IMG/VR virus record: IMGVR_UViG_3300029305_003192
Reading direction: 5' to 3' (one strand)
Source of the DNA: a virus
Taxonomy: Duplodnaviria > Caudoviricetes
DNA length: 64,000 nucleotides
In this document: positions 1 to 64,000 of the stretch, piece by piece
How positions within the stretch are numbered: the stretch's first letter is position 1
How the letters are laid out: the number at the start of each line of letters is the position of its first letter
The notes under the pieces: model-generated
Database searches by the model: none
What the model was told of the DNA's origin: nothing
Seen by the model: the letters and a program-made list of their open reading frames with translations, nothing else
Position numbers and translations under genes: made by a program

Positions 1-1
1 A

Positions 2-149
2 TACTATGCTAAATATAATAACTGTACAATATCAGAGGCCAATGATGCAATCCTGAAAGCACAGTCACGATTCGATAAGCAGGTATATTACACCATGCTC
101 TATATGGTTAATACGAATGATATCCATGTAATAGTTAACAGAAATCCGT
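2..149 (+). CDS. RNA polymerase beta' catalytic subunit (probably non-virion RNAP), upstream exon, 5'-truncated by window
   Basis: Frame from nt 2 reads YYAKYNNC...DIHVIVNRNP; NRxP is the conserved beta' motif preceding the DFDGD loop; frame then hits a stop inside the intron. Confidence 0.9.
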
Positions 150-526
150 TAGCATATAGCGGCTCCCAGTCGTGAGGCTGGTGAGAAAACTCTACTTTAT
201 ACGGGGAAATGCTAGCCACCTCTTTTGAGGTTCCGTGCTACATTTACAAGCGTTAGCATAATCCGTAGCCAGGTCTCAGTTTACTGAGACAAGGTTCAAC
301 GACTATCGAAAGGGTAATCCGATACTTACATCGGGTGAGTAACCGAGTAGAGTAGGGCCAAGTGGTAGGTTTCTAGATGATATTAGTCTAGAGTGATTCC
401 TTTAAACCGAAATGATGAGCATCTCATAAGAGTTTATGAGTTGGTGATATAGTCTACGCAACATGGTAACATGTTGAACCCAGTACTGGGTTGATGGTAA
501 TTAACGACTACCATTTACTTGCACGG
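150..526 (+). ncRNA. Group I self-splicing intron (377 nt, no homing endonuclease ORF)
   Basis: Exon ends CCGU149 pairing with GCGG (U.G wobble, P1); P4 TACGGG 200-205/TCCGTA 262-267; R element GTTCAACGACTA 294-305; S element GATATAGTC 446-454 (P7 GACTA/TAGTC); terminal G526; splicing restores NRNP-S-INYGS in frame. Confidence 0.92.
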
Positions 527-816
527 CAATTAACTATGGATCATTCCTTGCACTTCGTATCGTTCATGTTAAATCTGATATTGGAGATAGAACTCTCACC
601 GTTAATAAGCGTATCCTCATCGTTATGGGTGCAGACTTCGACGGTGACCAGGAGAATATATTCAGAGTATTTGGCGACTCACTTAACGCAACTATTGCGA
701 GACAGATGAACCCGAGATATACGCTCTTTATCGACAAAAAGAATAATCAACTCAATCGAGCGTTGATGCCTACGAAGGATGAAGCTATCGGCTTCTATAC
801 CTTCAATAATATCTAA
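527..816 (+). CDS. RNA polymerase beta' catalytic subunit, downstream exon
   Basis: (S)INYGSFLALRIVHVKSDIGDRTLTVNKRILIVMGADFDGDQEN: catalytic DFDGD motif, in frame with ORF 625-816. Confidence 0.92.
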
Positions 817-834
817 CGAAAGGGTTATGCTAAA

Positions 835-1104
835 ATGCCAGATAAACTCGAACTCAATATTGCATCAATTACAATCATCATTGATGTGATCGAATTAACC
901 ATCGTATTTCTGACATGTATGCTATTTATAATATCTCGCAAGTATCTATATAATAAATTCGAGATTCGATGTGCTGTCACTAATGGTGATAAGCGTAAGT
1001 TTAATCTCATAAATCATATTATTACCGCTATCGTTATTGCGATGGCGGTAATAATCCCTATTGAAATAATAATAGATGGGAGGGCATGTTGGCCTTGGAT
1101 ATAA
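835..1104 (+). CDS. Small membrane protein (2 predicted TM helices)
   Basis: 89-aa ORF with two long hydrophobic stretches, co-oriented in operon. Confidence 0.6.
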   Translation: MPDKLELNIASITIIIDVIELTIVFLTCMLFIISRKYLYNKFEIRCAVTNGDKRKFNLINHIITAIVIAMAVIIPIEIIIDGRACWPWI

Positions 1105-2204
1105 GATTCAATATGTATAAGGTCAAGTATGATAAGCTTGACCATTTAACACGTACGCTGTTTCATTCACAGCATATATCAACCGTAAATATATACATCA
1201 GTCTCGATGACATATATTGGCATTGCCGCAACGGTCAGTCCAATCACGAATTCCAGTGCTGTGGTAATATGGCACCAAAGCAGTTGGTGTCCAATGTCCT
1301 TAATATTATAGCACACTATCGTGAATGGGCGGTTAGAAAGAATTTGACAGTTAAGGTATATGCATACTACACAATGTCTACCATATTCGAGAACCGTAGC
1401 ATACGTCACGATTATAGAAGTAATTACATTAGCAGAAGTGATATAACTAATGCAGACTGCTACTATGTAAATAACTGTATCCGTGAAGCTGCACCAATTC
1501 TCAAGACAGTTACACAGTATATCGATGGCGTATACGTTGTTGATACTAGAGGATTGGAACCTTCCGCATTTCCACATCTCATGGCTACCGAACTATCCGA
1601 CAGTCCTGCAGATTGGAACTTCCTCATAACTAAAGACATCGTCGAATTCCAGTATGCATACTATGATAAGTTCTCGGTGATTTATCCGAAGGGTGATGAC
1701 TCAATGCTTCTGGATACTCCTTCAACATGGAGGCATATTGCCAATAAGGAGAAGGTGGAGAGTGAATATCTCTACAAATACCCAGATGCGTTCTTACCAA
1801 TAACACTCGCTATTGTTGGTGACAAGAAACGCTCCATCCCGAAGATAAAGGGACTTAGCTGGAGAACTATGATGAGAATGATGGATGATATTATAGTTGA
1901 TAATACTGGACTTGACCCATATTCTCATGCTATGAAATTCCTCGACTCTTTGGAAGCTAAGAACTACAAGATGTCCGAAATCCAGACAAATCTTAATCTG
2001 GTTCAGCCATCCACTAATGCAGCACTTGCTAGTGATGTAGTTAAGGAGAACATTCGTCTACAGTTCATTGATACGCCCGACTATAATAGTTTAATGGAGC
2101 TTAATCGCAGTCCGGAATTGTTTGCATCATGCCCAATAAATATAAGGTTCCTTACACGGGTAGGAGATGTAAAACCAATAAGCCCGTTCAAGCTAAATTA
2201 TTAA
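1086..2204 (+). CDS. 5'-3' exonuclease/flap-endonuclease (T4 RNase H-like) fold protein
   Basis: H3TH-like motif LAIVGDKKRSIPKIKG; several catalytic acidic residues look degenerate; start may be TTG 1095. Confidence 0.6.
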   Translation: MLALDIRFNMYKVKYDKLDHLTRTLFHSQHISTVNIYISLDDIYWHCRNGQSNHEFQCCGNMAPKQLVSNVLNIIAHYREWAVRKNLTVKVYAYYTMSTIFENRSIRHDYRSNYISRSDITNADCYYVNNCIREAAPILKTVTQYIDGVYVVDTRGLEPSAFPHLMATELSDSPADWNFLITKDIVEFQYAYYDKFSVIYPKGDDSMLLDTPSTWRHIANKEKVESEYLYKYPDAFLPITLAIVGDKKRSIPKIKGLSWRTMMRMMDDIIVDNTGLDPYSHAMKFLDSLEAKNYKMSEIQTNLNLVQPSTNAALASDVVKENIRLQFIDTPDYNSLMELNRSPELFASCPINIRFLTRVGDVKPISPFKLNY

Positions 2205-2251
2205 AAGAAAGCCCATATGGGCTTTCTTTTTTGTGTTAGGAGTGATATAAG

Positions 2252-3535
2252 TTGAAAGCAATAGATAGTATTAACTTCCGAATGTGTAAGTATAAAATGG
2301 ACCGTATCCAGTTAACGGTACCAGGGTTATCTAAACCATATCAGGTTAATACTCTGGCTATAGGTGACCTCGTAATAGAAAAGGACTTTGATAATTACCA
2401 GTACCCATACTTTCGTGTAACTATAGGTGTACCTAATAAGGTGCGACGCCTCATGCGTAAGAGTCATACTCAAATAACTGCGTATGTTCGTATGGTATAT
2501 GCATACTTCAAGACCCAGGATACGATAGGCTTACCGGATATGCATACGCAGGAGTATATATATCTATCCGAGAATTTCTATGTGTTTATGGAAGACCATA
2601 GCCCAGATGTAACTATGGACGTTGAAGAGCAGATTGAAAAGGAAACTCTTCCAGACGGTATCGTTACTGGTTTTGATAATCTTACCACTATAGAGATATT
2701 ACTTTACAAGAAGGCCGACCTTAATCTGGTCAAGCAGACACCGACTAAGGTGTATCGTAATGTTACCCTTCTCGATAGTCTCGTAGATTATATGAATACC
2801 GTTGGTATGACCAAGGTATTGATGACACCCCCGAATAATAACCTGAAAAGATATAAACAGTTTCCATACCCACCCATTAGAGTCGACGAGCAGATTCTCA
2901 GAGTATGTGGGGATTATGGTATTCATAAATGCGGTACAACTTTATTTTTCGACTTTGATAAGACCTATCTTATCGAGAAGGTTAATAAATGCACTGCATG
3001 GGTACCCAATGAATATAAGACAATCTATGTAATTGAACCGACTGCCGCGGCACATGTGTCCACCGTAATTCAGGGATGTAGTTATGAATCTGATCATTGT
3101 GGATATTGTACGATGACAAGTGCTACATCATCCGCAGATTCGATGGAACGTGAACAGGTGTTCGGTTCACGAATGGATGTTATTGATAAGAAGACAGGTA
3201 ATTACGTCGATGTGTCGGCAAACACTACAACTATTTCCGGTGGTGGTGGAAAATCACGTACTATTACCTCATATGACGGTGATGCGTCTACCGCATATGC
3301 TATACGACAGCGAATGATTGAAGAATCAAATATTCTCACTGCTGTACTCGATGGTACAGACCTTACAATGCTTGCACCAAACAAGTTATACCAGTTAGTA
3401 TTCTTATCATCCAATCTTTCTAAACATAATGGAGCATATAGGCTGAAGAAATTCACATGTGCGTTCCATGAGAATGATAGAGAATGGTTTACCCCTACAG
3501 TACTTGCTACATTTGTAGGAGACAAAATAAAATGA
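2252..3535 (+). CDS. Putative virion structural protein (possibly baseplate hub-like)
   Basis: 427-aa ORF with AGGAG SD; beta-rich C-terminus; assignment weak. Confidence 0.35.
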   Translation: MKAIDSINFRMCKYKMDRIQLTVPGLSKPYQVNTLAIGDLVIEKDFDNYQYPYFRVTIGVPNKVRRLMRKSHTQITAYVRMVYAYFKTQDTIGLPDMHTQEYIYLSENFYVFMEDHSPDVTMDVEEQIEKETLPDGIVTGFDNLTTIEILLYKKADLNLVKQTPTKVYRNVTLLDSLVDYMNTVGMTKVLMTPPNNNLKRYKQFPYPPIRVDEQILRVCGDYGIHKCGTTLFFDFDKTYLIEKVNKCTAWVPNEYKTIYVIEPTAAAHVSTVIQGCSYESDHCGYCTMTSATSSADSMEREQVFGSRMDVIDKKTGNYVDVSANTTTISGGGGKSRTITSYDGDASTAYAIRQRMIEESNILTAVLDGTDLTMLAPNKLYQLVFLSSNLSKHNGAYRLKKFTCAFHENDREWFTPTVLATFVGDKIK

Positions 3536-3540
3536 CGGTA

Positions 3541-3574
3541 AATACCCCAGTACCATAAATGGTACTGGGGTATT
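3541..3574. terminator. Bidirectional intrinsic terminator
   Basis: Perfect inverted repeat AATACCCCAGTACCAT/ATGGTACTGGGGTATT between convergent units. Confidence 0.8.
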
Positions 3575-3594
3575 TTATGTAAAACTATAGAAAG

Positions 3595-4120
3595 GTTGCA
3601 TGTCTAATGCAAGCATATGTACTCAATAACAATGACCGGCAAGGGGTAGCTCTCACATTAACAATATGAAATCATGGAGTGATTTTTAATGAAATTGCTT
3701 TATGAATACCTGAGCGCGGAAATGTATGTAACGTTCACGCTACTCTCAATACACGGGCAACTGTTCGCAACATCGTCCGCCGTATATATCAACGAGGTCT
3801 CGGCACAATCCGTTACAAGTGGCTTACGCAACATTAAGTAGATTAAGCTGTATTCATTAGTCGATGAAATCATGAGCAAGAAAATATCGACGGATGTCTT
3901 TGCGAAACTTGAACACGCTTTGGCCGGAAGAATCCGCCATTTGAACTTTTTATCACGTTAACAGGTCCTCGCCACGTTAGTGGTGTTATCTCCGGGCATT
4001 TTATCGGTATAAGATATCGGGTATCTTCGAAACTACCCGGCCTTTGTCATTGTGTATCATAATAGGACGCATTCCGCCTATAGTGAATGGCAAGTCGTCC
4101 TACATATATGTCATATGGTG
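3595..4120 (-). ncRNA. Candidate large structured ncRNA (~520 nt)
   Basis: No ORF >60 aa; long-range helix ACAATGAC 3629-3636/GTCATTGT 4046-4053 enclosing several hairpins; wobble pattern weakly favours minus strand. Confidence 0.55.
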
Positions 4121-4128
4121 TATAGATT

Positions 4129-6999
4129 TTAAATGAAGAGTTTATCATTCTCAACCTGCTTGAGACGAATACGAGATGAGTGGAATTTCTTCATACCTGC
4201 ATTAACGAATGTATTAGGAACTGTAGCGAAGTTGATACCTACATTCATGAGGTCCATTTCATATGGTCTGGAGCCAATACATGCTGAGCATATCTTCTCA
4301 CCAATACAGCACATTGGTGAACGTACTTTGATTGGTTTATTGATAAACTGCTTATAGTTCTCGTCGGTGACAGTAACTAATTTACCCTCACCTACGATGA
4401 CATTCTGACCTTCAAGGTCACGCCAATTATCCTCGGTGTATGTCAATGTTAAGTAACCCTTAGTATGACAATCTGAACCCTCTTCGTCTACTACGGTAGC
4501 GCCGAACAGAGCATAGAACTGCTTTGTTACATAACCAGCATCGGCTGTACCTACGGACTTAGGATATGAAGCAGATACCACCATGTTACCAGCTTTTGCA
4601 ATTTCGTCCTTTCTAAAGCCTTCTACATAGCTCGACTTAATAACGTCAAACTGACCTGTACCAGCATTATAAATAGGACCAATCATAGTATTGATATTCT
4701 TAAGCTGGTCATCGACTTTAGCCTTAGCACCAGATGCGAACAAAGTTCTTGATGTATCGGCATCAATTTTCTTCTTAAGCATATCTACAAGCTCATCCTC
4801 AAGAGCAGCCACTTCATCCAATGTCGGATTCGGGTTTTCTTTGAAGAATTGCTCCTTACGGGCAATAATCTTCTTGTCTGGAATAATTGTAGCCTCTGTC
4901 ATAGACGATGCGAAAATAGTAGTTGTCTTATATGCATAGAACTGAATAGCCTTAAGGAATGGCCATACTTTATCCGTGGTAATTCTATCATACTTAATAG
5001 CTGTAGCTACAAGGGCAAAAAGTTTCTCATACCCCTTCTTATCAATAGGGATATTCCAGTATCCATCTGGGATAATCTCAACGATATATGGCTCAATGAT
5101 AATCTTATTGAATGTAAGAATACCCAGGGTTGTTTCAACCGGTTTCTTATTGGTATACTGATTAGCAGCAAGAGTTACTGTATCATAATGAATATATTTG
5201 GAATTCTTAATCTTCTTGGTTTCAAGGTCGGTAGTCGTAGCAAACCATTCAGTTAACTTCTTCATACCAATATTCTTGTAGTTGGTATTCAATATCTCAG
5301 CAACAGCATGGGCTGGTGCAGGCTTACCCTTAGGGTTAAACTGCATCATAGAGTAAAGACCAAGTACACCCTCGTTACCCAGGGTCTTAATAAGTTTACC
5401 CTGACAGTCGATATAGTGCTTCTTAGACATGATAATATTCATTGTCTCGTCGTTAGCTTCCTTAGAGAACATAGCACGATGAGATGTTTGGTCGCCATCA
5501 TAGTCACCGCCGATAGCTTCGAGGAACGAGTTATCCATATTAAGAGTATCGTTGAACGCTACTGCCACCTGCTCCGGTGGTGCATCAGGTTCTACTACTG
5601 GGTAATATGGAAACTCTTTCTCAATACCCTGAATTCGAAGCTTTATTGGTGTAGTTTTGATGGTTGATAATACATGAATCATTGATGGGAAGATACCAAA
5701 GTATGAGATAAGTGGATATCTAGTAACCCACGTGGTCTTATCTGACGAGACCTCGACCGCTGCGATATATAGTAAATCAGTCCAAGTGAAATCACGATCA
5801 GCGATAGGTGCCATACCATCAGCATTCGGATTCTTCGGATCAAAAGGTCTTCCTGCAAACTTCAGTGGAATAATCTTCTGACCACTCGGAGTCTTGATTC
5901 GTACAGTCACGGGTTCAAATCTTGTCTCATAGTTATCAATGAACTTATCAATTCGCTTCTTGATAAGATCTGCAGTATAATCCTGCATTGGGTCATCAAG
6001 CTCATATGATTCAACATTACCGCCTTTAAGTGCCAAATTAAGTCGGTTACCCGATACTTCAAACTGCTCAGAAAGGTAATTGGCTACCCAACGAGCAATG
6101 AATGGGAATAATGTAACACAAAGCTCAGCAAGTGGAATACCTGTATGATTAACGTCAATAGGCACTTCATCCGGAGTATCATACTGGTCAAGTACCATAC
6201 ATGAGATAACTGAACGGTGACCATAGTCCGGAGCTTTACCTACAACGTACTTATTGAAGAAACCATCGGATTTCTCAATGATACTTCTGAAGTATTTATG
6301 GAGTTCCAGAGTCTTAAGCTGAATGCGATACTTCGCAGCATGACCCATGAATAAGAATGTCTTATCATTCAATGACTTTGCAAGACGAATGATATCGATA
6401 TACATATTATTGACCTGTGGAATCTTAGCAGGTCCATCGCCGGTTCTTTCCACATCTCTGTAGAATACCGGCTGTACTACGAACTTATTGATGAATATTT
6501 CATTCGGTTCAAATGACTCAATCATATCGATACGTTCGTTACGCTCTCTGGATTTATTACGCTTCCATTTAATCTTTGAGTAGTTCTTGATAAACCAATC
6601 CAATCCACAGTTAGCTGGATTAGCCTTCGGGTCATCATCTTTAAGTTTAATGAGGTCACCATTTTCAGTAACCTCCCAACACCCTTCGCCGGCGATACAC
6701 TTCGATATATTCTGCTGAAGTTTAGTAAGGATTTCATAAACGAATGGATGTATGATAGTTGTATTGAGATCGATATAAGCATACTGGCGCTTACGTTCAT
6801 CGACTGTCTTACCGAATATCTCTTCGGAGAATAATCCATCCACTGTAGGGATACCTTCTCTCTCAAAGGATACTGGATTGGTAACAGGCTTCATTCCGAG
6901 ATACTTAATAGACAGGTCAATTACTTCTTGCGTCTGGATGTCTACCTTTAATGGGACATCCGGTCCGACGGTGCGGACATCTGGCATTTCGTTAGCCAT
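4129..6999 (-). CDS. RNA polymerase beta' catalytic subunit (probably virion RNAP)
   Basis: GLFSEEIFG, GKAPDYGHRSVI, TRYP, GGDYDGD and TADAGYVTK beta' motifs; AAGGAGG SD before ATG 6999; late-type promoter upstream. Confidence 0.9.
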   Translation of the reverse strand: MANEMPDVRTVGPDVPLKVDIQTQEVIDLSIKYLGMKPVTNPVSFEREGIPTVDGLFSEEIFGKTVDERKRQYAYIDLNTTIIHPFVYEILTKLQQNISKCIAGEGCWEVTENGDLIKLKDDDPKANPANCGLDWFIKNYSKIKWKRNKSRERNERIDMIESFEPNEIFINKFVVQPVFYRDVERTGDGPAKIPQVNNMYIDIIRLAKSLNDKTFLFMGHAAKYRIQLKTLELHKYFRSIIEKSDGFFNKYVVGKAPDYGHRSVISCMVLDQYDTPDEVPIDVNHTGIPLAELCVTLFPFIARWVANYLSEQFEVSGNRLNLALKGGNVESYELDDPMQDYTADLIKKRIDKFIDNYETRFEPVTVRIKTPSGQKIIPLKFAGRPFDPKNPNADGMAPIADRDFTWTDLLYIAAVEVSSDKTTWVTRYPLISYFGIFPSMIHVLSTIKTTPIKLRIQGIEKEFPYYPVVEPDAPPEQVAVAFNDTLNMDNSFLEAIGGDYDGDQTSHRAMFSKEANDETMNIIMSKKHYIDCQGKLIKTLGNEGVLGLYSMMQFNPKGKPAPAHAVAEILNTNYKNIGMKKLTEWFATTTDLETKKIKNSKYIHYDTVTLAANQYTNKKPVETTLGILTFNKIIIEPYIVEIIPDGYWNIPIDKKGYEKLFALVATAIKYDRITTDKVWPFLKAIQFYAYKTTTIFASSMTEATIIPDKKIIARKEQFFKENPNPTLDEVAALEDELVDMLKKKIDADTSRTLFASGAKAKVDDQLKNINTMIGPIYNAGTGQFDVIKSSYVEGFRKDEIAKAGNMVVSASYPKSVGTADAGYVTKQFYALFGATVVDEEGSDCHTKGYLTLTYTEDNWRDLEGQNVIVGEGKLVTVTDENYKQFINKPIKVRSPMCCIGEKICSACIGSRPYEMDLMNVGINFATVPNTFVNAGMKKFHSSRIRLKQVENDKLFI

Positions 7000-7027
7000 T
7001 ATATTTAACCTCCTTTGTGAAGTCAAT

Positions 7028-7039
7028 TATATAGAGGTT
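7028..7039 (-). promoter_or_regulatory. Late-type promoter AACC-N6-TA
   Basis: AACCtctataTA ~30 nt upstream of the RNAP gene; motif recurs before many structural genes. Confidence 0.7.
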
Positions 7040-7133
7040 TTCGAATCGGGTCTTCTAAAAGCAAAAAAATCAACACCGCCTAAGTAACTAGAACCGCCAG
7101 GTACGTACCTGGCGGTGTTGATGTTAGTATGGC

Positions 7134-7523
7134 TCACCAGAGAAGGCAAGCCAGTTTATCCTCGATTTCTTCGAGGAGCTGGCGAGTTCCCTCGCCGATA
7201 TAGTACCCATACTTTTCTGCAAGTATGGATATGCTGGATGTTGGATAATCAGTGGAATTCATATCCACTAATACCGATGATATATCATCGGTATCTACTG
7301 TGATAAATAACGCCACATCCATTTTTCGTATTACGAAAAATGGAAGGAATGTACCATCACACTCGAAGAATCTTCCGTTCGCATGGATATTAGTGAAAGC
7401 GGTTATCTTTTTGAAGTCATCAACTGTGACAGTTGATTTCCGACTTTTATCCGTGGATAATTTGCGGATGATTTCCTTTGCATAGCAGGATGCTGTATTA
7501 AACTTATGATTGTAAGTATTCAT
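7134..7523 (-). CDS. Hypothetical protein, stand-alone early-type cassette
   Basis: 129 aa, GAGG SD, own promoter and terminator. Confidence 0.8.
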   Translation of the reverse strand: MNTYNHKFNTASCYAKEIIRKLSTDKSRKSTVTVDDFKKITAFTNIHANGRFFECDGTFLPFFVIRKMDVALFITVDTDDISSVLVDMNSTDYPTSSISILAEKYGYYIGEGTRQLLEEIEDKLACLLW

Positions 7524-7600
7524 AATTACCTCAACTTTCTACCACTTTATCGTGGCGGTCAAAATGATTTATTTAGAAGGCCGTATTACCTTCTATCTTA

Positions 7601-7638
7601 CTAATATGATATATATGCCATATATACGGAAATCACGG
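7601..7638 (-). promoter_or_regulatory. Early-type bipartite promoter CGTRATWT-N14-TATATAT
   Basis: CCGTGATTT-N14-TATATATCATATTAG; one of six equally spaced copies. Confidence 0.7.
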
Positions 7639-7645
7639 TGCATAG

Positions 7646-7684
7646 AAATACCCCCATTACCTATTATAGGTAATGGGGGTATTT
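7646..7684. terminator. Intrinsic terminator (CCCATTACC/GGTAATGGG family)
   Basis: Long perfect inverted repeat; same stem at ~50491, ~55897, ~60911. Confidence 0.8.
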
Positions 7685-7695
7685 AATATTCATAT

Positions 7696-7956
7696 TTATT
7701 TCTCAAGCATGATCTTCTGACCATCACTGAGCTCTATGAGGAATGTCGCAGGCGCATTTTCGGATTCATTATCAGGAAAACTTACTACCGTCATAGTTTT
7801 AATCTCTTCGGGAATTAGTTGTATTGCCTGACAGAAGCGAGTGAAGTTATTGTAGTTATCACCAAGCAACTTTTCGCATTTCTCGAAATCGAACGAACCT
7901 CCCGACCTCGTGAGCTCGGTGAATACATCGATGCGATCAATTTTCTTCTTGGACAT
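7696..7956 (-). CDS. Hypothetical protein
   Basis: 86-aa ORF with GAGG SD. Confidence 0.75.
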   Translation of the reverse strand: MSKKKIDRIDVFTELTRSGGSFDFEKCEKLLGDNYNNFTRFCQAIQLIPEEIKTMTVVSFPDNESENAPATFLIELSDGQKIMLEK

Positions 7957-7981
7957 CGGTTTCTACCTCTTTCACTAAGTA

Positions 7982-8167
7982 TTATGGGGACTGTCCTGTA
8001 AGAGCTGCTGCGAGAGCTGATGCCGCGTCATCAGCCCCGCCGTTAGCTTTCTTACGTTTAATACGGAGCTCTCTCAAGTATCCGATTTCTTTATATGTCA
8101 TCTTGAGTATTTGATCGATTGTAAGCTCTCCTTTGAAAAGGCTTAGCATCTCCTCAACGGTGGTCAT
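7982..8167 (-). CDS. Small ORF, probable -1 frameshift extension of upstream gene (tail assembly chaperone gpT-like)
   Basis: No well-spaced SD; -1 frame is open from GGTTTTT (8215-8221) into this ORF. Confidence 0.55.
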   Translation of the reverse strand: MTTVEEMLSLFKGELTIDQILKMTYKEIGYLRELRIKRKKANGGADDAASALAAALTGQSP

Positions 8168-8175
8168 AGATTGCT

Positions 8176-9807
8176 TTAGTAAGTTATCTCCGCCTCGATA
8201 CTGCGGTGACGGAGAAAAACCAGCTGTGGAATGTTGAGGTTAAGAGGCTGTACATTGCCACAGTTTGGACACTTAGTCATGATAGTGAATGTTGGATTGT
8301 AATTCTTCTTATCAAGTGTGATATTGATAATAGCACGCTCAGTCTCAACGATTGTACGATAGTACTCGATGATTTCATCGATATCGGTGAGCTTGATGTA
8401 GCAGTCCTTACCATTATCATCTACTCCATCATATACATAGATTTCACGTGTCCACATTGCGTATACGTTGATGTAGTATTCAGGGTCATCTGTTTCCATG
8501 TTAGTTGCACTGAGTGTTGTAAGTGCATCATTGATGGTTGGAGCCGCGAATGTGTATACGTTCTTTGTGAATGTAGAACGAGCCTTGAAGGAGATGATAG
8601 TGTCATCACAAACTACCTTCATGCGGTCAAGGTCATCCTTAGCATCGAGAATGCGGTTGAGGATTTCCTTCTGAGTATCATCGATATCATCATACTTGAT
8701 GATAGACTTGGAGTTATATGTAGCTTCGAACTGCTTGCCACGACGACGTTCAGCCGGTGGGAGTGAATCAACACACTTTCTGGAGAAGCAGTTGAAAGCG
8801 GATGTGATCATTTCTGTAGAAGATGCTACATAGATAGCATAAAGACCAGTATCAACGTCATCGAAACGGAACCAGTTACAGAAATCTTCGAAGGTCATGA
8901 TAAGGTTACCTTCGACATCATACTTGTTTCTTGTGGTGGAGTTGTTGAAGTTGTCGTAAAGGAACTGAGCCTTCTTCTGGAGGAGAGAAATGTCAGATTC
9001 TGTAGATTCACCATTCTCATCAACTTCACCAATTACAGCATTTGTAAGCTGGAAGATGTTAGCACCATTAAAGGTAGCAAAGTCTCTTGTATTGTACATT
9101 GGGAGACCGTAATGTGAGAGACTGCAAGATGCTCTGTGGATAACCTTGAACTTCTCATCTCTCTGAACTTCACGTACGTTGAGAGTTTCGAGTTCCTGGT
9201 TATTAACAACCACAAGACGAATCTTCTCTGTACGCATGAGCTTAGCTTCCTGCTCAGGAGTAAACTCGATCTTGGAAGCGTCGCCAGCAGCAACCTCGAT
9301 GTTTACAATCTCTGGGTGTTCATTATAGTAGCTCTGCTTCTCTTCTTCAACCTGTCTGTTGAGACGGTTTCTTGCAGCTTTGTCTGCTTCGTTTGGGGAA
9401 AGACCTTCATTAACGATGAGATTCTTTCTGTATTCCATAATCTCAGCAGCGAGCTTAGAGGACACTTCATCATAGTGAGCTGGGTCCTTAGACTTAACAC
9501 CCTTAAGGGCATCTTCGATAACCTTGTTATAGTTATCGAAAGCGGATTCTTCAGTTGTATCCTTTGCGTTCAGATCAGCACCGACGATGATAGCATCTTC
9601 ATCATCTTCATCATCGTCGATGTCAGATGTGTCCATTGTGATAGCACCTGTTGCATAGTCGGGCTCATCATCAGGAACTGTATCAGCAGGAGCCTGTGTA
9701 AGCTCCTCCATATCTTCTTCTGTAACAGCGAGTGGGTCATTCTCTGGCATAGTTACGTCAGTAGCACCCTGTGCGAACTGACTAATAGCACTCTGTGGGA
9801 TATTCAT
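8176..9807 (-). CDS. Putative baseplate hub/tail assembly chaperone (T4 gp26-like C-terminal CxxC)
   Basis: 543 aa, acidic N-terminus, C-terminal KCPNCG; next to gp25-like gene. Confidence 0.5.
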   Translation of the reverse strand: MNIPQSAISQFAQGATDVTMPENDPLAVTEEDMEELTQAPADTVPDDEPDYATGAITMDTSDIDDDEDDEDAIIVGADLNAKDTTEESAFDNYNKVIEDALKGVKSKDPAHYDEVSSKLAAEIMEYRKNLIVNEGLSPNEADKAARNRLNRQVEEEKQSYYNEHPEIVNIEVAAGDASKIEFTPEQEAKLMRTEKIRLVVVNNQELETLNVREVQRDEKFKVIHRASCSLSHYGLPMYNTRDFATFNGANIFQLTNAVIGEVDENGESTESDISLLQKKAQFLYDNFNNSTTRNKYDVEGNLIMTFEDFCNWFRFDDVDTGLYAIYVASSTEMITSAFNCFSRKCVDSLPPAERRRGKQFEATYNSKSIIKYDDIDDTQKEILNRILDAKDDLDRMKVVCDDTIISFKARSTFTKNVYTFAAPTINDALTTLSATNMETDDPEYYINVYAMWTREIYVYDGVDDNGKDCYIKLTDIDEIIEYYRTIVETERAIINITLDKKNYNPTFTIMTKCPNCGNVQPLNLNIPQLVFLRHRSIEAEITY

Positions 9808-9828
9808 TGTAGATTCCTCCTATTGAAA

Positions 9829-10260
9829 TTATTTCTCATCAAATTTAGATATGATGTATGTAAGAATTTGGTCACCTTCAGTTATATCGATGGTTCGATA
9901 TGTGATTACCGAACCCTCTATGAAGCCAACGAGAATGCGTATTACATGTATATTACGCTCTTCCCAATAAAATGTGGTCAACTTAAGTGTTCCTATTGGT
10001 ATATCAGCCAAGTATTGTGCACACTGTCCTCTGATTTCACTTTCGAGTTCCGACATACCGCTCATGAGCTCTTCGAATTTATACATGGAGATATGTACTC
10101 CAGCATTAGGCTCATCACTATATGTACCTTTCTCAAGGAATATCAGTTCACATATAAGTCTTATCCACATATCGGCATTAACTGTTTCTTTCGGTGAACC
10201 GAAATCACCGACTTCAAAAGTCGGTTCCTTAACTACTGTAGAGGTAGTTGATGCGGCCAT
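9829..10260 (-). CDS. gp25-like baseplate wedge/sheath initiator protein
   Basis: 143 aa with KGTYSDEPNAGVHISMYKFE, resembling the gp25/GPW G-x-x-x-x-x-P-x-x-G...FE motif. Confidence 0.6.
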   Translation of the reverse strand: MAASTTSTVVKEPTFEVGDFGSPKETVNADMWIRLICELIFLEKGTYSDEPNAGVHISMYKFEELMSGMSELESEIRGQCAQYLADIPIGTLKLTTFYWEERNIHVIRILVGFIEGSVITYRTIDITEGDQILTYIISKFDEK

Positions 10261-10354
10261 AATGGACGTTCTCCTTTCTTTCGAAGTCTATTTTACATCT
10301 CTGTAATAATAGCTAAAAAAATATCCGGTTTACCGAAAGGTAAACCGGGTGTTG

Positions 10355-10822
10355 TTATTTCTTATCGTCGTTATCTTCTTTCTTTTCTTCATCCTCTTCG
10401 CGGGATTCTTCCAACTCTTCCAGAAGCTTAGTAATGTCCTTAATTTCATGCATACCCTTAGTAACGGTCTTGAAGAGAATCATCGTATTCTTAAATGACA
10501 AGAAGAATCGAGTGATATCATCTCCCAGAGCACCAAGTATTACTGCAATGCACAGGTATACTTCCTCAGGACCCTTATCTGCAAATAGCGTATGAACGAT
10601 AGTAATTATGATAGTTGGAAAGATTGCACTTACCACAGTAGTGGCAATTATGACACCAATCTTATGCTTTTTCTTTCGCTTACCAGTAGAAGGTGGTGCG
10701 TTCTTTATGAATTGTGACACGGCCGATCCCAGTAAGCATGGTATGAAATGAATCAGTGTAAGCATAAGAAAGTGACCAAGTGTGATTACTTCAGAAGGGA
10801 TTTCCATGTGTTTCACCACCAT
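10355..10822 (-). CDS. Membrane protein, holin-like
   Basis: 3 hydrophobic segments, basic loop, charged C-terminal tail. Confidence 0.45.
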   Translation of the reverse strand: MVVKHMEIPSEVITLGHFLMLTLIHFIPCLLGSAVSQFIKNAPPSTGKRKKKHKIGVIIATTVVSAIFPTIIITIVHTLFADKGPEEVYLCIAVILGALGDDITRFFLSFKNTMILFKTVTKGMHEIKDITKLLEELEESREEDEEKKEDNDDKK

Positions 10823-10842
10823 TTCTTATATGATTGTAGATA

Positions 10843-12177
10843 TTAACTGTCGGCAGGAGTAACATAGCCGTGCTTAGTCGCAGGGTCAATCGTCTGCTGG
10901 TCAGTTTTCGGATAGTACTTCTCCAGCTTCTTGCTGTTGAGGTAGTTGAGGTTAACGTAAATGATGAGACGGTATGTTGCGTATGGGTCGCTCTTATGTA
11001 TCGTGATATCCATCGTATTCCAGTTGATATCCCAATCCAGCGATGGGTCCAAATCATATGTCTCTTTAATAAGCTTGGCCCTAAATAACAGTGTTACCGG
11101 ATTCTCATGAGCTAAGTAATCCAGATATATCTGATAGTCCTCATCGCTTAAGAAAGGTTTGATATTGAATGAGTCATCCTGACCATCTTTATCCTTATCA
11201 GTACGGATAATGGCATTTGTATACTGACTGAATCCTTCCAGTTCCATATTCCTATCTATACCCATGAAGTTGAATGTAAAGATTGGAATGTAAGCCTGAC
11301 TGTTCATAGGCTCGTCTATAAAGTGAATACACGATTGTATCTTATTACGAATAGCGTCACAACCGTACAGATAGTAATTGGCCAACATATTGAAATCGCA
11401 TGTCGCTTTGAATGTTACAACGGAAGTATCCTCGATCATGTTCTTCTTCTCAGCCTCACTTACTGATAAGTCGGTGAATACTGTAAGGATATTCTGTAAG
11501 TAATATATGAAGAATTCATCTACGCTAGACGCATTATTCATCATATATGTTATTGGATATGACGACTGTGCCCTTATATAACGCAGGAATGCAGATACAC
11601 CATTAGCGTCATCCATTTGTATTCCGACATACCGAGCAATGGTACGGAGTATATTACGAGGAATCAGTGACTCGAGTGGTGTATGGATATATCTTGGAAC
11701 ATCCCATGGCAGTGTATTCTTAAGATAATGGTAGATATCATATCCGGCATATGAAGTACTGAGCTGGAGTTCTATATCGAATGTCAATCTATAACGATTG
11801 ATTCGAAATCCTACACCAAAACCACGCCTCTTATCCTGAATAAATTCCTGTATATCGTTACCTGGACCAAGCACCGCACCATCATAATTAGTGAAGTGTG
11901 TACCGCAAAGAAACAGGTCGTCGTTAGGTCCAACTATTTCGAGAGTTGGTCTAATAATCATACAGGGCTTCTGCTTTCTCTGTATGTCATTAGTAGCAAG
12001 AGTTGCCTTTCTATGTTTCTGAAAGTGTCTATATGCTACACGGGTAGATATAGAGCTATCTTTAAGAAAGTCTTTAGGGAGCATACCTTTGAGGTGAACC
12101 TCGAGAGCTTTAGCCACATTACCGTATACATGAGCAATGGATGATGTAGCCTCAGAGAAGATATGGTCCATTTGCAT
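10843..12177 (-). CDS. Putative virion structural protein (tail completion-like)
   Basis: 444 aa, late-type promoter at 12208-12219, tail gene neighbourhood. Confidence 0.4.
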   Translation of the reverse strand: MQMDHIFSEATSSIAHVYGNVAKALEVHLKGMLPKDFLKDSSISTRVAYRHFQKHRKATLATNDIQRKQKPCMIIRPTLEIVGPNDDLFLCGTHFTNYDGAVLGPGNDIQEFIQDKRRGFGVGFRINRYRLTFDIELQLSTSYAGYDIYHYLKNTLPWDVPRYIHTPLESLIPRNILRTIARYVGIQMDDANGVSAFLRYIRAQSSYPITYMMNNASSVDEFFIYYLQNILTVFTDLSVSEAEKKNMIEDTSVVTFKATCDFNMLANYYLYGCDAIRNKIQSCIHFIDEPMNSQAYIPIFTFNFMGIDRNMELEGFSQYTNAIIRTDKDKDGQDDSFNIKPFLSDEDYQIYLDYLAHENPVTLLFRAKLIKETYDLDPSLDWDINWNTMDITIHKSDPYATYRLIIYVNLNYLNSKKLEKYYPKTDQQTIDPATKHGYVTPADS

Positions 12178-12286
12178 AATAACTCACCTCGCTTTAGTCT
12201 AAGTGATTATACTGCTGTTTCGACCAAATACTACCCTCGGTCCATACAAAAAAATATAGCCACGTGCATATGCACGTGGCTATATG

Positions 12287-12739
12287 TCAGTCATTTAACC
12301 AGAATATGTGAGTATTAGCATCCGATATTTCTTCAATGGCTATAAGCATTGTCTCGGTGAAGTATAAAGCATCGTGCATATGCTTCATTAATCTTCTTAT
12401 GGTGAGTTTAGTAGCTTCATCTGAAAATATGTTCGATCTGAGCATCTCGCGAGCCCTATCTTCATGAACTATCTTAACGGTCATAGTATTGTCTTCGTAC
12501 TCATCGACAGGATAGAATATAACGAATTTTGTACCACTATATATCACTATTAGTGGTATTATCACTCCGTTGTATATGAACGCATTGCCGTCTTGAGTAA
12601 CCCCGAAGTAGTTCAGAATATTGTTGACCGTATCCATATCATCGATAGTAATTGTACCGTTAGTGATGTTTTCTACTAACTCATACATTAATTCTTGCAT
12701 TGCTTTGATAGATAGTCTATTGCTATTTTCTGTACTCAT
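12287..12739 (-). CDS. Hypothetical protein
   Basis: GGGAGG SD before ATG 12739. Confidence 0.7.
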   Translation of the reverse strand: MSTENSNRLSIKAMQELMYELVENITNGTITIDDMDTVNNILNYFGVTQDGNAFIYNGVIIPLIVIYSGTKFVIFYPVDEYEDNTMTVKIVHEDRAREMLRSNIFSDEATKLTIRRLMKHMHDALYFTETMLIAIEEISDANTHIFWLND

Positions 12740-12875
12740 AAAATAAACCTCCCTAGTTATAACAATTAAAATATACCCGTAACGCCATGAAGACGTTACG
12801 GGCAAAGCAGAAAGGAGTCACACCGGTTATGGGTCAACCCAGTGTGGTATATCTGAAATACGGGAAACTGCTGAA

Positions 12876-13583
12876 TTAGTCAAGATACTTCTTACGTCTT
12901 GGCTGGTATGCCGGACGGTATCTTTCGAGATTACCATTGTTGATAGAAGCATAATACTTCTTAACAATGAAGCCTGTAAGGTTACGGTAACGGCGTCTAT
13001 CAGCCTTACCTGTGAGAACATCGATTGGGTTCTCGTTATCATACAGGTTGGAGATGATAACCTCTACAGGTTTGTTGCACTTGTTCTGTGGGTTATTCTC
13101 GTTATACTTCACGTTTCTTGCATCGAAGAGAAGTGTGAAGATTTTGTTAGGATCGAGCAGTACGATGATATACTTACCCTTCTTACCAAGCTCGTTGAGA
13201 GGCTTGTCCTTATCACCCTGAATACCGTACATGTTTACGAACTTCTTGAAGTCCTCATTGTACTGTGGGATACCGTCGACGAATACGTTGTCCTTACCAA
13301 CCACGTTCTGTACGATGTTAGTATTGGACTTAGGTACCCATACCTGGAAGGATGTCTGGAATGCTCTGCGGTTCTGCTTGGATTCTGTATCGTACTCTGA
13401 GTTCTTATCATCAACCCAGGTATCGATCTTGACAGTGAATTCACCATCAATATAAGTTGCAGCAAGTGCAGTGATATTCTTTTCAACGTCTTCCTTGCTG
13501 ATAGTAAATGCTGCCATTGTAAGCGGACAGCCACATGTGTTGTATGCGAGAACGTCACATACGTTGTTATTTGCGTTTGACAT
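12876..13583 (-). CDS. Hypothetical protein, probably highly expressed, basic C-terminus
   Basis: 235 aa, AAGGAGG SD, biased codon usage. Confidence 0.75.
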   Translation of the reverse strand: MSNANNNVCDVLAYNTCGCPLTMAAFTISKEDVEKNITALAATYIDGEFTVKIDTWVDDKNSEYDTESKQNRRAFQTSFQVWVPKSNTNIVQNVVGKDNVFVDGIPQYNEDFKKFVNMYGIQGDKDKPLNELGKKGKYIIVLLDPNKIFTLLFDARNVKYNENNPQNKCNKPVEVIISNLYDNENPIDVLTGKADRRRYRNLTGFIVKKYYASINNGNLERYRPAYQPRRKKYLD

Positions 13584-13658
13584 TTGAGCTTCCTCCTTGA
13601 AATTATTGTTAGTTCTTTAATACCGTTAAATGTATTAATGACGTTATTCTCTCCATCA

Positions 13659-14501
13659 TTAATTCATAATGTCTGAGAGCTTATCGTTATACATCTCTAG
13701 GGTCCCAGCCACTTTAGGTCCCCAGCTCTCATCACAATAGATAGGTCCTATCTCATATAGAGTTTCATATCCCTTATCTATGTACGAGTTCCTGAGTAGT
13801 TCAGCAGTGTATCTATAGCACTCAGCAACACTGTCGAATTCTCTAGGATAATCACCATCCATTATACCGCATGCATTATTGGCATTACGATATTCCATAG
13901 GCCAGTCTTCAGAGTCACATAATCCAGACTCCCATGTTGATATTGCGAGTATTGTTGTCGCTGATATTCCATACTCATCCTCTATAGCTATAAGCTCATC
14001 TACAGCTAGTGCTACTGGATGGTCTGGCGAATACTCGCGGTATCGTCGTTCTATAGACCACTGAATTAGTTCCAACAGATGCTCTCGAGATGCACCCGTT
14101 ACATTCTGAATGTCGTTCCGGTCCATAGATAATTGTGCCACCTGTGGAGTAGTTTGATGTGATGCATAAACTTGAGTATCAGCTACTTGTCTTTCAATAG
14201 TCAGATTGTCAATATCCTCAAGTTCTTTTCGCATCGCTTCGATGGTATCCTTCATGCGGTCATTCTCAGATATCAAGTACTCGACTTCTTCATTGAGATT
14301 GTCGTTATTGGCCTGTAATAATTCCATCTCAGCCTGAACTTCAATCATCTCATTATGAATTCGTCGAGTCTCCGATATAACCGCTATTATCAGAAAAGCT
14401 ACAGAGACTATGATGACCATCCACGTTACTATCATAGTTAACATGGAGTCAAACTTAGCCACCCGCTTCTTCTCTGATTCTAAATCAGTCTTTATCTTCA
14501 T
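13659..14501 (-). CDS. Membrane-anchored glucosaminidase (GH73-like peptidoglycan hydrolase)
   Basis: N-terminal TM helix + coiled coil, then YGISATTILAISTWESG...NNACGI...IGPIYC; AAGGAGGTG SD before ATG 14501. Confidence 0.8.
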   Translation of the reverse strand: MKIKTDLESEKKRVAKFDSMLTMIVTWMVIIVSVAFLIIAVISETRRIHNEMIEVQAEMELLQANNDNLNEEVEYLISENDRMKDTIEAMRKELEDIDNLTIERQVADTQVYASHQTTPQVAQLSMDRNDIQNVTGASREHLLELIQWSIERRYREYSPDHPVALAVDELIAIEDEYGISATTILAISTWESGLCDSEDWPMEYRNANNACGIMDGDYPREFDSVAECYRYTAELLRNSYIDKGYETLYEIGPIYCDESWGPKVAGTLEMYNDKLSDIMN

Positions 14502-14660
14502 CGGTTTTTTCACCTCCTTTCGCAGTATTATCATATATACTTCTTCAAATAATAAAAAAGTCCCCCATATGAGCATAGACGGGCTCATATGGGGGTATAT
14601 ATAAAAACAAAACAAGAGGCACTGAATAACCAAACTTGTTTATTAGAATTATCATTCGCA

Positions 14661-14770
14661 GCTTATTGTGTATCCTTATGTCCTATGATAATTAAAAAAG
14701 TACTAGAGGAGGCACCAGCTGGAACTAGTGCCTCATATGTACCAATTTCATAGGAGGATCAACAATAAGC
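14661..14770 (-). ncRNA. Candidate long irregular hairpin RNA in 3' UTR
   Basis: Nested stems GCTTATTGT/ACAATAAGC, ATCCT/AGGAT, CCTATGA/TCATAGG, GAGGCAC/GTGCCTC. Confidence 0.5.
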
Positions 14771-14870
14771 AGGAACTTCCCGGCACTATTGCACCAGGTC
14801 TTCAAGCAAATTGCAAATGAAGAATCAAACGCACTCGCAATCAGCAGAGGACGTCTATATATTTGTTGTA

Positions 14871-15752
14871 TTAGAAAAGGTCTTCTAACGGATCGAAATC
14901 GTCGGATTCATATATCTCCTCATGTGCTGATTTCATTGCCACGGAAACTTCATCTTCAAAATAGTATTCGACGATGGATTCCATAGCAGGGTCGAAGTCT
15001 TCGTCACACATATGAATTATTGAATCGAGGGCGAGTGATTGCTGATACTTCTTCTTAGCCTCGAGCTTCATAACCTTCTTATCTTTGCCCTTCTCTTCAG
15101 CTTTGGCAATCTTACGATCAAGTTTCTTAATCTCAGCTTCGCCAACAGAACGCAGCCATGTATTGATTGTATTTACGGCAGCTGCGCAAATACCAGGTTT
15201 ATTCAACTGGGATACAAGGTCATTTTCATGACTGAAGCCCCTGAAGTTATCCGAAAGGTATTTGAGAATCTTAATCTTATCTTCGAGTTTTCCGACCTTC
15301 TTATCCTTACCTTTAGCCTTAGACTTTTCAATCTTCTTCTCAAGGCGTCTTACTGTATTATCAATAACTGCAGGGCTTGTAATAGCAAGACAGATGAGAG
15401 ATACAATTACGCCATTCGCTAATGTGATCGGGAGTACCCCAAGACTAGCCATAAATCTTGTTGTTGCAACTCCCAACTTAGATACAGTTGCTCCATTTAA
15501 TGCTGCAAGACTAACGCCCAGTTGTGTCATTACACCCGTATTATACCCATGCAAGATTACCATGTGTAAGAAGGCTGGGATGGTTCTGATAGCACGAGCT
15601 TCTTTTTCACTCCTTGCCGCTTCGGTAGCGGAGAAGTCATAAATACCCTCAATACCCAAGATACTTTCCATTGCAGACATTTCTGTAGCAGTAAGGTCGG
15701 TATCATCAATACCGTAATCGATGTCATCGAAAATATCTTCAAATAATTCCAT
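14871..15752 (-). CDS. Putative internal head protein with A-x-E processing sites
   Basis: Acidic propeptide-like ends with AMES/ATEA; duplicated KGKDKKV motif. Confidence 0.55.
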   Translation of the reverse strand: MELFEDIFDDIDYGIDDTDLTATEMSAMESILGIEGIYDFSATEAARSEKEARAIRTIPAFLHMVILHGYNTGVMTQLGVSLAALNGATVSKLGVATTRFMASLGVLPITLANGVIVSLICLAITSPAVIDNTVRRLEKKIEKSKAKGKDKKVGKLEDKIKILKYLSDNFRGFSHENDLVSQLNKPGICAAAVNTINTWLRSVGEAEIKKLDRKIAKAEEKGKDKKVMKLEAKKKYQQSLALDSIIHMCDEDFDPAMESIVEYYFEDEVSVAMKSAHEEIYESDDFDPLEDLF

Positions 15753-15770
15753 TTATATCATTCCTTTCGT

Positions 15771-18539
15771 TTATTTACTCTTAATCAAGTCACGCTTGAT
15801 GGAGTTAACTATCTTACGGAGACCAGATACATACTGGGCAAAGTTCTTAACATCCTGACGGGATATATGATCGTTATCGCCCACAAGCTTACCGAGTCGT
15901 ACATTGAGCTTTCTGCAGTTATCGTTAAGAAGCTTCTTACCAGCTGCTACGGTCTTATTGAATTCCTTAGTATCTTCCTTAGTCTTATCGCCAGATTCGT
16001 ACTTAGAATAAGCTGAGATAATAGCGTTAGCGGCTTCATTGAACTTAGTGCTCTCATTCTTGATTACTTCAAGATACTTATCACAATCTTCGACTGTAGT
16101 AAGCTGTCTTCTGAGAGTTGGTTCGGTATGAGCAAGTAATTTCTCAACCTCCGTAGAATCCTTGGACTTATTAAATACTGCCGATTCGTTAGCTATGGAT
16201 TCTTTGGCAGAGCTCGATTTCCGGTCGCGCTTACCTATAAACTGAATACCGTATAAGTATCCATCAAATCCCATATCGACCAAATCTATCTGGTACTCAT
16301 TCTGTATATCTAGACTGGATAATGCTTCGCTCAATGCTTCACGAAGAGGTTTAAATCTAGGAGTGTTTTCAACCATCGATAATTTAACATTGTTAGTGGA
16401 TATGATAGGTATAACACGATATTTCTTAGCATAAGAAATATCGACAGATTTTACGACCAAATTTACTGATTGTAGGCTGCTACGAAAAGTACTCTGCAGT
16501 CTTTCGAACTGAGCGGCAGTGTATAATTTGCGTTTCTTTTCAAGGTTCTTGACCAACCCGTCGATAGTCCGCTTATCCGCATCGCTTACCGCAGCAATAC
16601 ACTTATTGCCAACATCCTTAAATATTGCCATATCGGAACTATCTGTAATTTCTCCGAGCCTTTTAGCAGTGTTTATGATACCATTTCTATTCTGCTTAGC
16701 ATCTACTGCATCTATAATATATGCAACGGCTTGATCTCCTGGAAGCCCATGGTGCATGACCCTTGCTACTTTCCTAGCGGTAGCACCCTCCATAGCCGCA
16801 GCTTCCTTGGCTTCCTGAATATTGTCGGTCATAGTGCCCTTGTCAACAGGTTTAACGTCTTCGGTGTGCTTTTCGTCGATATCTTTGACATCGTCGCGGA
16901 GTGTCATATAGAGCCAGTTATTCTTCTTATCATATGTCTTGAATCCATATGTCTTGAAGATACCAATGGCTTTCTTATTATCGATATGAACCTTGAGGTC
17001 TGTAGCATGGAACTTTCTTACAGCTACATCAAGAAGCTGGAATGAGAGCTTCTTACCTCTGAACTTCTTAACTACCTCAAGTGTGTCAATCCATACCTTA
17101 TCAGAACGGATATCGATTGAGATAAATGCAGCAAGCTCTTTCTGCCAGAAGTACATACACCCTCTGAGCTTCTCCGCATTCTTATCAACCTTCTTAAGCT
17201 GGTCATATTCATCCTGATATTTCTTAAGCGCATCGTCGTTCATATGAACGCAATACATAGACTTCAGTGAGATTGGTTCTTCCGGATCTTCCTGATAGTC
17301 TCTTCTGAGATTAGTAGCGATTGATTCGAAAGCCGGGTCAACATGGTTGTCGTCAGACATTTCGAATAATCCTTCAAATAAATCGTTCATTGTTTCATCC
17401 CCTCCTGCGGCAGATTCTTTAGCATCTGATATGGCTTTAGCACCTTTAATATGAAAATCTACAGTAATACGACGGCTCTCGTAGCTATCGAGTGTATCCA
17501 CATCCATTTTGATCGATTTACCACTGTTGGATTTTTGTATCTTGTATAACTCTTCCAATATTTCATCTTCAATCGGTTCACTTAACTTATAAAATGTATC
17601 GAAGTATTCGTCATCCCTCTGATCACCGGATGCGTACCACGCTACAATACTAATTGTGTAGTGGCCGAGAACATCCTCTCGATATTTAGAATACCACGTA
17701 ATATTATTTACAATGGGTAATTTACCATCAAATGATAAATTATCAGCATAATCAAACTCGTAGTCTTTTGGAAGCTTCGACTTATACTTAGATACTACAC
17801 GATGTACCATCGACATTATCTTTGGGTATATCGGTTTTATACCTTCACACAGATCCTTCTCATAGAGTGCTTTCTCAGCATCTTCCAACTTACTTAGGTT
17901 TTCGTCCTTCCTCTTCTGCTGTCGCTCTTCTTTAGTGGAAAATATGCGGTCAATGGCTTTATCGAAGAGCCCCTCCATAGCAACACTTTCTTTAGCGGCT
18001 TTGGATTTCTTATATTTGAGCACGTAAATATACTTACCTACTTCCATACTATCCATCTCGCAATTTGGATATTTCTTCTCAAGTTCACCCTTTATCAACT
18101 TATAGAAGTCGTATCCATAATTGGTAAGTCCGCCACTTACATTAGTTATATCGGATGTTGCGGTAACAACTGGAGCCCAGTGTTCATCACGCATCTTATC
18201 GTCGCTAATAGACGCATTGAAATCGAAATTAGCAATATTGCTCTTTAGAATTTTATCGTTCTTACCCAGCTTAACGATACCCTTGTTTAATCGGTCCTTT
18301 ACAATATCTGGAGCCATTGATTTAAACTTAGACCTGCACCATTTAGCAGCCTCTTTGAGCTCTCTAAGCTCATCATTGGTAAGCTGACCAGCCTTATCGG
18401 CATCAATTGTATGTACCACGTGAGCAATGCCGGCTCCACCGACTCTTGCCACTGTAGTAGCAGCCATCATTTCTAAACCTTCGGTAGCTGGTTCAATGTA
18501 TATGTCAAATAACTCGTCAAGAGACGAATAATCGTTCAT
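15771..18539 (-). CDS. Putative head-packaged polyprotein containing a GNAT acetyltransferase domain
   Basis: 922 aa; WIDTLEVVKKFRGKKLSFQLL...NKKAIGIFKTYGF GNAT motifs; modules separated by ATEG/AKES/AMEG/AFES/ANES. Confidence 0.7.
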   Translation of the reverse strand: MNDYSSLDELFDIYIEPATEGLEMMAATTVARVGGAGIAHVVHTIDADKAGQLTNDELRELKEAAKWCRSKFKSMAPDIVKDRLNKGIVKLGKNDKILKSNIANFDFNASISDDKMRDEHWAPVVTATSDITNVSGGLTNYGYDFYKLIKGELEKKYPNCEMDSMEVGKYIYVLKYKKSKAAKESVAMEGLFDKAIDRIFSTKEERQQKRKDENLSKLEDAEKALYEKDLCEGIKPIYPKIMSMVHRVVSKYKSKLPKDYEFDYADNLSFDGKLPIVNNITWYSKYREDVLGHYTISIVAWYASGDQRDDEYFDTFYKLSEPIEDEILEELYKIQKSNSGKSIKMDVDTLDSYESRRITVDFHIKGAKAISDAKESAAGGDETMNDLFEGLFEMSDDNHVDPAFESIATNLRRDYQEDPEEPISLKSMYCVHMNDDALKKYQDEYDQLKKVDKNAEKLRGCMYFWQKELAAFISIDIRSDKVWIDTLEVVKKFRGKKLSFQLLDVAVRKFHATDLKVHIDNKKAIGIFKTYGFKTYDKKNNWLYMTLRDDVKDIDEKHTEDVKPVDKGTMTDNIQEAKEAAAMEGATARKVARVMHHGLPGDQAVAYIIDAVDAKQNRNGIINTAKRLGEITDSSDMAIFKDVGNKCIAAVSDADKRTIDGLVKNLEKKRKLYTAAQFERLQSTFRSSLQSVNLVVKSVDISYAKKYRVIPIISTNNVKLSMVENTPRFKPLREALSEALSSLDIQNEYQIDLVDMGFDGYLYGIQFIGKRDRKSSSAKESIANESAVFNKSKDSTEVEKLLAHTEPTLRRQLTTVEDCDKYLEVIKNESTKFNEAANAIISAYSKYESGDKTKEDTKEFNKTVAAGKKLLNDNCRKLNVRLGKLVGDNDHISRQDVKNFAQYVSGLRKIVNSIKRDLIKSK

Positions 18540-18604
18540 TTGGGTTTCACCTCTTCTTTCTAATAGATTATATATTATACAGGTGTCTTAAGGAGGCGAT
18601 AATT

Positions 18605-19663
18605 ATGGATACTTCTATCAAAGAAGAAATCATTCAGCAACTAAGTCAGTTGCCAGTATATAATATCTCATCTAATGGTATTCAGCATACTGTTAGATGC
18701 CCATATTGTGGGGACTCAAACAATCCCACACATGGTCATTTCTCGATTCGAATCGACCCAAATGACCCCCTAGACCCAATGTTATATAGCTGTTTCAAGT
18801 GCCCCTCTTCAGGGATTCTTACAGCTCAGACATTAACGGACCTGGGTCTGGTTATAGATAGCTCCATCTTGTCTGGACTATCAAAGATATCTCAGGCATC
18901 ATCAAGAGTGCATAAGATAACTATGATAAAGACTGAGCAGTTAGAGGTACCGGTTGTCAGTCCAAGTGAAGTAGCACTGAATAATCTTGATTATATTAAC
19001 ACTAGACTCGGTACTAATTATACTGTAACCGAATGTGCTGCTATGGACATTATACTTGACTTACATCAGTTCATGCGACATAATAAGATACAGTCATTGT
19101 ATATGGGTAACCCGATATCGGACGCATTGATTAACTTCATAACGTATCATTACGTAGGCTTCATAAGCAAGAATCGCAATACTATAGCATTCAGATACAA
19201 TGGTATCAATGCAGATAAGTTCGATGAGCAGCCGAAGAGGTGGGTCAAATGTAAAGTCAATCCAAAAAATATGGATACCAACTCATTCTATTCACCACCA
19301 GCTACTATTGACATCTTATATACGCACCCAATCAATATTCATATTGCTGAAGGTCCGATGGATATACTGTCGATAATGCAAAACTGTAGAATCACTGATA
19401 GTGATGATTACTTTTACGCAGTATGTGGATTTGGATATAGTGCGATACTTACTAACATAATCCGTATGGGACTTAATACGGGTCTCAATTTACACATATA
19501 TGCAGACGGTGATAAGACTGATGGTGAGATACTTTACCAACTAAATAAGTCCAAGCTATTAGACTGGGTAGAGCACCTCTATATTCATCGTAATGGTACA
19601 GGTGAGAAGGATTTCGGAGTACCGGCGGACAAAATAAAGAATACCTATAGGAAGGTATTCTAA
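18605..19663 (+). CDS. DNA primase (Zn finger + TOPRIM)
   Basis: RCPYCGDS...YSCFKC zinc finger; AEGPMD and YADGD TOPRIM motifs. Confidence 0.85.
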   Translation: MDTSIKEEIIQQLSQLPVYNISSNGIQHTVRCPYCGDSNNPTHGHFSIRIDPNDPLDPMLYSCFKCPSSGILTAQTLTDLGLVIDSSILSGLSKISQASSRVHKITMIKTEQLEVPVVSPSEVALNNLDYINTRLGTNYTVTECAAMDIILDLHQFMRHNKIQSLYMGNPISDALINFITYHYVGFISKNRNTIAFRYNGINADKFDEQPKRWVKCKVNPKNMDTNSFYSPPATIDILYTHPINIHIAEGPMDILSIMQNCRITDSDDYFYAVCGFGYSAILTNIIRMGLNTGLNLHIYADGDKTDGEILYQLNKSKLLDWVEHLYIHRNGTGEKDFGVPADKIKNTYRKVF

Positions 19664-19707
19664 ACAGATAATCCCACAAGCCACATGGCTTGTGGGATAT
19701 TTTTTTG

Positions 19708-20292
19708 TTATTCTGTAGCTTCAGCTGGTTCGGTTGTGGTAGTCTCAGTTTCTTCTGGGATAGTTTCTTCACCCTTTTCCTGAGCTTCTGCGTTTGTAGC
19801 TTCTTCAGCAGCCTTAGCAGCTCTTGCTGCAGCTTCTGCTTCTCTCTGCTGTCTTGCAAGTCTCTTTCTTTCGTTCTTGGAGAGACCGTTGGGGATAATA
19901 TTAACAGGAGATGCCTCTGTAGGTGTCTCAACAGCCTTGGATGTATCAACCGGCATATCAGGTGTAAGCTGGGATACGGCCTTAGCAGTACCAGTAACAG
20001 GTGTACCTGTGATGGCGTTATTAAGTGCTTCGCTTGTAAGGTCCTTCTTATCAGGATTGAAGCGGTCGCGGTCATTGAAGTTAGCAGTTGTAAGCTTGAT
20101 AGACTTAACGGACGCCTTATCAACTGGTGTAGGGTATTCCTTTACATTATATCCGCCGTATACGAGCTTCTTAACGAGGTCTTCGCTAAAATATCTCGCA
20201 CTTACGATTGGACCATACATCTTGAGAGGGGCAATCCAATCGATATTGTGTACGGTAATGAGTCTTGTCTTTGTATTAGCCATGATAATCAT
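19708..20292 (-). CDS. Hypothetical protein with Ala/Glu/Thr-rich tail
   Basis: 194-aa ORF with AAAGGA SD. Confidence 0.7.
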   Translation of the reverse strand: MIIMANTKTRLITVHNIDWIAPLKMYGPIVSARYFSEDLVKKLVYGGYNVKEYPTPVDKASVKSIKLTTANFNDRDRFNPDKKDLTSEALNNAITGTPVTGTAKAVSQLTPDMPVDTSKAVETPTEASPVNIIPNGLSKNERKRLARQQREAEAAARAAKAAEEATNAEAQEKGEETIPEETETTTTEPAEATE

Positions 20293-20304
20293 TCCTTTCT
20301 TTTA

Positions 20305-21711
20305 TTAACCCTCGTAGCCCGGAGGACATTTCACATATACGCCATATGTCTTAGGGGCAATCTTCTTATCGAGAACCGCTCTACGCAGTTTCTGCAGAGA
20401 TTCCTTGGTAGACTTAATCTTAGCATCGTACTTGTGATAGTCACCATTCTGTCTACAAGAGTCTTCGAAGTAGTTAAGCTGGTCTATCTTATGATAGATA
20501 AGGTCGAGCACATATGCTCTATCATAATGGTTTTCGATTTTGTCAATCTCAATCCATATATCGTCGATTGCGTAATCGGATGGAAGCACAGCTCTCTTTT
20601 TCTTCTTCAAGAAAGCTTCAAGTGCAACTTCATCACTTGTACCATATGCTTCAGCAGAAGCAATCTCGATAGCAGCTGTTCTTGGATTAGAACCTGTGAA
20701 TGTGTAAGACTCCATTGCTGCCTGGAGGGTATACTCACCCTTATCGATATTATCGATTACACTTTCCATAGCAATGAGCTTATTAGTATAGCGGTCCTTA
20801 AGACCATAACCACACTGAGCACAGATGTTGAGGATAGCGAATCTCATAGAGTAGCTTGTAGCACGTGCTGCTCTGTTAATAAGTTCAGCCTGGAGCTGTC
20901 CTCTTCTTCTCATAATATCCTTGATATTGATATTGCACCAGTTGACGTCCACGTGTACTTCATGACGACGAACGTCACTATTTCTAAGCACCGTAGTGCC
21001 GTATCTGGCAATGATCTTATTGATTGCATTGTAATATATCTCCCTGTTAATCTGTGGTGTAGGAATCTCCTCACCACAGCCATTTTCGGAAGTGTAATTA
21101 CAATTGGTTGCTACTGTTGGTGCAGTCGGATTAGCAAGCTCTGAATTGAGTGCAACGTATGCCTGAATACCAGTCATAGCAGTGATGAGTGGAATAGTAT
21201 AGAAGATGCTGACAAGTCTAGCAACATTGGCAGTATGAATCATTGTCAGATACGAGTTAGTTGTCATAAACTCATCAAATACTACATGTAGTGGTATGCC
21301 ATCCATAGTGTAATTGATCTGTGCTTTGATAAGCTCCCATATTTCATCTGGGGTAAAGTTGATAACAGTATTATCAAGCATATTCTTATCGATCTCGATG
21401 ATGATACGACAAATCTTTCCCCACTCAGGGAATATCTTGCCGAAGTTTCTATCAGCGAACTTACGGAGAATTGGAGTCATCTCGGATAATTCTGGATATA
21501 CACTGATACCAGAGAAGCCGTTCTTCGGGTCGATGATTTTGATAGTCACATTATATTTTTTGCTATCATCCTTAGTTGAAGACATCAGGTCCATATACTG
21601 AGCGATATGAAATCCGAGATCGGAGTTAACCGCACATTCATCCAGGTTAGATATAGCATTCTTGATTCTTTCAATTACGCCTGCCATAGAAGCAGAATCC
21701 ATAGTTATCAT
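20305..21711 (-). CDS. Putative head structural protein
   Basis: Late-type promoter 21738-21749; AMES x2 and ALEA sites. Confidence 0.55.
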   Translation of the reverse strand: MITMDSASMAGVIERIKNAISNLDECAVNSDLGFHIAQYMDLMSSTKDDSKKYNVTIKIIDPKNGFSGISVYPELSEMTPILRKFADRNFGKIFPEWGKICRIIIEIDKNMLDNTVINFTPDEIWELIKAQINYTMDGIPLHVVFDEFMTTNSYLTMIHTANVARLVSIFYTIPLITAMTGIQAYVALNSELANPTAPTVATNCNYTSENGCGEEIPTPQINREIYYNAINKIIARYGTTVLRNSDVRRHEVHVDVNWCNINIKDIMRRRGQLQAELINRAARATSYSMRFAILNICAQCGYGLKDRYTNKLIAMESVIDNIDKGEYTLQAAMESYTFTGSNPRTAAIEIASAEAYGTSDEVALEAFLKKKKRAVLPSDYAIDDIWIEIDKIENHYDRAYVLDLIYHKIDQLNYFEDSCRQNGDYHKYDAKIKSTKESLQKLRRAVLDKKIAPKTYGVYVKCPPGYEG

Positions 21712-21829
21712 TCCTTTCTATAAGGTATTATAGCGATTACTAAGCTGTTTCGGGAAGGGCTCAAGTTAACAAAAAAAAATGACAGAGGGTTGAGCAACGA
21801 CCCTCTGTCAAAACGGAGAAAATGTAGGA

Positions 21830-21934
21830 GGACATATCACGGTTGGAAGGCAAAATGATAATTTGTGTTGTAGCGACCCCTAATGTCAATAATCGCATAC
21901 AAGTAGGAGATATTTAATCCAACCGCTAATGTCC
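21830..21934 (-). ncRNA. Candidate structured 3'-UTR RNA
   Basis: GGACAT/ATGTCC and CGGTTGGA/TCCAACCG nested stems just before terminator 21780-21810. Confidence 0.4.
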
Positions 21935-21955
21935 CATATAGAATATATACGCGAA

Positions 21956-22870
21956 TTAGAGGTTCGTGTGAATGGATTCCACAATGCTTTCTATACGTTC
22001 CTTTAGCTTGCTCTCGATTGCATCTACCATGAAGTCTACCAACAATCCTCTCTTACGGAACTCGTCAGTCAATGCACGTTTCATATCATTATATATAGTA
22101 GCCACTGGAGTCGTTTCCCTAGTATAACCACACGTATCGGCAACGCATTGTACGGCAAGTATCGCCGATCTTAATATTGAATCATATGTATCATCATCAC
22201 CGGGCAATTTTAATCCCGTATATTGAAACCTAGATACTATATCCGGTTGAGTCATGACTCTGTTAAATATCCTACCAGCCATGGTACAGCACCTATCAGT
22301 TTCATCATCATACATGAGGGTACCACCCATCCACCAAGGTTTTAATTTATATCCAAATGCAACAGCGACGGAACTATTCAACGACATTCTCATGAATAGT
22401 AACACATCGTTCGATAATGGTGGCACCGAATTGCGTATAGTTTCATCGAATAATTTCTCAACATTCTGTAGGTTGAGGTCTATTCGTGGCTCGTCTACAT
22501 ATACACCGTCATATTCATCGTCGTCATCGATATGATCATTTGATATTGGAGTATTTATTGGTTCGGGGTCACACCCGAAGCGTATCATTAATGGTATGGG
22601 CTCAGAAGTTCTACCATCACAGTAGCTGTCTTTGATTATGAATATTGCACCTTCGTCAAGCGCGCCGGATAATGTTATTCTGCGTGTTATTGTCTCGTGC
22701 GGTTTATTAGTACCCATCCATACAATTGTACCAGTATCCTCATCAGACCCGAAGAACTCATGTATGTTATGTATGATAAGCTGACTCAGGTAGATTTTAA
22801 TCTCGAATTCTTCATCGTAATAAATAGGAGTTTCGTTAATTACAATAGGCTCTGCGTTTGTTTTAATCAT
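21956..22870 (-). CDS. Hypothetical protein
   Basis: 304-aa ORF, GGAGG SD. Confidence 0.75.
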   Translation of the reverse strand: MIKTNAEPIVINETPIYYDEEFEIKIYLSQLIIHNIHEFFGSDEDTGTIVWMGTNKPHETITRRITLSGALDEGAIFIIKDSYCDGRTSEPIPLMIRFGCDPEPINTPISNDHIDDDDEYDGVYVDEPRIDLNLQNVEKLFDETIRNSVPPLSNDVLLFMRMSLNSSVAVAFGYKLKPWWMGGTLMYDDETDRCCTMAGRIFNRVMTQPDIVSRFQYTGLKLPGDDDTYDSILRSAILAVQCVADTCGYTRETTPVATIYNDMKRALTDEFRKRGLLVDFMVDAIESKLKERIESIVESIHTNL

Positions 22871-23047
22871 AGTTAAACCTCCATAAAATAAAGTATATAC
22901 CCCGGAATCCTGTGGACGGATTCCGGGGTTTGATCAAAGGAGATGCTCTTGCCACTTTATGGCATTTTCGCTTTCGGTAAAGTGAAAATCAAGCAGTTAA
23001 TACGATTATGTCAGCTCGTATTTACATACTTGTTACAATTCGATTAT

Positions 23048-24646
23048 TTATATAATGAGCAGGAATGTCTCGAATTCATCGATGATAATATCGATGTCGA
23101 TGTCATCATTACTATGCTCATGAATAGCTGGGTCCATATCGACCCAAGTGAATGACGAATTGATGATAGTGGAAAGTATCTTCCTAATAGGCGAATCCTT
23201 AGGATTCAGCTGTTCGACATATTTGAACTTATTCTTCAGTACATGCTGGAAGTGAGCTGACTGCTCATACTTCTCAGTGAAGCGTCTGTTCTTAATAACG
23301 TTCTCCTTGAAGCGTCCACGTACTGTAGCAGTACATATCTGTGGAAGCAGAACCATTCCCTTATGCTGAAGGAATTTCTTGAGAACGATTGTAAGGTAAA
23401 CTATATCCTTCTTGGTGAGAAGGTTGATAGCAGTTGTATCATGGAAGAAGTTAGAGTAGAACATGTGAAGCAATCTCTGGATGAGAGAATTCAACACGAT
23501 ATTCTCCATATAGAAATCAAACTCTTCCTGTGGTATGTGTATGTTGAAGTTCCTTCTGATATTCTTCATAACCTTCTCGGAACTTGCCTTAGTGACGATA
23601 GGATTGGATTCATTCCTACGATAGATGCTCATTTCAATAGCCTCTGAACGTGAGAGGAAGTCATCATCATCCCTTACCAGGTCTTCAGCAGCAAGCTCAA
23701 CTGGTTTAGATGGGAACTTCTCATTTTTGAATTGCATATAGTTCTTAAGGATGATACCATCGAAATATGATACGATGGACTGCTCATAGTCAATCTTATA
23801 TAAGCTCTTGACAACGATTACTTTGTTGATAAGGTCATCGAGATATGTCTCGATGTTATCACCGTGAATCTGCTGCTTCTTAGCAAGCATTGACCTGTCG
23901 CTACCACATCTCTTAAGAATACGGTATTCTACGAAGTTACAGAGTGCACCGTAGATGGGAATACTACGCTGCTCGAACTTCTTAATGATGTCCATAAAGA
24001 TACTGATGAAGCAAGGAATATAACCGGTCTTCGTAGTAATGGTAGGGCTTACGTTAGTGAAGTGAATACAAGCGGGCATAATGAGTCTAATAGCAAATGA
24101 TATTGCTAAGATAACACTCGCATGCTCGTTTGTAATCTTCGGAGTAGAACGATAGCTACCATTCTTATCAGTATCAATAATTGGAATGTAGAGGTCATCA
24201 ACCATCTTCTGGATATTATCCATGAACTGCTCGGTCATAATTCTTTCGAGAATAAATGCCTTGAGTGATTCAGTGGTGAGGACCGATGTCTTGGTGTCAA
24301 TAATATACTTCAGTGAAAGATATGCCATAACGAATTCCTTGTCAGTATCGTAATACTTGATGAAGTAATTCATATGTGCGAGAATATCAGGCATTCTCTT
24401 TACGAAGTGCTTGAGGATGATATGATATGTACAGAGACTTTCAAGGTACTCTGGGTCAATATCATGGTCATCGAAGAGCTTGTCAAATCTTGCGATTATA
24501 ACATTCTCTTCATGGAAGAAGAATAAATCTTCCTTGTCGGGCTGCCAATAGTGAAGCTTTGGCCAGCCGTGAGGTGTAAACCTCTCTTCTGCAGTAGGTT
24601 CGTATGTATCTACTACTTCCTGCTGCTCGATGTTTTCATTAGCCAT
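23048..24646 (-). CDS. Putative non-virion RNAP promoter-specificity subunit (phiKZ gp68/AR9 gp226-like)
   Basis: 532-aa helical protein; HASVILAISFAIRLIMP segment recalls the gp68-family helix; size fits; from memory only. Confidence 0.5.
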   Translation of the reverse strand: MANENIEQQEVVDTYEPTAEERFTPHGWPKLHYWQPDKEDLFFFHEENVIIARFDKLFDDHDIDPEYLESLCTYHIILKHFVKRMPDILAHMNYFIKYYDTDKEFVMAYLSLKYIIDTKTSVLTTESLKAFILERIMTEQFMDNIQKMVDDLYIPIIDTDKNGSYRSTPKITNEHASVILAISFAIRLIMPACIHFTNVSPTITTKTGYIPCFISIFMDIIKKFEQRSIPIYGALCNFVEYRILKRCGSDRSMLAKKQQIHGDNIETYLDDLINKVIVVKSLYKIDYEQSIVSYFDGIILKNYMQFKNEKFPSKPVELAAEDLVRDDDDFLSRSEAIEMSIYRRNESNPIVTKASSEKVMKNIRRNFNIHIPQEEFDFYMENIVLNSLIQRLLHMFYSNFFHDTTAINLLTKKDIVYLTIVLKKFLQHKGMVLLPQICTATVRGRFKENVIKNRRFTEKYEQSAHFQHVLKNKFKYVEQLNPKDSPIRKILSTIINSSFTWVDMDPAIHEHSNDDIDIDIIIDEFETFLLII

Positions 24647-24679
24647 AAGTGCAAACTCCCTTCATTAAAGTCAATGCGA

Positions 24680-25420
24680 TTATATATGCTTTACTTTATT
24701 AACCGAGCCAACTTTGGATACTCGCTGAACACGGGCAACCTTATTCTTATCGGTCGATAATGAGCCGTCTTTAGTAGTCACAACTGTCTCTTTCTTATCA
24801 CTGTGACCCTGACGCTTTTTCTTATCCTTTTCGCTACGTTTTGTACGTACCTGCATTGCCTTCTCAGGACTACGCATATACTGTACAATAGCTTCAACTC
24901 TAGGTACGTTGGTAGATTCTTTAATCTCCGAGAGTACCTGGATAGGATTAAGTTCTGTCAGGTAGAGTGCTGTGAAGTAAAGACTCTTCTCATATTTTAC
25001 GTCTTTCTTAAGCTCTTCCTCCTTCTTTGCTTTATCAGCAGGAGGTTCTAATGTTGCTTTATCGTAAAGCTGTTTAGCCCAAGGAATCAGGAATCCCTTG
25101 CGGTCAAACACCCTCGCATTCATGAATACAAATGATGGGCAGTTTGAATATACTCGGATATCATCTGTACGGAAATCCTTAAATGAACCATTCGCACGAC
25201 CAAACTGGAATTCAACCAGTACGTCATAGTTCATCTTAACCTTTTCGGATGGTATTCTTAAGTGTACAACGATACGGTTCGTTGCCTTAACAGTAAACCA
25301 TCTAGTGGCGATCTTATCTCGGACTTCTTCGTACCTTTTACGGTATTCTTCTTTCGTCTTAGCATCTGCTTTGACTTCTTTCATATACCCATTCAGTGAC
25401 AGTTTGTCCAATGATGTCAA
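24680..25420 (-). CDS. Hypothetical protein, basic C-terminus
   Basis: 246-aa ORF, alternative (TTG) start after GGGG SD. Confidence 0.7.
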   Translation of the reverse strand: MTSLDKLSLNGYMKEVKADAKTKEEYRKRYEEVRDKIATRWFTVKATNRIVVHLRIPSEKVKMNYDVLVEFQFGRANGSFKDFRTDDIRVYSNCPSFVFMNARVFDRKGFLIPWAKQLYDKATLEPPADKAKKEEELKKDVKYEKSLYFTALYLTELNPIQVLSEIKESTNVPRVEAIVQYMRSPEKAMQVRTKRSEKDKKKRQGHSDKKETVVTTKDGSLSTDKNKVARVQRVSKVGSVNKVKHI

Positions 25421-25510
25421 CCCCTTTCATTTGATATAGGTTTAAGTATTATGTCCGTGGGATAATAAAAAGCAAAAAAAATATCAGGGAAGCTAATGCT
25501 TCCCTGATAT

Positions 25511-26467
25511 TTATATGATATTGGAGTTCCCCCGATATTTATATGATATTGGTATATACTCTTTAGATAATCTAGATATATTATCGAGAATACATGTGTC
25601 ATCAACCAGTTCGGGAATATATCTATCGATACGCAAACGTGCATTCTCGGCATATTCCGACGTGTGATATATTAGTCCGTACACGTCATATATTCCACGA
25701 ATATTGTGGAATAATGGGAAATTCATTACCCACGGATACCTATTAATATCAACACCGATAACAAATCTCAATAGTTGCTTCTCATTCACTGTTAGTAAAT
25801 TAGGAAGGTGTCTTGCAGCATCCGACCAGATATCTGATAAATACTTGGAGCCTATCAGCATATTAAATGCAGTAGTACCGCACATATTCGATATTAACAT
25901 ATCATGTCTAGGGCCTTCTTTTGGAATTATGCGATCCATATTGGTAATATGACTGATGTATGCATATACCCTCTGCAAACTACAGTATGTTGCATATACT
26001 GCATGTATTACATTATTATATATCTCAGTATTCTCAGATACGGCAAATGTATTATATCCTATATCGCAGTAATGCATCAACACTGTATTGATAAATCGAA
26101 ATATAATGTCATAATCATTCTGGTTACTACATTTATCCAGTAACGGGATCAGTTTTCCGATAGATAAGAAGCTAGTCGGAATCTCACAATTCCATAATAT
26201 GATAGTAGCACCTGCCTCTTCTATATTCATGAGATTGATTCCATGCATCATAATGGCAAATACGAAATCGTCGTAATACTTTTGGGCCGGTGCCACCGAA
26301 TTCCTAATGTTCAGATTACTGATTCTTCTAATGAGGTTTTCATGGGCCATACTACCTCCGTAACAATTATACCCTATACTGAATGATACATGTTTATGAG
26401 CACACACTAACGATAAAAGAACTCTCAGATTATTATATTCAGGATGGTTCTTCCCATAATATTCCAT
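25511..26467 (-). CDS. Hypothetical protein
   Basis: 318-aa ORF in tightly packed operon. Confidence 0.75.
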   Translation of the reverse strand: MEYYGKNHPEYNNLRVLLSLVCAHKHVSFSIGYNCYGGSMAHENLIRRISNLNIRNSVAPAQKYYDDFVFAIMMHGINLMNIEEAGATIILWNCEIPTSFLSIGKLIPLLDKCSNQNDYDIIFRFINTVLMHYCDIGYNTFAVSENTEIYNNVIHAVYATYCSLQRVYAYISHITNMDRIIPKEGPRHDMLISNMCGTTAFNMLIGSKYLSDIWSDAARHLPNLLTVNEKQLLRFVIGVDINRYPWVMNFPLFHNIRGIYDVYGLIYHTSEYAENARLRIDRYIPELVDDTCILDNISRLSKEYIPISYKYRGNSNII

Positions 26468-26470
26468 AAA

Positions 26471-27304
26471 TTAATCCTCCTCCATTATTTCCCATTCAGC
26501 TGCATGCATTTCTAGGTCTGTCATTAGATAATCTTCAGTATCCATCATCCTGAATACCTTGACCAGCTTGTCTTCGAAGCCCAGGCATCTAGTATTATAA
26601 CTGCTGCGAATCCAACAGGATTCGTCATAATCACCGTAGTTTTCAATTACTGTCAGTATTATATATCTAACACCGTCGACGATATTGTAGCTAAATACCA
26701 CTTTTCGGCATTCGTCCTCAGTAGTATCGAAGTCGTTGAATTTGCCTTCCCATATAAACTCTACTTTATCGAGGAGTGTTAAAAGGTCTAAGCTAGTAGC
26801 CTCTTTAACTTTAAGGGCCCAGTATCCATCCTTTCCACCATAATAAAAGGGCGGTTTGGTGGTAATATTGGGTAGGGAGTCCACGAAGTCTGTCATATAT
26901 TTGAGGGCACGAAGTTGCTCTTCAAACGTATTCCATCTTAAATAGAATGCGAGTCCCATCCATTCACCGGTCCATGCGAGAATACATGGTTCGATACCGT
27001 TATCTTTTGCATGTTCGGTCGCCGATACGAACCTATCAATCACAGTGAATGGTTCGGCCATTGACTTAACATCAAACGCGATATATACATCATCGCCATC
27101 CTTGAGGATTTCTGTTGTGCGTGTAACGTGCCCGGAACAGCACGCCTTAGTATCATAACCTTTCTCCCAAAGGGTTATGATTAATGGAACCATGAAATCA
27201 TCAATCTCAATGAGTTCCGCCGTCGTACAGTCGGTACGTGGGCAACGATTACCCACGTAACTATCTCTGTAGCTGCTCTTACAGTATTTACATACCTTGG
27301 CCAT
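26471..27304 (-). CDS. Hypothetical protein with CxxC and KGYxTxxCCSGH motifs
   Basis: CKYC...CPRTDC and KGYDTKACCSGH. Confidence 0.7.
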   Translation of the reverse strand: MAKVCKYCKSSYRDSYVGNRCPRTDCTTAELIEIDDFMVPLIITLWEKGYDTKACCSGHVTRTTEILKDGDDVYIAFDVKSMAEPFTVIDRFVSATEHAKDNGIEPCILAWTGEWMGLAFYLRWNTFEEQLRALKYMTDFVDSLPNITTKPPFYYGGKDGYWALKVKEATSLDLLTLLDKVEFIWEGKFNDFDTTEDECRKVVFSYNIVDGVRYIILTVIENYGDYDESCWIRSSYNTRCLGFEDKLVKVFRMMDTEDYLMTDLEMHAAEWEIMEED

Positions 27305-27307
27305 ATT

Positions 27308-28378
27308 TTATTTCTCCTTCCACTCATCTTCAAGGTAGTACTTCGTATCTACAGCAATCACGTTAGATTCCATAAATACCATGTAGCCTTTAGGGTTACA
27401 GTTAAATACCTTGACAATTTCCTTGACTGTTGCTGATACTATAGAAAGGCCATCCTGAGTCTGGAACTCTGGATTATAAAGAATCCTTGCAGAAAGCTTT
27501 ACGGCATCTTTGATATCGTTGGACATGATTTGCATCATTGTACGACTTTCACCAATCATACATGATACATATTCACTGCCGATGAATATAGTATCGCCTG
27601 GCAGTACTCCTAAGTAGTGCTGAACGAATACTTGATATGGAATCTTACCATTGAATTTGTCATAATTCTTCCACATAGCTGTCAGGGTAATTGTGGGGTC
27701 ATTGAGGTCTCCTGTTTTTGTAACCATATACGGTGCAGGATGTGACATGTAGATGTCATTACTATTATCCATAACCACGATAGTACCGGGTACAATGCCC
27801 CTGTCGGCAAGTCTTGTTGAGCCTACGAATCTCGATGCGTAAATTTCGCTCATTCTGATAGCGATATCATCAGTTGTAGGTATCGTTATCAGTGGTAATG
27901 GCGCTTCATTAAGCGCCGGATACATAATAACAGTTACTGCATCGACCGATTTATTTTCACCTACGAGAGCCTGACCCTCATATTCAATCTGCAGTTTCGG
28001 GAAGTCTGCATTGTCTTCATAGTCCTTAAATAAAGGAAACATGAGAAGTGAATACCTATCATGCTCTTCGTCGTAGAATAAGTAGTTTATCGTACGTGAT
28101 ACGTCAAGCTCCTGAATCTGCTCATCGTTTTCATTATAAAATGTGATGAATTGCAGCGATGGTCTGTCACTGTCATAATGCCACTGCATGCAGTCGACAT
28201 TGGATACGTGTGAGAAGAACTTACCACATGTGATGTATACACTCACGGGTTCTTCGAACTCGTGGCTGTATTCGAGGCATCTTTTGTAGCCCCTTTCAGT
28301 GTCAATATGTGTTGGGTTGTAATTGGGATGATGTGCAAGCATCATCCCTTCAATATAGTTTTGGAATTTCATATCCAT
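27308..28378 (-). CDS. Hypothetical protein (probable paralog of 28378-29568)
   Basis: 356 aa; shares GIVPG(T/A)-hydrophobic segment with neighbour. Confidence 0.7.
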   Translation of the reverse strand: MDMKFQNYIEGMMLAHHPNYNPTHIDTERGYKRCLEYSHEFEEPVSVYITCGKFFSHVSNVDCMQWHYDSDRPSLQFITFYNENDEQIQELDVSRTINYLFYDEEHDRYSLLMFPLFKDYEDNADFPKLQIEYEGQALVGENKSVDAVTVIMYPALNEAPLPLITIPTTDDIAIRMSEIYASRFVGSTRLADRGIVPGTIVVMDNSNDIYMSHPAPYMVTKTGDLNDPTITLTAMWKNYDKFNGKIPYQVFVQHYLGVLPGDTIFIGSEYVSCMIGESRTMMQIMSNDIKDAVKLSARILYNPEFQTQDGLSIVSATVKEIVKVFNCNPKGYMVFMESNVIAVDTKYYLEDEWKEK

Positions 28379-29568
28379 TATTCTTCATCCTCCTCTTCTT
28401 CCTCATCCTTTTTACCGAATAATTCCTCAAAGAAATTCGCTACGTTCATGCTACCTATCGTAGCGTTCATAATTGCGTTAATGTCTCCCTCTGTGATGTA
28501 ATAGTCTCCGGATGGTATTTCAAACAGAATCGATTTAAGTGGGAACTTCTTTCGAAGTGCTTCCACCATCGATTTAACAGCCGGTACTGTAGCAAGTTTT
28601 GGTTCGAAACGCTCGTTCATCAACTGCAACATCTCATCATAAGTATACCTAGGTATTGATAATGTGTCAAGGCTATATGCCATAACCATCCCATTCATGA
28701 AATATGTCATACGCTCCTTTATCGTATCGATAATTAATACACCCGAAGAATATACCCCGCGATATCTAACCCAGAACTCGGTAGGGTTCATTGTTAGAGT
28801 ATACGGTCCTGACTGTTCGTCAAACAACTGCAGTTTAATCTTTCCGTCAGGAGATGGGAAATTGTCAGATATCTCTGTTATCACAGCGAAGTCTCGCTCG
28901 ATATGTTCCCAGCCAATACAGTGATTCTTTGCCATCATTATAACAGCACCAGGGACTATACCCTCCTTACTATGATGGGAAGAATCCATATTTGCCTCGA
29001 TATATTCTCTCGAAGCCGATACCGATTTATTATCCTCAGCTTGTGCCAATGTATAATAGATTACGGGGGCTTTATCCTTAGCAATCTTCATATACACAGT
29101 GATCCTAGATGGTCCGTAATCTGTCTCATTAGGAGACATGATGAAACGTTCCTCTTTGTTAACCCAAATCATTGGGTATCTTTCGGCATCCTTTTCATCA
29201 ATCCCTGAACCGTCAAACCAGTTAGGGATTGTGTCCATCGTGATATGAACCATATCCAGTCCTTCACTATCAGGGCCAGGGAACGTTACATTCACGAATT
29301 GGTTCTGTATACAAATTGTCATAGGCCTATTACTAAGGTCCTTATCTGTCCATACCTCGATGCCTGCGATATTGCTTCTGATACATATTGCATAAGCCCG
29401 AACTGTCGTGATTGTCGAGCTGTGCTCAAGTACGAGCATACAGGGTTTCTCGGTACTTTCATACGCGATATACCCATTCATATCTTCAACAAATGCCTGC
29501 TTATTTCGTTCATCAGACAGTGGCTTAGCGTTGATGAATACTCTGTCAAGATATTTGATATCAATCAT
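28378..29568 (-). CDS. Hypothetical protein
   Basis: 396 aa, acidic tail, stop overlaps next start. Confidence 0.7.
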   Translation of the reverse strand: MIDIKYLDRVFINAKPLSDERNKQAFVEDMNGYIAYESTEKPCMLVLEHSSTITTVRAYAICIRSNIAGIEVWTDKDLSNRPMTICIQNQFVNVTFPGPDSEGLDMVHITMDTIPNWFDGSGIDEKDAERYPMIWVNKEERFIMSPNETDYGPSRITVYMKIAKDKAPVIYYTLAQAEDNKSVSASREYIEANMDSSHHSKEGIVPGAVIMMAKNHCIGWEHIERDFAVITEISDNFPSPDGKIKLQLFDEQSGPYTLTMNPTEFWVRYRGVYSSGVLIIDTIKERMTYFMNGMVMAYSLDTLSIPRYTYDEMLQLMNERFEPKLATVPAVKSMVEALRKKFPLKSILFEIPSGDYYITEGDINAIMNATIGSMNVANFFEELFGKKDEEEEEDEE

Positions 29569-29882
29569 GCCTGCTCACCTCCAAGCCATTCGTTATACAT
29601 ATTGTGTACCATACCATCTGTGAGGTTAAAGTGATACTGAGACATGCCCCAGTTATCATTCAGGGTAATTTCGAGAATCTCTCTGAAATCTCTGATATTA
29701 CTGATTACCACACCAGATTTTTCAAGTTCTGCTTCTGTGACGGAAGCATACACTTCACCATTCTTATACAGGTGAATGATTCCCTGACTTGGGGTAAGTC
29801 TGAAGTTTCTTACCACCGATACAAGATAGTAATCGCTACCGAGCATACACTGACCATTTTCGTATAATGTGATTTCTTTCAT
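29565..29882 (-). CDS. Hypothetical protein
   Basis: GGAGG SD before ATG 29882; TATATATCAT motif upstream. Confidence 0.7.
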   Translation of the reverse strand: MKEITLYENGQCMLGSDYYLVSVVRNFRLTPSQGIIHLYKNGEVYASVTEAELEKSGVVISNIRDFREILEITLNDNWGMSQYHFNLTDGMVHNMYNEWLGGEQA

Positions 29883-29995
29883 TTTACATTCCTCCGTATT
29901 TAAAATATATGCCAGTATGTATTCTGACATATAGATGATATATACTTTGGTCACTATATCGAAAACATCGTATTAAAACGGAGGTGATGGATCCC

Positions 29996-30070
29996 ATGGA
30001 TACTCTAATTATGAAGCATCCGCCCGAGACCTTGGAGGTGATCCGACACATCTACCAGAGAAATTGGTAA
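29996..30070 (+). CDS. Candidate 24-aa peptide MDTLIMKHPPETLEVIRHIYQRNW
   Basis: Late-type promoter 29964-29975, GGAGGTGA SD, own terminator 30090-30125. Confidence 0.45.
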   Translation: MDTLIMKHPPETLEVIRHIYQRNW

Positions 30071-30160
30071 CTCTGGTTGACTCCAACTTTACCCAGTAAG
30101 CTAAATATTCATAGCTTACTGGGTATTACTAAAAACAAAGAAAAAAATACAAAATATAAA

Positions 30161-30365
30161 GGGGGTACGGTATCGTACCCCCAACTTGTTTGTACCACAT
30201 GCTACATGATACACTCCTTTCTGCCCCTTCTCGGGACTACAACGGTTTTATGGTATGGAAGACCGAGGTAACTTCCTTTAGTAGCAGATATAAATATATC
30301 CGGCTTGAGAGAGTTCCGAATGGAACGATAAGCTGCCGTTATGATATATTTATCTACCCCTCATT
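30161..30365 (-). ncRNA. Candidate early sRNA with SD + start-stop codon
   Basis: Early-type promoter 30366-30405, long 5' hairpin, AAGGAG-N6-ATGTAG, terminator 30161-30182. Confidence 0.5.
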
Positions 30366-30462
30366 CAATTATACTATATATATGCACAATATTCCGATAT
30401 TACGGTCTAATCCCTGGCACATAGAAAATACCCAGATAACCATATGGTTATCTGGGTATAAA

Positions 30463-32622
30463 TTACAGCAGTTTCGTAGTATGAACGCTGATAGGATTTT
30501 CAATTTTACTATTGACTGTGAGGGTCGGTAAACTGAGTCCTGTGAACCTCTCGAGTCCCTGCATGAATCCTGTCATCTGTGCTTCAGCATCCTCAATTCT
30601 GAGAGACTTCTGAATTTCCTTGTTAATCTTCTTATCATATCTCTTATTGATAGAGAGAAGCTGATTGGAAGAAAGGAGCATTGTGATGATACTTGTAGTT
30701 GCTCTGAGGATTTCACTATCAGTAGCAACGGAGTTGATAACTCCAGTACCAGCAGGTTCGAATTCTTCGGTGACGATATTGTAACCAAGATTCTTAGTTA
30801 CCGCATACTCAAATATAGCACACATGTCATATTTGAGCTCACGGAGTGCTGCATTTTTTTCATGGTCACAGAGACATCTGAAGAACGGATGCATGTGATT
30901 CTTAATTTCATTTCTTGATTCATCATCGATACCGTCCCATGTATATACTGTTGGGAGACATGGGTCATCTGCAAACTTATTGAGCATTACATCGATAGAT
31001 GTAAGCATGAATGCCTCTGCAATGTATCTGAGGATAGTATGGTTGATATAATCATCCGGTGTAGAATCCTCATTAGCTTCGATTGCTGTAACAAGGTCAA
31101 ATATAACGGACATAGTTTCGAGATTGAAGCCTCTGATATAACCGTTCTCATATGCCGAACGACATGCGAGTGTCGCGTCGAGCACAGCGTCTCTTGTGCA
31201 TCTCTTCTTGAGTTCGGAGTCTCCACCAACGAAGATTACGCCGGTATCACCGACGAACTTAACGAGTCTGAGGTGTGCCTCCATATAATCCTTCTCAAGT
31301 GTCTCTGCATGATGGAATACCTTTTCCTTAGCAGAGTTGAAGTCTTCCTTGAGTGCCGCAAGAGCCGCCTGATATGCAACTGTATCCTTTGAGTAATCTT
31401 CAAGAAGCAGATACTTTTCAGTAATAGTAAGTCTTGGGGCTCTACCGGCAGAACCTTCAATAATCGCGGATGGTTTCTGGCATTCCTGTGATGGGAACAT
31501 CATATGGAATTCATCGGAGTCTCCGTAATAATGCTCGTAGTTTTCGACCGTTTCATCAGATGCGTTCGTCTTAAGGAAGTTAAACATACGCACCTTTGTA
31601 TAGTTAACGATTTCAGAGCCAGTGAGAATAGCGAAGTCAGCAGCATAATCCTTGAGTGCCTTACTTGTAAGTGAAAGCTGGAAGAGCATTACTGAAAGTT
31701 CACCGGCATTTACAACCTTCTCAGCAGCACCCTTAATAGCAGAACCGAGAGCAGAAAGAATCTGGTCATCATAACTTGGTGCAAAGATGATAGCCTGAGA
31801 ATGTTCGCTGTTAGCCAGGTTGACGATATCATTGATAATGCTGTAGTGTTCGTTATACTTCACCATGTGGTCGAAGATGAAGACACGTGGATTACGAGTA
31901 TTTACGAACTCCTTATCGCCTCTGAGATAGAGAGGTGCCCAGAGCAGGTGACAGTCGAGTTTGTAACCTCTGTTAATTGTGTATGTAGTCTCATCAGTAT
32001 CGGAGAGTGTAACGTGAATGTTAGGGTTATGAGTCTTCTCATAAATCTCTCTGATAGTTTCGGATATCTTCTCGTTACCATTGGAGGAGATATATGCGAT
32101 ATTATAGATATCTTCGAACTTACAGTCGTCGCCGGTATCTTCGATGATATGCTTATGGGTGTCCTTGTTGAGCTCGGTAATGATTAAGTCCTTCATAGAC
32201 TCAATCTTTTCAATAAGCTCAGCCTGTCTGATACGTGAGTTGATTTGGCGTATCTCTGCCATCATCTGGTCGAAGAGCTGGATGAAGTGGTTTGCAACGA
32301 CAAGAGCAGTTGTCGTACCGTCTCCAACTCTTGAGTTGAGAGTGAAGCTAATACGCTTGATATAGTTATAAAGTACTGAGTGTACAGGATCACCGAGTAA
32401 CAGGTGGTCCAGAACTGTCCAACCGTCCTTAGTAGAGAATGCATTGACTCCATCATCAAGTACCGTGGTACTGGCATATGGACCAAGTGTTCTGGTAACT
32501 ACTTCGGCAGCAGTTTCGCAGATTGCACGCAGAATTGCTTTATATTCTGCAGATTCGATGAGATTAAGACTTGCACGAATTTCGTTCTTAAGCTCCTCAT
32601 GTTTTGTCATTTGATTCATCAT
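30463..32622 (-). CDS. groEL: GroEL-like phage chaperonin
   Basis: TLGP, STKDGWTV, GDGTTT, DATLACRSA motifs; AAGGAG SD before ATG 32622. Confidence 0.93.
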   Translation of the reverse strand: MMNQMTKHEELKNEIRASLNLIESAEYKAILRAICETAAEVVTRTLGPYASTTVLDDGVNAFSTKDGWTVLDHLLLGDPVHSVLYNYIKRISFTLNSRVGDGTTTALVVANHFIQLFDQMMAEIRQINSRIRQAELIEKIESMKDLIITELNKDTHKHIIEDTGDDCKFEDIYNIAYISSNGNEKISETIREIYEKTHNPNIHVTLSDTDETTYTINRGYKLDCHLLWAPLYLRGDKEFVNTRNPRVFIFDHMVKYNEHYSIINDIVNLANSEHSQAIIFAPSYDDQILSALGSAIKGAAEKVVNAGELSVMLFQLSLTSKALKDYAADFAILTGSEIVNYTKVRMFNFLKTNASDETVENYEHYYGDSDEFHMMFPSQECQKPSAIIEGSAGRAPRLTITEKYLLLEDYSKDTVAYQAALAALKEDFNSAKEKVFHHAETLEKDYMEAHLRLVKFVGDTGVIFVGGDSELKKRCTRDAVLDATLACRSAYENGYIRGFNLETMSVIFDLVTAIEANEDSTPDDYINHTILRYIAEAFMLTSIDVMLNKFADDPCLPTVYTWDGIDDESRNEIKNHMHPFFRCLCDHEKNAALRELKYDMCAIFEYAVTKNLGYNIVTEEFEPAGTGVINSVATDSEILRATTSIITMLLSSNQLLSINKRYDKKINKEIQKSLRIEDAEAQMTGFMQGLERFTGLSLPTLTVNSKIENPISVHTTKLL

Positions 32623-33427
32623 TCGGTTTCTCTCCTTTAAAGTATACTGTAGATTTGTCACCCTTGTAGTCAGTGACATATTTTAACTGAAACCAGTTAG
32701 CTTCGCATTTGAAGCGTTGCTTGGTTTCGGATAAGAATTTCTGATGCTTATAGAAACTCTTATCCATAGCATCAGCGTCGACTCGAATATTCGGCAATGC
32801 TGATATCAGGAAGAGTTTCTTATAGAATTTATCAGTCCCCTCAGGTTCCGATTCAATAACCTCGAGCACCTCATCGGCCGAGTCACATATGATAGTGGTA
32901 ATCTCAGGTTTAGCTGTTATGATATCAAGTAACGAGCCTTCCAGTAAGGATATGCGTGGGCCATTTGCTCTACCAAATGAGTCTCTTAAGAACTTCTTAG
33001 TGATATCAGAGAATGCTGTATCGTAGATATAAATCTTCTTACAGAAGTCATATGTTAGGAACTCATGTAACATTATCTCAACATTTGTAACTGATGCAAA
33101 GTATGGATTAGATAGTGCCATTAGCTTTGCGTAATCCTGAGACGCGTTGCTAAATCCAAGTTTATTAAAGTGCTTGAATGATAAAGCCATGAACTTTAGA
33201 AACTCGGCACTTGTAAACGGTGAGAGTAAGTTAAATCTCTCCTCGGCAGACTTGTCGAGTAAGTTGGCAAACTTTGTGTAGTTTTCGAGCCAGTACGACT
33301 TGAAGTCCGGTAACTGTGTTGCTGCATTATAAAGTAGCTCTCCGGCATTCTTCATACCGCCTCGGAATTTAACAAGAAATACCTCATCCCTTGTTTTGGT
33401 TACAGGTCTTAAGAAGTCAAATTCCAT
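32597..33427 (-). CDS. Hypothetical protein
   Basis: 276-aa ORF with AAGGAG SD. Confidence 0.75.
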   Translation of the reverse strand: MEFDFLRPVTKTRDEVFLVKFRGGMKNAGELLYNAATQLPDFKSYWLENYTKFANLLDKSAEERFNLLSPFTSAEFLKFMALSFKHFNKLGFSNASQDYAKLMALSNPYFASVTNVEIMLHEFLTYDFCKKIYIYDTAFSDITKKFLRDSFGRANGPRISLLEGSLLDIITAKPEITTIICDSADEVLEVIESEPEGTDKFYKKLFLISALPNIRVDADAMDKSFYKHQKFLSETKQRFKCEANWFQLKYVTDYKGDKSTVYFKGEKPNDESNDKT

Positions 33428-33488
33428 GTGATTTCTCCTTCAAAAAAATCAGGCGTTGAGTGATATATCAACGCCTGATACGAATTCC

Positions 33489-34325
33489 TTAGAATGGATT
33501 ACTGTCGCTTGCTCCGGTCATCTGCATAAACGCCGCCATATCACCATCGAACTGCTTAAGCTCAAGTGCTGGTGGAGCTGACTGTGTGAACGCTTGTGTA
33601 TTTCCAGTCTTCTGCTGGTAAGCAGGAGCCTCAATCTGAATACCATTCTTCATGGCAATCTGATTGATGGTTGTGCGAGTCTTATAGTTGGTATTACCAT
33701 ATCGGCTTTCAATCTGATGAACAGTGCCATTACACTGAGACTTTACAAACTCATCGAGTGCTGTGATGAATGTGATAATCTGTGGATATTCAGTTTCGAT
33801 GGATTCAAAATCACCTGTGGATGGATCGTAACCAATGATAACTGGTACTGTATCGGTCATCTTGAATACCTTAACTGTCTTAGGAAGACGTGTAGCCGCG
33901 TCGATGTCTGTAGAATATACGATTTCTGGAATATATGGGCCAGATTCAGGTTTACCTGTAGAAATAGAGAGCACGTTGGTAAGATCCTTATTGGTTGCGA
34001 CACCGATACTGAAGCCCTTATTGAAGGTGGTATCATCATTTCTCGTATCCACGTATTCCTGGAACTTTGGTATGAATTCACTACGAATGCGATTCATAAA
34101 AGCTGCCGCCTTTTCGCGGGTAAGAATAGCTGAAAGGTCCTTATCTCCGCCAGTTGGTCGTGGGAATGAACGTTTACCGTTTTCATCGTATTTGGCATCC
34201 CTGAATGATACAATACAGATATTATCACTGAACTTCAGTGACATCATTACGTTATCACTGAAGAATATAAGTGACTGTGTGTTAATTGGGAATCTTTCGG
34301 TTCCCCCATTGTTGTTAAAAGCCAT
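33489..34325 (-). CDS. Putative single-stranded DNA-binding protein
   Basis: Beta-rich N-terminus, flexible tail ending DSNPF (SSB-like Pro-Phe tip); downstream of DNA polymerase. Confidence 0.5.
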   Translation of the reverse strand: MAFNNNGGTERFPINTQSLIFFSDNVMMSLKFSDNICIVSFRDAKYDENGKRSFPRPTGGDKDLSAILTREKAAAFMNRIRSEFIPKFQEYVDTRNDDTTFNKGFSIGVATNKDLTNVLSISTGKPESGPYIPEIVYSTDIDAATRLPKTVKVFKMTDTVPVIIGYDPSTGDFESIETEYPQIITFITALDEFVKSQCNGTVHQIESRYGNTNYKTRTTINQIAMKNGIQIEAPAYQQKTGNTQAFTQSAPPALELKQFDGDMAAFMQMTGASDSNPF

Positions 34326-34392
34326 TGTTAAACCTCCTTGTATAATCAATCAGCCGACTAGCTATTGTCGGCTGACCTATAGCCAATATTTT

Positions 34393-34764
34393 TCATTTGT
34401 TATTGGTACCGAGTACCTGACGTTCAGCTCTGTCCTCGACACGCTTATTCATATACATGAGTGCGATTTCGAGGTGTCTGAGAGCTTCAGCATTCTCTTC
34501 GCAAGCAAAATCTCCTCCCTGGAAGAACTTAAGACGGTCTCTTACAATTTCGAGCAGGTCAGTATCAAGTACGCCTCTGATACTCTTCTCATCCTTACGA
34601 GGTCCCTTCTGGAATATGATAAGTGGGAAAGAGTAGTTCTCGTTATCTGCACAAACGATACGATACTCATGATGAGCCCCGCCTGGACCGATATCGTCTT
34701 CACGAAATACTCGGTTGAGCTTATTGTGCTTTTGGATTGTGATTAATTCTGTGCCTTTTGACAT
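34393..34764 (-). CDS. tad1: Tad1 Thoeris/CBASS anti-defence signal sponge
   Basis: [65 protein letters not shown] closely follow the Tad1 family pattern. Confidence 0.92.
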
Positions 34765-34831
34765 AAGTATTCCTCCTATGATTAATAAATATTTATGAAA
34801 TCTGTCGCCGGTGAAGTATAAATCAACCGGC

Positions 34832-36892
34832 TCAGATATTCACGATGTTAGTATAATGCTGTGTTGTTGCACCTGTCTTCTGAATCTTTGGACCAAGTGG
34901 GTCGATGATAGGATTGATAAGGTTAACAACGTCTGTGATAATTTTGGATGAGTTGATTATATCTTTCATCCATGCTGGTAGATTAGTCATATCACGCGGT
35001 TTAGCTATACATGTGATAGACATAGTCCATTCATACTCATTAGATGACATAAGAATGTTCCGATAATAATTCTCGAAGATTTCTCTGTGCTCATAATATA
35101 GCTTCTTAAAAGGAACTGCTGCATCGGATTCTTTACTATTAAAGAATGCCTCTGGGTCATCACGCATCATGAGATACTTCTTCTTTGACATACCAGTATC
35201 CAGTGTAACTGGAACCAGGTCGACTTCAGCAGGGAATGCCATCTCTTCTGCAGGGTTAAATGCGTTCCAAAGATGCACCGCTTTATATCCCTGATTAGAC
35301 AATGGAGCTTTATATCTTGCAGCGGGATGAACCGTAAGCTGCTTATAGAGTGAGTTATCACCTTCCTGAAGCAGTACCTTAATCTCTGCTTCATATTCTC
35401 TTACAGCTCTTAGAATATTTCTCAAATCGATCTCCGGTGCAAGGATAATCTGGGTATCAATAAGCTCATGACATTTCTGTCTTACTGATTCCTTAGTACC
35501 GGCTTTCTTAAAGTCAAACCCAGCAACTACACGCTGGTTGTCGATGCCATTGATGAATTTACCCTCTTGGAGTAATACCTGACCAAAGTATCGTTTCTTA
35601 GCAGTACCAAATACGATAATTGGCCAATAAAGCTCGTTCTTCATTGCAAGCTTCTTACCCCACTCAGGGGCAATCTGTCTAGCCTCAGTAAATGATTCAA
35701 ATGCTTCTGAGATAGACATAGTCAGAATCATTGTGAAGATATTTACCGACTTAAATGTGAACTCATCCTTATTCTCAGTGATAGCATTCTTAAGTGAGTA
35801 AGCATACATAATATACTTAACTACCGAGATGAAGTTAGAGTCCGTGTCGATATAAAGTACCGCAGACTTATTAGTGTATCTAGTTCGACGTACTCTATCG
35901 AATATCTGGTGCTTATAAAGTACGAATACTTTGAGCATCTTAATGATTTCAAGCAGTATTGATTTAGAATCGTCACGTGCTACAGTATCACACCATTCTT
36001 CGCCCATAAAGTCGAATGTATCGATATCACCATTACGGAGAATGATGATAGAGTTGAGAAGCTCAGTATTAATTGACTGACAGAAAGGTATATTGAGGAA
36101 TTCGAAGAGATTATTCTTATAATACATCAGCTTGAGACAGTCCTCATCGGCGGAAGCAATTATTCTCGATATAATCATTGCCTCATCTTCAGTGATATTA
36201 AAACCGACCTTATCTGCAAGTCTATCGGCTACCTGCTTAGATGTTACTGGTGGTACTCTTGAGAATAATTTAAGCTCCTCGTCCGTAAGCTTTTCATAAT
36301 CATGTATGATATTCATCAGATATAATACAAACTCTGTCACGTTGACGAACTTGATATTGTCCGATATGAAGTTCTCGAAGTGACATGTTGCTGTCGAGAT
36401 GATTGCCTGACCCATAGCAGTAGTAGCCTGAGCAAGGTTGACATTGAATAGATGAAATTTCATGTAACCGAGGATACCATAGAGAGAGTTAAGCATAATC
36501 TTCTTGTTATTTTGTGCTAAGTCATACATCTGCCATTCTGTAGTACCTTTATCGAACGAATCCCTCTGTTTCTTGAGAGCCTTACGCTCTTTCATCAAGT
36601 CTGCAATCCATTCAGCAAGCAGACTCAGTTTCTGGGAATGTTGTACAAACATGCACCCATCCCCACCAAGGACAAGATTGTTTGTCAATATGAGTGATAT
36701 GACAACGGTCAATGATGAGCGTATGGATGTATTGCGATAGTTATTAACCATTGTACATTTAGGGTCCTTGACCTCTATATTATATATTTTACGTAGGGTC
36801 TTTTCCAGTACCTCTTCATCCCAATCAGGATGTGCGGTTCTAAGAACTTCTGAAGCCTGGGATACCCATTTATCTTCAAATCTTAGTGCCAT
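34832..36892 (-). CDS. Family B DNA polymerase, C-terminal (polymerase) subunit
   Basis: KIMLNSLYG (motif B), YIDTDS (motif C), KKRY; lacks exonuclease and motif A. Confidence 0.92.
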
Positions 36893-37044
36893 AATTTACC
36901 TCCTATATTTTTGCGTTATACTATTGATGATAACATCATTCTTCGCTAGAATATAGACTTGAAATGATTATTAATTAAACAACTCATGTAATGTATGCAA
37001 ACATATGTATGCACAATATTAATCCTAAAAGGAGGAATTGTAAT

Positions 37045-37644
37045 ATGTCATCTTTTGATTCAATGTTCGAAGGTCTCTTCGAGAACAACGATGAAGATAT
37101 TGCTGCTGGTGCCATGGAATCTACAGTAGGCGATGATTTTGCATTTCTCGATGAAGGTGCTGCTGAACTGACTCCCGCTGCTGAATCCGCTATTTTCCTC
37201 GAAACTCTTATGGATAGCTTCGATGATCCTAACGAGTTCGCAGATTATGCTATGGAAAATGCTGTATACTGGGAGACATACGGTCTCATCGACAATGCTA
37301 CAGAAGCCCTCGAAGCTGTTAAGAAGTTCCAGGTTGATAACTGGAAGCAGGTCAACTTCGAAAGACTCTGGAAGAGAGAGTGTATCCGTATCGAAGCTCG
37401 TAAGGATACAACTACTTGGAAGAAGTATGCTCTCCACAGAGGTAAGATGAGAGAAGCACGTGATGAAATCTTCCGCAAGAACAAGACTCAGGCTATGAAG
37501 AACGTTCGTGCTGCACAGGCTAACTCTAAGAGAAAGGTTGCATCCATGAACACATCCGGTTCAAAGGACCTCCAGTCCAGACTTAATAAGTCTATCTCTA
37601 AGAGTACTTCTGGTAAGGATCCTACAACAGGCAAGCCTTCCTAA
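37045..37644 (+). CDS. Putative internal head protein, acidic propeptide + basic mature part
   Basis: AMES/AAES/ATEA/ALEA sites then Lys/Arg-rich half; AGGAGG SD. Confidence 0.6.
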   Translation: MSSFDSMFEGLFENNDEDIAAGAMESTVGDDFAFLDEGAAELTPAAESAIFLETLMDSFDDPNEFADYAMENAVYWETYGLIDNATEALEAVKKFQVDNWKQVNFERLWKRECIRIEARKDTTTWKKYALHRGKMREARDEIFRKNKTQAMKNVRAAQANSKRKVASMNTSGSKDLQSRLNKSISKSTSGKDPTTGKPS

Positions 37645-37711
37645 CAGACTAATTATACCCAGATAACCATATGGTTATCTGGGTATTTTCTATGCACCAA
37701 GGGGGGTATGA

Positions 37712-37748
37712 CGTAATATCGGTATATAGTACGTATATATCATATTAG
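37712..37748 (+). promoter_or_regulatory. Early-type promoter
   Basis: CGTAATAT-N14-TATATATCATATTAG. Confidence 0.7.
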
Positions 37749-37960
37749 TGAGAAAAATATATTTATGATTATCAATTCTCAGTTGGGACACCGGACGCCC
37801 GATCACGTCCGGATTCTATATGGTTGTGGTATGACGATCATATAGTCTAGGATTTTAAGATTGGCGTGGTACATACCGACTGCGCCCCAGGGCCGTGGCC
37901 TCCTACCAAAAACCCACGGAATATATCAGGATGACCAAACTGGTCATCCTGATATATTTA
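37749..37960 (+). ncRNA. Candidate stand-alone sRNA with kissing loops and anti-SD loop
   Basis: Between promoter and terminator, no SD-led ORF; four hairpins; loops GGTATG/CATACC complementary; CCTCCT loop. Confidence 0.65.
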
Positions 37961-37971
37961 TATTTTTTTTG

Positions 37972-38661
37972 TTAAATGAGACGTCTAAAGCACTCCTCAA
38001 TCTTGTCCTTGACTTTAGAGAAGTCGCTTACTGATGCTACGAACTTATCGGCAAACATAGCCATTCTGTCAATCGCATAGTTGAGATTATATCGCTCAAC
38101 TTTCTTAAAGATATTAATATCTCCATGAGACAGTATGGATTTACGAGAATCGACTATTTTGTTGATTTGGTAATATACATCATGTCGATGTTCATATACG
38201 ACGAATCTGCAGAATACTAACAGTGCGTAGTAATTTTTATATTCCTTATTGATAGGCATTGCCATATCTCGGGCATAGTGCCACTGTTCGTTGATGAACT
38301 CTGATATATACATCATACGGTTCTTATTAATATCATCTATCACTCTGTCCGTAATAGATTCGAGCTGGTCGAGCTGGTCGATATATTTAGACCTAGCATC
38401 GTTACCATCAGTTATTGATAATATATTACGCATAGTATCTGTATACTCACCATGATACCAAGATAGGTTTATAGTTGTATCTTTCTTAAAGGTCTTCTTA
38501 CTGAGAGTAGCGAATTCCTTATCGAGTTTCTTGTTAAGGTGGATAGTAAACGGGTCATCTCTAAATACCGTATCCATGAGTTTCATGTATACGTCATATT
38601 CCTTAAGGGATGTCGGGTCATGATACCCACGCATGATTAAACTACTAGACATTTTATTCAT
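37972..38661 (-). CDS. Hypothetical late protein
   Basis: 229 aa; late-type promoter 38686-38697. Confidence 0.75.
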   Translation of the reverse strand: MNKMSSSLIMRGYHDPTSLKEYDVYMKLMDTVFRDDPFTIHLNKKLDKEFATLSKKTFKKDTTINLSWYHGEYTDTMRNILSITDGNDARSKYIDQLDQLESITDRVIDDINKNRMMYISEFINEQWHYARDMAMPINKEYKNYYALLVFCRFVVYEHRHDVYYQINKIVDSRKSILSHGDINIFKKVERYNLNYAIDRMAMFADKFVASVSDFSKVKDKIEECFRRLI

Positions 38662-38742
38662 CTCCTTCCACTAATATGTTAGAATTACTCGGTTGTTTCC
38701 CGAACCTTCATATAATGAGTTTATAATAAAGGAGGAATCTAA

Positions 38743-39498
38743 ATGGCTAATGCTCCATTATGGACAATCCAGCAACTCATTCAGCTTATTAAAGATGACC
38801 TTGAGTTGCACGATTTACCTAATACTATTACAGATGAAATGATTATAGAGCGTATACAGCAGAGTTCTCTTAAGGAGTTCTCTATTGTATACCCAAGATT
38901 CGAGAAGTTCAGACTCAGCTTTGGTGACCTCGTTAATCCAGAGATTCGATTTCATAACCGTTCACGTGGACTTGAGTATTATATACCCAAATACTTCTTG
39001 ATGCAGTATACTCCGGTTACACTCATAGATGTCGAACCATATACACATAAAGACTTCTATGGGGACGTTCTCCCATATGCACTTGGATATGAACCTGCTG
39101 GTTTAATTACAGATATCGCAGGTATCAAGGGGATGGCTGGGATGGCTGGCAATCTGGCGAATTCACCTACACCAGATTATGATAGTGCTCGTCAGACTAT
39201 CACTATATATAACGGTTATAGTGAAGGATTATATGAGGTAACTATGGGTGTAGCTCATGACATCAACCTCAGAACCATTCCAACTACAGCAATGGTGACA
39301 TTCCGAGAACTTGCTACAAACGACGTTGGTGCATACATATATAGCAAGATATTCCGTAAGGACGGCATCGAAACTGGCGTTGGTAATATTACACTCAATA
39401 TCGACAACCTGAGAGAATGTAAGTCCAGATATAAGGAAATGATGAAGGAACTTGCAGATGAAGCAGTTCTTGATATGGATACAATCGAATTCTTTTAA
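38743..39498 (+). CDS. Putative neck/head-tail adaptor protein
   Basis: 251 aa, late-type promoter 38703-38714; C-terminal G.ITLN motif reminiscent of T4 gp13-like proteins. Confidence 0.45.
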   Translation: MANAPLWTIQQLIQLIKDDLELHDLPNTITDEMIIERIQQSSLKEFSIVYPRFEKFRLSFGDLVNPEIRFHNRSRGLEYYIPKYFLMQYTPVTLIDVEPYTHKDFYGDVLPYALGYEPAGLITDIAGIKGMAGMAGNLANSPTPDYDSARQTITIYNGYSEGLYEVTMGVAHDINLRTIPTTAMVTFRELATNDVGAYIYSKIFRKDGIETGVGNITLNIDNLRECKSRYKEMMKELADEAVLDMDTIEFF

Positions 39499-39536
39499 TT
39501 TAATCCCAGTAAGGCATATGCCTTACTGGGATATTT

Positions 39537-40526
39537 TTATGTAGGGTTACCTAAGTTCTTACCCACATATGTAGTTACTACTGAATAATTATGAGAGACT
39601 CTCATACAAATCTGAGATAAGTTGTAAATATACTGACTTGCAAACTGACAGTTGTTTGCGATCTCTGGATTAGTAGCAACATCTGGGTCACTGCTCCAGT
39701 TCTTAATAGTGTTACTGAAAGCTTCATAGAATTGTGCGGACTTCTCAATAGCATGTGCACGCTTCTCAATCTTTCGTAAGAATGCACCTACTGCAGGAAT
39801 ACCGTCTCTACAGTAGCAAATGATATTACCAGCATGACGCTTAAGAAGGTTCACGATGACTTCCTTAACCGTAGAGTGTAATCCATGTCCCTGGGACTTA
39901 GTAGCACTTGCAAGAGCTGTGAGCACACCATTCTTATACATGGTTTGTATCTTAGTAACATGAGTATTGCAGCTATCTGCAAGAGTTCTCATTCTGTCCA
40001 TATCAACACGGGTCTGACCGAAGTCTGATGGAGGATTACGAGGTGTAAATCCTTTAAGTGTGGATATGGTCGAACGCTCGTATCCAGCAAGTTCATTGTC
40101 TTTGCTTATAAGCTTCTCAGCTTCTGCAGCGATATCACTAAATGCTTTCTTGACATTAGTCATGAGTACAGTTAGGATATTATTGAGTACGGTCGCACCC
40201 TTGTCAATATCGGCATCAGATACATTATTATCAACGGTACCATTATATGTACTAAGCCCAGGTATTGCCGAGATATCAAGGGTTTCACGTTCAGTCTTTG
40301 CTGTTTTATTAAGTATCTTACGATACTCCATGAGAACCAATTCGGATGCAGCATCTGCACGCTGAGATGGCATCAGGAGCTTCTGAATCATAAGTATAAT
40401 CTTGCGGACGAACTCCTTAATCTTAGCTACTACTGAGAGTATCATATTCTGAAGCTTCTTAAAGAAACCGGTCTTGGTTGGGGTGGCAGGAAATATACCA
40501 TCCTGAGCTAAAACTTCAGCAGACAT
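39537..40526 (-). CDS. Putative internal head protein
   Basis: Amphipathic helix FFKKLQNMILSVVAKIKEFVRKII like phiKZ-type inner-head proteins. Confidence 0.5.
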   Translation of the reverse strand: MSAEVLAQDGIFPATPTKTGFFKKLQNMILSVVAKIKEFVRKIILMIQKLLMPSQRADAASELVLMEYRKILNKTAKTERETLDISAIPGLSTYNGTVDNNVSDADIDKGATVLNNILTVLMTNVKKAFSDIAAEAEKLISKDNELAGYERSTISTLKGFTPRNPPSDFGQTRVDMDRMRTLADSCNTHVTKIQTMYKNGVLTALASATKSQGHGLHSTVKEVIVNLLKRHAGNIICYCRDGIPAVGAFLRKIEKRAHAIEKSAQFYEAFSNTIKNWSSDPDVATNPEIANNCQFASQYIYNLSQICMRVSHNYSVVTTYVGKNLGNPT

Positions 40527-40600
40527 TATTATACCTCCTTATTACAGAAAATAACCAGAGAACCGAAGTTCTCTGGTTATGAATATAATCACGATGAATA

Positions 40601-41962
40601 TTAGTCGTGAAGCTTGTCAATATCATTAGTGTTCTGAGCACCCTTAAGGATGAACTTTCTCTTTGTCTCGGTAGTAAAGAAGCCGAGGCTGACACATTCA
40701 TTGAGATTTCTTGCCATTCTCTGGAATACTACAGAGGATTCCTTATAAATCTTACAGGATTCGTAAGCAATCTTGGCAGGTGTGTTATCAGTCATTCTGT
40801 TCTTCACAGCATTCATGATAAAGTCACATTCCTTGACATTATCCTGGCATACCTTCTCAACCTTTTCTACTGCAGTGAGAGCTCTGTCGATAACAGCGCC
40901 TTTTTCTACGAAATGTGCTTTAGCAAGGATTTTTGATACCTTCTGAGACAGTGTGAGCTTATTGTTAACGGAATCCTTCTTATTGCCGCTTACGAGACGA
41001 TCGTTGTCACGCTCTTTCTGCCATTCTTCTTCAGCCTTTTTATCGGCCTCAGATTTTTCATCCTCCTTGGACTTGCCATGTTCCTTCTTAGACAGAGTGT
41101 CTTTACCACTGCCATCTTCTTTGGTAAATGTGATGGCGTCACCCTTAGCAGCGAGACGTTCGATGAGTTTATTATACTGAGCTGTAATCTCTGCTACCGC
41201 AGATTCGAGAGCTTCATCAACCTTCTTCATATTATCAAGCTGAATTCTGACATGCTGAAGCTCTTTATCAGCAGCCACTCTCTTAGCATTCATATCAGAA
41301 CCGTCGAAGGAACCGCTGAACTTTTCTTCATATGCACGTGCAGCAGCAATTGCCTTATCGCCACCTTCACGCTTCTCCTTATTTGTCTGAATGGAATCAG
41401 AATTGGAGAAACTGTGACCTTCGCTCTGCGCAGCCTTAATTGCAGCAGATACCTTCTTACAGATATTTTCAATAGCCTTACAGTCTGTTTCAACAGATGT
41501 GTTGAGGATATTGAATACCTTATCCGCTGACGCTCTGACATCACGTGCCTCAGCACAAATATCTTTTTCAGCTTCAGTCAACTGCTGTCCCTTTGCAGCA
41601 TTAAGGGTACTGTTAACCTTGGCTCTCTTTTCCTTGAACTTAGCAGCCAGTGTAGTGAACATATTCTTGATTGCACCGATAATACCGCTGATTGCCTTTC
41701 CGATCTTAGAGCCTGTTGTTTCACCGGCAGCTTCAGTGGCCGCAGATGCTACAGGACCCTGAGTATCTGTGAAAAGTGTGGCAAGGAAATCATCGCTGTC
41801 TGTTGCAGATTCGTTCGCTGGGATAGCAAAACCGGCTGCCTCGTCGCGAGAGTAATCACTTGCAAGATAATCTGGAGTAATGTCGTTTTCAACTTCGAAA
41901 AGTGTGATTGCAGATTCGAGTGCAATCAGGTCGAGAGAGAAATTATCGAACATTGCATTCAT
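40601..41962 (-). CDS. Putative internal head protein
   Basis: ALES/ANES/ATEA propeptide then amphipathic helix. Confidence 0.55.
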   Translation of the reverse strand: MNAMFDNFSLDLIALESAITLFEVENDITPDYLASDYSRDEAAGFAIPANESATDSDDFLATLFTDTQGPVASAATEAAGETTGSKIGKAISGIIGAIKNMFTTLAAKFKEKRAKVNSTLNAAKGQQLTEAEKDICAEARDVRASADKVFNILNTSVETDCKAIENICKKVSAAIKAAQSEGHSFSNSDSIQTNKEKREGGDKAIAAARAYEEKFSGSFDGSDMNAKRVAADKELQHVRIQLDNMKKVDEALESAVAEITAQYNKLIERLAAKGDAITFTKEDGSGKDTLSKKEHGKSKEDEKSEADKKAEEEWQKERDNDRLVSGNKKDSVNNKLTLSQKVSKILAKAHFVEKGAVIDRALTAVEKVEKVCQDNVKECDFIMNAVKNRMTDNTPAKIAYESCKIYKESSVVFQRMARNLNECVSLGFFTTETKRKFILKGAQNTNDIDKLHD

Positions 41963-42046
41963 GATTTATTACCTCATTTCTTATAAGATTTGATTTGAAT
42001 TGATCATATTCTCATATCGAAATACGTCATTCATTACATTTTATGT

Positions 42047-42928
42047 TTACCATTTTCTCATCAAATGGTTTATATCCCTTCTGAGGGAATCCTCGAGTGG
42101 GATAAATACGTGACCATTAGCAGTACCTACGGAGAACAGGCCGGAACTGTCAATAGTTGCAGATTCCATAGCTGGCTCAAGACCATCAAGTACATACTTA
42201 CAGTTATCACTTAAGTTGTATATGTCTCCTGCAATCTCATCGAGAGATATACCAATAGAGACGGAAGATTCGGAAGCACCGGAAAGTTTATTGACTTTCT
42301 TATTGGTGATTTCGAAGCTCTTGCTACAATCGGCAAAAGCAGTGGGGTCAGATGGGTATATAACCCTGTCCCAACAAATAACACGACCAGGACCAACTAC
42401 ATCTATATGACCATCAGGAGTTTTAGCCTGAGGGACGATTGAACGTACACTTACAGATGGAATCAATCCCTGGAGGATGCTACGACGGAACTTATCGCCT
42501 GGTCCATTACCATCGTCAAGAGTCTGAAGCACACCATAGCATGCATTTTCACCATCCCATTCGATAGATTTGAGGACCAGACACATGTTGTCTGGATCAA
42601 TTGTAAGTAATCTTTCCATACTGAGTTTTGCACCCTGGGTCTGTACAATCGGGTGACCGGCTTCACCAGGTACACCGCCCTTTTCATAGAGCTGTTGTCT
42701 AAACCATGGATGCATCAGGGTCTGTCTAAAGTGGTTAGCAACCCACTTACGTCCATTACGGTTATAGCTACCGAATGAAAGCAAACACTGACGCCACTCA
42801 ATATAATTGGACTCGCTGTTTTCGGATTTTGGATCACCTATGATTTCGAACTTCTGTTCGTCACCACGGGGAGCCTCTTCGATTACAGCATAATACTGAA
42901 AAGATTTAGTATTCGCCATGTATCCCAT
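42047..42928 (-). CDS. Prohead protease (T4 gp21-like)
   Basis: NRNGRKW, GEAGHP, PSVSVRS, WDRVIYPS motifs; C-terminal ASES/AMES autoprocessing candidates. Confidence 0.85.
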   Translation of the reverse strand: MGYMANTKSFQYYAVIEEAPRGDEQKFEIIGDPKSENSESNYIEWRQCLLSFGSYNRNGRKWVANHFRQTLMHPWFRQQLYEKGGVPGEAGHPIVQTQGAKLSMERLLTIDPDNMCLVLKSIEWDGENACYGVLQTLDDGNGPGDKFRRSILQGLIPSVSVRSIVPQAKTPDGHIDVVGPGRVICWDRVIYPSDPTAFADCSKSFEITNKKVNKLSGASESSVSIGISLDEIAGDIYNLSDNCKYVLDGLEPAMESATIDSSGLFSVGTANGHVFIPLEDSLRRDINHLMRKW

Positions 42929-42990
42929 CCTTTCTGTATAGACTTTACTTCTATGTTCGTATGTAATACTTACGCCGCTTATTTATAGAC

Positions 42991-43027
42991 CGTAATTTCC
43001 TCCTAGACCGGGTATATATCATATTAG
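42991..43027 (+). promoter_or_regulatory. Early-type promoter
   Basis: CGTAATTT-N14-TATATATCATATTAG. Confidence 0.7.
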
Positions 43028-43042
43028 TAGAAATATAAGAGA

Positions 43043-43092
43043 TATCGCTAAGTTATAGGGCACTTAGCGACGTATAAAAATAGCCCTTCATA
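43043..43092 (+). promoter_or_regulatory. Conserved 5' leader, H-type pseudoknot (copy 1)
   Basis: 9-bp stem TCGCTAAGT/ACTTAGCGA; loop AGGGC pairs with GCCCT 43083-43087; near-identical copy at 55986-56034. Confidence 0.7.
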
Positions 43093-43107
43093 GTAGGAGG
43101 TAATACT

Positions 43108-43503
43108 ATGAGAAACGTACTTGCAAACGCATTATCGCTCAATATGTTCAACCGTATGGTTCCAATGGATAACGATTATGGATATGCTGGTTTCGGTATA
43201 TCCGTAAAAGAGGTACGTCCAGAGGACGTGCCAAGGGACTGTGTGTCCATTATAGGACACACCGACACCGCTGCGGTGGTGTCATCAATGCTGGGATTTA
43301 ATGTCCCAGCAAACCGAATAGCCCATACAATAGAGAACGGTGACGTTCTCTTTGTGGCCCAGTACACGGGGCCACGACTCCCCGAGGGAGCCTCGAGGCT
43401 CCCTGAAGGAGGCATTATCCGGTTCTACCGGGTAATGGAAGTCGATCCGATACCCGACAACAACGGCTGTATCGGAGAAAGGAGGTTTTTCGTCGGCGAG
43501 TAA
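43108..43503 (+). CDS. acrIII-1: AcrIII-1 / DUF1874 (STIV B116, YddF-like) ring nuclease, anti-type III CRISPR
   Basis: NALSLNM, SIIGHTDTA (catalytic GH), NRI, GDVLFVAQY, PRLPEG motifs. Confidence 0.88.
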   Translation: MRNVLANALSLNMFNRMVPMDNDYGYAGFGISVKEVRPEDVPRDCVSIIGHTDTAAVVSSMLGFNVPANRIAHTIENGDVLFVAQYTGPRLPEGASRLPEGGIIRFYRVMEVDPIPDNNGCIGERRFFVGE

Positions 43504-43618
43504 TTGCCGACGAATACCAATACCAGGAGACGTGTCTCCTGGTATTTTTTTTGCTTTTAGAAGCACCAATTCCAAAACCTCTATATAATCAATTCCTAAC
43601 AGAAGGAGGTATAATATA

Positions 43619-45493
43619 ATGGCCGATATGAATGCTGTCTATAAAGATAGATTACATAGTAAAGCTGATTATCTGATGCAGTTATCCGACCCTAAGTTGG
43701 CTAATGAATTCATTACAAGTGGAATGCATTGCGAGTATCTTAAAGAGTATACCGATAAAATCGTAAAAGATGATGACGGTATATGTGCCTGGACGCTCAG
43801 AACTATGATGCAGTCTGCTATTGATAACTCCAATATATTATGGAATCAGCCTCGATACCTGGTACCACTTATCAGATATTACGAATCTTTGATTAATACC
43901 CCAGCTATCGGTGGGGTATCTGATTCAGATGGTAGAATGCCAGAGGTTGCTTACCAATACACATTGTGCAAAATATTTAGATGGCTTAGTCCATCTAAAT
44001 TTCTTCAGGCGGTTACTAAGTTTAACCTTGGTAACGATCTGCTGGCAAGCTCATTTACTGAACTTATCAGAAGTGCTGTCGATGCTAATGATGGTGATAA
44101 CTATGAGGATTACACAAGTGACATCGAAGTTCTGCACGAAGTACTCCTTAATGATATCACACCAGTTCACCGTGTCGAGAAAATGTTCCATACCGGTAAT
44201 ATGGGTAATCTTGATATAACACATATTTCTTTTGATGCGTGGGGACTTTCCGATAGAGTACCTGAAGCATCACAGACTCAGGGAGAGCCTTTAATATTTG
44301 GAGATTCCGAGTATAATCTTGCAGTAATTAAACTTCTCTTCCGTGAATATGTAATCTCTGAATGGGACTTATTTGCTAAGAATTCAGATGTCTCCAGATT
44401 CAGCAGGGAAGAACTCAACATCGTTCGTCAGATGTTACAGTCAATGTACAATGTAGAATGTGACGATACATATATTCGTGATAGAGCATTCACTACTATA
44501 GAAATGCTTAGGAACGATACAGAGTATTCGATATTCCCATTAATGCAGACTATGATTCTCGCGGTAGGTAAGTTTATCGAAAGATTCGCTGTAGTATTAT
44601 TCCCAGATATGACTCATAAGGATATGAAGTTTACCCTCAACGTTAGACGTTTCGCTTCTGCAATTACCGATATGAAATCTGGTAGGGAAGCCGAGAAGTA
44701 TGAAGACATTAAAGGTACTATGGAAGGTGCATTACTCGAGCTCGATGAACTCATGCTGGATGAACCAGTTGAAACTGTGGCAAGGGTCATCCCAGTATAT
44801 AATCCTTTTGGTATCATGACAATAGTGCCAGCTACCGAAGCGACCAAAAAGAGCCAGGCTCTCGAGTCCGAACCAGAAACTCGTACGAAGACTCAGCAGA
44901 AGTCAATCGACAAGCGAAATGATAAAGACACCTCACGAGAAGAGCGCTTGCACCAGGCTGCTGCCAATATACGTTCGGGAGTCCGTAAGGGTTATAATGA
45001 CTACAAACGCTATACTGCAAATGCAAAAGCCATCGATACACAGGTTGGTAAGATTTTTAAGAATCTCTCCAAGAAAATCACCAATACTGATGGTGAAAAA
45101 TACCGTGAGGAGATACTCGGTGGTAAGGAACCATCACCACTTAAGGTTCTTGGAAAGGTACTTGCATACGCAGGCGTATTTTCCGCAAACCCGGTACTCG
45201 GCATCATAGCACTGGTAACCAGACATTATAATGGTAAGAAGACAAGACGTGTGGAACGTCGTAAGGCAATGGTCGAGCTTCAGAACGAGATGAAGCTTCT
45301 CGATGAGAAGATTGCCGATGCCCAGGCTGCTGGTGATAGAAAAGCCAAGTATGAACTGATGCGTGTCCGTAACGCATTGGATTCATCATATGATTCAATC
45401 AGGACTAATATGAGTAGAACTCCTGATAAGGATTTGCTTGCTACTAAGAAGTCACTGATTAATGTGGAGGTGAATGCAGGTGGCAACAAGTAA
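43619..45493 (+). CDS. Putative head/virion structural protein
   Basis: 624 aa; late-type promoter 43576-43587; ATEA/ALES sites; upstream of capsid gene. Confidence 0.55.
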   Translation: MADMNAVYKDRLHSKADYLMQLSDPKLANEFITSGMHCEYLKEYTDKIVKDDDGICAWTLRTMMQSAIDNSNILWNQPRYLVPLIRYYESLINTPAIGGVSDSDGRMPEVAYQYTLCKIFRWLSPSKFLQAVTKFNLGNDLLASSFTELIRSAVDANDGDNYEDYTSDIEVLHEVLLNDITPVHRVEKMFHTGNMGNLDITHISFDAWGLSDRVPEASQTQGEPLIFGDSEYNLAVIKLLFREYVISEWDLFAKNSDVSRFSREELNIVRQMLQSMYNVECDDTYIRDRAFTTIEMLRNDTEYSIFPLMQTMILAVGKFIERFAVVLFPDMTHKDMKFTLNVRRFASAITDMKSGREAEKYEDIKGTMEGALLELDELMLDEPVETVARVIPVYNPFGIMTIVPATEATKKSQALESEPETRTKTQQKSIDKRNDKDTSREERLHQAAANIRSGVRKGYNDYKRYTANAKAIDTQVGKIFKNLSKKITNTDGEKYREEILGGKEPSPLKVLGKVLAYAGVFSANPVLGIIALVTRHYNGKKTRRVERRKAMVELQNEMKLLDEKIADAQAAGDRKAKYELMRVRNALDSSYDSIRTNMSRTPDKDLLATKKSLINVEVNAGGNK

Positions 45494-46307
45494 TTTTTTT
45501 GTACAACTCAATGATGCTGAAGAATCGGGCATAATGCCCGATCTGTTCGGCGATGACGATATGTATCCTGCAATGGAAGGTCTCGATGATGACTTAGATA
45601 GACTCGGTCAAGTCGATGGTTCAGCAGAAGCCGAAGCTGAGGCGAGTGCTGATGCTGAAACTGAAGCAGATACCACTGAATCTGAAGAACCTGCGGAAGA
45701 TGATGTTGGTGAAGAAGCTCCAGATGACGAAGGTGGAGAGACCGAAGACCTTGCAGCTGCTACTGATGAACAGCTTGAGGAAGATGGCGAAGCTGTTGAT
45801 ACTTCAGCTACACCAGATGACGAAGGTGGAGACCTTGACACTAACGATGATTCGTCAGATACTGATTTAACAAATACTGCTTCTGACCCGCTTCGTAGTG
45901 TGGCTGTTAAAGAAGCATATCGTACCAAATTCCTGAAACTATATACTATTATTATAGACTCAGTAACCACTATGAATACCTTTACCCCAGAGTATACTAA
46001 CTCTGAGAGTAAGAAGTATTATAGACTTCGTGAACAGCTCAACGAACTCAAGGAACTTATCTACATCATCTGTACTAAGAAGTTATCTGCAATGACAGTC
46101 GATGAAGTTCTTCGTAAGTATTCATTATGTAATATGACATATGATGCTATTACAAATGAGATGAAGGAGTTCATTGAAGCGTATAATAGACAGCAAAAGA
46201 AGGCTCAGACAAAGGACAGAAGCGAGCGTGCTAAAGAGGGTGCTAGACGTATTGCTAGTAGCCTTAATTATGAAAGCATATCGAAACGTCCAAATACAAC
46301 AAAGTAA
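45474..46307 (+). CDS. Putative scaffold/prohead core protein
   Basis: Very acidic N-half with AMEG site, helical C-half; directly before major capsid gene. Confidence 0.5.
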   Translation: MQVATSNFFVQLNDAEESGIMPDLFGDDDMYPAMEGLDDDLDRLGQVDGSAEAEAEASADAETEADTTESEEPAEDDVGEEAPDDEGGETEDLAAATDEQLEEDGEAVDTSATPDDEGGDLDTNDDSSDTDLTNTASDPLRSVAVKEAYRTKFLKLYTIIIDSVTTMNTFTPEYTNSESKKYYRLREQLNELKELIYIICTKKLSAMTVDEVLRKYSLCNMTYDAITNEMKEFIEAYNRQQKKAQTKDRSERAKEGARRIASSLNYESISKRPNTTK

Positions 46308-46429
46308 GTAAAATACACTTTCTCAGTCGTATATTTAGAGTATCTTCACAAATGCTTTAATTAAACAGTCATGTAAATACGATTAGAAACGTATAATAAA
46401 TTCTATAGAAATGAGGAGGAATTTAAACC

Positions 46430-48280
46430 ATGATTAATTCCACAGTAAATTCTCTTGTTGGAACAATGTCACCGGTTGCTGCTTCACAGGCTTTCAAAGA
46501 TGACGTAGCTCACGTTATCCAGTCCTATGATCTGCAGGGCGGCAGTGCCATTGACAACATGCCTGTTATCGCAAGAAACAGCAGATGCCGTAGAGACTTC
46601 GTTGATATGGTAATGGAGTCCGTTGTAAACGATCCACAGCTTGCTTCTGGCGATGCTTCTCAGGATCCATTCTATTCTACATATGCTGACAGACTCGACC
46701 AGCTCCTTGAGAACTCTCTTATGGAAATGGCTCGTGAATCTGTTATGACAGGTTATGCTCCTATCCAGTCTTATGCACCATTCATGCTTAAGAGACAGTG
46801 GGTATCCTGCGTATGGAAGGACGTTCTTGCAGCAGACGTTGCTAAGTCCAATATCATCAAACTTCAGATGGAAGAAAGATGGGTAAAGGATGCTGAAGGT
46901 CAGAGATACAGAATCCCTGATGTATACTACAACAAGGATCTCATGGCTAAGCTCTTCAACGATGCTACAGGTATCAACCTTAAGCACGGCGAAGAAGACT
47001 TTATCGAACTTCCACTCCAGAACGAATGCCTTATCGCTCCTGATAAGAATTACTTCGAATCTGCTATCACTAACCCTAATTCCGAGACACTTACACATGA
47101 TTATACAATCTTTGAAGTAGTATTCGAAATCGGCGGCAAGGAATACAGAGTTCCATGTGATATCAAGCCTGACCTCTCTTCTCACGTACTCATCAACGGC
47201 AACAATGTTAAGTGCGTATACGAAGATGAAAACGGTGAAATCAAGTCCGAAACAGACTCCATTGTTGGTAATGTTGACTTCCAGACAGGTACAGTATCCG
47301 TATTCTCTACAAACGGTCTCATCAAGAAGTTCCGTCACAAGGGCAAGGCTGCTAACCGCTTCAACCACAGATCACTCTCCGTTGAGAGAACAATCAAGCC
47401 GCTCACATTCTACATGCCAGAATCCGGCCCAAGACTCAACGCTGCAGTAACTATCGAAGAAGCTCAGGACGCTATCGTTCTTAATAACACAGACCTCTAC
47501 GCTGATAACACTGATATGATGGGCGACGTTCTCGCTAACCTCCAGGATATCGGCATCAAGTCATTCGTTGAGAACTCCTATGAAGTTCACAGCAAGGCAA
47601 TCCAGGGTCCATTCGGCTATGAAGACAACTTCACAGCTTCCGGTTCCTTCAATGCAGTTCCAATTCAGAACTTCTCCATCGGTATCGACGCTTGGATGAA
47701 CCAGGCTAAGGAATACTTTGAGAGAGTCGTTGAAGAGCTTAAGTATAAGCTCAAGACACCTGACATCATCATCTGTGCTGTATGTCACCCATCTCTCGTA
47801 AGATACCTCAAGGCCGACGTTCGTTGGATCTTCTCTGACCAGACAGATGTATCTGGTGTTAAGCTCGCATACAAGGTTGGTGTTACAAACGCTAACGGCG
47901 ACAGAGTTCACATCATCACATCTACATACATGAGCCCTGAAGACCCAGTAAGACTCATCGTTATCCCAACAACAACTGAATGTATCACATTCAAGCATAT
48001 CATGCACTCCGCTATTATTGACAGAGGTTACCAGAACCCACTCGAGCCACTCGTACCAAACGTAATGGCTACTCAGAGAACTCTTACTTTCGAAGTAACT
48101 CCAGTTCAGGGTACATTCGAGATTACAGGCAGAGCTGGTAATACAAATTACGTGAATGCTAACGGCTTTATGTCCGGTCACGCTCCTAACGAGTACAACG
48201 GCGCATTTGTTGTAAACAACACAACAGCTGGTGGTACAGCAACAGGCGGCACAACTACAGATGAAACAACTGGCGGTTAA
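46430..48280 (+). CDS. Major capsid protein
   Basis: 616 aa, strongly biased codon usage, GAGGAGG SD, late-type promoter 46364-46375, ARES propeptide site, context between protease and terminase. Confidence 0.75.
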   Translation: MINSTVNSLVGTMSPVAASQAFKDDVAHVIQSYDLQGGSAIDNMPVIARNSRCRRDFVDMVMESVVNDPQLASGDASQDPFYSTYADRLDQLLENSLMEMARESVMTGYAPIQSYAPFMLKRQWVSCVWKDVLAADVAKSNIIKLQMEERWVKDAEGQRYRIPDVYYNKDLMAKLFNDATGINLKHGEEDFIELPLQNECLIAPDKNYFESAITNPNSETLTHDYTIFEVVFEIGGKEYRVPCDIKPDLSSHVLINGNNVKCVYEDENGEIKSETDSIVGNVDFQTGTVSVFSTNGLIKKFRHKGKAANRFNHRSLSVERTIKPLTFYMPESGPRLNAAVTIEEAQDAIVLNNTDLYADNTDMMGDVLANLQDIGIKSFVENSYEVHSKAIQGPFGYEDNFTASGSFNAVPIQNFSIGIDAWMNQAKEYFERVVEELKYKLKTPDIIICAVCHPSLVRYLKADVRWIFSDQTDVSGVKLAYKVGVTNANGDRVHIITSTYMSPEDPVRLIVIPTTTECITFKHIMHSAIIDRGYQNPLEPLVPNVMATQRTLTFEVTPVQGTFEITGRAGNTNYVNANGFMSGHAPNEYNGAFVVNNTTAGGTATGGTTTDETTGG

Positions 48281-48322
48281 TCCGAGCTGTCTTTCATTTT
48301 AAGGCCTCCATTCATATATAGT

Positions 48323-48356
48323 AAACCCGTAGAACGTTAATTCGTTCTACGGGTTT
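48323..48356. terminator. Intrinsic terminator after capsid gene
   Basis: AAACCCGTAGAACG/CGTTCTACGGGTTT inverted repeat. Confidence 0.8.
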
Positions 48357-48417
48357 ACACCGTTGTATACCTCAAAACATTCCTTTAATTACATTCATCC
48401 ATAAAAGGAGTGATTAG

Positions 48418-50004
48418 ATGGCTACGGTAATTAGTAACTCGCGTTCAGAGTTCGTTCAGAACGTGATTCGTAACTATACTGAAAATCGTATCGGGCAGTA
48501 TTCTAAATATCTGGATACCGACCCGATATATGTCACATATTACGCAATCAACATGGTTCACAGTAGGGCGGACCCGGGTACTGATGCTATCCAGGATATC
48601 ACCGGCTCATCATCCCCTATAAGATTCAATAAGATTACCAGATTCCCGATATATATCAAGGGAGGATTCGAGCCGGACACTACATTTGAAGATGGTATCA
48701 TCTCCAACGATATTGACCTTAACGAGATTATCATTCTTCCTAATACGCTGACTCCAAGGCCATATGACCATATCTATATCGAACTTCCAAACATGGTTCC
48801 GTTCTTGGTCAGAGTTAATGGCTATAGAAATCTCTCTATTCAGTCGAATGACTTCTTCTCAGCATCTGGTCATGCTGTCAACTTTGGTGAGGATATCACC
48901 AAGGGTATTGATAAGTTGGTAGTCGAGAACTATATATGCGTATTTGAGAATATTGGTACCCAGAATGCATGCTTCATTAGAAGTGAAGATTATGATAATG
49001 CTAATACTTTGGCAGAGGGTATTACCCAGATGACTGAGCTGTACAATGCATTATACTTTAATGATGAGGTAAACTCATATGTGTATAATGAGTCATTCTA
49101 CAATATTCCGAATCTCGTCGATCCGTCTCTTAACTTCCACCACGGCCCGTACGTATTGCCCGGGGTTGAGAGAGTTCATCCAGCAAATCTGCCTGGAATG
49201 ATGCCCGCAATGCTTGCTTCTGCAGAGGTTGCTAAATATAGCAATCCCAAGCCGAGAAAGAGATTCAAGTGTTTTATACGCCCGCATTGTAATATCATGA
49301 CGGATTCAATATACGATATGTATATGACCAAATTCATCATGGAATCAGGGCTCTTCTATAATTCAGACAATTTCGATTCCACATCGGCAATTGTATATGA
49401 AGACCTCGAGCCTCTGATGTTTGACTATAACTTTAAGAGGTCCATCTGGCATGCGGTCATGACCAAGGATACAACACTTCTTGACCCATCTCTTTATTAT
49501 ATACTGACACCTATTCGTAAGGCATACTCAGCATTGTTACTTGCGAGATTCCCGTCTCCTAAGTCATTGAGTATTGTGCGTAATAGCAATGTATGTTGCT
49601 ACGATAACGAGTACTTCTCAACAGAGCTTCTCAATGACCTGAAGTACGGTAGATCTGATAAAGAGACATGTAAGTGCGACCCTGAAGCTGATAGGGCATA
49701 TGTCAACATCGCATCAGTTATCAGTAATCCGAATAAGGACTTTAATAAGGAAGGCATTAGCTTAAAGGAATACTCTGTTAATCCTCCAACCAATGCTGAA
49801 GAAGAACTGACAGATGAAGAGAAGATTATCAAATATATGAATGATATTATCTATAATTATATCAAAGGGCTCAATGTTGAGTTTGATATTGATTATCTCA
49901 TGTCCTCTCTGGCAACTCCATCGATTCATATGTTTGAATACTTCCCATTGATACTTTATATCATGAAAAACCATTATAATGGTTACTTCAAGCAGGTAGC
50001 TTGA
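48418..50004 (+). CDS. Putative virion (neck/head completion) protein
   Basis: 528 aa; late-type promoter 48376-48387. Confidence 0.45.
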   Translation: MATVISNSRSEFVQNVIRNYTENRIGQYSKYLDTDPIYVTYYAINMVHSRADPGTDAIQDITGSSSPIRFNKITRFPIYIKGGFEPDTTFEDGIISNDIDLNEIIILPNTLTPRPYDHIYIELPNMVPFLVRVNGYRNLSIQSNDFFSASGHAVNFGEDITKGIDKLVVENYICVFENIGTQNACFIRSEDYDNANTLAEGITQMTELYNALYFNDEVNSYVYNESFYNIPNLVDPSLNFHHGPYVLPGVERVHPANLPGMMPAMLASAEVAKYSNPKPRKRFKCFIRPHCNIMTDSIYDMYMTKFIMESGLFYNSDNFDSTSAIVYEDLEPLMFDYNFKRSIWHAVMTKDTTLLDPSLYYILTPIRKAYSALLLARFPSPKSLSIVRNSNVCCYDNEYFSTELLNDLKYGRSDKETCKCDPEADRAYVNIASVISNPNKDFNKEGISLKEYSVNPPTNAEEELTDEEKIIKYMNDIIYNYIKGLNVEFDIDYLMSSLATPSIHMFEYFPLILYIMKNHYNGYFKQVA

Positions 50005-50044
50005 GTTAACAACCATATAAATCGAAACTATCACTACGAAAGGA

Positions 50045-50482
50045 ATGATATACATGATTAAGTTAGATATCTTTGATACAGACGACTCTATCTTCGAATC
50101 TGGACTGAGAGATGATGCATATGGCGTTATTGAACTCGGTCTTGGTGTTGAAGGTGCAGTGAACCCAGATATTGATGATTCTGAACTTATCGATGATGAT
50201 CCAGATGATACTGGTGACCTCGAAGGCGAAGACGTTGTTGCTGGTGTTGATGACGACCCAGACCCAGAAGAATATGAAGACGATGACTATGACGATGCCG
50301 TGAACGACGTTCTTGTAGACGAAGATGACGATGATGATATCGACATTGATGCTGCAATGGAAGCTCTCGACGTCATTGACCCAGTAAACTGTGCGTTCAA
50401 CGACGACCTTGATCTCGAAAACGTTACAGCATATTCACTTTTCGACAGCGGACTTACGCTCGAAGATGAATATAACGTATAA
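50045..50482 (+). CDS. Highly acidic small late protein
   Basis: Asp/Glu-dominated; AMEA site; late-type promoter 50008-50019. Confidence 0.7.
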   Translation: MIYMIKLDIFDTDDSIFESGLRDDAYGVIELGLGVEGAVNPDIDDSELIDDDPDDTGDLEGEDVVAGVDDDPDPEEYEDDDYDDAVNDVLVDEDDDDDIDIDAAMEALDVIDPVNCAFNDDLDLENVTAYSLFDSGLTLEDEYNV

Positions 50483-50528
50483 GTAATTATTATCCCATTA
50501 CCTATATAGGTAATGGGATAATTTACAC

Positions 50529-50561
50529 CGTAATTTCCGTATATACTGCATATATATCATA
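50529..50561 (+). promoter_or_regulatory. Early-type promoter
   Basis: CGTAATTT-N14-TATATATCATA. Confidence 0.7.
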
Positions 50562-50643
50562 ACATTGTACAAGAAGTAGCAAACGGCTATGGATGTACAT
50601 AGTTTAGGGCCACTGATGACGGTGGCAGAAAGGAGGCATCATT

Positions 50644-50991
50644 ATGATGTCCGAAATGTATAATTCTTATAATAAGGTGATCGCAATTATCGACAATGTG
50701 TTCAACACGTTTGTATCCTCTTCCGAAGAGGATAAGTATATTGCTAGTGTTAACCGCGCTAGCTTTACACTTAACGCTCCACAGATCCTTATGGATCTTG
50801 AGAGGATTGGTGCAATGAGTGCCGATGACATCGAAGGTTTCGTGCCGAAGTATGTCGAAAACTTTAGCTCTGCTTATAAGCAGAGCTTTATCGTGAGCAG
50901 TGGTTTCGGGGAAGCTACCGCATCTCGATATTCTCATCAGGCAGCTTCCAGCATGATGGAAATTATTGACAGTTATCTCGCAATGAGATAA
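50644..50991 (+). CDS. Hypothetical protein, stand-alone early-type cassette
   Basis: 115 aa, AAGGAGG SD, own promoter and terminator (~50998-51029). Confidence 0.8.
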   Translation: MMSEMYNSYNKVIAIIDNVFNTFVSSSEEDKYIASVNRASFTLNAPQILMDLERIGAMSADDIEGFVPKYVENFSSAYKQSFIVSSGFGEATASRYSHQAASSMMEIIDSYLAMR

Positions 50992-51083
50992 CTGTCGAAT
51001 CGGGGTCGCTTCGGTGGCCTCGATTTTTTGCTCAAATATGTCCCTAGACAATTTCATAACCTTGAATGAAAGGAGGATATAAC

Positions 51084-53429
51084 TTGGCTACTATTATAAA
51101 TGATTCCAAGGTCAGGGTATTTAGAGATTATCATCCGGACTTAGATGATGATAATCATAAGCATGTCCCTCCGATGAATTTGGAATCCGATATAGGAACT
51201 ATGTCCAAGGATATGGAACAGGTTGTAGCTACTACTCTTCATGAGCATAAAGAAGCTATGACTGAATTCGATAGAAAGAATAACAAGAAGAAGAAACTGT
51301 ATCAATGGACCACTAGGAATAAAAGCTTCATTGAATTACATAATGACCTTAAGGTACTTGGGGTGAAAAATAATAAATTCTTCCTCAGATTATATGATGA
51401 AACTCTGATGGATATTGACCCCTATGCACTGGTAGTACCACCGGAAATACAGGCTCGTATCATTATCGAATGTATCCGTAACCCATGGTATTTCTTACGA
51501 GAAATATGCCGTATCCCAGTAGATGGTAAACCTATCTGTCCTGGTGGTGGTACATCATTCATTGCCGATAGAAATAATATCGCTACATGGTATCTTTTTT
51601 TGAATGGTATTGACCATTACTCATCAAAGCCTCGTCAGAGAGGTAAGACACAGGACGCCCTTGCTAAACTCAATTATAGCTTCCACTTCGGATGTACATC
51701 TGCGACCATTACATTGGCTAATAAAGACTTCACTCTTAATAAGATGAATCTTAGCCGACTAAAGACCCAAAGAGACATGTTGCCTTTATATCTTCAGATG
51801 AAATTATCTATCGACCAGACCACTGGTAAGGTTGAGAAGGAACAGAATAACGTACTCTCTATGGGTAATCCTATTAACTTTAATAAGATTCAGTTGCTTC
51901 CATCTGCATCTACAAGTGCTAAAGCACAGTCTGTAGGACGAGGTGTTACATCTGCTATCGTAATGTATGATGAGTTTGACTGGATGCCATATAACATGGA
52001 TATCTACTACGCGTCATCATTCTCATATAAGACAGCGTCTGATAATGCTAAGAAGAATATGTCACTCTATGGACGTATATTCACATCTACCCCTGGTAAT
52101 ATGGAAACCAAGGAAGGTCAGAATGCTGATATATTCATCAATGGTGATACTGATAATGATAACCATGGTCGTCCAATGCTCAAGTGGAAGGATAATTACT
52201 TCGACCTTCCTATCGAGAAGCTTAAGAGTATAGTAAACTCTAAATCGTATAACGGTATCGTCTACGTCGAACATACGTGGCAACAGCTTAAGTGCGATAA
52301 TAAATGGTATGAGGAAGCATGTCGAGGTGTTAACTATAACCCTGAGCAGATTGCTCGTGAAATTCTGCTTAAGAGACTTAGGGGTTCTTCCAAGTCACCG
52401 TTTAAGAGAACTCAACTCATGGGACTTCTTAACAATGTCGAGAGTCCTATTGATGAGGTGGACTATACTGATAACCTCTGCCCATTCTTCTTCTATGAGA
52501 AGCTTAATAAGCGAACCCCATACCTTATTGCAATCGACCCCGCTGAAGGTCTCAGCGGAGACAACCTTGCTGTGGTGGGCATAAGCCCGTTTACTGAGAA
52601 GGTAGCATTCGAATTCAAGACCCCATATATCAATCAGACTAAGATGGCTAAAATATTGGTCAAGTTCATGGACAACTTCTGTCCAAGAGGATTGATTATT
52701 ATCGAAAACAACCGAGGACGAGAACTTATCAACCAATTACTTCTTACGAAGTACGCCGACCACTTATGGTATGATACAGATAAGCTTGATAAGAAAGAAA
52801 CTATCAATACAAAAGATCTTGACCCTGAAGCAGAACGAGCGATTGGTTGGAATACTAGTCCGAAAACTCGTCCGATGATGATGGCAACTCTTGAGACTAT
52901 TGTAGTCGAAAGCCCTGAGAAGGCTAATAGTAAATTCGTAGTGGACGATATCTGCTCACTTGAAAGAGTCAATGGTTCTATTAAGGCTGCACCTGGCAAG
53001 CACGACGACGTCGCTTTAGCATTTTCCATGGGTCATACAGTTTATCGTACTGCCACCAATTTAAGTAACTGGGGTATTTATCCGGGCATGAAAGAAGCCC
53101 CGAATCTTGACCCTAGCGACCCACAATATAAAAAGAATGCCCTTGCTGCACTCATGGAATATCTGCCAGATGATCTTAAACAGATATTTGTCAGGGGTGT
53201 TAAGAAGGATGTCAATACTGATAATTCATCGATCAGAAGTAGTATCGAACGTGAAGCTGCTATGATTCATATGCAGGAAGTTGCTAGGAAATCACAGTTT
53301 GATGAAGATGCTGTCGATGAGACGATGATTGATAATGATGAGTTGTATGAAGAGGTATCAATGGATGAATTCTATAACCAGGCGGTATATAATCCAGATG
53401 CTAACCTCGACTTATCAGACTACTTTTAA
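51084..53429 (+). CDS. terL: Terminase large subunit
   Basis: Walker A PRQRGKT, Walker B VMYDEFD, TSTPG, nuclease IDPAEG, IENN and HDDV motifs; TTG start after AGGAGG. Confidence 0.9.
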   Translation: MATIINDSKVRVFRDYHPDLDDDNHKHVPPMNLESDIGTMSKDMEQVVATTLHEHKEAMTEFDRKNNKKKKLYQWTTRNKSFIELHNDLKVLGVKNNKFFLRLYDETLMDIDPYALVVPPEIQARIIIECIRNPWYFLREICRIPVDGKPICPGGGTSFIADRNNIATWYLFLNGIDHYSSKPRQRGKTQDALAKLNYSFHFGCTSATITLANKDFTLNKMNLSRLKTQRDMLPLYLQMKLSIDQTTGKVEKEQNNVLSMGNPINFNKIQLLPSASTSAKAQSVGRGVTSAIVMYDEFDWMPYNMDIYYASSFSYKTASDNAKKNMSLYGRIFTSTPGNMETKEGQNADIFINGDTDNDNHGRPMLKWKDNYFDLPIEKLKSIVNSKSYNGIVYVEHTWQQLKCDNKWYEEACRGVNYNPEQIAREILLKRLRGSSKSPFKRTQLMGLLNNVESPIDEVDYTDNLCPFFFYEKLNKRTPYLIAIDPAEGLSGDNLAVVGISPFTEKVAFEFKTPYINQTKMAKILVKFMDNFCPRGLIIIENNRGRELINQLLLTKYADHLWYDTDKLDKKETINTKDLDPEAERAIGWNTSPKTRPMMMATLETIVVESPEKANSKFVVDDICSLERVNGSIKAAPGKHDDVALAFSMGHTVYRTATNLSNWGIYPGMKEAPNLDPSDPQYKKNALAALMEYLPDDLKQIFVRGVKKDVNTDNSSIRSSIEREAAMIHMQEVARKSQFDEDAVDETMIDNDELYEEVSMDEFYNQAVYNPDANLDLSDYF

Positions 53430-53499
53430 TTTCAATATCTCTATTAACATGCCTATAAATTAATCATTCTATAATGTGAAGAAAGTCGGTGGATAAATA

Positions 53500-54264
53500 A
53501 TGTATGATGATTACTCAATGGACGGTATTGAAGACCTTCTTGATTTCTTCGATACCGAACGAACTGCCAAAACTATCGAGCAGCAGATAATGACCGATGA
53601 GTTCGGTCTTGATGCACCGATCGACTATTATAGGCCATACTATACCAAGTTTAAAACACTTGAAGTTGATATCGATAATGGTATCACCGAAAGTATGGTA
53701 TCTACTTGCCGCCATAAGGCAAAAGTAATTGCATTGATGTTTATTGAAGCAATACTGAAGAAGTTCAATCTTCATATCGATGAATTCTGGATTGATAATA
53801 TGGATGAAGCTCAGTTACAGGGTGTCACCATTGTACTCTATGATTTCTTCATACTTCATTTACGTGAATATCTCCTCGAGGTAATCACGCGTTACATTGA
53901 TGCTAACAGTAAGATGCTTGCGGACCAGTTCGAGCATAATCCTAGAATTGCTCGCGATGCATCTCTTTCTGCATTCCTCAAAGTCGTTGATGAGGACTAT
54001 GCGGTTATCGGAGCAAACGTTTATGATGTGTGCTTCCTGACCCTTAATAATCTCAACGAGATTGAATATATCAATCATATCAATGCAGATAACGAAATCC
54101 AACCACATATTAAAAGATTCTTCGAAGAGGGTAAAATCTCCGGTAACTTCATCGATGTTCTCGAGCAGATGATGGCTGATGTTTCAAACGGTCTTAAGAG
54201 CCATATGGGATTCGAAATCGTTGCTTATATTAAGAGAGCTCATGCTAAGAATCTTAATCATTAA
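53500..54264 (+). CDS. Hypothetical late protein
   Basis: 254 aa; late-type promoter 53446-53457. Confidence 0.75.
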   Translation: MYDDYSMDGIEDLLDFFDTERTAKTIEQQIMTDEFGLDAPIDYYRPYYTKFKTLEVDIDNGITESMVSTCRHKAKVIALMFIEAILKKFNLHIDEFWIDNMDEAQLQGVTIVLYDFFILHLREYLLEVITRYIDANSKMLADQFEHNPRIARDASLSAFLKVVDEDYAVIGANVYDVCFLTLNNLNEIEYINHINADNEIQPHIKRFFEEGKISGNFIDVLEQMMADVSNGLKSHMGFEIVAYIKRAHAKNLNH

Positions 54265-54276
54265 TGAAAGGACTGA

Positions 54277-54582
54277 ATGAATATGGCTAGAGCTACTATT
54301 CAGAACATCTTCACTCAGCGTGAAGTAATCCATAAGCTCAGAGTCGAATCAGATAATCTCGATAACACTACACGTCAGATGGCTGATGACTACTGTGATA
54401 TGGTTGCACAGATTCGTAAGAGGACCATCAGTAACCCAAATTCTACTACAGTGAAGTATGCTGGTAATCCTAACAAACTCGGGCTCGTATCCAAAGTTTC
54501 TTCAGTAGGAACTATCAATACATTCCCTGAACTGATTCAGTATGCTGAGAAGGTTATTAAACTTATCAAGAATGCTAAGTGA
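54277..54582 (+). CDS. Hypothetical protein
   Basis: ~100-aa ORF in operon. Confidence 0.7.
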   Translation: MNMARATIQNIFTQREVIHKLRVESDNLDNTTRQMADDYCDMVAQIRKRTISNPNSTTVKYAGNPNKLGLVSKVSSVGTINTFPELIQYAEKVIKLIKNAK

Positions 54583-54616
54583 TAACTAAACTTAATTTCA
54601 TAGGAGGACTACCAAC

Positions 54617-55888
54617 ATGCAGGAAACTAATGAAGCACGCGGGCTGACAGAGCCCGTTAATACACAAATGGAGGAGACCGAGACAGCTACCGCTGCTATG
54701 TGTCTCGATGACCCGAAAGATATTCCAACGGTTGAGTTGACTACCACAAATGATAAGCTGGTAATCACTCATGATAATCCGCTGGTTGAAGCGGTTCTCA
54801 GAAAAGCTTATGAGAACGGTATTCCAGTTGAAGTAGTTAAGGATGTCGAAGACGTCGTTAACGAATTCAGCAAGAAGACTAAGATTGAGCTCGTTATGGC
54901 TAAGAGAGAAATCGAAAATTATAATGGTCTCAAGGAACTTGCAGCAGGACTTGCGGAATCAAGTAAGTCGATGTCAGCAACATCCAAGGCACTTACGGAT
55001 TTCATTGAACCGAATTTCAATTTCGATGAAAACGAGAACGAATCCGACGCTGCCGAGAGTATTGAAGAGCCGGAATCTGAACCTGAGGACGAACTTGCTA
55101 ACGAGATTGATGGTATGTATAAGACTCTTGAGAACGATATTGCAATCGCTAATATTGCATACGATGTCGTTTATCAGAAGTATATGGAAGACCATCCAAA
55201 TACCACCGTATATGATGACCTTCTTGAGAAGCTTCTGAAGGATAAGGCAACTCTTGAGTCCGGTAATAATATTAATGCACCAAAGCTCATTGCATGCATC
55301 GATGATGTTATTGCTTGTATGCAGAAGAATGACCTCGAGGCACTCCTCGTACCATTCCATACAAAGACTGATAATCAGAAGAGACTTCGTATTCTTGCGA
55401 AGGAACTTATCAATGTCAAGCGTCCAGTTTACCGTGACCTCGAGACTATCGGTATTACTCAGGAGCATATCGTGAAGTTTATTAACTTCTTTATTACCGA
55501 GGCAAACTTCCGTGAGACATATGCAACGGGACCTATTGGTTTCCCAGATACACGTCTTATTCCAAACATCTGTCTCTTCTTCTTATATCATCTCTGTAAG
55601 ATTATTACTAACTCTCGTAAGAGAGCTACATATGAGACTCTTAAGTATCGTCTCGCATTCATGCATGTCATTGACGTAGTGGATACGTATCCATCCACTA
55701 CCAAGACATTCACTGAGAACAGATTCATTGGTGATGCAACTAATGAGAATGCTGAGCCTACAGAGCTCTCAATTGCTCGTGCAAAGGTATATGATACATT
55801 CGTACCACTTCTTATGAAGTACTTTGGTGCGATGAATGACCAGACATTGGTTAAGTATTCAGTAGCACAGGCAAGAAAGACAAAGTAA
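54617..55888 (+). CDS. Hypothetical protein
   Basis: 423 aa, AGGAGG SD. Confidence 0.75.
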   Translation: MQETNEARGLTEPVNTQMEETETATAAMCLDDPKDIPTVELTTTNDKLVITHDNPLVEAVLRKAYENGIPVEVVKDVEDVVNEFSKKTKIELVMAKREIENYNGLKELAAGLAESSKSMSATSKALTDFIEPNFNFDENENESDAAESIEEPESEPEDELANEIDGMYKTLENDIAIANIAYDVVYQKYMEDHPNTTVYDDLLEKLLKDKATLESGNNINAPKLIACIDDVIACMQKNDLEALLVPFHTKTDNQKRLRILAKELINVKRPVYRDLETIGITQEHIVKFINFFITEANFRETYATGPIGFPDTRLIPNICLFFLYHLCKIITNSRKRATYETLKYRLAFMHVIDVVDTYPSTTKTFTENRFIGDATNENAEPTELSIARAKVYDTFVPLLMKYFGAMNDQTLVKYSVAQARKTK

Positions 55889-55933
55889 AAATATTATCCC
55901 ATTACCCTTCAAGGGTAATGGGATAATTTATGC

Positions 55934-55970
55934 CGTGATTTTAGAGATAAGTGCATATATATTATATTAG
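55934..55970 (+). promoter_or_regulatory. Early-type promoter
   Basis: CGTGATTT-N14-TATATATTATATTAG. Confidence 0.7.
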
Positions 55971-55985
55971 TAGCAATAAAGGAAG

Positions 55986-56034
55986 TATCGCTAAGTTATA
56001 GGGCACTTAGCGACGTATAAAATAGCCCTTCATA
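55986..56034 (+). promoter_or_regulatory. Conserved 5' leader, H-type pseudoknot (copy 2)
   Basis: Same as 43043-43092 except one A fewer in the linker. Confidence 0.7.
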
Positions 56035-56048
56035 CTGGAGGTAATAGT

Positions 56049-56336
56049 ATGAAAGAATCCGTTGTTACAAGAACCGTAATATTTGTCAATCCAGAAAGAT
56101 TGACATTCGACACATCTATCAAAGATGTGTTGAAAAAGACAGGAAACGCGTTTGTGCAGTTACTTGATAACGAAGATAACGTAGCTGATACGGCGCGTGC
56201 GATTCGAGCAAACCTCGCAGATCATACATCTGCAGGAAAGAGCCCGGTTAATGTTGTGCTTTCCGGATTCGACTACGACCCGGAAATTCTCGAGGCAATC
56301 GAGAAAAATGGTTGTAAGCTTATCTGGGCTTGCTAA
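56049..56336 (+). CDS. Hypothetical small alpha/beta protein, early-type cassette
   Basis: 95 aa, GGAGG SD, alternating beta/alpha pattern. Confidence 0.8.
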   Translation: MKESVVTRTVIFVNPERLTFDTSIKDVLKKTGNAFVQLLDNEDNVADTARAIRANLADHTSAGKSPVNVVLSGFDYDPEILEAIEKNGCKLIWAC

Positions 56337-56407
56337 ATAATTAAACAGCACCGCCAAGTAATCATACTTGGCGGTTTTGGAATTACCTTGGCGGTGCTGT
56401 TTTTTTT

Positions 56408-57421
56408 TTATACTTCCTTGTAGATATAATGTCTCTGAAGGTGGTCAACTGCGGTATTTGCACGATAGTTAATCTCGAATTGGATATCATTCGGATTTTC
56501 AGGAACTGGGTAATCCGGGATAGGTTCACCATCCTGGTCTACCGCATATACATTCCAGTCCTCAGTATTAGTATTAAACTCGGCGACTAAATCGACATGC
56601 TGGCCTTCATACTTAAGATACTTATCGCCATCATTACCGGCTCTCTTACTGTCATAATCTTCAGAGTACTGCTCGCCGATATCATCCATTGAATCATTAT
56701 CATCTTCATCATAATCTGCACCGGAGAATTCTTCACGTCCTCCAACATCTCCGATGAGGTGCTGGTGACCCATACCGAAGAGCTGCTGCATGATATTGTT
56801 AGTAATAAGAGATTCATCTGTACCACCAACATTCTTATCGAGCTTAGCTTTAAGCTCAATCTTAGTCTTTGCGATATTATTGAGTTCTTTGAGTACACTC
56901 ACTCTTGCAGTATGAAGTGATGTCTTCTGCCCGGCAAGTTCGGCCGTCTTAATAGCAGAACGGTTAAATCCTGTACCGCGGAGATTCTCGAGGTCTTTCT
57001 CGAGCTTAGCACTATCCTTATGCATTTCTGCGAGGATGTTACGAAGCTCCTGCTCATTAGCAGCAAACGCTCTGTCAATCTCGTTTTCACTTTCAGATAC
57101 GGCGTTAGTTCGTGCATATTTACGACCCATACCGATGAGTGCAGACTTGAGTTCAAGATCCTCATCATCTACGTCGATAGTATCAATCAATGCATCGAAG
57201 TCCTCTTCCTGAAGACCTCCATACTTAGCAAGTTTCTTATCAAGGTCATCCAGAAGTAACTTAGGGTCGTCAATGCTGGTATGTGATTCTGAATCGAGAA
57301 ACTTTGGAAGTTTCTTTGATTTTTTATCTTTCTTAGGTGTAACTACTTCGACTTCAGGAGCATCTCCTGAGAGGGATGATGATGCAACGAGTTGTCGAAG
57401 TCCATCCAATGTACTACTCAT
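56408..57421 (-). CDS. Hypothetical late coiled-coil protein
   Basis: AAGGAGG SD before ATG 57421; late-type promoter 57452-57463. Confidence 0.75.
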   Translation of the reverse strand: MSSTLDGLRQLVASSSLSGDAPEVEVVTPKKDKKSKKLPKFLDSESHTSIDDPKLLLDDLDKKLAKYGGLQEEDFDALIDTIDVDDEDLELKSALIGMGRKYARTNAVSESENEIDRAFAANEQELRNILAEMHKDSAKLEKDLENLRGTGFNRSAIKTAELAGQKTSLHTARVSVLKELNNIAKTKIELKAKLDKNVGGTDESLITNNIMQQLFGMGHQHLIGDVGGREEFSGADYDEDDNDSMDDIGEQYSEDYDSKRAGNDGDKYLKYEGQHVDLVAEFNTNTEDWNVYAVDQDGEPIPDYPVPENPNDIQFEINYRANTAVDHLQRHYIYKEV

Positions 57422-57565
57422 GATTGATTCCTCCTTATGAAATAAAATCATTAGACGGTTGTTTTCGGATGCTATTTCGTCAGAAGTTATGAGAGTATAT
57501 ATCATAGTGCAGTATAATACGGTTGCCACTGAACCGGTAAAAGTGGCTTGGCGAAAGGAGTACTT

Positions 57566-58336
57566 ATGATTAGAGTTATTAAGAATGCGTCTGAATTAGA
57601 GACGAATATTCCCGGTATACGCAGCGAGAATGCTAAACGGTATTATTGTGATTATGCCATGGATCCATGGTCATCATCAGAGTTTATGTCCAGTGAAGAA
57701 ATTCAGATTGGAGATAATGAATATCAGATACGTTTTATATCTGAGATAGAATTCACGAATTACGGAATCGATATAAACGATATAACCGAGATATATACTG
57801 AATTGGTGTTGTTGAAGAGGGCTAAGACCAGGGGTCAGGATCACTTATATTTAGTGGTACGAGATAAGCAAACAGACATACCCATTGGTGTAGTACTGCT
57901 CAACGTATTTTTATCACAGGAGGATGAGGATGGTATACCTGATTTCGACGCATTGATTGATGTCAGTATCGGTACTTGCTGTGAAGCATATGTCGTACGC
58001 GAAATAGACAATATTCGCACATTAATGGGTAAAGGTATGATAAACGAGGCAGCAGTGGTAGTGGCATATAATATGGTATTAGCATTGAAAGAACTGCATG
58101 TTAAACTGCGACTTGCTGATAATGATAAAGAATTCGATATTAATTATGAGCCGACAATCGACGACCTTACGGAATTCGTATCCATATATCAGGGATTCCT
58201 TAAGTCTGAACTTAAGAGGTTGGGTATCATTACGGCTCCCACCCAATATGAGAAGGACATCATAAATCTTGTCGATAATATCATGAATGCAGTCAATGAT
58301 TCAGAATATGTAAAATGGAGGAAGAAACATCCATGA
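57566..58336 (+). CDS. Hypothetical protein
   Basis: AAGGAG SD; stop overlaps start of DNA polymerase subunit (ATGA). Confidence 0.75.
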   Translation: MIRVIKNASELETNIPGIRSENAKRYYCDYAMDPWSSSEFMSSEEIQIGDNEYQIRFISEIEFTNYGIDINDITEIYTELVLLKRAKTRGQDHLYLVVRDKQTDIPIGVVLLNVFLSQEDEDGIPDFDALIDVSIGTCCEAYVVREIDNIRTLMGKGMINEAAVVVAYNMVLALKELHVKLRLADNDKEFDINYEPTIDDLTEFVSIYQGFLKSELKRLGIITAPTQYEKDIINLVDNIMNAVNDSEYVKWRKKHP

Positions 58337-60213
58337 GATTTTTAGGAAATGAAGCTGAAGGGCGTCACGTGATGCCCTTATCAATCATTTATGATAACCC
58401 ACGAGAGGCATCAGATATGTTGATGATTCTTTATAAGGACATCGATACCGGTGAGAAGTTCGTCAAGAATATCGAGAATCCTGAAATTGACATCTATATT
58501 GTCAAGGAGCAATATAGAAACCAGAGCCCAGCTGAAAATCCGCTTAATATGGACGGTTCATATCGTCCCGACTTCTATATGAAAGACCAGTGCGATGTGG
58601 TTAGGGTTAAGTATCGTAAGCGAAAGTATGCGGCTGCGAAAATACTCGGTATATCACCGGAAGATGTTGATGCTTCACCATATGTCGGCGGAACCGATAT
58701 GGATATACGTCATTGGTACTTTGTAGAATTCTTACATGAATACAGTAATGATTTGCCAAAGCCTATTAGCGTAGGATACTACGATATCGAAGCCGATACC
58801 AGAGGTTATGGTACTAATGAATTCGGTGATAATTATGGTAAATTCCCAATTACTGCAATCACTTATATATCAGACGTTCGAAACCAGGTATATGTATTCG
58901 TCCTCAATTGTCCGGAGTTCGGAAGAATGGATGAGATTATAAATAATACCGAAGGTTTGCGTCGAGAGATGCACGAAGAGTTTGATGAGAAGTTCGGTAC
59001 CATGGAGTATAACATCGTTATATTCGATAAAGAAATCGAAATGATAAACGCGTTTTGGGCATTGGTAAAGGCTGTTGAAGACGACTTCACCCTCGCGTGG
59101 AACGCACCATTCGATATCGGTAACCTGACATATCGACCAGCCGAACTGGGATATGACCCAGTATCAATTATTCATGACCCACGATTTGCTCGTAAGGTCG
59201 TGATATTCAATGAAGACAGAGCGACATTCGTTGCACATAAGAAGAGACATAAGATAACCTATACATTACCTACTATCCTGGACGACCACATGCGTATATA
59301 TTCCGGTGTCAGATCAGCTAGAGGTAAGCTTCCTAGTACAGCACTCGATAAAGTTGCTAAACGTGAGAAGATAGGTGGAAAGAAGACATATGAGGGTGAC
59401 ATCAACCAGTTCATGCTCACTAACTTCTGGGATTATATTATCTACAACGTTAACGACGTTCATTTGATGAGAGCTATCAATAATAAGGTCAATGATACTG
59501 GAGACATTTATTCACGTATGCTTAACTCAGGCGTGTCGAATGATGAGGTATTCGTATCCACTACTATCTGGGCACAGTATATCAAGAATGACCTCGAATC
59601 AAAACGTGGTAGATTCTTGGCTAATAATAAGAATAAATTCCTGGCAAAGACCCAAGAAATTATCGAGTATGGCTTCGACAGTGATGCTGTTGATGAAGAT
59701 GATGGAGACGATGAGGATGAATCCGATGAATGTCTCCAGGAGGTGCTCGGGGCTATTGCAGACCAGCAGAACCTTATCGATGAGAAGACGGGTAAGAAGA
59801 AGAAATTCGCAGGTGCTATAGTACTCGATACCCGTCGTACCAGATATACAGGTACTAAGATTAATGGTATGGAGTGCAACTTCGTACATCGACATGCCAT
59901 AGACCAGGATATCACATCCGAGTATCCTACAGCAATCACTATCAGTAACCAGTCAAATGATACATTCGTTGGAAAGATTTATGTCGACGATGCCGATGAA
60001 ATCAAACTCCCGTTCTATGAGCAATATAGCTTCTTGGATAATAAAGACGCTAGCGAATATAAGTGCAACAAGGCTGCACTTATGCTCGAGACAGCTATCC
60101 AGGGCGACTATATGATGGTAGGCGAGATAGCATTAGGATTACCTAAGTTGGCTGACTTAGAGAAGATGGTTATAAACATGGCCGGAGATAAACTTACGAA
60201 GGGAGATAAATAA
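58333..60213 (+). CDS. Family B DNA polymerase, N-terminal subunit (3'-5' exonuclease + motif A)
   Basis: ExoI YDIEAD, ExoII AWNAPFD, ExoIII YNVND, AGAIV and DITSEYP (motif A). Confidence 0.9.
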   Translation: MRFLGNEAEGRHVMPLSIIYDNPREASDMLMILYKDIDTGEKFVKNIENPEIDIYIVKEQYRNQSPAENPLNMDGSYRPDFYMKDQCDVVRVKYRKRKYAAAKILGISPEDVDASPYVGGTDMDIRHWYFVEFLHEYSNDLPKPISVGYYDIEADTRGYGTNEFGDNYGKFPITAITYISDVRNQVYVFVLNCPEFGRMDEIINNTEGLRREMHEEFDEKFGTMEYNIVIFDKEIEMINAFWALVKAVEDDFTLAWNAPFDIGNLTYRPAELGYDPVSIIHDPRFARKVVIFNEDRATFVAHKKRHKITYTLPTILDDHMRIYSGVRSARGKLPSTALDKVAKREKIGGKKTYEGDINQFMLTNFWDYIIYNVNDVHLMRAINNKVNDTGDIYSRMLNSGVSNDEVFVSTTIWAQYIKNDLESKRGRFLANNKNKFLAKTQEIIEYGFDSDAVDEDDGDDEDESDECLQEVLGAIADQQNLIDEKTGKKKKFAGAIVLDTRRTRYTGTKINGMECNFVHRHAIDQDITSEYPTAITISNQSNDTFVGKIYVDDADEIKLPFYEQYSFLDNKDASEYKCNKAALMLETAIQGDYMMVGEIALGLPKLADLEKMVINMAGDKLTKGDK

Positions 60214-60215
60214 TC

Positions 60216-60905
60216 ATGGCATATAAGTTGACATTCCCACTTGATGAATTTAAGAAGATGAATTCGATGCTCACAGAGTACTACTCAGAGTATTTCATTG
60301 ATGATAAATCAGGATTGATTATGGGTACAAGTTTGAACGAGTATGCGTTTAATATAGCTACCATATCTCCCGATCTTTTATCAAAGTTATCTCTGGGCTC
60401 AGTTCTTCTTCATCCTAATTACATGCGTAAGCAAGTGGGTGACCTTAAGAAGACAATGACATACGTGTACAATGACAATGATGTATTCCGTGTGTATGAA
60501 TTCGAGGATAAGATAAAAGATATACCAGATATGACCAAGGGCAAATTGGTAGTATCGTTAATTCATCATGAAGAGAACTCTATGGATGCAAATGCTATTC
60601 ATATGCGAGATATTACCAACAGGATTAAGCCGTATGGCGAATATCTGAATCAGCATCTGGAATTCGAAGATATTCCACGACCATACTACATGTCTCAGTT
60701 TATAGCTAACGATATATTATCTCTGGAAGACGATGATGGTGGTCATCTTATAGTAACACGTCAGATGTTTCCAAAGTATCAAAGGGTTGATGGTATTTCG
60801 TGGACGTCCGTCAATCTAGATGATGAGTTCCGATTGGGTATATTTGAGACAAAACACCCCATTCTAACGATGTATACATTCGTCAAGTATCTACGAGGCA
60901 TTTAA
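60216..60905 (+). CDS. Hypothetical protein (replication operon)
   Basis: 229 aa, directly follows polymerase subunit. Confidence 0.75.
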   Translation: MAYKLTFPLDEFKKMNSMLTEYYSEYFIDDKSGLIMGTSLNEYAFNIATISPDLLSKLSLGSVLLHPNYMRKQVGDLKKTMTYVYNDNDVFRVYEFEDKIKDIPDMTKGKLVVSLIHHEENSMDANAIHMRDITNRIKPYGEYLNQHLEFEDIPRPYYMSQFIANDILSLEDDDGGHLIVTRQMFPKYQRVDGISWTSVNLDDEFRLGIFETKHPILTMYTFVKYLRGI

Positions 60906-60976
60906 TTAATATCCCATTACCATTATGGTAATGGGATGAACTATTCAAGCATGACCCATAACAGGAGGTAAAAGTT

Positions 60977-61231
60977 ATGGCAAATATTTATATATGTACA
61001 GACCGCCAGCCTGTGAGTGAAGAATTCTCTAAGAGCGTCGCTGGCGTATCTCTTTTACTCAAAAGGAGTAAAGTTGATGGTAAGCTCGCTGTTATCAGCG
61101 CAGCGAGCGGTGAGATCCTTTGGGTGACGACGGCCATCCAGCATGAGGAACGAGACGTACCTGGTACTGATCTCGTTATCGTGACGGCGAATTCCAAATA
61201 TACATTTAGAAAGATTGGTGAAACAGTATAA
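60977..61231 (+). CDS. Small hypothetical beta-rich protein, stand-alone gene
   Basis: 84 aa, AGGAGG SD, flanked by terminators. Confidence 0.75.
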   Translation: MANIYICTDRQPVSEEFSKSVAGVSLLLKRSKVDGKLAVISAASGEILWVTTAIQHEERDVPGTDLVIVTANSKYTFRKIGETV

Positions 61232-61299
61232 TCTCACCAATCTCCTCACCCGCCAATTGGTGGGTGATTTTTTTGCTATAAATCGATACAAAGAGTATA

Positions 61300-61941
61300 A
61301 TGATATCACTATGGATACCGTAACCTATATTAGTATGTGTGGTACATGTACATGGTTATAATCCGAACGATACCATTATATCAAAACTTCCAACGGGTAT
61401 AGTGGTAGTGTATACATCTTATTCAGAGATATCAGATGTATACTTACGTTTTAACATATGATTGGTAGTACGAGGTTCGTTACTACCATTACAATATCGA
61501 TATCTCATCGTCATATGTTAGTAGTGTTTGGCTGCCAAACTATAAAGCCTATCATTCTTATTTTCTTAAAGAACACAATTTGTCATCTCTGTCCCTGACT
61601 AACTAAGTTCATCCTCTACTCCGGCATATTCAGATGCCATTGAGACTCGATACGTTGATGCCGGTTAGTATATGCTCGCATGCAGTGATTATATCATACG
61701 AACACTATTCGGTGATAGCTATCATATAAGACTCCAATGAGCTTCGTAATGAGTAGATTGACGAGACTGGATTTAATTCTAGTAGCGTATCGAAAGTTAT
61801 GCGGTTATAGATGAGCATTGATAGTTAAGCTGCTTTGGCTAGTAGTGCGATTATACACAGATATGGAGTATAAAATATCGCTATCATTTTATCCTCTCAT
61901 TAGTGAGTAGAGTTGAGCTTCTACGGATGGGTTAGAGTTAT
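61300..61941 (+). ncRNA. Candidate large structured ncRNA (~640 nt)
   Basis: No ORF >60 aa; many 7-10 bp local and long-range stems; G.U pairs favour plus strand; ends at terminator 61942-61977. Confidence 0.6.
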
Positions 61942-61977
61942 AATACCAGGTATACCATTAATGGTATACCTGGTATT
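61942..61977. terminator. Intrinsic terminator
   Basis: AATACCAGGTATACCAT/ATGGTATACCTGGTATT. Confidence 0.8.
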
Positions 61978-62061
61978 TGTCCCCGACTTAGCTTAGAATA
62001 GCGAAAAACAGCCATATAACCTATATAACCAATTTCAATAAGAAAGAGGTGGACTATAAGT

Positions 62062-64000
62062 ATGGCTTCTAATAGAAGTAAAAGCAAAGTATTACAGAAT
62101 GCCGAGAAGGCATTTAAGTACTCAGCAGTACCGGCTATTACGAGTAAAGTACCGTATATGACTGGTACTGCACAGAGTGCTATATCAGTCGCGAAGGACC
62201 TTCGCGACTGGACAATCAGAAATAACCCGTTTAGAGCAGTGAATGGTAACAAAGACCCATTGATTAGACAGATCGCCACTGCAACCGCAAATGCTGTTAA
62301 ATCGGCAAAATTGGATCTTAAGTCTGGGGACTTGACATTTAGGAATCTAAATAAGGCTGTTAGAGATTTCGTAGGCGAAGATTCATTGTTGGACGGCTTT
62401 GATAATCTGGACATCGATTTCGGTTCCGACCTCGGGGACTCATTATTTTCGAATTCGGGACAGGACGACCAGACCTCTGATATTACCACCGCATCTGCAA
62501 TGATGGCAGTGGGCGACACGTTGTCACGAACTCAGGCGGTTACCACAGAGGCGATGATTGGTGCTGTAGAACATTCGACAGAAAGAATCACTAAAACCCA
62601 AATGGTTATGACTGATACTGCAGTAACACGACTAATATCCAGTAACATGACTATAGCCGCCAGGACTTCGACTCAATTAGGTACGATCTCCGAAGACATA
62701 AAAGTTGTGAATAAAAATCTCTCGCTACTGGTTGAGCAGTCGAACAGTTTCTCTTCATTTATCAACCAGTCACAGAGATATATGGAGCATACCGAGCAGA
62801 CATTGAACGATATTAAAGCATTATTGGAGGCCAGTCATTCTCAGGGTAAGAATGACGGATATGGTGGTAGTTATAATGACGGATTTATGTCTGGACACTT
62901 CGACATCAAAAAATATATCCACCATATATTCAATAATACATCCTCTGGTATCATTGCATCTCAGGTAATCGGTACCACTATGAAAGCTCTTAAGATGGAA
63001 CTGCCCTCATTTATTGATGAGATGAATGCTTTCTCCATCGGAGATTTGAATCCTCTCAAGATGGGTATTGAGAAGCTTATCCCTGCAATTGGAAGAATTG
63101 CTGATTTGGATAAAACTTTCGAGCGGTCGATTAAGATGTTCATGGCCAGACTTGCAGAAGGAGAATACGGAGGATTCCTCAATGGCTTAGGTGTAGAGGG
63201 ATTCGGCATGAGAGAGCGTAACCGTGTTATTTACGACTCGAGATATTACGAAAAAGGTAATATGCAGTGGAACGGTATGGCTCAGCGCGCTTTGATGGAG
63301 GTTATCCCAGGATACTTATCTAGTATGGAAGGCTATCTCAAACAGATAGCTGAGAATACATATAAAGGTAAAGATAGGTATGCACTTAACACATCGTCGC
63401 TCCGTCACTTCGATTATGATCTTGGGCAATTTGCAACTTTGAGTGATATACGCGAAAGAACTAAGAAAGAATTAACATCATCTCTTCAGAGTTCATATGA
63501 TAATTTCGTTGAGATGACAGAAAAAATCACCAATGGCTCGGACGAGCTGAACCAGGAGCTCACCAATTATCTGCGAAAGATTAATAGCTCAGAGAACGAT
63601 AGTAAGATTTCACGTAAAGAATGGATGAACGAATTTAAGGCTATCGTTGGAAAACATCGTAAAGATGGTATTACTGACGACCAGATAATGAAGGCATATG
63701 ATGCATTGGTATGGGCTCGAGAGCAGTCCCTAGACGAAAGGAACCGAATTCGTACGGCAGCTGCACGAAGAGAATCCAGTGCATTTTATCTTGGCGATGA
63801 GCTCAATACCATGACCCCAGACCTGGTATATAAGGGACTGAAGGAGATTAAGCAGGATCGATATAATTCGCTATCTGAAAATGATAAGAAAGAGGCCGAC
63901 CGTCAGAAACGAAACGAAGAACGGAGGAAGGGCTTCTTCGAAAAAACAGTAGCCAAATTGGGATTAACTGATGATGCTAAAGCAATAAAGGAAATGTTTA
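62062..64000 (+). CDS. Large late virion protein, possibly tape measure (3'-truncated by window)
   Basis: Late-type promoter 62007-62018, GAGGTG SD, frame MASNRSKSKVLQNAEKAFKY... appears open to window end; absent from ORF track because no stop. Confidence 0.6.
   Translation, partial: MASNRSKSKVLQNAEKAFKYSAVPAITSKVPYMTGTAQSAISVAKDLRDWTIRNNPFRAVNGNKDPLIRQIATATANAVKSAKLDLKSGDLTFRNLNKAVRDFVGEDSLLDGFDNLDIDFGSDLGDSLFSNSGQDDQTSDITTASAMMAVGDTLSRTQAVTTEAMIGAVEHSTERITKTQMVMTDTAVTRLISSNMTIAARTSTQLGTISEDIKVVNKNLSLLVEQSNSFSSFINQSQRYMEHTEQTLNDIKALLEASHSQGKNDGYGGSYNDGFMSGHFDIKKYIHHIFNNTSSGIIASQVIGTTMKALKMELPSFIDEMNAFSIGDLNPLKMGIEKLIPAIGRIADLDKTFERSIKMFMARLAEGEYGGFLNGLGVEGFGMRERNRVIYDSRYYEKGNMQWNGMAQRALMEVIPGYLSSMEGYLKQIAENTYKGKDRYALNTSSLRHFDYDLGQFATLSDIRERTKKELTSSLQSSYDNFVEMTEKITNGSDELNQELTNYLRKINSSENDSKISRKEWMNEFKAIVGKHRKDGITDDQIMKAYDALVWAREQSLDERNRIRTAAARRESSAFYLGDELNTMTPDLVYKGLKEIKQDRYNSLSENDKKEADRQKRNEERRKGFFEKTVAKLGLTDDAKAIKEMF

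Follow-up and report, generated by a model that had tools for sequence, protein, structure and literature searches.

On balance, we take the gap between two convergent genes of a jumbo phage to hold a stand-alone, accessory non-coding RNA cassette. In the proposed mechanism, the cassette would be inserted between these genes and headed by a conserved composite module, in which a terminator hairpin (T1) is followed by a phage-specific AT-rich promoter. The promoter would lead into ~165 nt of GC-rich, hairpin-forming, ORF-less cargo and then into a private terminator (T2), giving a ~210-nt RNA made early by the phage's own RNA polymerase. The slot would recombine, such that near-identical strains hold this RNA, either of two unrelated cargoes or none, and the RNA itself would be the functional product, acting in trans on a host factor that varies between strains.

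A promoter, cargo and terminator in a convergent gap

The window, by which we mean the whole 64,000-nt stretch of DNA that was analyzed, belongs to an IMG/VR virus record (IMGVR_UViG_3300029305_003192) of 108.7 kb that is estimated to be ~45% complete. An identical locus is present in a 239.6-kb contig (L029), and the phage is a ~240-kb AR9/PBS1-like jumbo phage of ruminant-gut-type metagenomes. Its DNA polymerase, encoded in the neighborhood of the locus, is nearest (~25% identity) to those of Bacillus phages AR9 and PBS1 and of staphylococcal jumbo phages, and the phage encodes a jumbo-phage-type beta subunit of a multisubunit RNA polymerase (RNAP). The elements of the locus, numbered by position in the window, are as follows.

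36991-37644, + strand: ORF of a 217-aa gene, the left neighbor of the slot
37655-37690, palindromic, no strand assigned: T1, terminator hairpin (stem region 37655-37686) and T-run, 3' of the 217-aa gene, from the terminator scan
37709-37752, + strand: promoter motif (two-block copy at 37712-37743), consisting of a CGTRAT block, a 13-nt spacer and an AT-rich TATATAT block
37753-37970, + strand: predicted RNA of ~205-218 nt, its 3' end in the U-run after T2
37765-37845, + strand: 26-codon ATG frame without a Shine-Dalgarno (SD) sequence, ~12 nt from the predicted 5' end, judged non-coding
37919-37970, + strand: T2, 19-bp stem (37919-37959) and U-run, from the terminator scan
37972-38661, - strand: ORF of a 229-aa gene, the right neighbor of the slot, convergent with the 217-aa gene

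The two ORFs leave a gap at 37645-37971, within which T1, a spacer, the two-block motif, an AU-rich tail, hairpins A-D and T2 follow one another from left to right. An earlier, sequence-only reading of this DNA had described a stand-alone RNA gene with its own promoter and terminator that it could not assign to a known family, and this outline was borne out. The window has 6 copies of the motif, among them that at 37712-37743, where chance predicts 0 (none in 100 shuffles), and the 108.7-kb record has 8; T2 joins its 19-bp stem to a T-run and ends right beside the stop codon (37972) of the 229-aa gene, which is convergent with it; the stretch headed by this repeated motif and closed by the private terminator holds no credible ORF; and a covariance-model search of Rfam gave no match for the RNA.

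Which polymerase would read such a promoter? The sigma-70-type promoter scan gave no match at 37709-37752, and a sigma-70 promoter was rejected for the motif. The early promoters of phage AR9 are long, conserved and AT-rich, are read by the injected virion RNAP, start transcription 6 nt downstream and are active before phage proteins are made (PMC5312081). By analogy, the unit is probably transcribed by the phage's own RNAP and probably early, "early" being used here for its likeness to these AT-rich AR9 promoters (PMC5312081). For the predicted RNA, the 5' end was placed from the promoter position by applying the 6-nt offset known from AR9 (PMC5312081), and the 3' end from the terminator.

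The RNA unit was searched for a credible ORF and none was found. Recoding of a stop codon to open a frame is unlikely: all three stops end long ORFs, though TAG is rare (among the 67 ORFs of at least 200 aa in the record, TAG ends 2, TAA 50 and TGA 15), and any read-through frame would pass the terminator and continue antisense to the neighboring gene. With Rfam 15 (including CRISPR-DR, tracrRNA, ToxI, 6S, ribozymes and riboswitches), no match at the RNA unit reached the gathering threshold, and at E <= 10 the region 37600-38050 returned only hairpin look-alikes of both terminators, far below thresholds. ARAGORN found 0 tRNA or tmRNA genes in the window. A known RNA family was rejected on these grounds, with no match in Rfam, gathering or permissive, and none in ARAGORN. 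The sole gathering-threshold Rfam match in the window is a group I intron at 140-476 on the + strand (RF00028, 56.8 bits, E = 9e-12).

Searches by sequence were similarly blank. No homologue of the RNA was found by blastn in phage and plasmid collections, an exact 24-mer of it had no match in viral contigs, and blastn and nhmmer over the whole 108.7-kb record and all fetched loci returned only the RNA itself and identical copies. A loop-anchored pattern gave 13 matches in metagenome and genome contigs (GTDB genomes), all of them chance matches inside coding sequences. No diverged homologue of the RNA was found in the viral, metagenome, genome, phage or plasmid collections searched.

The same motif heads other cassettes. 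Four of its 8 copies lie 73-76 nt upstream of strongly SD-led ORFs (131, 115, 95 and 129 aa), with SDs of the GGAGG type and a terminator at the end of each unit, and two copies head ORF-less units of ~210 nt, namely this RNA and a unit downstream of a GroEL-like gene. Each motif copy that was inspected is preceded by a hairpin and T-run. Two of these cassettes are located as follows.

43108-43503, + strand: 131-aa cargo with its promoter at 42991-43022; GC 50.8% against 40.7% for the genome
30140-30465, - strand: sister ORF-less cassette downstream of the GroEL-like gene, the unit running from 30384 down to ~30140, with a predicted transcript of ~210-220 nt

The 131-aa cargo matches PF08960 (STIV_B116-like, AcrIII-1 ring-nuclease family) with 31.1 bits, above the curated Pfam cut-off of 26. 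Pfam, PHROGs and NCBIfam gave no family for the 95-, 115- and 129-aa cargoes, and an anti-defense identity was rejected for them, the only AcrIII-1-like match being that of the 131-aa cargo. The leaders at 43030-43107 and 55973-56048 (both + strand) are nearly identical over ~50 nt from promoter to SD and precede unrelated ORFs of 131 and 95 aa. At 52.8% GC, the core of the RNA unit lies ~3 sd above the genome mean (40.7 ± 4.1%) and within the top 0.3% of tiles, and this high GC suggests acquisition from elsewhere. The AcrIII-1 cargo stands out in a similar way.

The ORF-less sister unit consists of a leader, a strong SD and an ATG followed directly by TAG, and is closed by a terminator. Its T1 is identical to that of the RNA unit (30430-30457, matching 37657-37684). 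The sister unit is ~94-96% identical in L009, whose polymerase is 73% identical in protein, and the L009 T1 carries a compensatory A-U to U-A change. The two identical T1 hairpins, with oppositely oriented promoters, bracket a 7.2-kb block that contains the GroEL-like gene, the polymerase and a Tad1/Acb2-like neighbor; homologues of this neighbor in L008 and L009 carry PF24729, and the 123-aa protein in the window has no Pfam match at E <= 0.01.

Cargo exchange at the slot among related phages

A fundamental question is whether related phages carry the same cargo at this position. Related contigs were drawn from public assemblies using the polymerase and the 229-aa protein, and at least 24 contigs encode the identical protein of this 226/229-aa gene. 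IMG/VR yielded no relatives when queried with the flanking proteins, with the polymerase, with T1 or with the promoter motif. The slot that follows the terminator-promoter module occurs in four states, with flanking genes that are 87-99.7% identical.

State 1, this RNA: the window, L029 and L030, three records that are all 100% identical
State 2, an unrelated 248-nt ORF-less cargo: L032-L034
State 3, an unrelated 335- or 391-nt cargo: L031 and L035
State 4, no cassette: L007 and the more distant relatives L012-L015
37690-37964, + strand: the block of 275 nt absent from L007, comprising spacer, promoter, RNA body and T2 stem

In the alignment to L007, window positions 36801-37689 correspond to L007 1532-645 and positions 37965-38612 to L007 648-1. 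The left flank of L007 is 98.8-99% identical, and T1 there runs directly into the end of the 229-aa gene. The slot is reduced to just 41-67 nt in L012-L015, whose polymerases are ~60% identical. Strains with another cargo are, at the DNA level, 96-99.7% identical in the 217-aa gene, 87-90% in the 229-aa gene and ~86% in T1 and promoter, and no similarity is detectable between the cargoes of L031-L035 and the RNA. Each cargo type in the relatives carries its own, different terminator, and a convincing SD-led ORF was found in none of the three cargo types. The variant cargoes of L031, L032 and L035 gave no Rfam match at E <= 0.5, and comparison of the variant cargoes with the phage collection gave no matches. 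When the other cargo types and the sister cassette were examined for a shared architecture, neither kissing loops nor a common motif were found in them, and the other cargo types carry only loosely similar C-rich words. The terminator-promoter module is kept where the cargo is swapped (L031-L035), and its upstream half, T1, is also kept in L007, which has no cargo, and in L009. Judged from these alignments, the slot is a recombination hot spot, and the RNA gene probably encodes an optional accessory RNA.

The two type-3 cargoes are 72% identical over 183 nt, and several pairs are kept by changes on both sides. These cargoes lie on the minus strands at L031:3302-3476 and L035:1478-1652, and compensatory changes between them are few. 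Type-3 cargo also contains a short SD-led frame in which the changes within the first nine codons (MARH.YRKI) are mostly synonymous, and it may encode a micropeptide. Separately, the contigs of some relatives stop at the T1 of the slot or shortly before it (L009:1-47, L008:1 and L010:1-6); these ends may be assembly breaks at the repeated module, which hints at a cassette in those strains too.

Predicted fold and possible roles of the RNA

The helices considered for the RNA body are the following, with pair probabilities from the predicted ensemble.

37791-37797 / 37806-37812, + strand: hairpin A, 7 bp with an 8-nt loop; pair probability 0.22
37816-37827 / 37834-37845, + strand: hairpin B, 12 bp including two G.U pairs, loop GGUAUG; pair probability 0.87-1.0
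37863-37870 / 37879-37886, + strand: hairpin C, 8 bp including two G.U pairs, loop with CAUACC; pair probability 0.22
37893-37898 / 37914-37919, + strand: hairpin D, 5-6 bp with a 15-nt C/A-rich loop; stem probability ~0.95
37780-37786 with 37876-37882, + strand: rival long-range helix, with inner extensions; pair probability 0.77

Hairpins A-D, as located by the sequence-only reading, were confirmed by reading the sequence, as was the exact complementarity of CAUACC in loop C to GGUAUG in loop B. Its choice of the plus strand also holds, with two G.U pairs in each of B and C and a better fold for the plus than for the minus strand (-77.8 versus -71.6 kcal/mol). Pair probabilities for B, D and the terminator are above 0.9 (0.87-1.0 within B), and loop B is unpaired at 1.0 in the ensemble prediction. 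The motif CCUCCU at 37899-37904 in loop D is predicted to be unpaired (0.9-0.99), in keeping with the exposed position that had been proposed for it (P at least 0.9).

For the compact tertiary fold of the same reading, the elements exist, but A and C reach a probability of 0.22 against 0.77 for the rival helix, and the core folds with a z of only -1.5. The long-range helix excludes A and C, leaves B at its tip and is present in the minimum free energy (MFE) structure, a rod-like fold. For the core (37755-37921, 167 nt), the MFE is -49.5 versus -43.3 ± 4.1 for shuffles, and 45 of 500 shuffles were as stable; the z of -5.8 for the whole unit is contributed by the terminator. Retaining A and C costs only 0.7 kcal/mol relative to the MFE in the best such fold, and the 6-bp duplex between loops B and C is calculated at -5.9 kcal/mol, so the fold first proposed is possible but not favored, and a kissing contact could tip the balance towards it. 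The proposed UGGG/CCCA closure of the junction overlaps the final pair of stem C. How unusual is the loop match itself? Of 5000 shuffles, 15 contained two hairpins of at least 6 bp whose loops match over 6 nt by Watson-Crick pairing, as did 5 of the 1300 genome tiles of 167 nt; such a match is rare per tile (0.3-0.4%), yet a few are expected per genome.

What would such an RNA do? The variability of the slot between strains, the kinship with the AcrIII-1 cassette and the foreign composition together favor a trans role in host-phage conflict over inhibition of translation by an anti-SD. It is possible, and we suggest it tentatively, that in host takeover or counter-defense the RNA serves as a decoy or mimic, or else acts by base pairing, with the GGUAUG and CCUCCU loops as predicted contact sites. 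A more specific version, in which the locus is an RNA-based counter-defense locus and its three unrelated cargoes are decoy or mimic RNAs matched to the immunity of different host strains, is decidedly unlikely. In that version, the cargoes would be exchanged via the conserved terminator-promoter module and fired early from an AcrIII-1-type cassette, and the present GC-rich RNA would have been captured from a host or another mobile element. For the broader reading as well, the link to counter-defense comes from one AcrIII-1-like neighbor of the same cassette type and from the variability of the slot.

The sequence-only reading had offered as a possibility another role, that of a translation inhibitor or decoy. 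In this model, loops B and C would kiss through 6 bp and the CCUCCU anti-SD of loop D would inhibit translation, either by pairing with SD sequences or as a decoy of the 3' end of 16S rRNA. We regard this as quite improbable, even though all of its elements are in place, the A and C fold is close in energy to the MFE and gains a stable loop duplex, the prediction leaves both loop B and CCUCCU open, phage genes do carry strong GGAGG-type SDs, and the loop match is found in only 0.3% of shuffles per 167-nt tile. Against it, ~0.4% of genome tiles have a similar match, the rival helix outweighs A and C (0.77 versus 0.22), and all copies (L029, L030) are 100% identical and offer no covariation. Moreover, when the RNA was paired with SD-bearing initiation regions, of which 133 were found in the phage genome, the energy averaged -21.8 kcal/mol versus -20.8 ± 0.7 kcal/mol for shuffled RNA and is thus no better, and the best target match is the antisense strand of the GC-rich AcrIII-1-like gene. 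Nor would one predict that near-identical strains lack a general inhibitor or carry unrelated RNAs in its place, a pattern that fits accessory cargo better, and the other cargo types lack the kissing pair and share only the loosely similar C-rich words.

Two further explanations dispense with a functional RNA. The unit could be a functionless remnant, in which a protein cargo was lost or scrambled through the recombination that also shuffles these cassettes and only promoter, filler and terminator were left behind, and we consider this rather unlikely. It would account for the empty slot in L007 and L012-L015, since a dispensable piece without function would also be absent in close relatives, and for the modest core z of -1.5; furthermore, the sister unit by the GroEL-like gene, with its leader, strong SD and ATG followed by TAG, resembles an emptied cassette. 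That sister cassette, however, is far better conserved than its protein-coding neighbors, and the RNA unit has no cassette-type leader, GGAGG SD or ORF fragment and no similarity to the rest of the genome or to related loci. Its GC content of 3 sd above the genome mean and its four hairpins, described as G.U-containing and strand-specific, also count against a remnant, and all three cargo types are ORF-less, with type-3 copies that keep several helices through changes on both sides. Alternatively, the 26-codon frame at 37765-37845 could be translated, with the hairpins being incidental. Apart from the presence of this ATG frame near the 5' end, the evidence argues against a micro-protein: the ~12 nt before the ATG contain no SD, whereas coding cassettes have strong SDs with the ORF 73-76 nt from the motif, the frame crosses hairpins A and B, and no homologous peptide frame occurs in the other cargo types. 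This makes a micro-protein highly improbable.

An accessory cassette whose product is a functional RNA is the reading that we prefer. If it is true, shuffling of the promoter-early stem-loop (PeSL) kind takes place in a jumbo phage and relies on the phage's own RNA polymerase, and the slot offers a natural allelic series of three unrelated RNAs and an empty state in otherwise near-identical genomes, an unusually clean basis for studying the function of such RNAs. It would also provide a search rule, namely a conserved terminator-promoter module followed by no ORF and a private terminator, by which more accessory RNAs could be found in uncultured phages. Phage non-coding RNAs are poorly catalogued, and RNA-based counter-defense, as in RNA anti-CRISPRs (Racrs) and viral single-guide RNAs (sgRNAs), has been recognized only recently. 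Should the RNA prove to be junk, the locus would still document cassette-driven genome plasticity.

Comparison with known systems

RsaE/RoxS are regulatory sRNAs of Firmicutes that pair with SD sequences through C-rich loops. The RNA described here resembles them in having a C-rich motif (CCUCCU) in a predicted open loop followed by a terminator; however, it has no sequence or Rfam relation to them, carries a single C-rich motif, has no target found, and is phage-borne and strain-variable. Racrs are solitary CRISPR-repeat units that mimic host repeats (PMC10651486), and viral sgRNAs are likewise RNA-based anti-CRISPRs (bioRxiv 10.64898/2026.06.01.729453 and 10.64898/2026.06.03.729762). Like both, this RNA would be a small phage non-coding RNA with its own promoter and rho-independent terminator that varies between strains; those RNAs often occur beside anti-CRISPR genes, and here the same cassette type carries an AcrIII-1-like gene. 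Those systems are defined by mimicry of the host CRISPR repeat or tracrRNA. As a Racr candidate, the RNA gave no Rfam CRISPR-DR match at E <= 10 and only chance hits in coding sequences in the GTDB loop scan. A viral sgRNA or tracrRNA mimic would have a guide leading straight into a repeat:anti-repeat stem, then a tracrRNA tail that fits a type II system of the host; as a candidate of this kind, the RNA gave no tracrRNA-like Rfam match at E <= 10, and its layout differs from an sgRNA in having hairpin A interposed between the 5' tail and the long stem B.

The promoter resembles AR9/phiKZ-like early promoters, in which long conserved AT-rich elements precede early-type small genes in phages with multisubunit RNAP genes (PMC5312081). 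Its sequence differs from the AR9 consensus, and it has an extra conserved upstream block. The unit as a whole is closest in layout to two kinds of mobile cassette. Morons, as described by Hendrix and colleagues for lambdoid and other tailed phages, are reportedly autonomous units of promoter, gene and terminator that interrupt pairs of genes lying next to each other in relatives. The present unit shares with them its own promoter, cargo and terminator, its position between two genes that are direct neighbors both in L007 and in more distant relatives, and its atypical base composition; it differs in its non-coding cargo and in its presumed lytic, early expression, from a promoter of the phage RNAP and not from a prophage.

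PeSL cassettes of T4-type phages have terminator-promoter motifs that flank variable small genes and mediate indels and replacements (PMC2839356, PMC4122927). Here, too, a composite of stem-loop terminator and early-type promoter is repeated in the genome, adjoins small non-core genes, also in the DNA polymerase region, and coincides with the edges of indels and replacements that distinguish close relatives (L007; L031-L035). PeSL promoters match the sigma-70 consensus of the host, whereas this phage has a non-sigma-70, phage-specific motif and its own multisubunit RNAP. PeSL cargoes are ORFans, whereas the three cargo types of this slot are all ORF-less. By its layout, the unit works like a PeSL without being a member of the T4-type family. 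As read from the DNA, it is a swappable moron- or PeSL-like cassette with a non-coding cargo, and the same type of cassette drives an AcrIII-1 gene elsewhere in the genome.

Follow-up and report, generated by a model that had tools for sequence, protein, structure and literature searches.

The window, as we call the whole 64,000-nucleotide stretch analyzed here, is included in a 108,703-bp IMG/VR record estimated to be 45% complete. Judged by its sequence, the phage is an uncultivated jumbo phage and a distant relative of the AR9/PBS1 type. Its capsid protein is ~22% identical to that of AR9/PBS1-type phages, the only relatives recovered by tblastn; a pattern search of IMG/VR returned no capsid relatives, and the same genes were found on a 239.6-kb contig.

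Two genes of the window, designated cargo A and cargo B, are each preceded by a near-identical leader (Table 1). The product of cargo A scored 31.1 bits against Pfam PF08960 (cut-off, 26 bits) and matched PDB entries 2j6b, 2x4i, 6scf, and 2j85, with its SIIGH aligned to the IGH of 2j6b and 2x4i; it is predicted to be a member of the AcrIII-1/DUF1874 ring nuclease family that keeps the G-H active-site motif. The gene sits between a prohead protease gene (minus strand; PF03420 and PF20034) and the head genes, whose major head protein corresponds to phrog_20655. Cargo B matched nothing in Pfam, PHROG, or PDB. When PDB and BFVD were searched by fold with its AlphaFold2 (AF2) model (pLDDT, 82), nothing beyond generic Rossmann-like matches came up (E above 0.005), and the one long match from a representative search (P0126), a eukaryotic saposin, was rejected as a false positive. 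The products of cargo A and cargo B are unrelated (BLASTP E = 3.3), as the sequence-only reading of this DNA had held. Both cassettes are monocistronic and terminator closed, and each copy forms a self-contained unit of promoter, leader, ribosome-binding site, single gene, and terminator. No HTH/RHH (aca-type) gene was detected by Pfam among the tested neighbors of either cassette.

Elsewhere in the record, a group I intron lies at 140-476 (+; Rfam RF00028, 56.8 bits, full-length model match) between ORF fragments, one ending at 175 and the next starting at 491. A giant ORF of 3396 aa (62062-72252, +), for an ortholog of which a weak Peptidase_C39_2 match is recorded, follows an ORF-free gap of ~830 nt.

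Table 1. Coordinates of the features of the two cassettes
Feature	Position	Strand	Description
Promoter, copy A	42990-43028	+	CCGTAATTT at 42990-42998, fixed 23-nt register, TATATATCATATTAGT at 43013-43028
Stem 1 (S1), copy A	43045-43053 with 43062-43070	+	9 bp; RNAfold, RNAalifold
Loop, copy A	43054-43061	+	UAUAGGGC, 8 nt; AGGGC at 43057-43061 is the 5' strand of stem 2 (S2)
Linker, copy A	43071-43082	+	11-12 nt; length kept, A-richness not
S2 3' strand, copy A	43083-43087	+	GCCCU, pairs with loop AGGGC
Hairpin 2 (H2), copy A	43087-43112	+	9 bp, 43087-43095 with 43104-43112; -9.1 kcal/mol
SD, copy A	43096-43100	+	GGAGG, in H2 loop
AUG, copy A	43108-43110	+	In H2 3' arm
Cargo A	43108-43503	+	131 aa, AcrIII-1/DUF1874-family gene (predicted); PF08960 and PDB matches
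Terminator closing cassette A	43519-43546	+	12-bp stem, then T-run
Terminator hairpin, TCCCATTACC..GGTAATGGGA family	55893-55927	+	16-bp stem, directly upstream of promoter B
Promoter, copy B	55933-55971	+	CCGTGATTT, then TATATATTATATTAGT
Pseudoknot (predicted), copy B	55988-56029	+	S1, 55988-55996 with 56005-56013
Loop, copy B	55997-56004	+	
Linker, copy B	56014-56024	+	
S2 3' strand, copy B	56025-56029	+	
H2, copy B	56029-56053	+	-8.4 kcal/mol
SD, copy B	56037-56041	+	In H2 loop
AUG, copy B	56049-56051	+	In H2 stem
Cargo B	56049-56336	+	95 aa, no family; small alpha/beta fold in AF2 model
Hairpin closing cassette B	56350-56375	.	Between convergent genes

A repeated promoter-leader segment

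Exact matches to the 30-mer TATCGCTAAGTTATAGGGCACTTAGCGACG are found at 43043-43072 and 55986-56015, both on the plus strand, and the two copies of this region differ by a single A in the A-run. No further match was found with up to 3 mismatches, nor did any occur in 100 shuffles. The near-identity of the leaders, first noted from the sequence alone, is thus borne out; further copies were sought across the whole 108,703-bp record by pattern search and covariance model, and there are only these two. When both loci were aligned, similarity reached 5' across the promoter and 3' to GGAGG and ATG, so the repeat is ~100 bp long rather than 52. It comprises, in order, a CCGTRATTT box (at 42990 and 55933), the AT-rich box TATATATYATATTAGT (at 43013 and 55956), the leader, and GGAGG with ATG.

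The promoter motif reads CCGTRA-N17-TATATA plus CATATTAGT, contains no TTGACA, and is not sigma-70-like. Its two parts recur with identical spacing at least six times in the record and are present in relatives as well. The sequence-only reading had placed the leader between an early-type promoter and an SD; the placement stands, and the "early" label is an analogy only, based on resemblance to the early consensus of phage AR9, which is extended and AT rich (AAATATATATTAT-N6-G; PMC5312081). No Pfam RNA-polymerase domain was found in the 108.7 kb of this record, which represents an estimated 45% of the genome. A stable hairpin, unrelated in sequence, also opens other transcripts of the same promoter class, which fits a general role for 5' hairpins. 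At 37711-37971 (+), a promoter of this class faces ~260 nt without a listed ORF; a small RNA or a tiny protein may be encoded there.

A terminator hairpin of the TCCCATTACC..GGTAATGGGA family is often fused to this promoter. Composites of the hairpin and the ACCGTRATTTCC/TATATATCATATTAGT promoter were located at ~7600-7690 (-), 50487-50560 (+), and 55893-55971 (+), the last being that of cassette B, and a member of the hairpin family at 60906-60945 (+) stands without a promoter. Copy A sits between divergent genes, with no TCCCATTACC..GGTAATGGGA terminator upstream. A second promoter-like repeat, TTTTTTGCTTTTAGAAG..CCAAAACCTCTATATAAT, is found before structural genes, at 43547-43618 (+) and upstream of 4129-7026 (-), with a weaker, partial resemblance upstream of 75383-77650; it may represent a late promoter class.

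Predicted fold of the leader

The 9-bp S1, the 8-nt loop UAUAGGGC, the 11- to 12-nt linker, and the AGGGC/GCCCU complementarity between loop and tail are all as first described. A loop-tail complement alone is weak evidence for a pseudoknot, as 31 of the 272 hairpins in this genome (~11%) have a 5-nt complement of this kind by chance. Covariation was counted over 12 leader variants from independent metagenomes, using a model-based alignment (A6) and a register-correct alignment (A7), and all three helices (S1, S2, and H2) are maintained through compensatory changes. S1 shows both-sided changes in 5 of 9 pairs, plus two sense-strand G.U pairs. S2 shows them in 2 of 5 pairs (A:U to G:C and C:G to U:A), with the other three pairs invariant; both changes are confined to one divergent lineage, L061, and S2 is unchanged in every other homologue. 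Across 8 distinct sequences S2 is fully paired in all cells, and in A7 the paired fraction was 112/112 cells (100%), compared with 26 to 50% when partners were slid. None of 500 shuffles matched the observed S1/S2 pairing together with its both-sided changes. S1 and H2 were also predicted independently by RNAalifold.

L061, the most remote homologue, is informative about what is retained. Its leader is only ~50% identical, yet stem lengths, loop size, linker length, and S2-H2 spacing are unchanged: the loop is AAUGGGGU (8 nt), the tail is ACCCC, both terminal S2 pairs are compensated, the linker has 11 nt, and a 1-nt gap precedes H2. The linker of L061 is not A-rich, so the A-rich character ascribed to this segment, although seen in most copies, is not a conserved feature. 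Loop lengths are constant in all variants (L1, 3 nt for a 5-bp stem; L2, 0 nt; L3, 11 to 12 nt for a 9-bp stem). In L025, the core differs by 3 substitutions and 1 indel in 45 nt, and the adjoining genes are near synonymous saturation. The covariation among copies on which the original proposal hinged is thus present in both pseudoknot stems. Based on these comparisons, S1 and H2 are very probably real helices, and the leader probably forms an H-type pseudoknot, with the S2 compensation contributed by the single lineage L061.

H2 had been overlooked in the sequence-only reading. RNAfold predicts it in both copies, with the SD in the loop and a 3' arm that takes in the AUG plus the start of the second codon. 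S2 ends on the nucleotide that opens H2, the only one that the two helices share; across variants, the spacing between them is 0 to 2 nt and the H2 stem has 5 to 9 bp. H2 is kept in ~10 sequence versions, with a G:C to C:G swap between copies A and B, three forms of alignment pair 56:73 (CG, AU, and GC), and two of pair 57:72 (UA and CG). Its predicted stability ranged from -6.1 to -9.1 kcal/mol in 11 variants differing in sequence, compared with a median of -2.3 kcal/mol for the translation-initiation regions of the 102 ORFs in the record, among which those of copies A and B rank 2 and 5 in structure. A similar start-codon hairpin (60952-60985, +; CAUAAC/GUUAUG, SD in the loop, -6.5 kcal/mol) is carried by an 84-aa gene at 60977-61231 and comes without S1 or S2; judging by this example, H2 may be a separable module, or the example a remnant of the leader.

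The pattern of substitutions also bears on the strand and the molecule involved. All one-sided changes yield G.U on the sense strand, where the other strand would read A.C, which points to an RNA transcribed from the plus strand rather than to a DNA palindrome or a minus-strand terminator. A DNA-level element whose RNA fold is incidental, be it an operator for a dimeric protein, a minus-strand terminator, or a recombination anchor, might have been suspected because a palindrome lies just 3' of the promoter, the minus strand is terminator-like by score, and the breakpoints of the allele islands described below fall at leader borders. However, S2 and H2 covary though they are not palindromes, the half-sites are 17 bp apart center to center and their sequence differs at 7 of 9 positions, and a recombination anchor needs identity, whereas the L061 leader has diverged with its fold kept. 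The minus-strand terminator and the DNA operator were rejected on the sense-strand G.U pairs and the S2/H2 covariation, and we consider an exclusively DNA-level function very improbable.

Other pairings and features were examined and set aside. A CCUUC anti-SD pairing with GGAGG is missing from L025, L026, and L061; a CCUU pairing with the 5' purine tract is not maintained in copy A; and a leader peptide was rejected because the leader has no start codon. On the sense strand, Rfam 15 gave no match at the gathering threshold or at E values up to 10. The sole overlapping Rfam entry, Fusobacteriales-1, lies on the opposite strand (30.7 versus 52.1 bits).

Distribution of the leader and exchange of cargo alleles

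Exact and degenerate leader patterns recovered only chance GGGC/GCCC hairpins from IMG/VR, JGI metagenomes, and GTDB genomes, and homologous loci were reached through the cargo proteins instead. Orthologs of cargo B (~50 to 73% identity) were found at loci L024 to L028, L056, L057, and L061, and orthologs of cargo A (69 to 71% identity) at L037 to L043. The leader is present at all of them. Among these sampled relatives it always precedes the same two genes, and they form one narrow phage clade. With a covariance model of the leader (R1), three jumbo-phage records of more distant kinship (167 to 247 kb) yielded no copy, and none was detected upstream of more distant acrIII-1 genes; those of other phages, at 56% identity or less, lack the leader, and two such loci have the same promoter motif with different structured leaders.

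These observations bear on the proposal that promoter, pseudoknot, and ribosome-binding site form a reusable module for anti-defense genes in general. This claim is weak, since there is one annotated cargo only and a candidate Acb2/Tad1-like gene has no such leader. In addition, the 95-aa cargo has no recognizable function, and the more distant acrIII-1 loci carry other leaders. The Acb2/Tad1 candidate is a 123-aa ORF beside the DNA polymerase gene (34393-34764, -) that is not variable; its L037 ortholog, 97% identical, has a recorded match to PF24729 (Acb2/Tad1 hairpin), and the protein itself gave no Pfam match in hmmscan at E up to 0.01. The shared leader does make the fast-exchanging 95-aa gene a reasonable candidate for a role in host interaction or anti-defense.

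In relatives, flanking genes are 90 to 99% identical to the window (~95%), while the two cargo genes are 40 to 80% identical. For cargo A, dS was 0.45 to 1.0 (dN/dS, 0.2 to 0.4), compared with 0.12 to 0.32 for its flanks; for cargo B, dS was ~2.2 or saturated (dN/dS, ~0.2), compared with 0.23 to 0.38 for its flanks, giving a range of 0.12 to 0.38 for flanking genes in close relatives. High cargo dS next to low flank dS indicates that the cargo genes are old functional alleles swapped between near-identical backbones, and not simply genes that evolve fast. The left border of the exchanged island takes two forms. In the first, it falls inside H2, such that the leader stays and the gene is swapped; in the second, seen in L061, it falls exactly 5' of S1, such that leader and gene are swapped together and the promoter stays. 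Cassette exchange, which had been suggested to run through the repeat, is therefore upheld as far as old-allele swaps between near-identical genomes with breakpoints at the leader edges are concerned; recombination between the two copies was not seen. The locus shows how a jumbo phage can keep a promoter in place while the accessory gene behind it is replaced, with or without its leader. Relatives also carry an extra 88-aa gene by terminator-hairpin elements, between a 425-aa gene and cassette B (L057:5400-5880), and an extra Metallophos gene after the capsid gene (L038:8511-9342).

The same data speak to a recent, functionless duplication of the promoter-leader segment, which the single-base difference between the window copies might suggest. 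Both loci carry the leader in every sampled relative, however, and in the only other phage sample that has both loci, the copies at L043 and L057 (SRR12277005, presumed to be one phage) differ at several positions. The leader also persists where synonymous sites are saturated, and its helices have undergone compensatory changes. A recent duplication without function is scarcely tenable and is already contradicted by the comparative data.

Proposed role and comparison with known systems

We propose, with middling confidence, that the leader is a cis-acting, self-folding translational gate and 5'-end stabilizer on exchangeable cassettes. The leader would be transcribed from the repeated phage promoter class and fold into S1 and S2, the H-type pseudoknot, followed by H2. 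The 30S subunit would dock on the SD exposed in the H2 loop, and initiation would need H2 to melt, since the AUG and second codon are locked in the stem. The pseudoknot, presumably stacked on H2, would hold the closed state and insulate the ribosome-binding site from the downstream coding sequence, whichever that is. It might also protect the 5' end of the mRNA, shielding from RNase J being one possibility raised in the sequence-only reading, and offer a likely handle for a putative trans-acting regulator. The leader also marks the edge of the exchanged segment, either as its conserved left border or by traveling with the gene. What the data support directly is that three helices covary, that H2 is unusually strong, that the cassettes are laid out as single-gene units, and that alleles have been swapped. 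Against a gate, lowering the translation of a counter-defense enzyme that is needed at once would have no obvious advantage; S2 and H2 share one nucleotide only, so no mutually exclusive switch is visible; and Pfam and PHROG searches of the neighbors found no regulator gene adjoining either cassette. Should expression prove truly independent of the cargo, the leader could serve as a naturally insulated expression part where ribosome-binding sites are of the Firmicute type.

A trans-acting binder of the leader is plausible by analogy with Aca proteins and gp32. A protein-bound translational operator, in which a phage regulator would bind the pseudoknot and repress or time the translation of cargo A and cargo B as a small regulon, would be the gate in a more specific form, on the same structure; we regard it as possible though rather unlikely. 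Such a regulator would account for the same RNA on two unlinked genes, and even the divergent L061 retains GGG/CCC, the loop 1 AU, and the linker UA without change. Precedents are the Aca proteins (Aca1 and Aca2 on hairpins in acr 5' untranslated regions), which bind hairpins right after the transcription start, with shared motifs lying ahead of several anti-defense operons (PMC13551039), and the T4 gp32 operator, a 5' pseudoknot adjoining the ribosome-binding site (PMC535899). On the other hand, the cassettes are monocistronic, no HTH/RHH gene occurs among the neighbors tested, and the loop and linker sequence of L061 is largely changed with the fold kept, so structure rather than sequence seems to be selected.

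The pseudoknot might instead be a sensor, that is, an aptamer for a metabolite, for an immune signaling nucleotide such as a cyclic oligoadenylate, or for a host factor, which would alter the accessibility of H2 and open it only when defense is active. Such control would have counter-defense genes translated on demand and would be the first riboswitch-like regulation of phage anti-defense genes. Size and topology do resemble those of small H-type pseudoknot aptamers, core nucleotides are conserved, a hairpin like an expression platform directly adjoins, and one cargo is predicted to degrade cyclic tetra-adenylate (cA4). We nevertheless find a riboswitch highly unlikely: no Rfam riboswitch model matched even at E up to 10, there is no conserved competing helix (L025, L026, and L061 have lost the CCUUC anti-SD pairing), the SD lies outside the pseudoknot, the element is restricted to one narrow clade, and the variation in loop 1, the linker, and two S2 pairs would be unusual for a binding pocket.

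The leader can be compared with several known systems. In Bacillus and its phages, 5' stem-loops and polypurine stretches stabilize mRNAs. The element described here similarly places a stable structure near the putative 5' end, preceded by a purine-rich stretch resembling AAAGGAAG; unlike in those stabilizers, the purine stretch is variable, and a stabilizing function would leave S2 and H2 unexplained. Small riboswitches of the H type, including preQ1-I, SAM-II, and similar RNAs, also consist of a loop-tail pseudoknot of 40 to 45 nt beside a ribosome-binding site, with a third loop that, as in most copies of the present leader, is A-rich. The leader differs from them in having no Rfam match, an SD outside the pseudoknot, a 9-bp S1, and an A-rich loop that is replaced in L061.

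Pseudoknots serve as translational operators in E. coli, where rpsO is paired with S15. The same holds for gene 32 of phages T4 and RB69 (PMC535899). These operators share with our leader an H-type pseudoknot 5' of the ribosome-binding site; they are autogenous, with the protein binding its own mRNA, whereas here two unrelated genes share one leader. Downstream of the gene 32 pseudoknot the RNA lacks structure, whereas our leader has a tight hairpin there.

The promoter-early stem-loop (PeSL) cassettes of T4-like phages combine a terminator hairpin with a strong promoter and end in an SD; they precede variable genes of no known function, also inside conserved structural modules, and mark points of gene replacement between near-identical phages (PMC2839356, PMC4122927). 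Similarly, the TCCCATTACC..GGTAATGGGA terminator is joined here to ACCGTRATTTCC-N-TATATATCATATTAGT at several loci upstream of variable genes; the composite is found at cassette B and other loci, with copy A lacking the terminator. Unlike in PeSLs, the promoter is not sigma-70-like, only allele replacement per locus was seen, without exchange between copies or mini-circles, and the element is a transcribed leader downstream of the promoter with covarying helices and a probable pseudoknot, which PeSLs lack.

Aca-bound RNA motifs are structured, covarying RNAs in the 5' untranslated regions of anti-CRISPR operons (PMC13551039). In both cases, a structured, covarying RNA lies in the leader of an acr gene and recurs before other unannotated genes of one phage. 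The present cassettes differ in that no aca gene lies in or beside them, no DNA operator is seen in the promoter, and the predicted structure is a pseudoknot plus start-codon hairpin in place of a single short hairpin. Post-transcriptional control of phage counter-defense genes has been recognized only recently, so far in the form of Aca-bound single hairpins. Overall, the leader described here is a candidate new RNA motif, a pseudoknot plus start-codon hairpin on the AcrIII-1 gene of a jumbo phage, with no aca partner among the neighboring genes tested.

What the first reader, a model, noticed from the sequence alone, without database searches (positions are those of the whole stretch)
61280..61977. 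~640-nt highly structured non-coding unit with its own terminator
Seen: largest ORF-free gap. Stems TATCACTAT 61304-12/ATAGTGGTA 61399-407; GTATACATCT 61410-19/AGATGTATAC 61434-43; TAACATATGA 61452-61/TCATATGTTA 61511-20 enclosing TGGTAGTA/TACTACCA; CCGGCAT 61621-27/ATGCCGG 61658-64; long-range CTCTACT 61614-20/AGTAGAG 61906-12 and ATGCTC 61672-77/GAGCAT 61813-18; a C-GAAA-G tetraloop at 61791-96. A possible promoter (ACAA-N6-TA or TATAAT) lies at ~61288-61301. Inference: a large multi-domain RNA, possibly a new class; an origin of replication is the alternative.
Basis: partly seen in the sequence, partly recalled or inferred. Interest (0 to 1): 0.76.

Follow-up and report, generated by a model that had tools for sequence, protein, structure and literature searches.

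The report
New large structured jumbo-phage RNA
The largest gene-free stretch of this jumbo-phage fragment encodes a roughly 670-nucleotide, elaborately folded non-coding RNA with its own promoter and terminator; diverged relatives keep its shape but not its sequence, it matches no catalogued RNA family, and its function is unknown.

Summary

It is a discrete unit: upstream terminator, TATAAT-type promoter (predicted +1 at 61308), about 670 nt of RNA, then an 18-bp terminator hairpin (61942-61977). An AR9-type late promoter (AACA-N6-TA, 62007-62018) follows and serves a 3396-aa tape-measure-like gene.

The same layout lies upstream of the homologous giant gene in six further lineages of uncultivated AR9-like jumbo phages. 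One lineage (L013) lacks it at this position.

The RNA has two domains:
- A closed multi-helix 5' domain with two hairpins capped by invariant GGU triloops.
- A 3' domain that folds as a single irregular rod of about 100-140 bp.

Compensatory changes support the helices: 21 of 72 pairs against L010, 17 of 33 in the distant subgroup, 8 of 9 in hairpin H1. Each exceeds all or nearly all of 500 shuffles.

Substitutions between close strains spare paired sites and tolerate G.U only on the + strand.

I found no Rfam family, no conserved reading frame, no iterons and no GC-skew turn at the locus.

Verdict: a real, probably new family of large structured phage ncRNA. Its function is inferred only.

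The parts
61246..61274 (+). Intrinsic terminator of the preceding 84-aa ORF (stem 61246-61267 plus T7); marks the upstream border of the unit
   Evidence: 9-bp stem, 6 G-C, T-run. An equivalent hairpin plus T-run stands upstream of the gap in L010, L012 and L016-L019.
61273..61301 (+). Promoter-like site TTGCTA-N17-TATAAT; the -10-like hexamer is followed by 6 nt and a purine (predicted +1 = A61308)
   Evidence: 10 of 12 consensus. Hexamer-N6-purine recurs in all 7 lineages: TATAAT, TTTAAT x2, TATTAA x4, read. It resembles the AR9 early-promoter geometry ...TATTAT-(6N)-G+1 (PMC5312081). The TSS is inferred, not measured.
61308..61525 (+). 5' domain: closing helix P0 (61308-12/61521-25) around three arms, P1b/P1c/H1, P23/H2/H3 and H4
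   Evidence: Model R3 (72 bp) finds L010 4236-4461 at E=4.6e-15. On that alignment 97.9% of cells pair and 21 pairs have changes on both sides, against 7.1 in shuffles (0/500) and 3 or fewer when partners are slid.
61333..61351 (+). Hairpin H1, 8 bp, invariant GGU triloop closed by U-A
   Evidence: Gapless 7-row alignment A6: 8 of 9 pairs compensatory, 88.9% paired against 12-63% when slid, 0/500 shuffles.
61371..61407 (+). Hairpin H2, 12 bp, 13-nt loop
   Evidence: L010 keeps UACC.../...GGUA ends, a changed inner stem and the same 13-nt loop length.
61410..61443 (+). Hairpin H3, 10 bp, with conserved loop ...CAGAGAUAUC
   Evidence: 6 of 10 pairs compensatory against L010. L004 and L008 carry two A-to-G changes that give G.U on the + strand.
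61452..61520 (+). H4: outer 10-bp stem, inner 11-bp hairpin with the second GGU triloop (61463-61488), conserved internal loop ...GAUAUCUC...
   Evidence: The inner 4 bp compared over 9 rows are all compensatory, 0/500 shuffles. L012 replaces the outer stem with a different complementary pair of arms.
61426..61506 (+). Candidate pseudoknot: H3 loop 61426-61433 with H4 internal loop 61499-61506 (8 bp)
   Evidence: Read directly from the sequence. The same complementarity is present in L010 (7 bp) and, shifted by one position, in L012 (CGAGA(U)/(A)UCUCG). Both partners are conserved in sequence, so there is no true covariation: candidate only.
61605..61920 (+). 3' domain: long irregular hairpin ('rod'), closed by 61605-22/61903-20, with a small side hairpin at 61623-38
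   Evidence: The maximum ladder distance of the MFE equals or nearly equals all base pairs (98-140) in L004, L010 and L016-L019 and exceeds 40 of 40 shuffles. For the window copy and L012 the MFE is more branched (7 of 40 shuffles reach it).
61754..61802 (+). Conserved block at the tip of the rod (apical hairpin plus C-GAAA-G hairpin 61786-61803)
   Evidence: blastn block against L010 4697-4744. The GAAA hairpin stem differs in sequence but still pairs in L010.
61942..61983 (+). Terminator hairpin (perfect 16-18 bp) with a short U-rich tail; 3' end of the RNA
   Evidence: The top of the stem changes in a compensatory way in L004 and L009. A strong hairpin of unrelated sequence stands at the same place in every lineage, with a T6-7 run in L016-L019. 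The consensus terminator scan did not call the window copy because its T-run is short.
62007..62018 (+). AR9-type late promoter AACA-N6-TA of the giant gene (not part of the RNA)
   Evidence: The motif is defined in PMC5312081. There are 44 in the record, 17 of them intergenic, and 15 lie 18-102 nt upstream of same-strand ORFs, including major head, giant gene and portal. It is present at this place in all 7 lineages.
62062..64000 (+). Start of the 3396-aa giant ORF (runs to window coordinate 72252, beyond the window); tape-measure-like
   Evidence: Peptidase_C39_2. tblastn hit to the AR9 'tail tape measure protein' g204, 26% over 232 aa.

Best explanation
Window 61308 to about 61980 (+ strand) is a free-standing gene for a stable, highly structured non-coding RNA of about 670 nt. 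It represents a family that I could not find in any catalogue. The family is carried by a clade of uncultivated AR9/PBS1-like jumbo phages. Shown by comparison: it sits between two terminators, behind its own TATAAT-type promoter. It is separated from the downstream giant tape-measure-like gene by that gene's own late promoter. It folds into (i) a closed multi-helix 5' domain whose two GGU-capped hairpins keep their loops while their stems covary, and (ii) a 100-140-bp unbranched but irregular 3' hairpin. Inferred, not shown: it acts in trans as an RNA scaffold or decoy. The two identical GGU loops would be sequence-specific docking sites, either for a protein (possibly a dimer) or for RNA-RNA contacts. 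The rod would be a platform or spacer, by analogy with other large 'ornate' phage-associated RNAs. The confidence given is for 'real, independently expressed structured ncRNA of a new family'. The scaffold or decoy mechanism on its own deserves about 0.25.
For: The unit is an ORF-free gap of 740-900 nt (about 750 in L012 if a doubtful 52-aa minus-strand ORF is disregarded), bracketed by terminators and lying upstream of the homologous giant gene. It is present in 7 lineages whose giant proteins are only 27-72% identical. Covariation is documented. Strand-specific substitution pattern: paired sites 2.9-3.2% changed against 7.2-7.7% for unpaired, Fisher p 0.0065-0.038 on the + strand, no difference on the - strand; 10 of 10 variable pairs kept by G.U on + and 0 of 10 on -. 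GGU-triloop hairpins of 6 bp or more: 7 in the 7 units, against 15 in 217 kb of the record counting both strands. The rod shape exceeds 40 of 40 shuffles in 6 of 8 sequences. Six-frame similarity between lineages is equal in all frames and on both strands, so no reading frame is conserved. No Rfam match in the window or in six related loci. The late promoter between RNA and giant gene shows two separate transcription units.
Against: There are no expression data of any kind, and all sequences are metagenomic. Only 7 lineages exist, effectively 3 plus 4. The link between the two subgroups rests on synteny, architecture, the GGU loops and the shared promoter/+1 geometry. Models built from the window group find L010 (E=1e-8 to 7e-20) but L012 only weakly (E=0.02-0.07 within its own gap), and L016-L019 not at all. 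Alignment A10 was fitted to the structure. The folding-energy z of the window copy is within the range of coding controls. One related phage (L013) has no such unit in front of its giant gene. The promoter class is ambiguous: it fits sigma-70, an AR9-early-like geometry and a one-off late-like TACA-N7-TA, but it does not fit this genome's own early consensus. Nothing identifies a binding partner.
Confidence: 0.62

Rival explanations
1. Cis-acting element of the giant gene. The RNA would be a long leader or insulator: it stops early read-through into the late structural operon, or it modifies RNA polymerase for processive transcription of the 10-kb gene, in the manner of HK022 put or EAR-type antitermination RNAs.
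For: The downstream neighbour is invariant (the giant gene) while upstream neighbours differ between lineages. Two conserved hairpins recall put or nut-like sites. A terminator follows immediately.
Against: In every lineage a late promoter of the genome-wide AACA-N6-TA class lies between the terminator and the Shine-Dalgarno sequence, so the giant gene has its own start. L016-L019 terminators are canonical, with T6-7. 670 nt and a 100-140-bp rod far exceed what known antitermination RNAs need (from my own knowledge). L013 expresses a homologous giant gene without the unit.
Confidence: 0.14
2. Replication element: an origin whose transcript primes DNA synthesis, like a ColE1 RNA II primer or the R-loop transcripts of T4 oriF/oriG.
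For: It lies next to a DNA polymerase B piece (58315-60213). Its size is like RNA II, and it is a structured 5' domain behind a promoter (comparison from my own knowledge).
Against: No iterons or other strong direct repeats. No GC-skew turn at the locus. A strong terminator gives a discrete RNA. In L016-L019 the upstream genes called on the fetched 3-4 kb are not polymerase genes. G.U-tolerant, strand-specific covariation indicates selection on the folded RNA, which is compatible with a primer but is not specific evidence for one.
Confidence: 0.06
3. Remnant or unusual form of a mobile RNA element: an ORF-less group I or II intron, a retron-like or guide RNA.
For: Its size equals that of an ORF-less group II intron, and it has a GAAA-capped hairpin. 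The same record carries a bona fide group I intron at 140-476.
Against: No intron, retron or omega-RNA family appears even at E up to 10 or in the relatives. It lies between genes and between terminators, not inside an exon. No reverse transcriptase or nuclease gene showed up among the neighbouring ORFs scanned against Pfam and PHROGs. Its position is stable across lineages, which argues against mobility.
Confidence: 0.05
4. It encodes one or more very small proteins, or it is simply fast-evolving spacer whose hairpins are chance.
For: Small ORFs of 30-48 aa exist. L012 and L017 have 105-109-aa stop-free frames. The window's MFE z is not exceptional.
Against: No frame is conserved, and similarity is frame-independent. 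Compensatory changes and loop conservation are far above shuffled and slid controls.
Confidence: 0.04

Closest known systems
ROOL and GOLLD RNAs (large 'ornate' RNAs, often phage- or prophage-borne; cryo-EM shows RNA-only homo-oligomeric complexes, PMC12286853)
   Same: Size class (about 0.6-0.8 kb), multi-domain fold, phage association, own promoter and terminator, no known function, conserved loops that could make tertiary or intermolecular contacts.
   Different: No match to either Rfam model, even at E up to 10. No neighbouring tRNA genes. The 3' half is one long unbranched rod rather than a multi-junction fold. The host is a clade of AR9-like jumbo phages. Oligomerisation is untested.
6S RNA and other rod-shaped decoy RNAs (e.g. 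adenovirus VA RNA); comparison from my own knowledge
   Same: A long irregular double-stranded rod made by one hairpin; a plausible role in host takeover by a virus that brings its own RNA polymerase.
   Different: The rod is about twice as long as 6S. An extra 220-nt 5' domain is present. There is no 6S model hit, and I identified no conserved central bubble.
phi29 pRNA (packaging RNA); comparison from my own knowledge
   Same: A phage-encoded structured RNA expressed from its own promoter; conserved loops could mediate ring formation; it lies in a region with terminase, portal and head genes.
   Different: It is four times larger, has no sequence or model similarity, and nothing ties it to packaging.
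Cis antitermination RNAs (HK022 put, EAR) and the ColE1 RNA II primer; comparison from my own knowledge
   Same: Promoter-proximal structured RNA with paired hairpins, placed in front of a very long gene or next to replication genes.
   Different: A late promoter separates it from the gene. It has a discrete terminator, is much larger, and has no origin features.

Membership tests
ROOL / GOLLD (Rfam families) | Scores against the family covariance model | tested here: not met
   cmscan of the window at gathering threshold, and of 61150-62100 at E up to 10: no ROOL or GOLLD hit. Six related loci: nothing.
ROOL / GOLLD (Rfam families) | Frequent adjacency to tRNA genes in phages or prophages (from my own knowledge of the literature) | tested here: not met
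   ARAGORN finds no tRNA in the 64-kb window.
Large ornate phage-associated ncRNA (descriptive kind, not a homology family) | More than 500 nt, no conserved ORF, multiple covariation-supported helices, phage-borne | tested here: met
   phage context.
Group I / group II introns | Match to the intron covariance models; insertion within a gene | tested here: not met
   No hit at E up to 10, while the same scan finds the true group I intron at 140-476. The unit lies between terminators and between genes.
6S RNA | Match to the 6S models; rod with a central open-promoter-like bubble | tested here: inconclusive
   No model hit. A rod shape is present, but I could not define a conserved central bubble.
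Replication origin | Iterons or an AT-rich unwinding element; GC-skew inflection | tested here: not met
   Only short, weak direct repeats. GC 0.37 against about 0.40 for the genome. The skew minimum is at about 42-50 kb.
Independent transcription unit | Own promoter and own terminator, on the same strand, conserved in relatives | tested here: met
   (consensus and comparative evidence only; transcription was not measured).
AR9-type late promoter (for the box at 62007-62018) | AACA-(6N)-TA/G upstream of late or structural genes (PMC5312081) | tested here: met
   15 copies lie 18-102 nt upstream of same-strand ORFs, including major head, portal and the giant gene.

The most novel reading that the evidence does not exclude
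This would be a previously undescribed class of large ornate RNA, specific to a clade of jumbo phages that carry their own multisubunit RNA polymerase. Its invariant GGU loops and 100-140-bp rod would build a higher-order RNA or RNA-protein assembly with a role in infection, such as host takeover, anti-defence decoy or virion assembly, and with no counterpart among known RNA classes.
Probability: 0.4. Interest if true: 0.85.

Novelty: new variant of a known kind. Interest (0 to 1): 0.72.

Why it matters
Large bacterial and phage RNAs above 500 nt with complex conserved folds are rare: OLE, GOLLD, ROOL, HEARO and a handful more. Each has opened new biology, and the recent ROOL and GOLLD structures show RNA-only homo-oligomeric complexes (PMC12286853). 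Here is a candidate new family with a clear gene anatomy and an unusual two-part architecture. It sits in jumbo phages that run their own transcription machinery, where no such RNA has been described in the sources I could search. The sequences and coordinates given make it directly testable by in vitro transcription, chemical probing, cryo-EM and pull-downs. If the RNA turns out to be a decoy or scaffold used in host takeover or virion assembly, it would add an RNA layer to jumbo-phage biology.

Tried and rejected
1. DNA similarity to 50,697 phage records: none.
2. Relatives of the flanking proteins in IMG/VR and JGI metagenomes, by single protein and by alignment: none. All relatives came from ENA and Logan contigs through exact-protein look-ups, which are now exhausted.
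3. Pattern scan for the conserved box in IMG/VR: one spurious coding hit. The box later turned out to be a late promoter.
4. I first guessed the box was a special operator because it is unique in the window. I rejected this once the looser AACA-N6-TA motif proved genome-wide.
5. Count of long-range base pairs as a statistic: it does not discriminate from shuffles. I replaced it with ladder distance.
6. Folding-energy z-score as evidence for the window copy: weakened by coding controls.
7. Covariance models seeded from the window group cannot reach L016-L019 and barely reach L012. Cross-subgroup homology therefore stays an inference.
8. MAFFT misaligns the 5' part between lineages. My own structure-aware aligner gave only partial alignments of the 3' domain, so I could make no per-pair covariation count for the rod.
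9. Alternative genetic codes: no gene opens.
10. AR9 itself has only a 240-nt gap before its tape-measure gene, so no cultured model carries the unit at this position.
11. Pfam RNA polymerase domains were not found in the record, but PHROGs identify a jumbo-phage RNAP beta subunit.
12. Complementarity between the RNA (61521-34) and the giant mRNA 5' end (62009-24) appears in the window group's MFE but is not conserved in L010, so I rejected it as a regulatory pairing.

Full report
CONTEXT. The window is the reverse strand of G000:C1:24968-88967, an IMG/VR virus record of 108.7 kb that CheckV rates 45% complete. The identical giant protein also occurs on a 239.7-kb contig, so the phage is a jumbo phage of about 240 kb.
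- It encodes a jumbo-phage-type RNA polymerase beta subunit (4129-7026, phrog_2986/2962, E=3e-88) and a major head protein (46430-48280).
- It also encodes a large terminase (51066-53429) and a split family-B DNA polymerase, with pieces at 58315-60213 and 34832-36892.
- The nearest cultured relatives are Bacillus phages BpSp, Goe21, AR9 and PBS1, at about 31% terminase identity.
- The AR9 late-promoter motif AACA-(6N)-TA/G (PMC5312081) is used genome-wide. There are 44 copies, 17 of them intergenic, although only 8% of the record is non-coding. Fifteen lie 18-102 nt upstream of same-strand ORFs, including head, portal and the giant gene.

THE OBSERVATION.
- The stretch 61310-62061 is the largest gap without an ORF of 60 aa or more in the whole record.
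- Nothing opens under table 4 or TAG=Q.
- Folding energy is lower than in shuffles on both strands (z about -3.9). Nine coding controls gave z between +1.05 and -3.6, so I do not count energy as evidence for this copy.

GENE ANATOMY. Reading 5' to 3':
- The 84-aa ORF (60977-61231) ends in a canonical terminator (61246-61267 plus T7).
- TTGCTA-N17-TATAAT follows at 61273-61301.
- The ORF-free RNA comes next.
- A perfect 16-18-bp hairpin (61942-61977) has a short U-rich tail.
- The late promoter AACAGCCATATA sits at 62007-62018.
- The Shine-Dalgarno sequence GAAAGAGGTG precedes the 3396-aa ORF (62062-72252).
This ORF carries Peptidase_C39_2 and matches the AR9 tape-measure protein g204.

RELATIVES. 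The N-terminal 700 aa of the giant protein has 16 homologues in the 5.8-billion-protein set. Fetching their contigs gave the following.
- Close strains L004-L009 are about 95% identical in the gap. The neighbouring polymerase gene is equally conserved (95.5%), so this says nothing special about the gap. The giant gene itself is mosaic: identity falls to about 65-68% downstream of 62276 in L008 and L009.
- L010 and L012 have giant proteins 47% and 36% identical. L016, L017, L018 and L019 are at 27-29%.
- Except for L013 (see the limits below), every contig that reaches far enough upstream has an ORF-free gap of 740-900 nt (about 750 in L012 if a doubtful 52-aa minus-strand ORF is disregarded) in front of the giant gene. 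Each gap has an upstream terminator, a strong downstream hairpin of unrelated sequence (with T6-7 in L016-L019) and the AACA-N6-TA box.
- In all seven lineages a -10-like hexamer (TATAAT; TTTAAT twice; TATTAA four times) is followed by 6 nt and a purine. The first closing helix of the fold begins within a base or two of that purine. From this I infer the +1 at A61308.
- This geometry fits both a sigma-70 promoter and the AR9 early class (...TATTAT-6N-G). It does not match this genome's own apparent early consensus (...ATATATCATATTAGTAG, seen before 7134-, 43108+ and 56049+). The polymerase and the timing therefore remain open.

STRUCTURE OF THE 5' DOMAIN (61308-61525). P0 (61308-12/61521-25) closes a junction of three arms:
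- P1b/P1c/H1, where H1 is 61333-51 with a GGU triloop.
- P23 enclosing H2 (61371-407) and H3 (61410-43, loop ...CAGAGAUAUC).
- H4 (61452-520), which has a 10-bp outer stem, an inner hairpin with the second GGU triloop and a conserved internal loop ...GAUAUCUC... .
Evidence for this fold:
- A covariance model of the whole domain, seeded only from the window and L004, finds L010 4236-4461 end to end at E=4.6e-15.
- On the resulting alignment 97.9% of cells pair. Twenty-one of 72 pairs, in eight of nine helices, are changed on both sides. Shuffles give 7.1 (0/500) and slid partners give 3 or fewer. This alignment is fitted to the model, which favours pairing; the slid control addresses that.
- L012 is aligned over exactly the boundaries I had read by eye (4340-4539), but at only 6.9 bits (E=0.024 in its own 749-nt gap). 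Its helices P0, P1b, H1, H3 and both stems of H4 have different sequences that still pair.
- H1 was aligned without gaps and without reference to pairing across seven rows from both subgroups. Eight of 9 pairs are compensatory, and 88.9% pair against 12-63% when slid (0/500).
- The inner four pairs of the second GGU hairpin are all compensatory across nine rows (0/500).
- In L016-L019 a plain MAFFT alignment gives 17 of 33 pairs compensatory against 5.6 in shuffles (0/500). The helices counted are the closing helix P2, H1, a UGGAAU-loop hairpin and the second GGU hairpin.
- Uninterrupted GGU-triloop hairpins of 6 bp or more occur 7 times in the 7 units, against 15 times in 217 kb of the record.
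- The H3 loop (61426-33) is complementary to the H4 internal loop (61499-506) in the window, L010 and L012. This is a plausible pseudoknot, but both sides are conserved, so it is unproven.

STRUCTURE OF THE 3' DOMAIN (61605-61920). In L004, L010 and L016-L019 the minimum-energy fold is one unbranched, irregular hairpin of 98-140 bp.
- Its ladder distance equals or nearly equals the number of pairs and exceeds all 40 dinucleotide shuffles.
- Domain z-scores run from -2.0 to -6.6.
- For the window copy and L012 the predicted fold is more branched (7 of 40 shuffles reach it).
- Sequence is conserved only near the tip: window 61754-61802 matches L010 4697-4744, and L016-L019 share an AGGAGCG...CGUUCCU hairpin.
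- I could not align the rod well enough between lineages to count covariation pair by pair.

STRAND AND RNA VERSUS DNA. With a fold predicted from one sequence alone, substitutions seen in the other strains hit paired sites 2.9-3.2% of the time and unpaired sites 7.2-7.7% on the + strand (Fisher p 0.0065-0.038). On the - strand there is no difference (p 0.14-0.71). Nine of 12 variable pairs are kept on the + strand against 5 of 12 on the - strand. In the joint fold of window and L004, all 10 variable pairs are kept through G.U or U.G on the + strand, and none would be kept on the - strand. T-runs follow the hairpins on the + strand only.

NOT CODING, NOT KNOWN, NOT AN ORIGIN.
- Six-frame translations of the units resemble each other equally in all frames and on both strands.
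- Rfam 15 gives nothing at the gathering threshold in the window or in six related loci. Between 61150 and 62100 only noise appears at E of 0.8 or more. The same scan does find a real group I intron at 140-476.
- There are no tRNAs, no iterons and no skew turn at the locus.
- Literature searches turned up large catalogues of candidate phage RNAs (PMC10690425, PMC8040213) that I could not query by sequence. I found no description of an RNA at this position in AR9-like phages.
- AR9 itself has only 240 nt before its tape-measure gene.

MECHANISM.
- Shown: this is a conserved, strand-specific, structure-constrained, ORF-free unit with promoter-like and terminator elements of its own, separated from the next gene by that gene's promoter.
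- Inferred: it is made as a discrete stable RNA that acts in trans.
- Reasoning: invariant loops on covarying stems are the classic signature of sequence-specific recognition, and there are two copies. The rod, whose shape but not sequence is kept, looks like a platform or spacer. I therefore favour a scaffold or decoy role, either as an RNP or as an RNA-only assembly like ROOL and GOLLD (PMC12286853), at about 25% for that specific mechanism.
- The constant position in front of the giant gene keeps a cis role alive (14%). An origin or primer role (6%), a mobile-element remnant (5%) and small peptides or chance (4%) are less likely.

LIMITS.
- There are no expression data.
- Only seven lineages are available.
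- Homology between the window group and the L016 group is inferred from synteny and architecture.
- One relative (L013) lacks the unit at this place.
- The scan had noted this same stretch once before, in an overlapping window of the same genome (e1-5691372), and not on other DNA.

Noticed in passing
window 140-476 (+): Group I catalytic intron (Rfam RF00028, 56.8 bits, E=9e-12), next to an ORF that ends at 175. It probably interrupts a gene.
   Followed up: no
window 3536-4128: Second-largest ORF-free gap of the record (593 nt). It has a strong terminator hairpin at 3536-3579 and then about 540 nt that fold into many helices on both strands. It could be another non-coding element or small genes.
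   Followed up: partly
whole record; e.g. window 46364, 48376, 50008, 53446, 62007, 72302, 75337 (+): The AR9-type late promoter AACA-N6-TA is enriched upstream of structural genes: 15 copies lie 18-102 nt before same-strand ORFs. This phage therefore very likely uses an AR9-like non-virion RNA polymerase.
   Followed up: yes
upstream of window 7134(-), 43108(+), 56049(+), and about 57496: A shared AT-rich motif ...ATATAT(C/T)AT-ATTAGTA-(G/A) resembles the AR9 early consensus AAATATATATTAT-6N-G. It is probably this phage's early-promoter class.
   Followed up: partly
window 58315-60213 (+) and 34832-36892 (-): The family-B DNA polymerase is split into two genes 21 kb apart on opposite strands: an exonuclease part and a polymerase part.
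   Followed up: no
window about 62276 onward; L008, L009: The giant tape-measure-like gene is mosaic. L008 and L009 are 82-97% identical to the window through the RNA unit (as far as each contig reaches) and the first 215 nt of the gene. Identity then drops to about 65-68% nt (49% aa), which implies a recombination breakpoint just inside the gene.
   Followed up: partly
L009, L011, L015 (contig starts 112-184 nt before the giant gene); L008 starts inside the RNA: Several assemblies break at or near the terminator palindrome or inside the RNA. This is probably an assembly artefact of the long perfect hairpins, and it limits recovery of homologues.
   Followed up: no
G000:C1:105946 (+ strand of the record, outside the window): An 8-bp hairpin whose loop region reads GAGGTTC, the same as the second GGU hairpin of the RNA, on the opposite strand and far away. 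It may be chance.
   Followed up: no
window 4129(-) and 43619(+) upstream regions: Two unrelated genes (RNAP beta-like and a 624-aa ORF) share a near-identical promoter region of about 45 nt, TTTTTTTGCTTTTAGAAG...AAAACCTCTATATAA.
   Followed up: no
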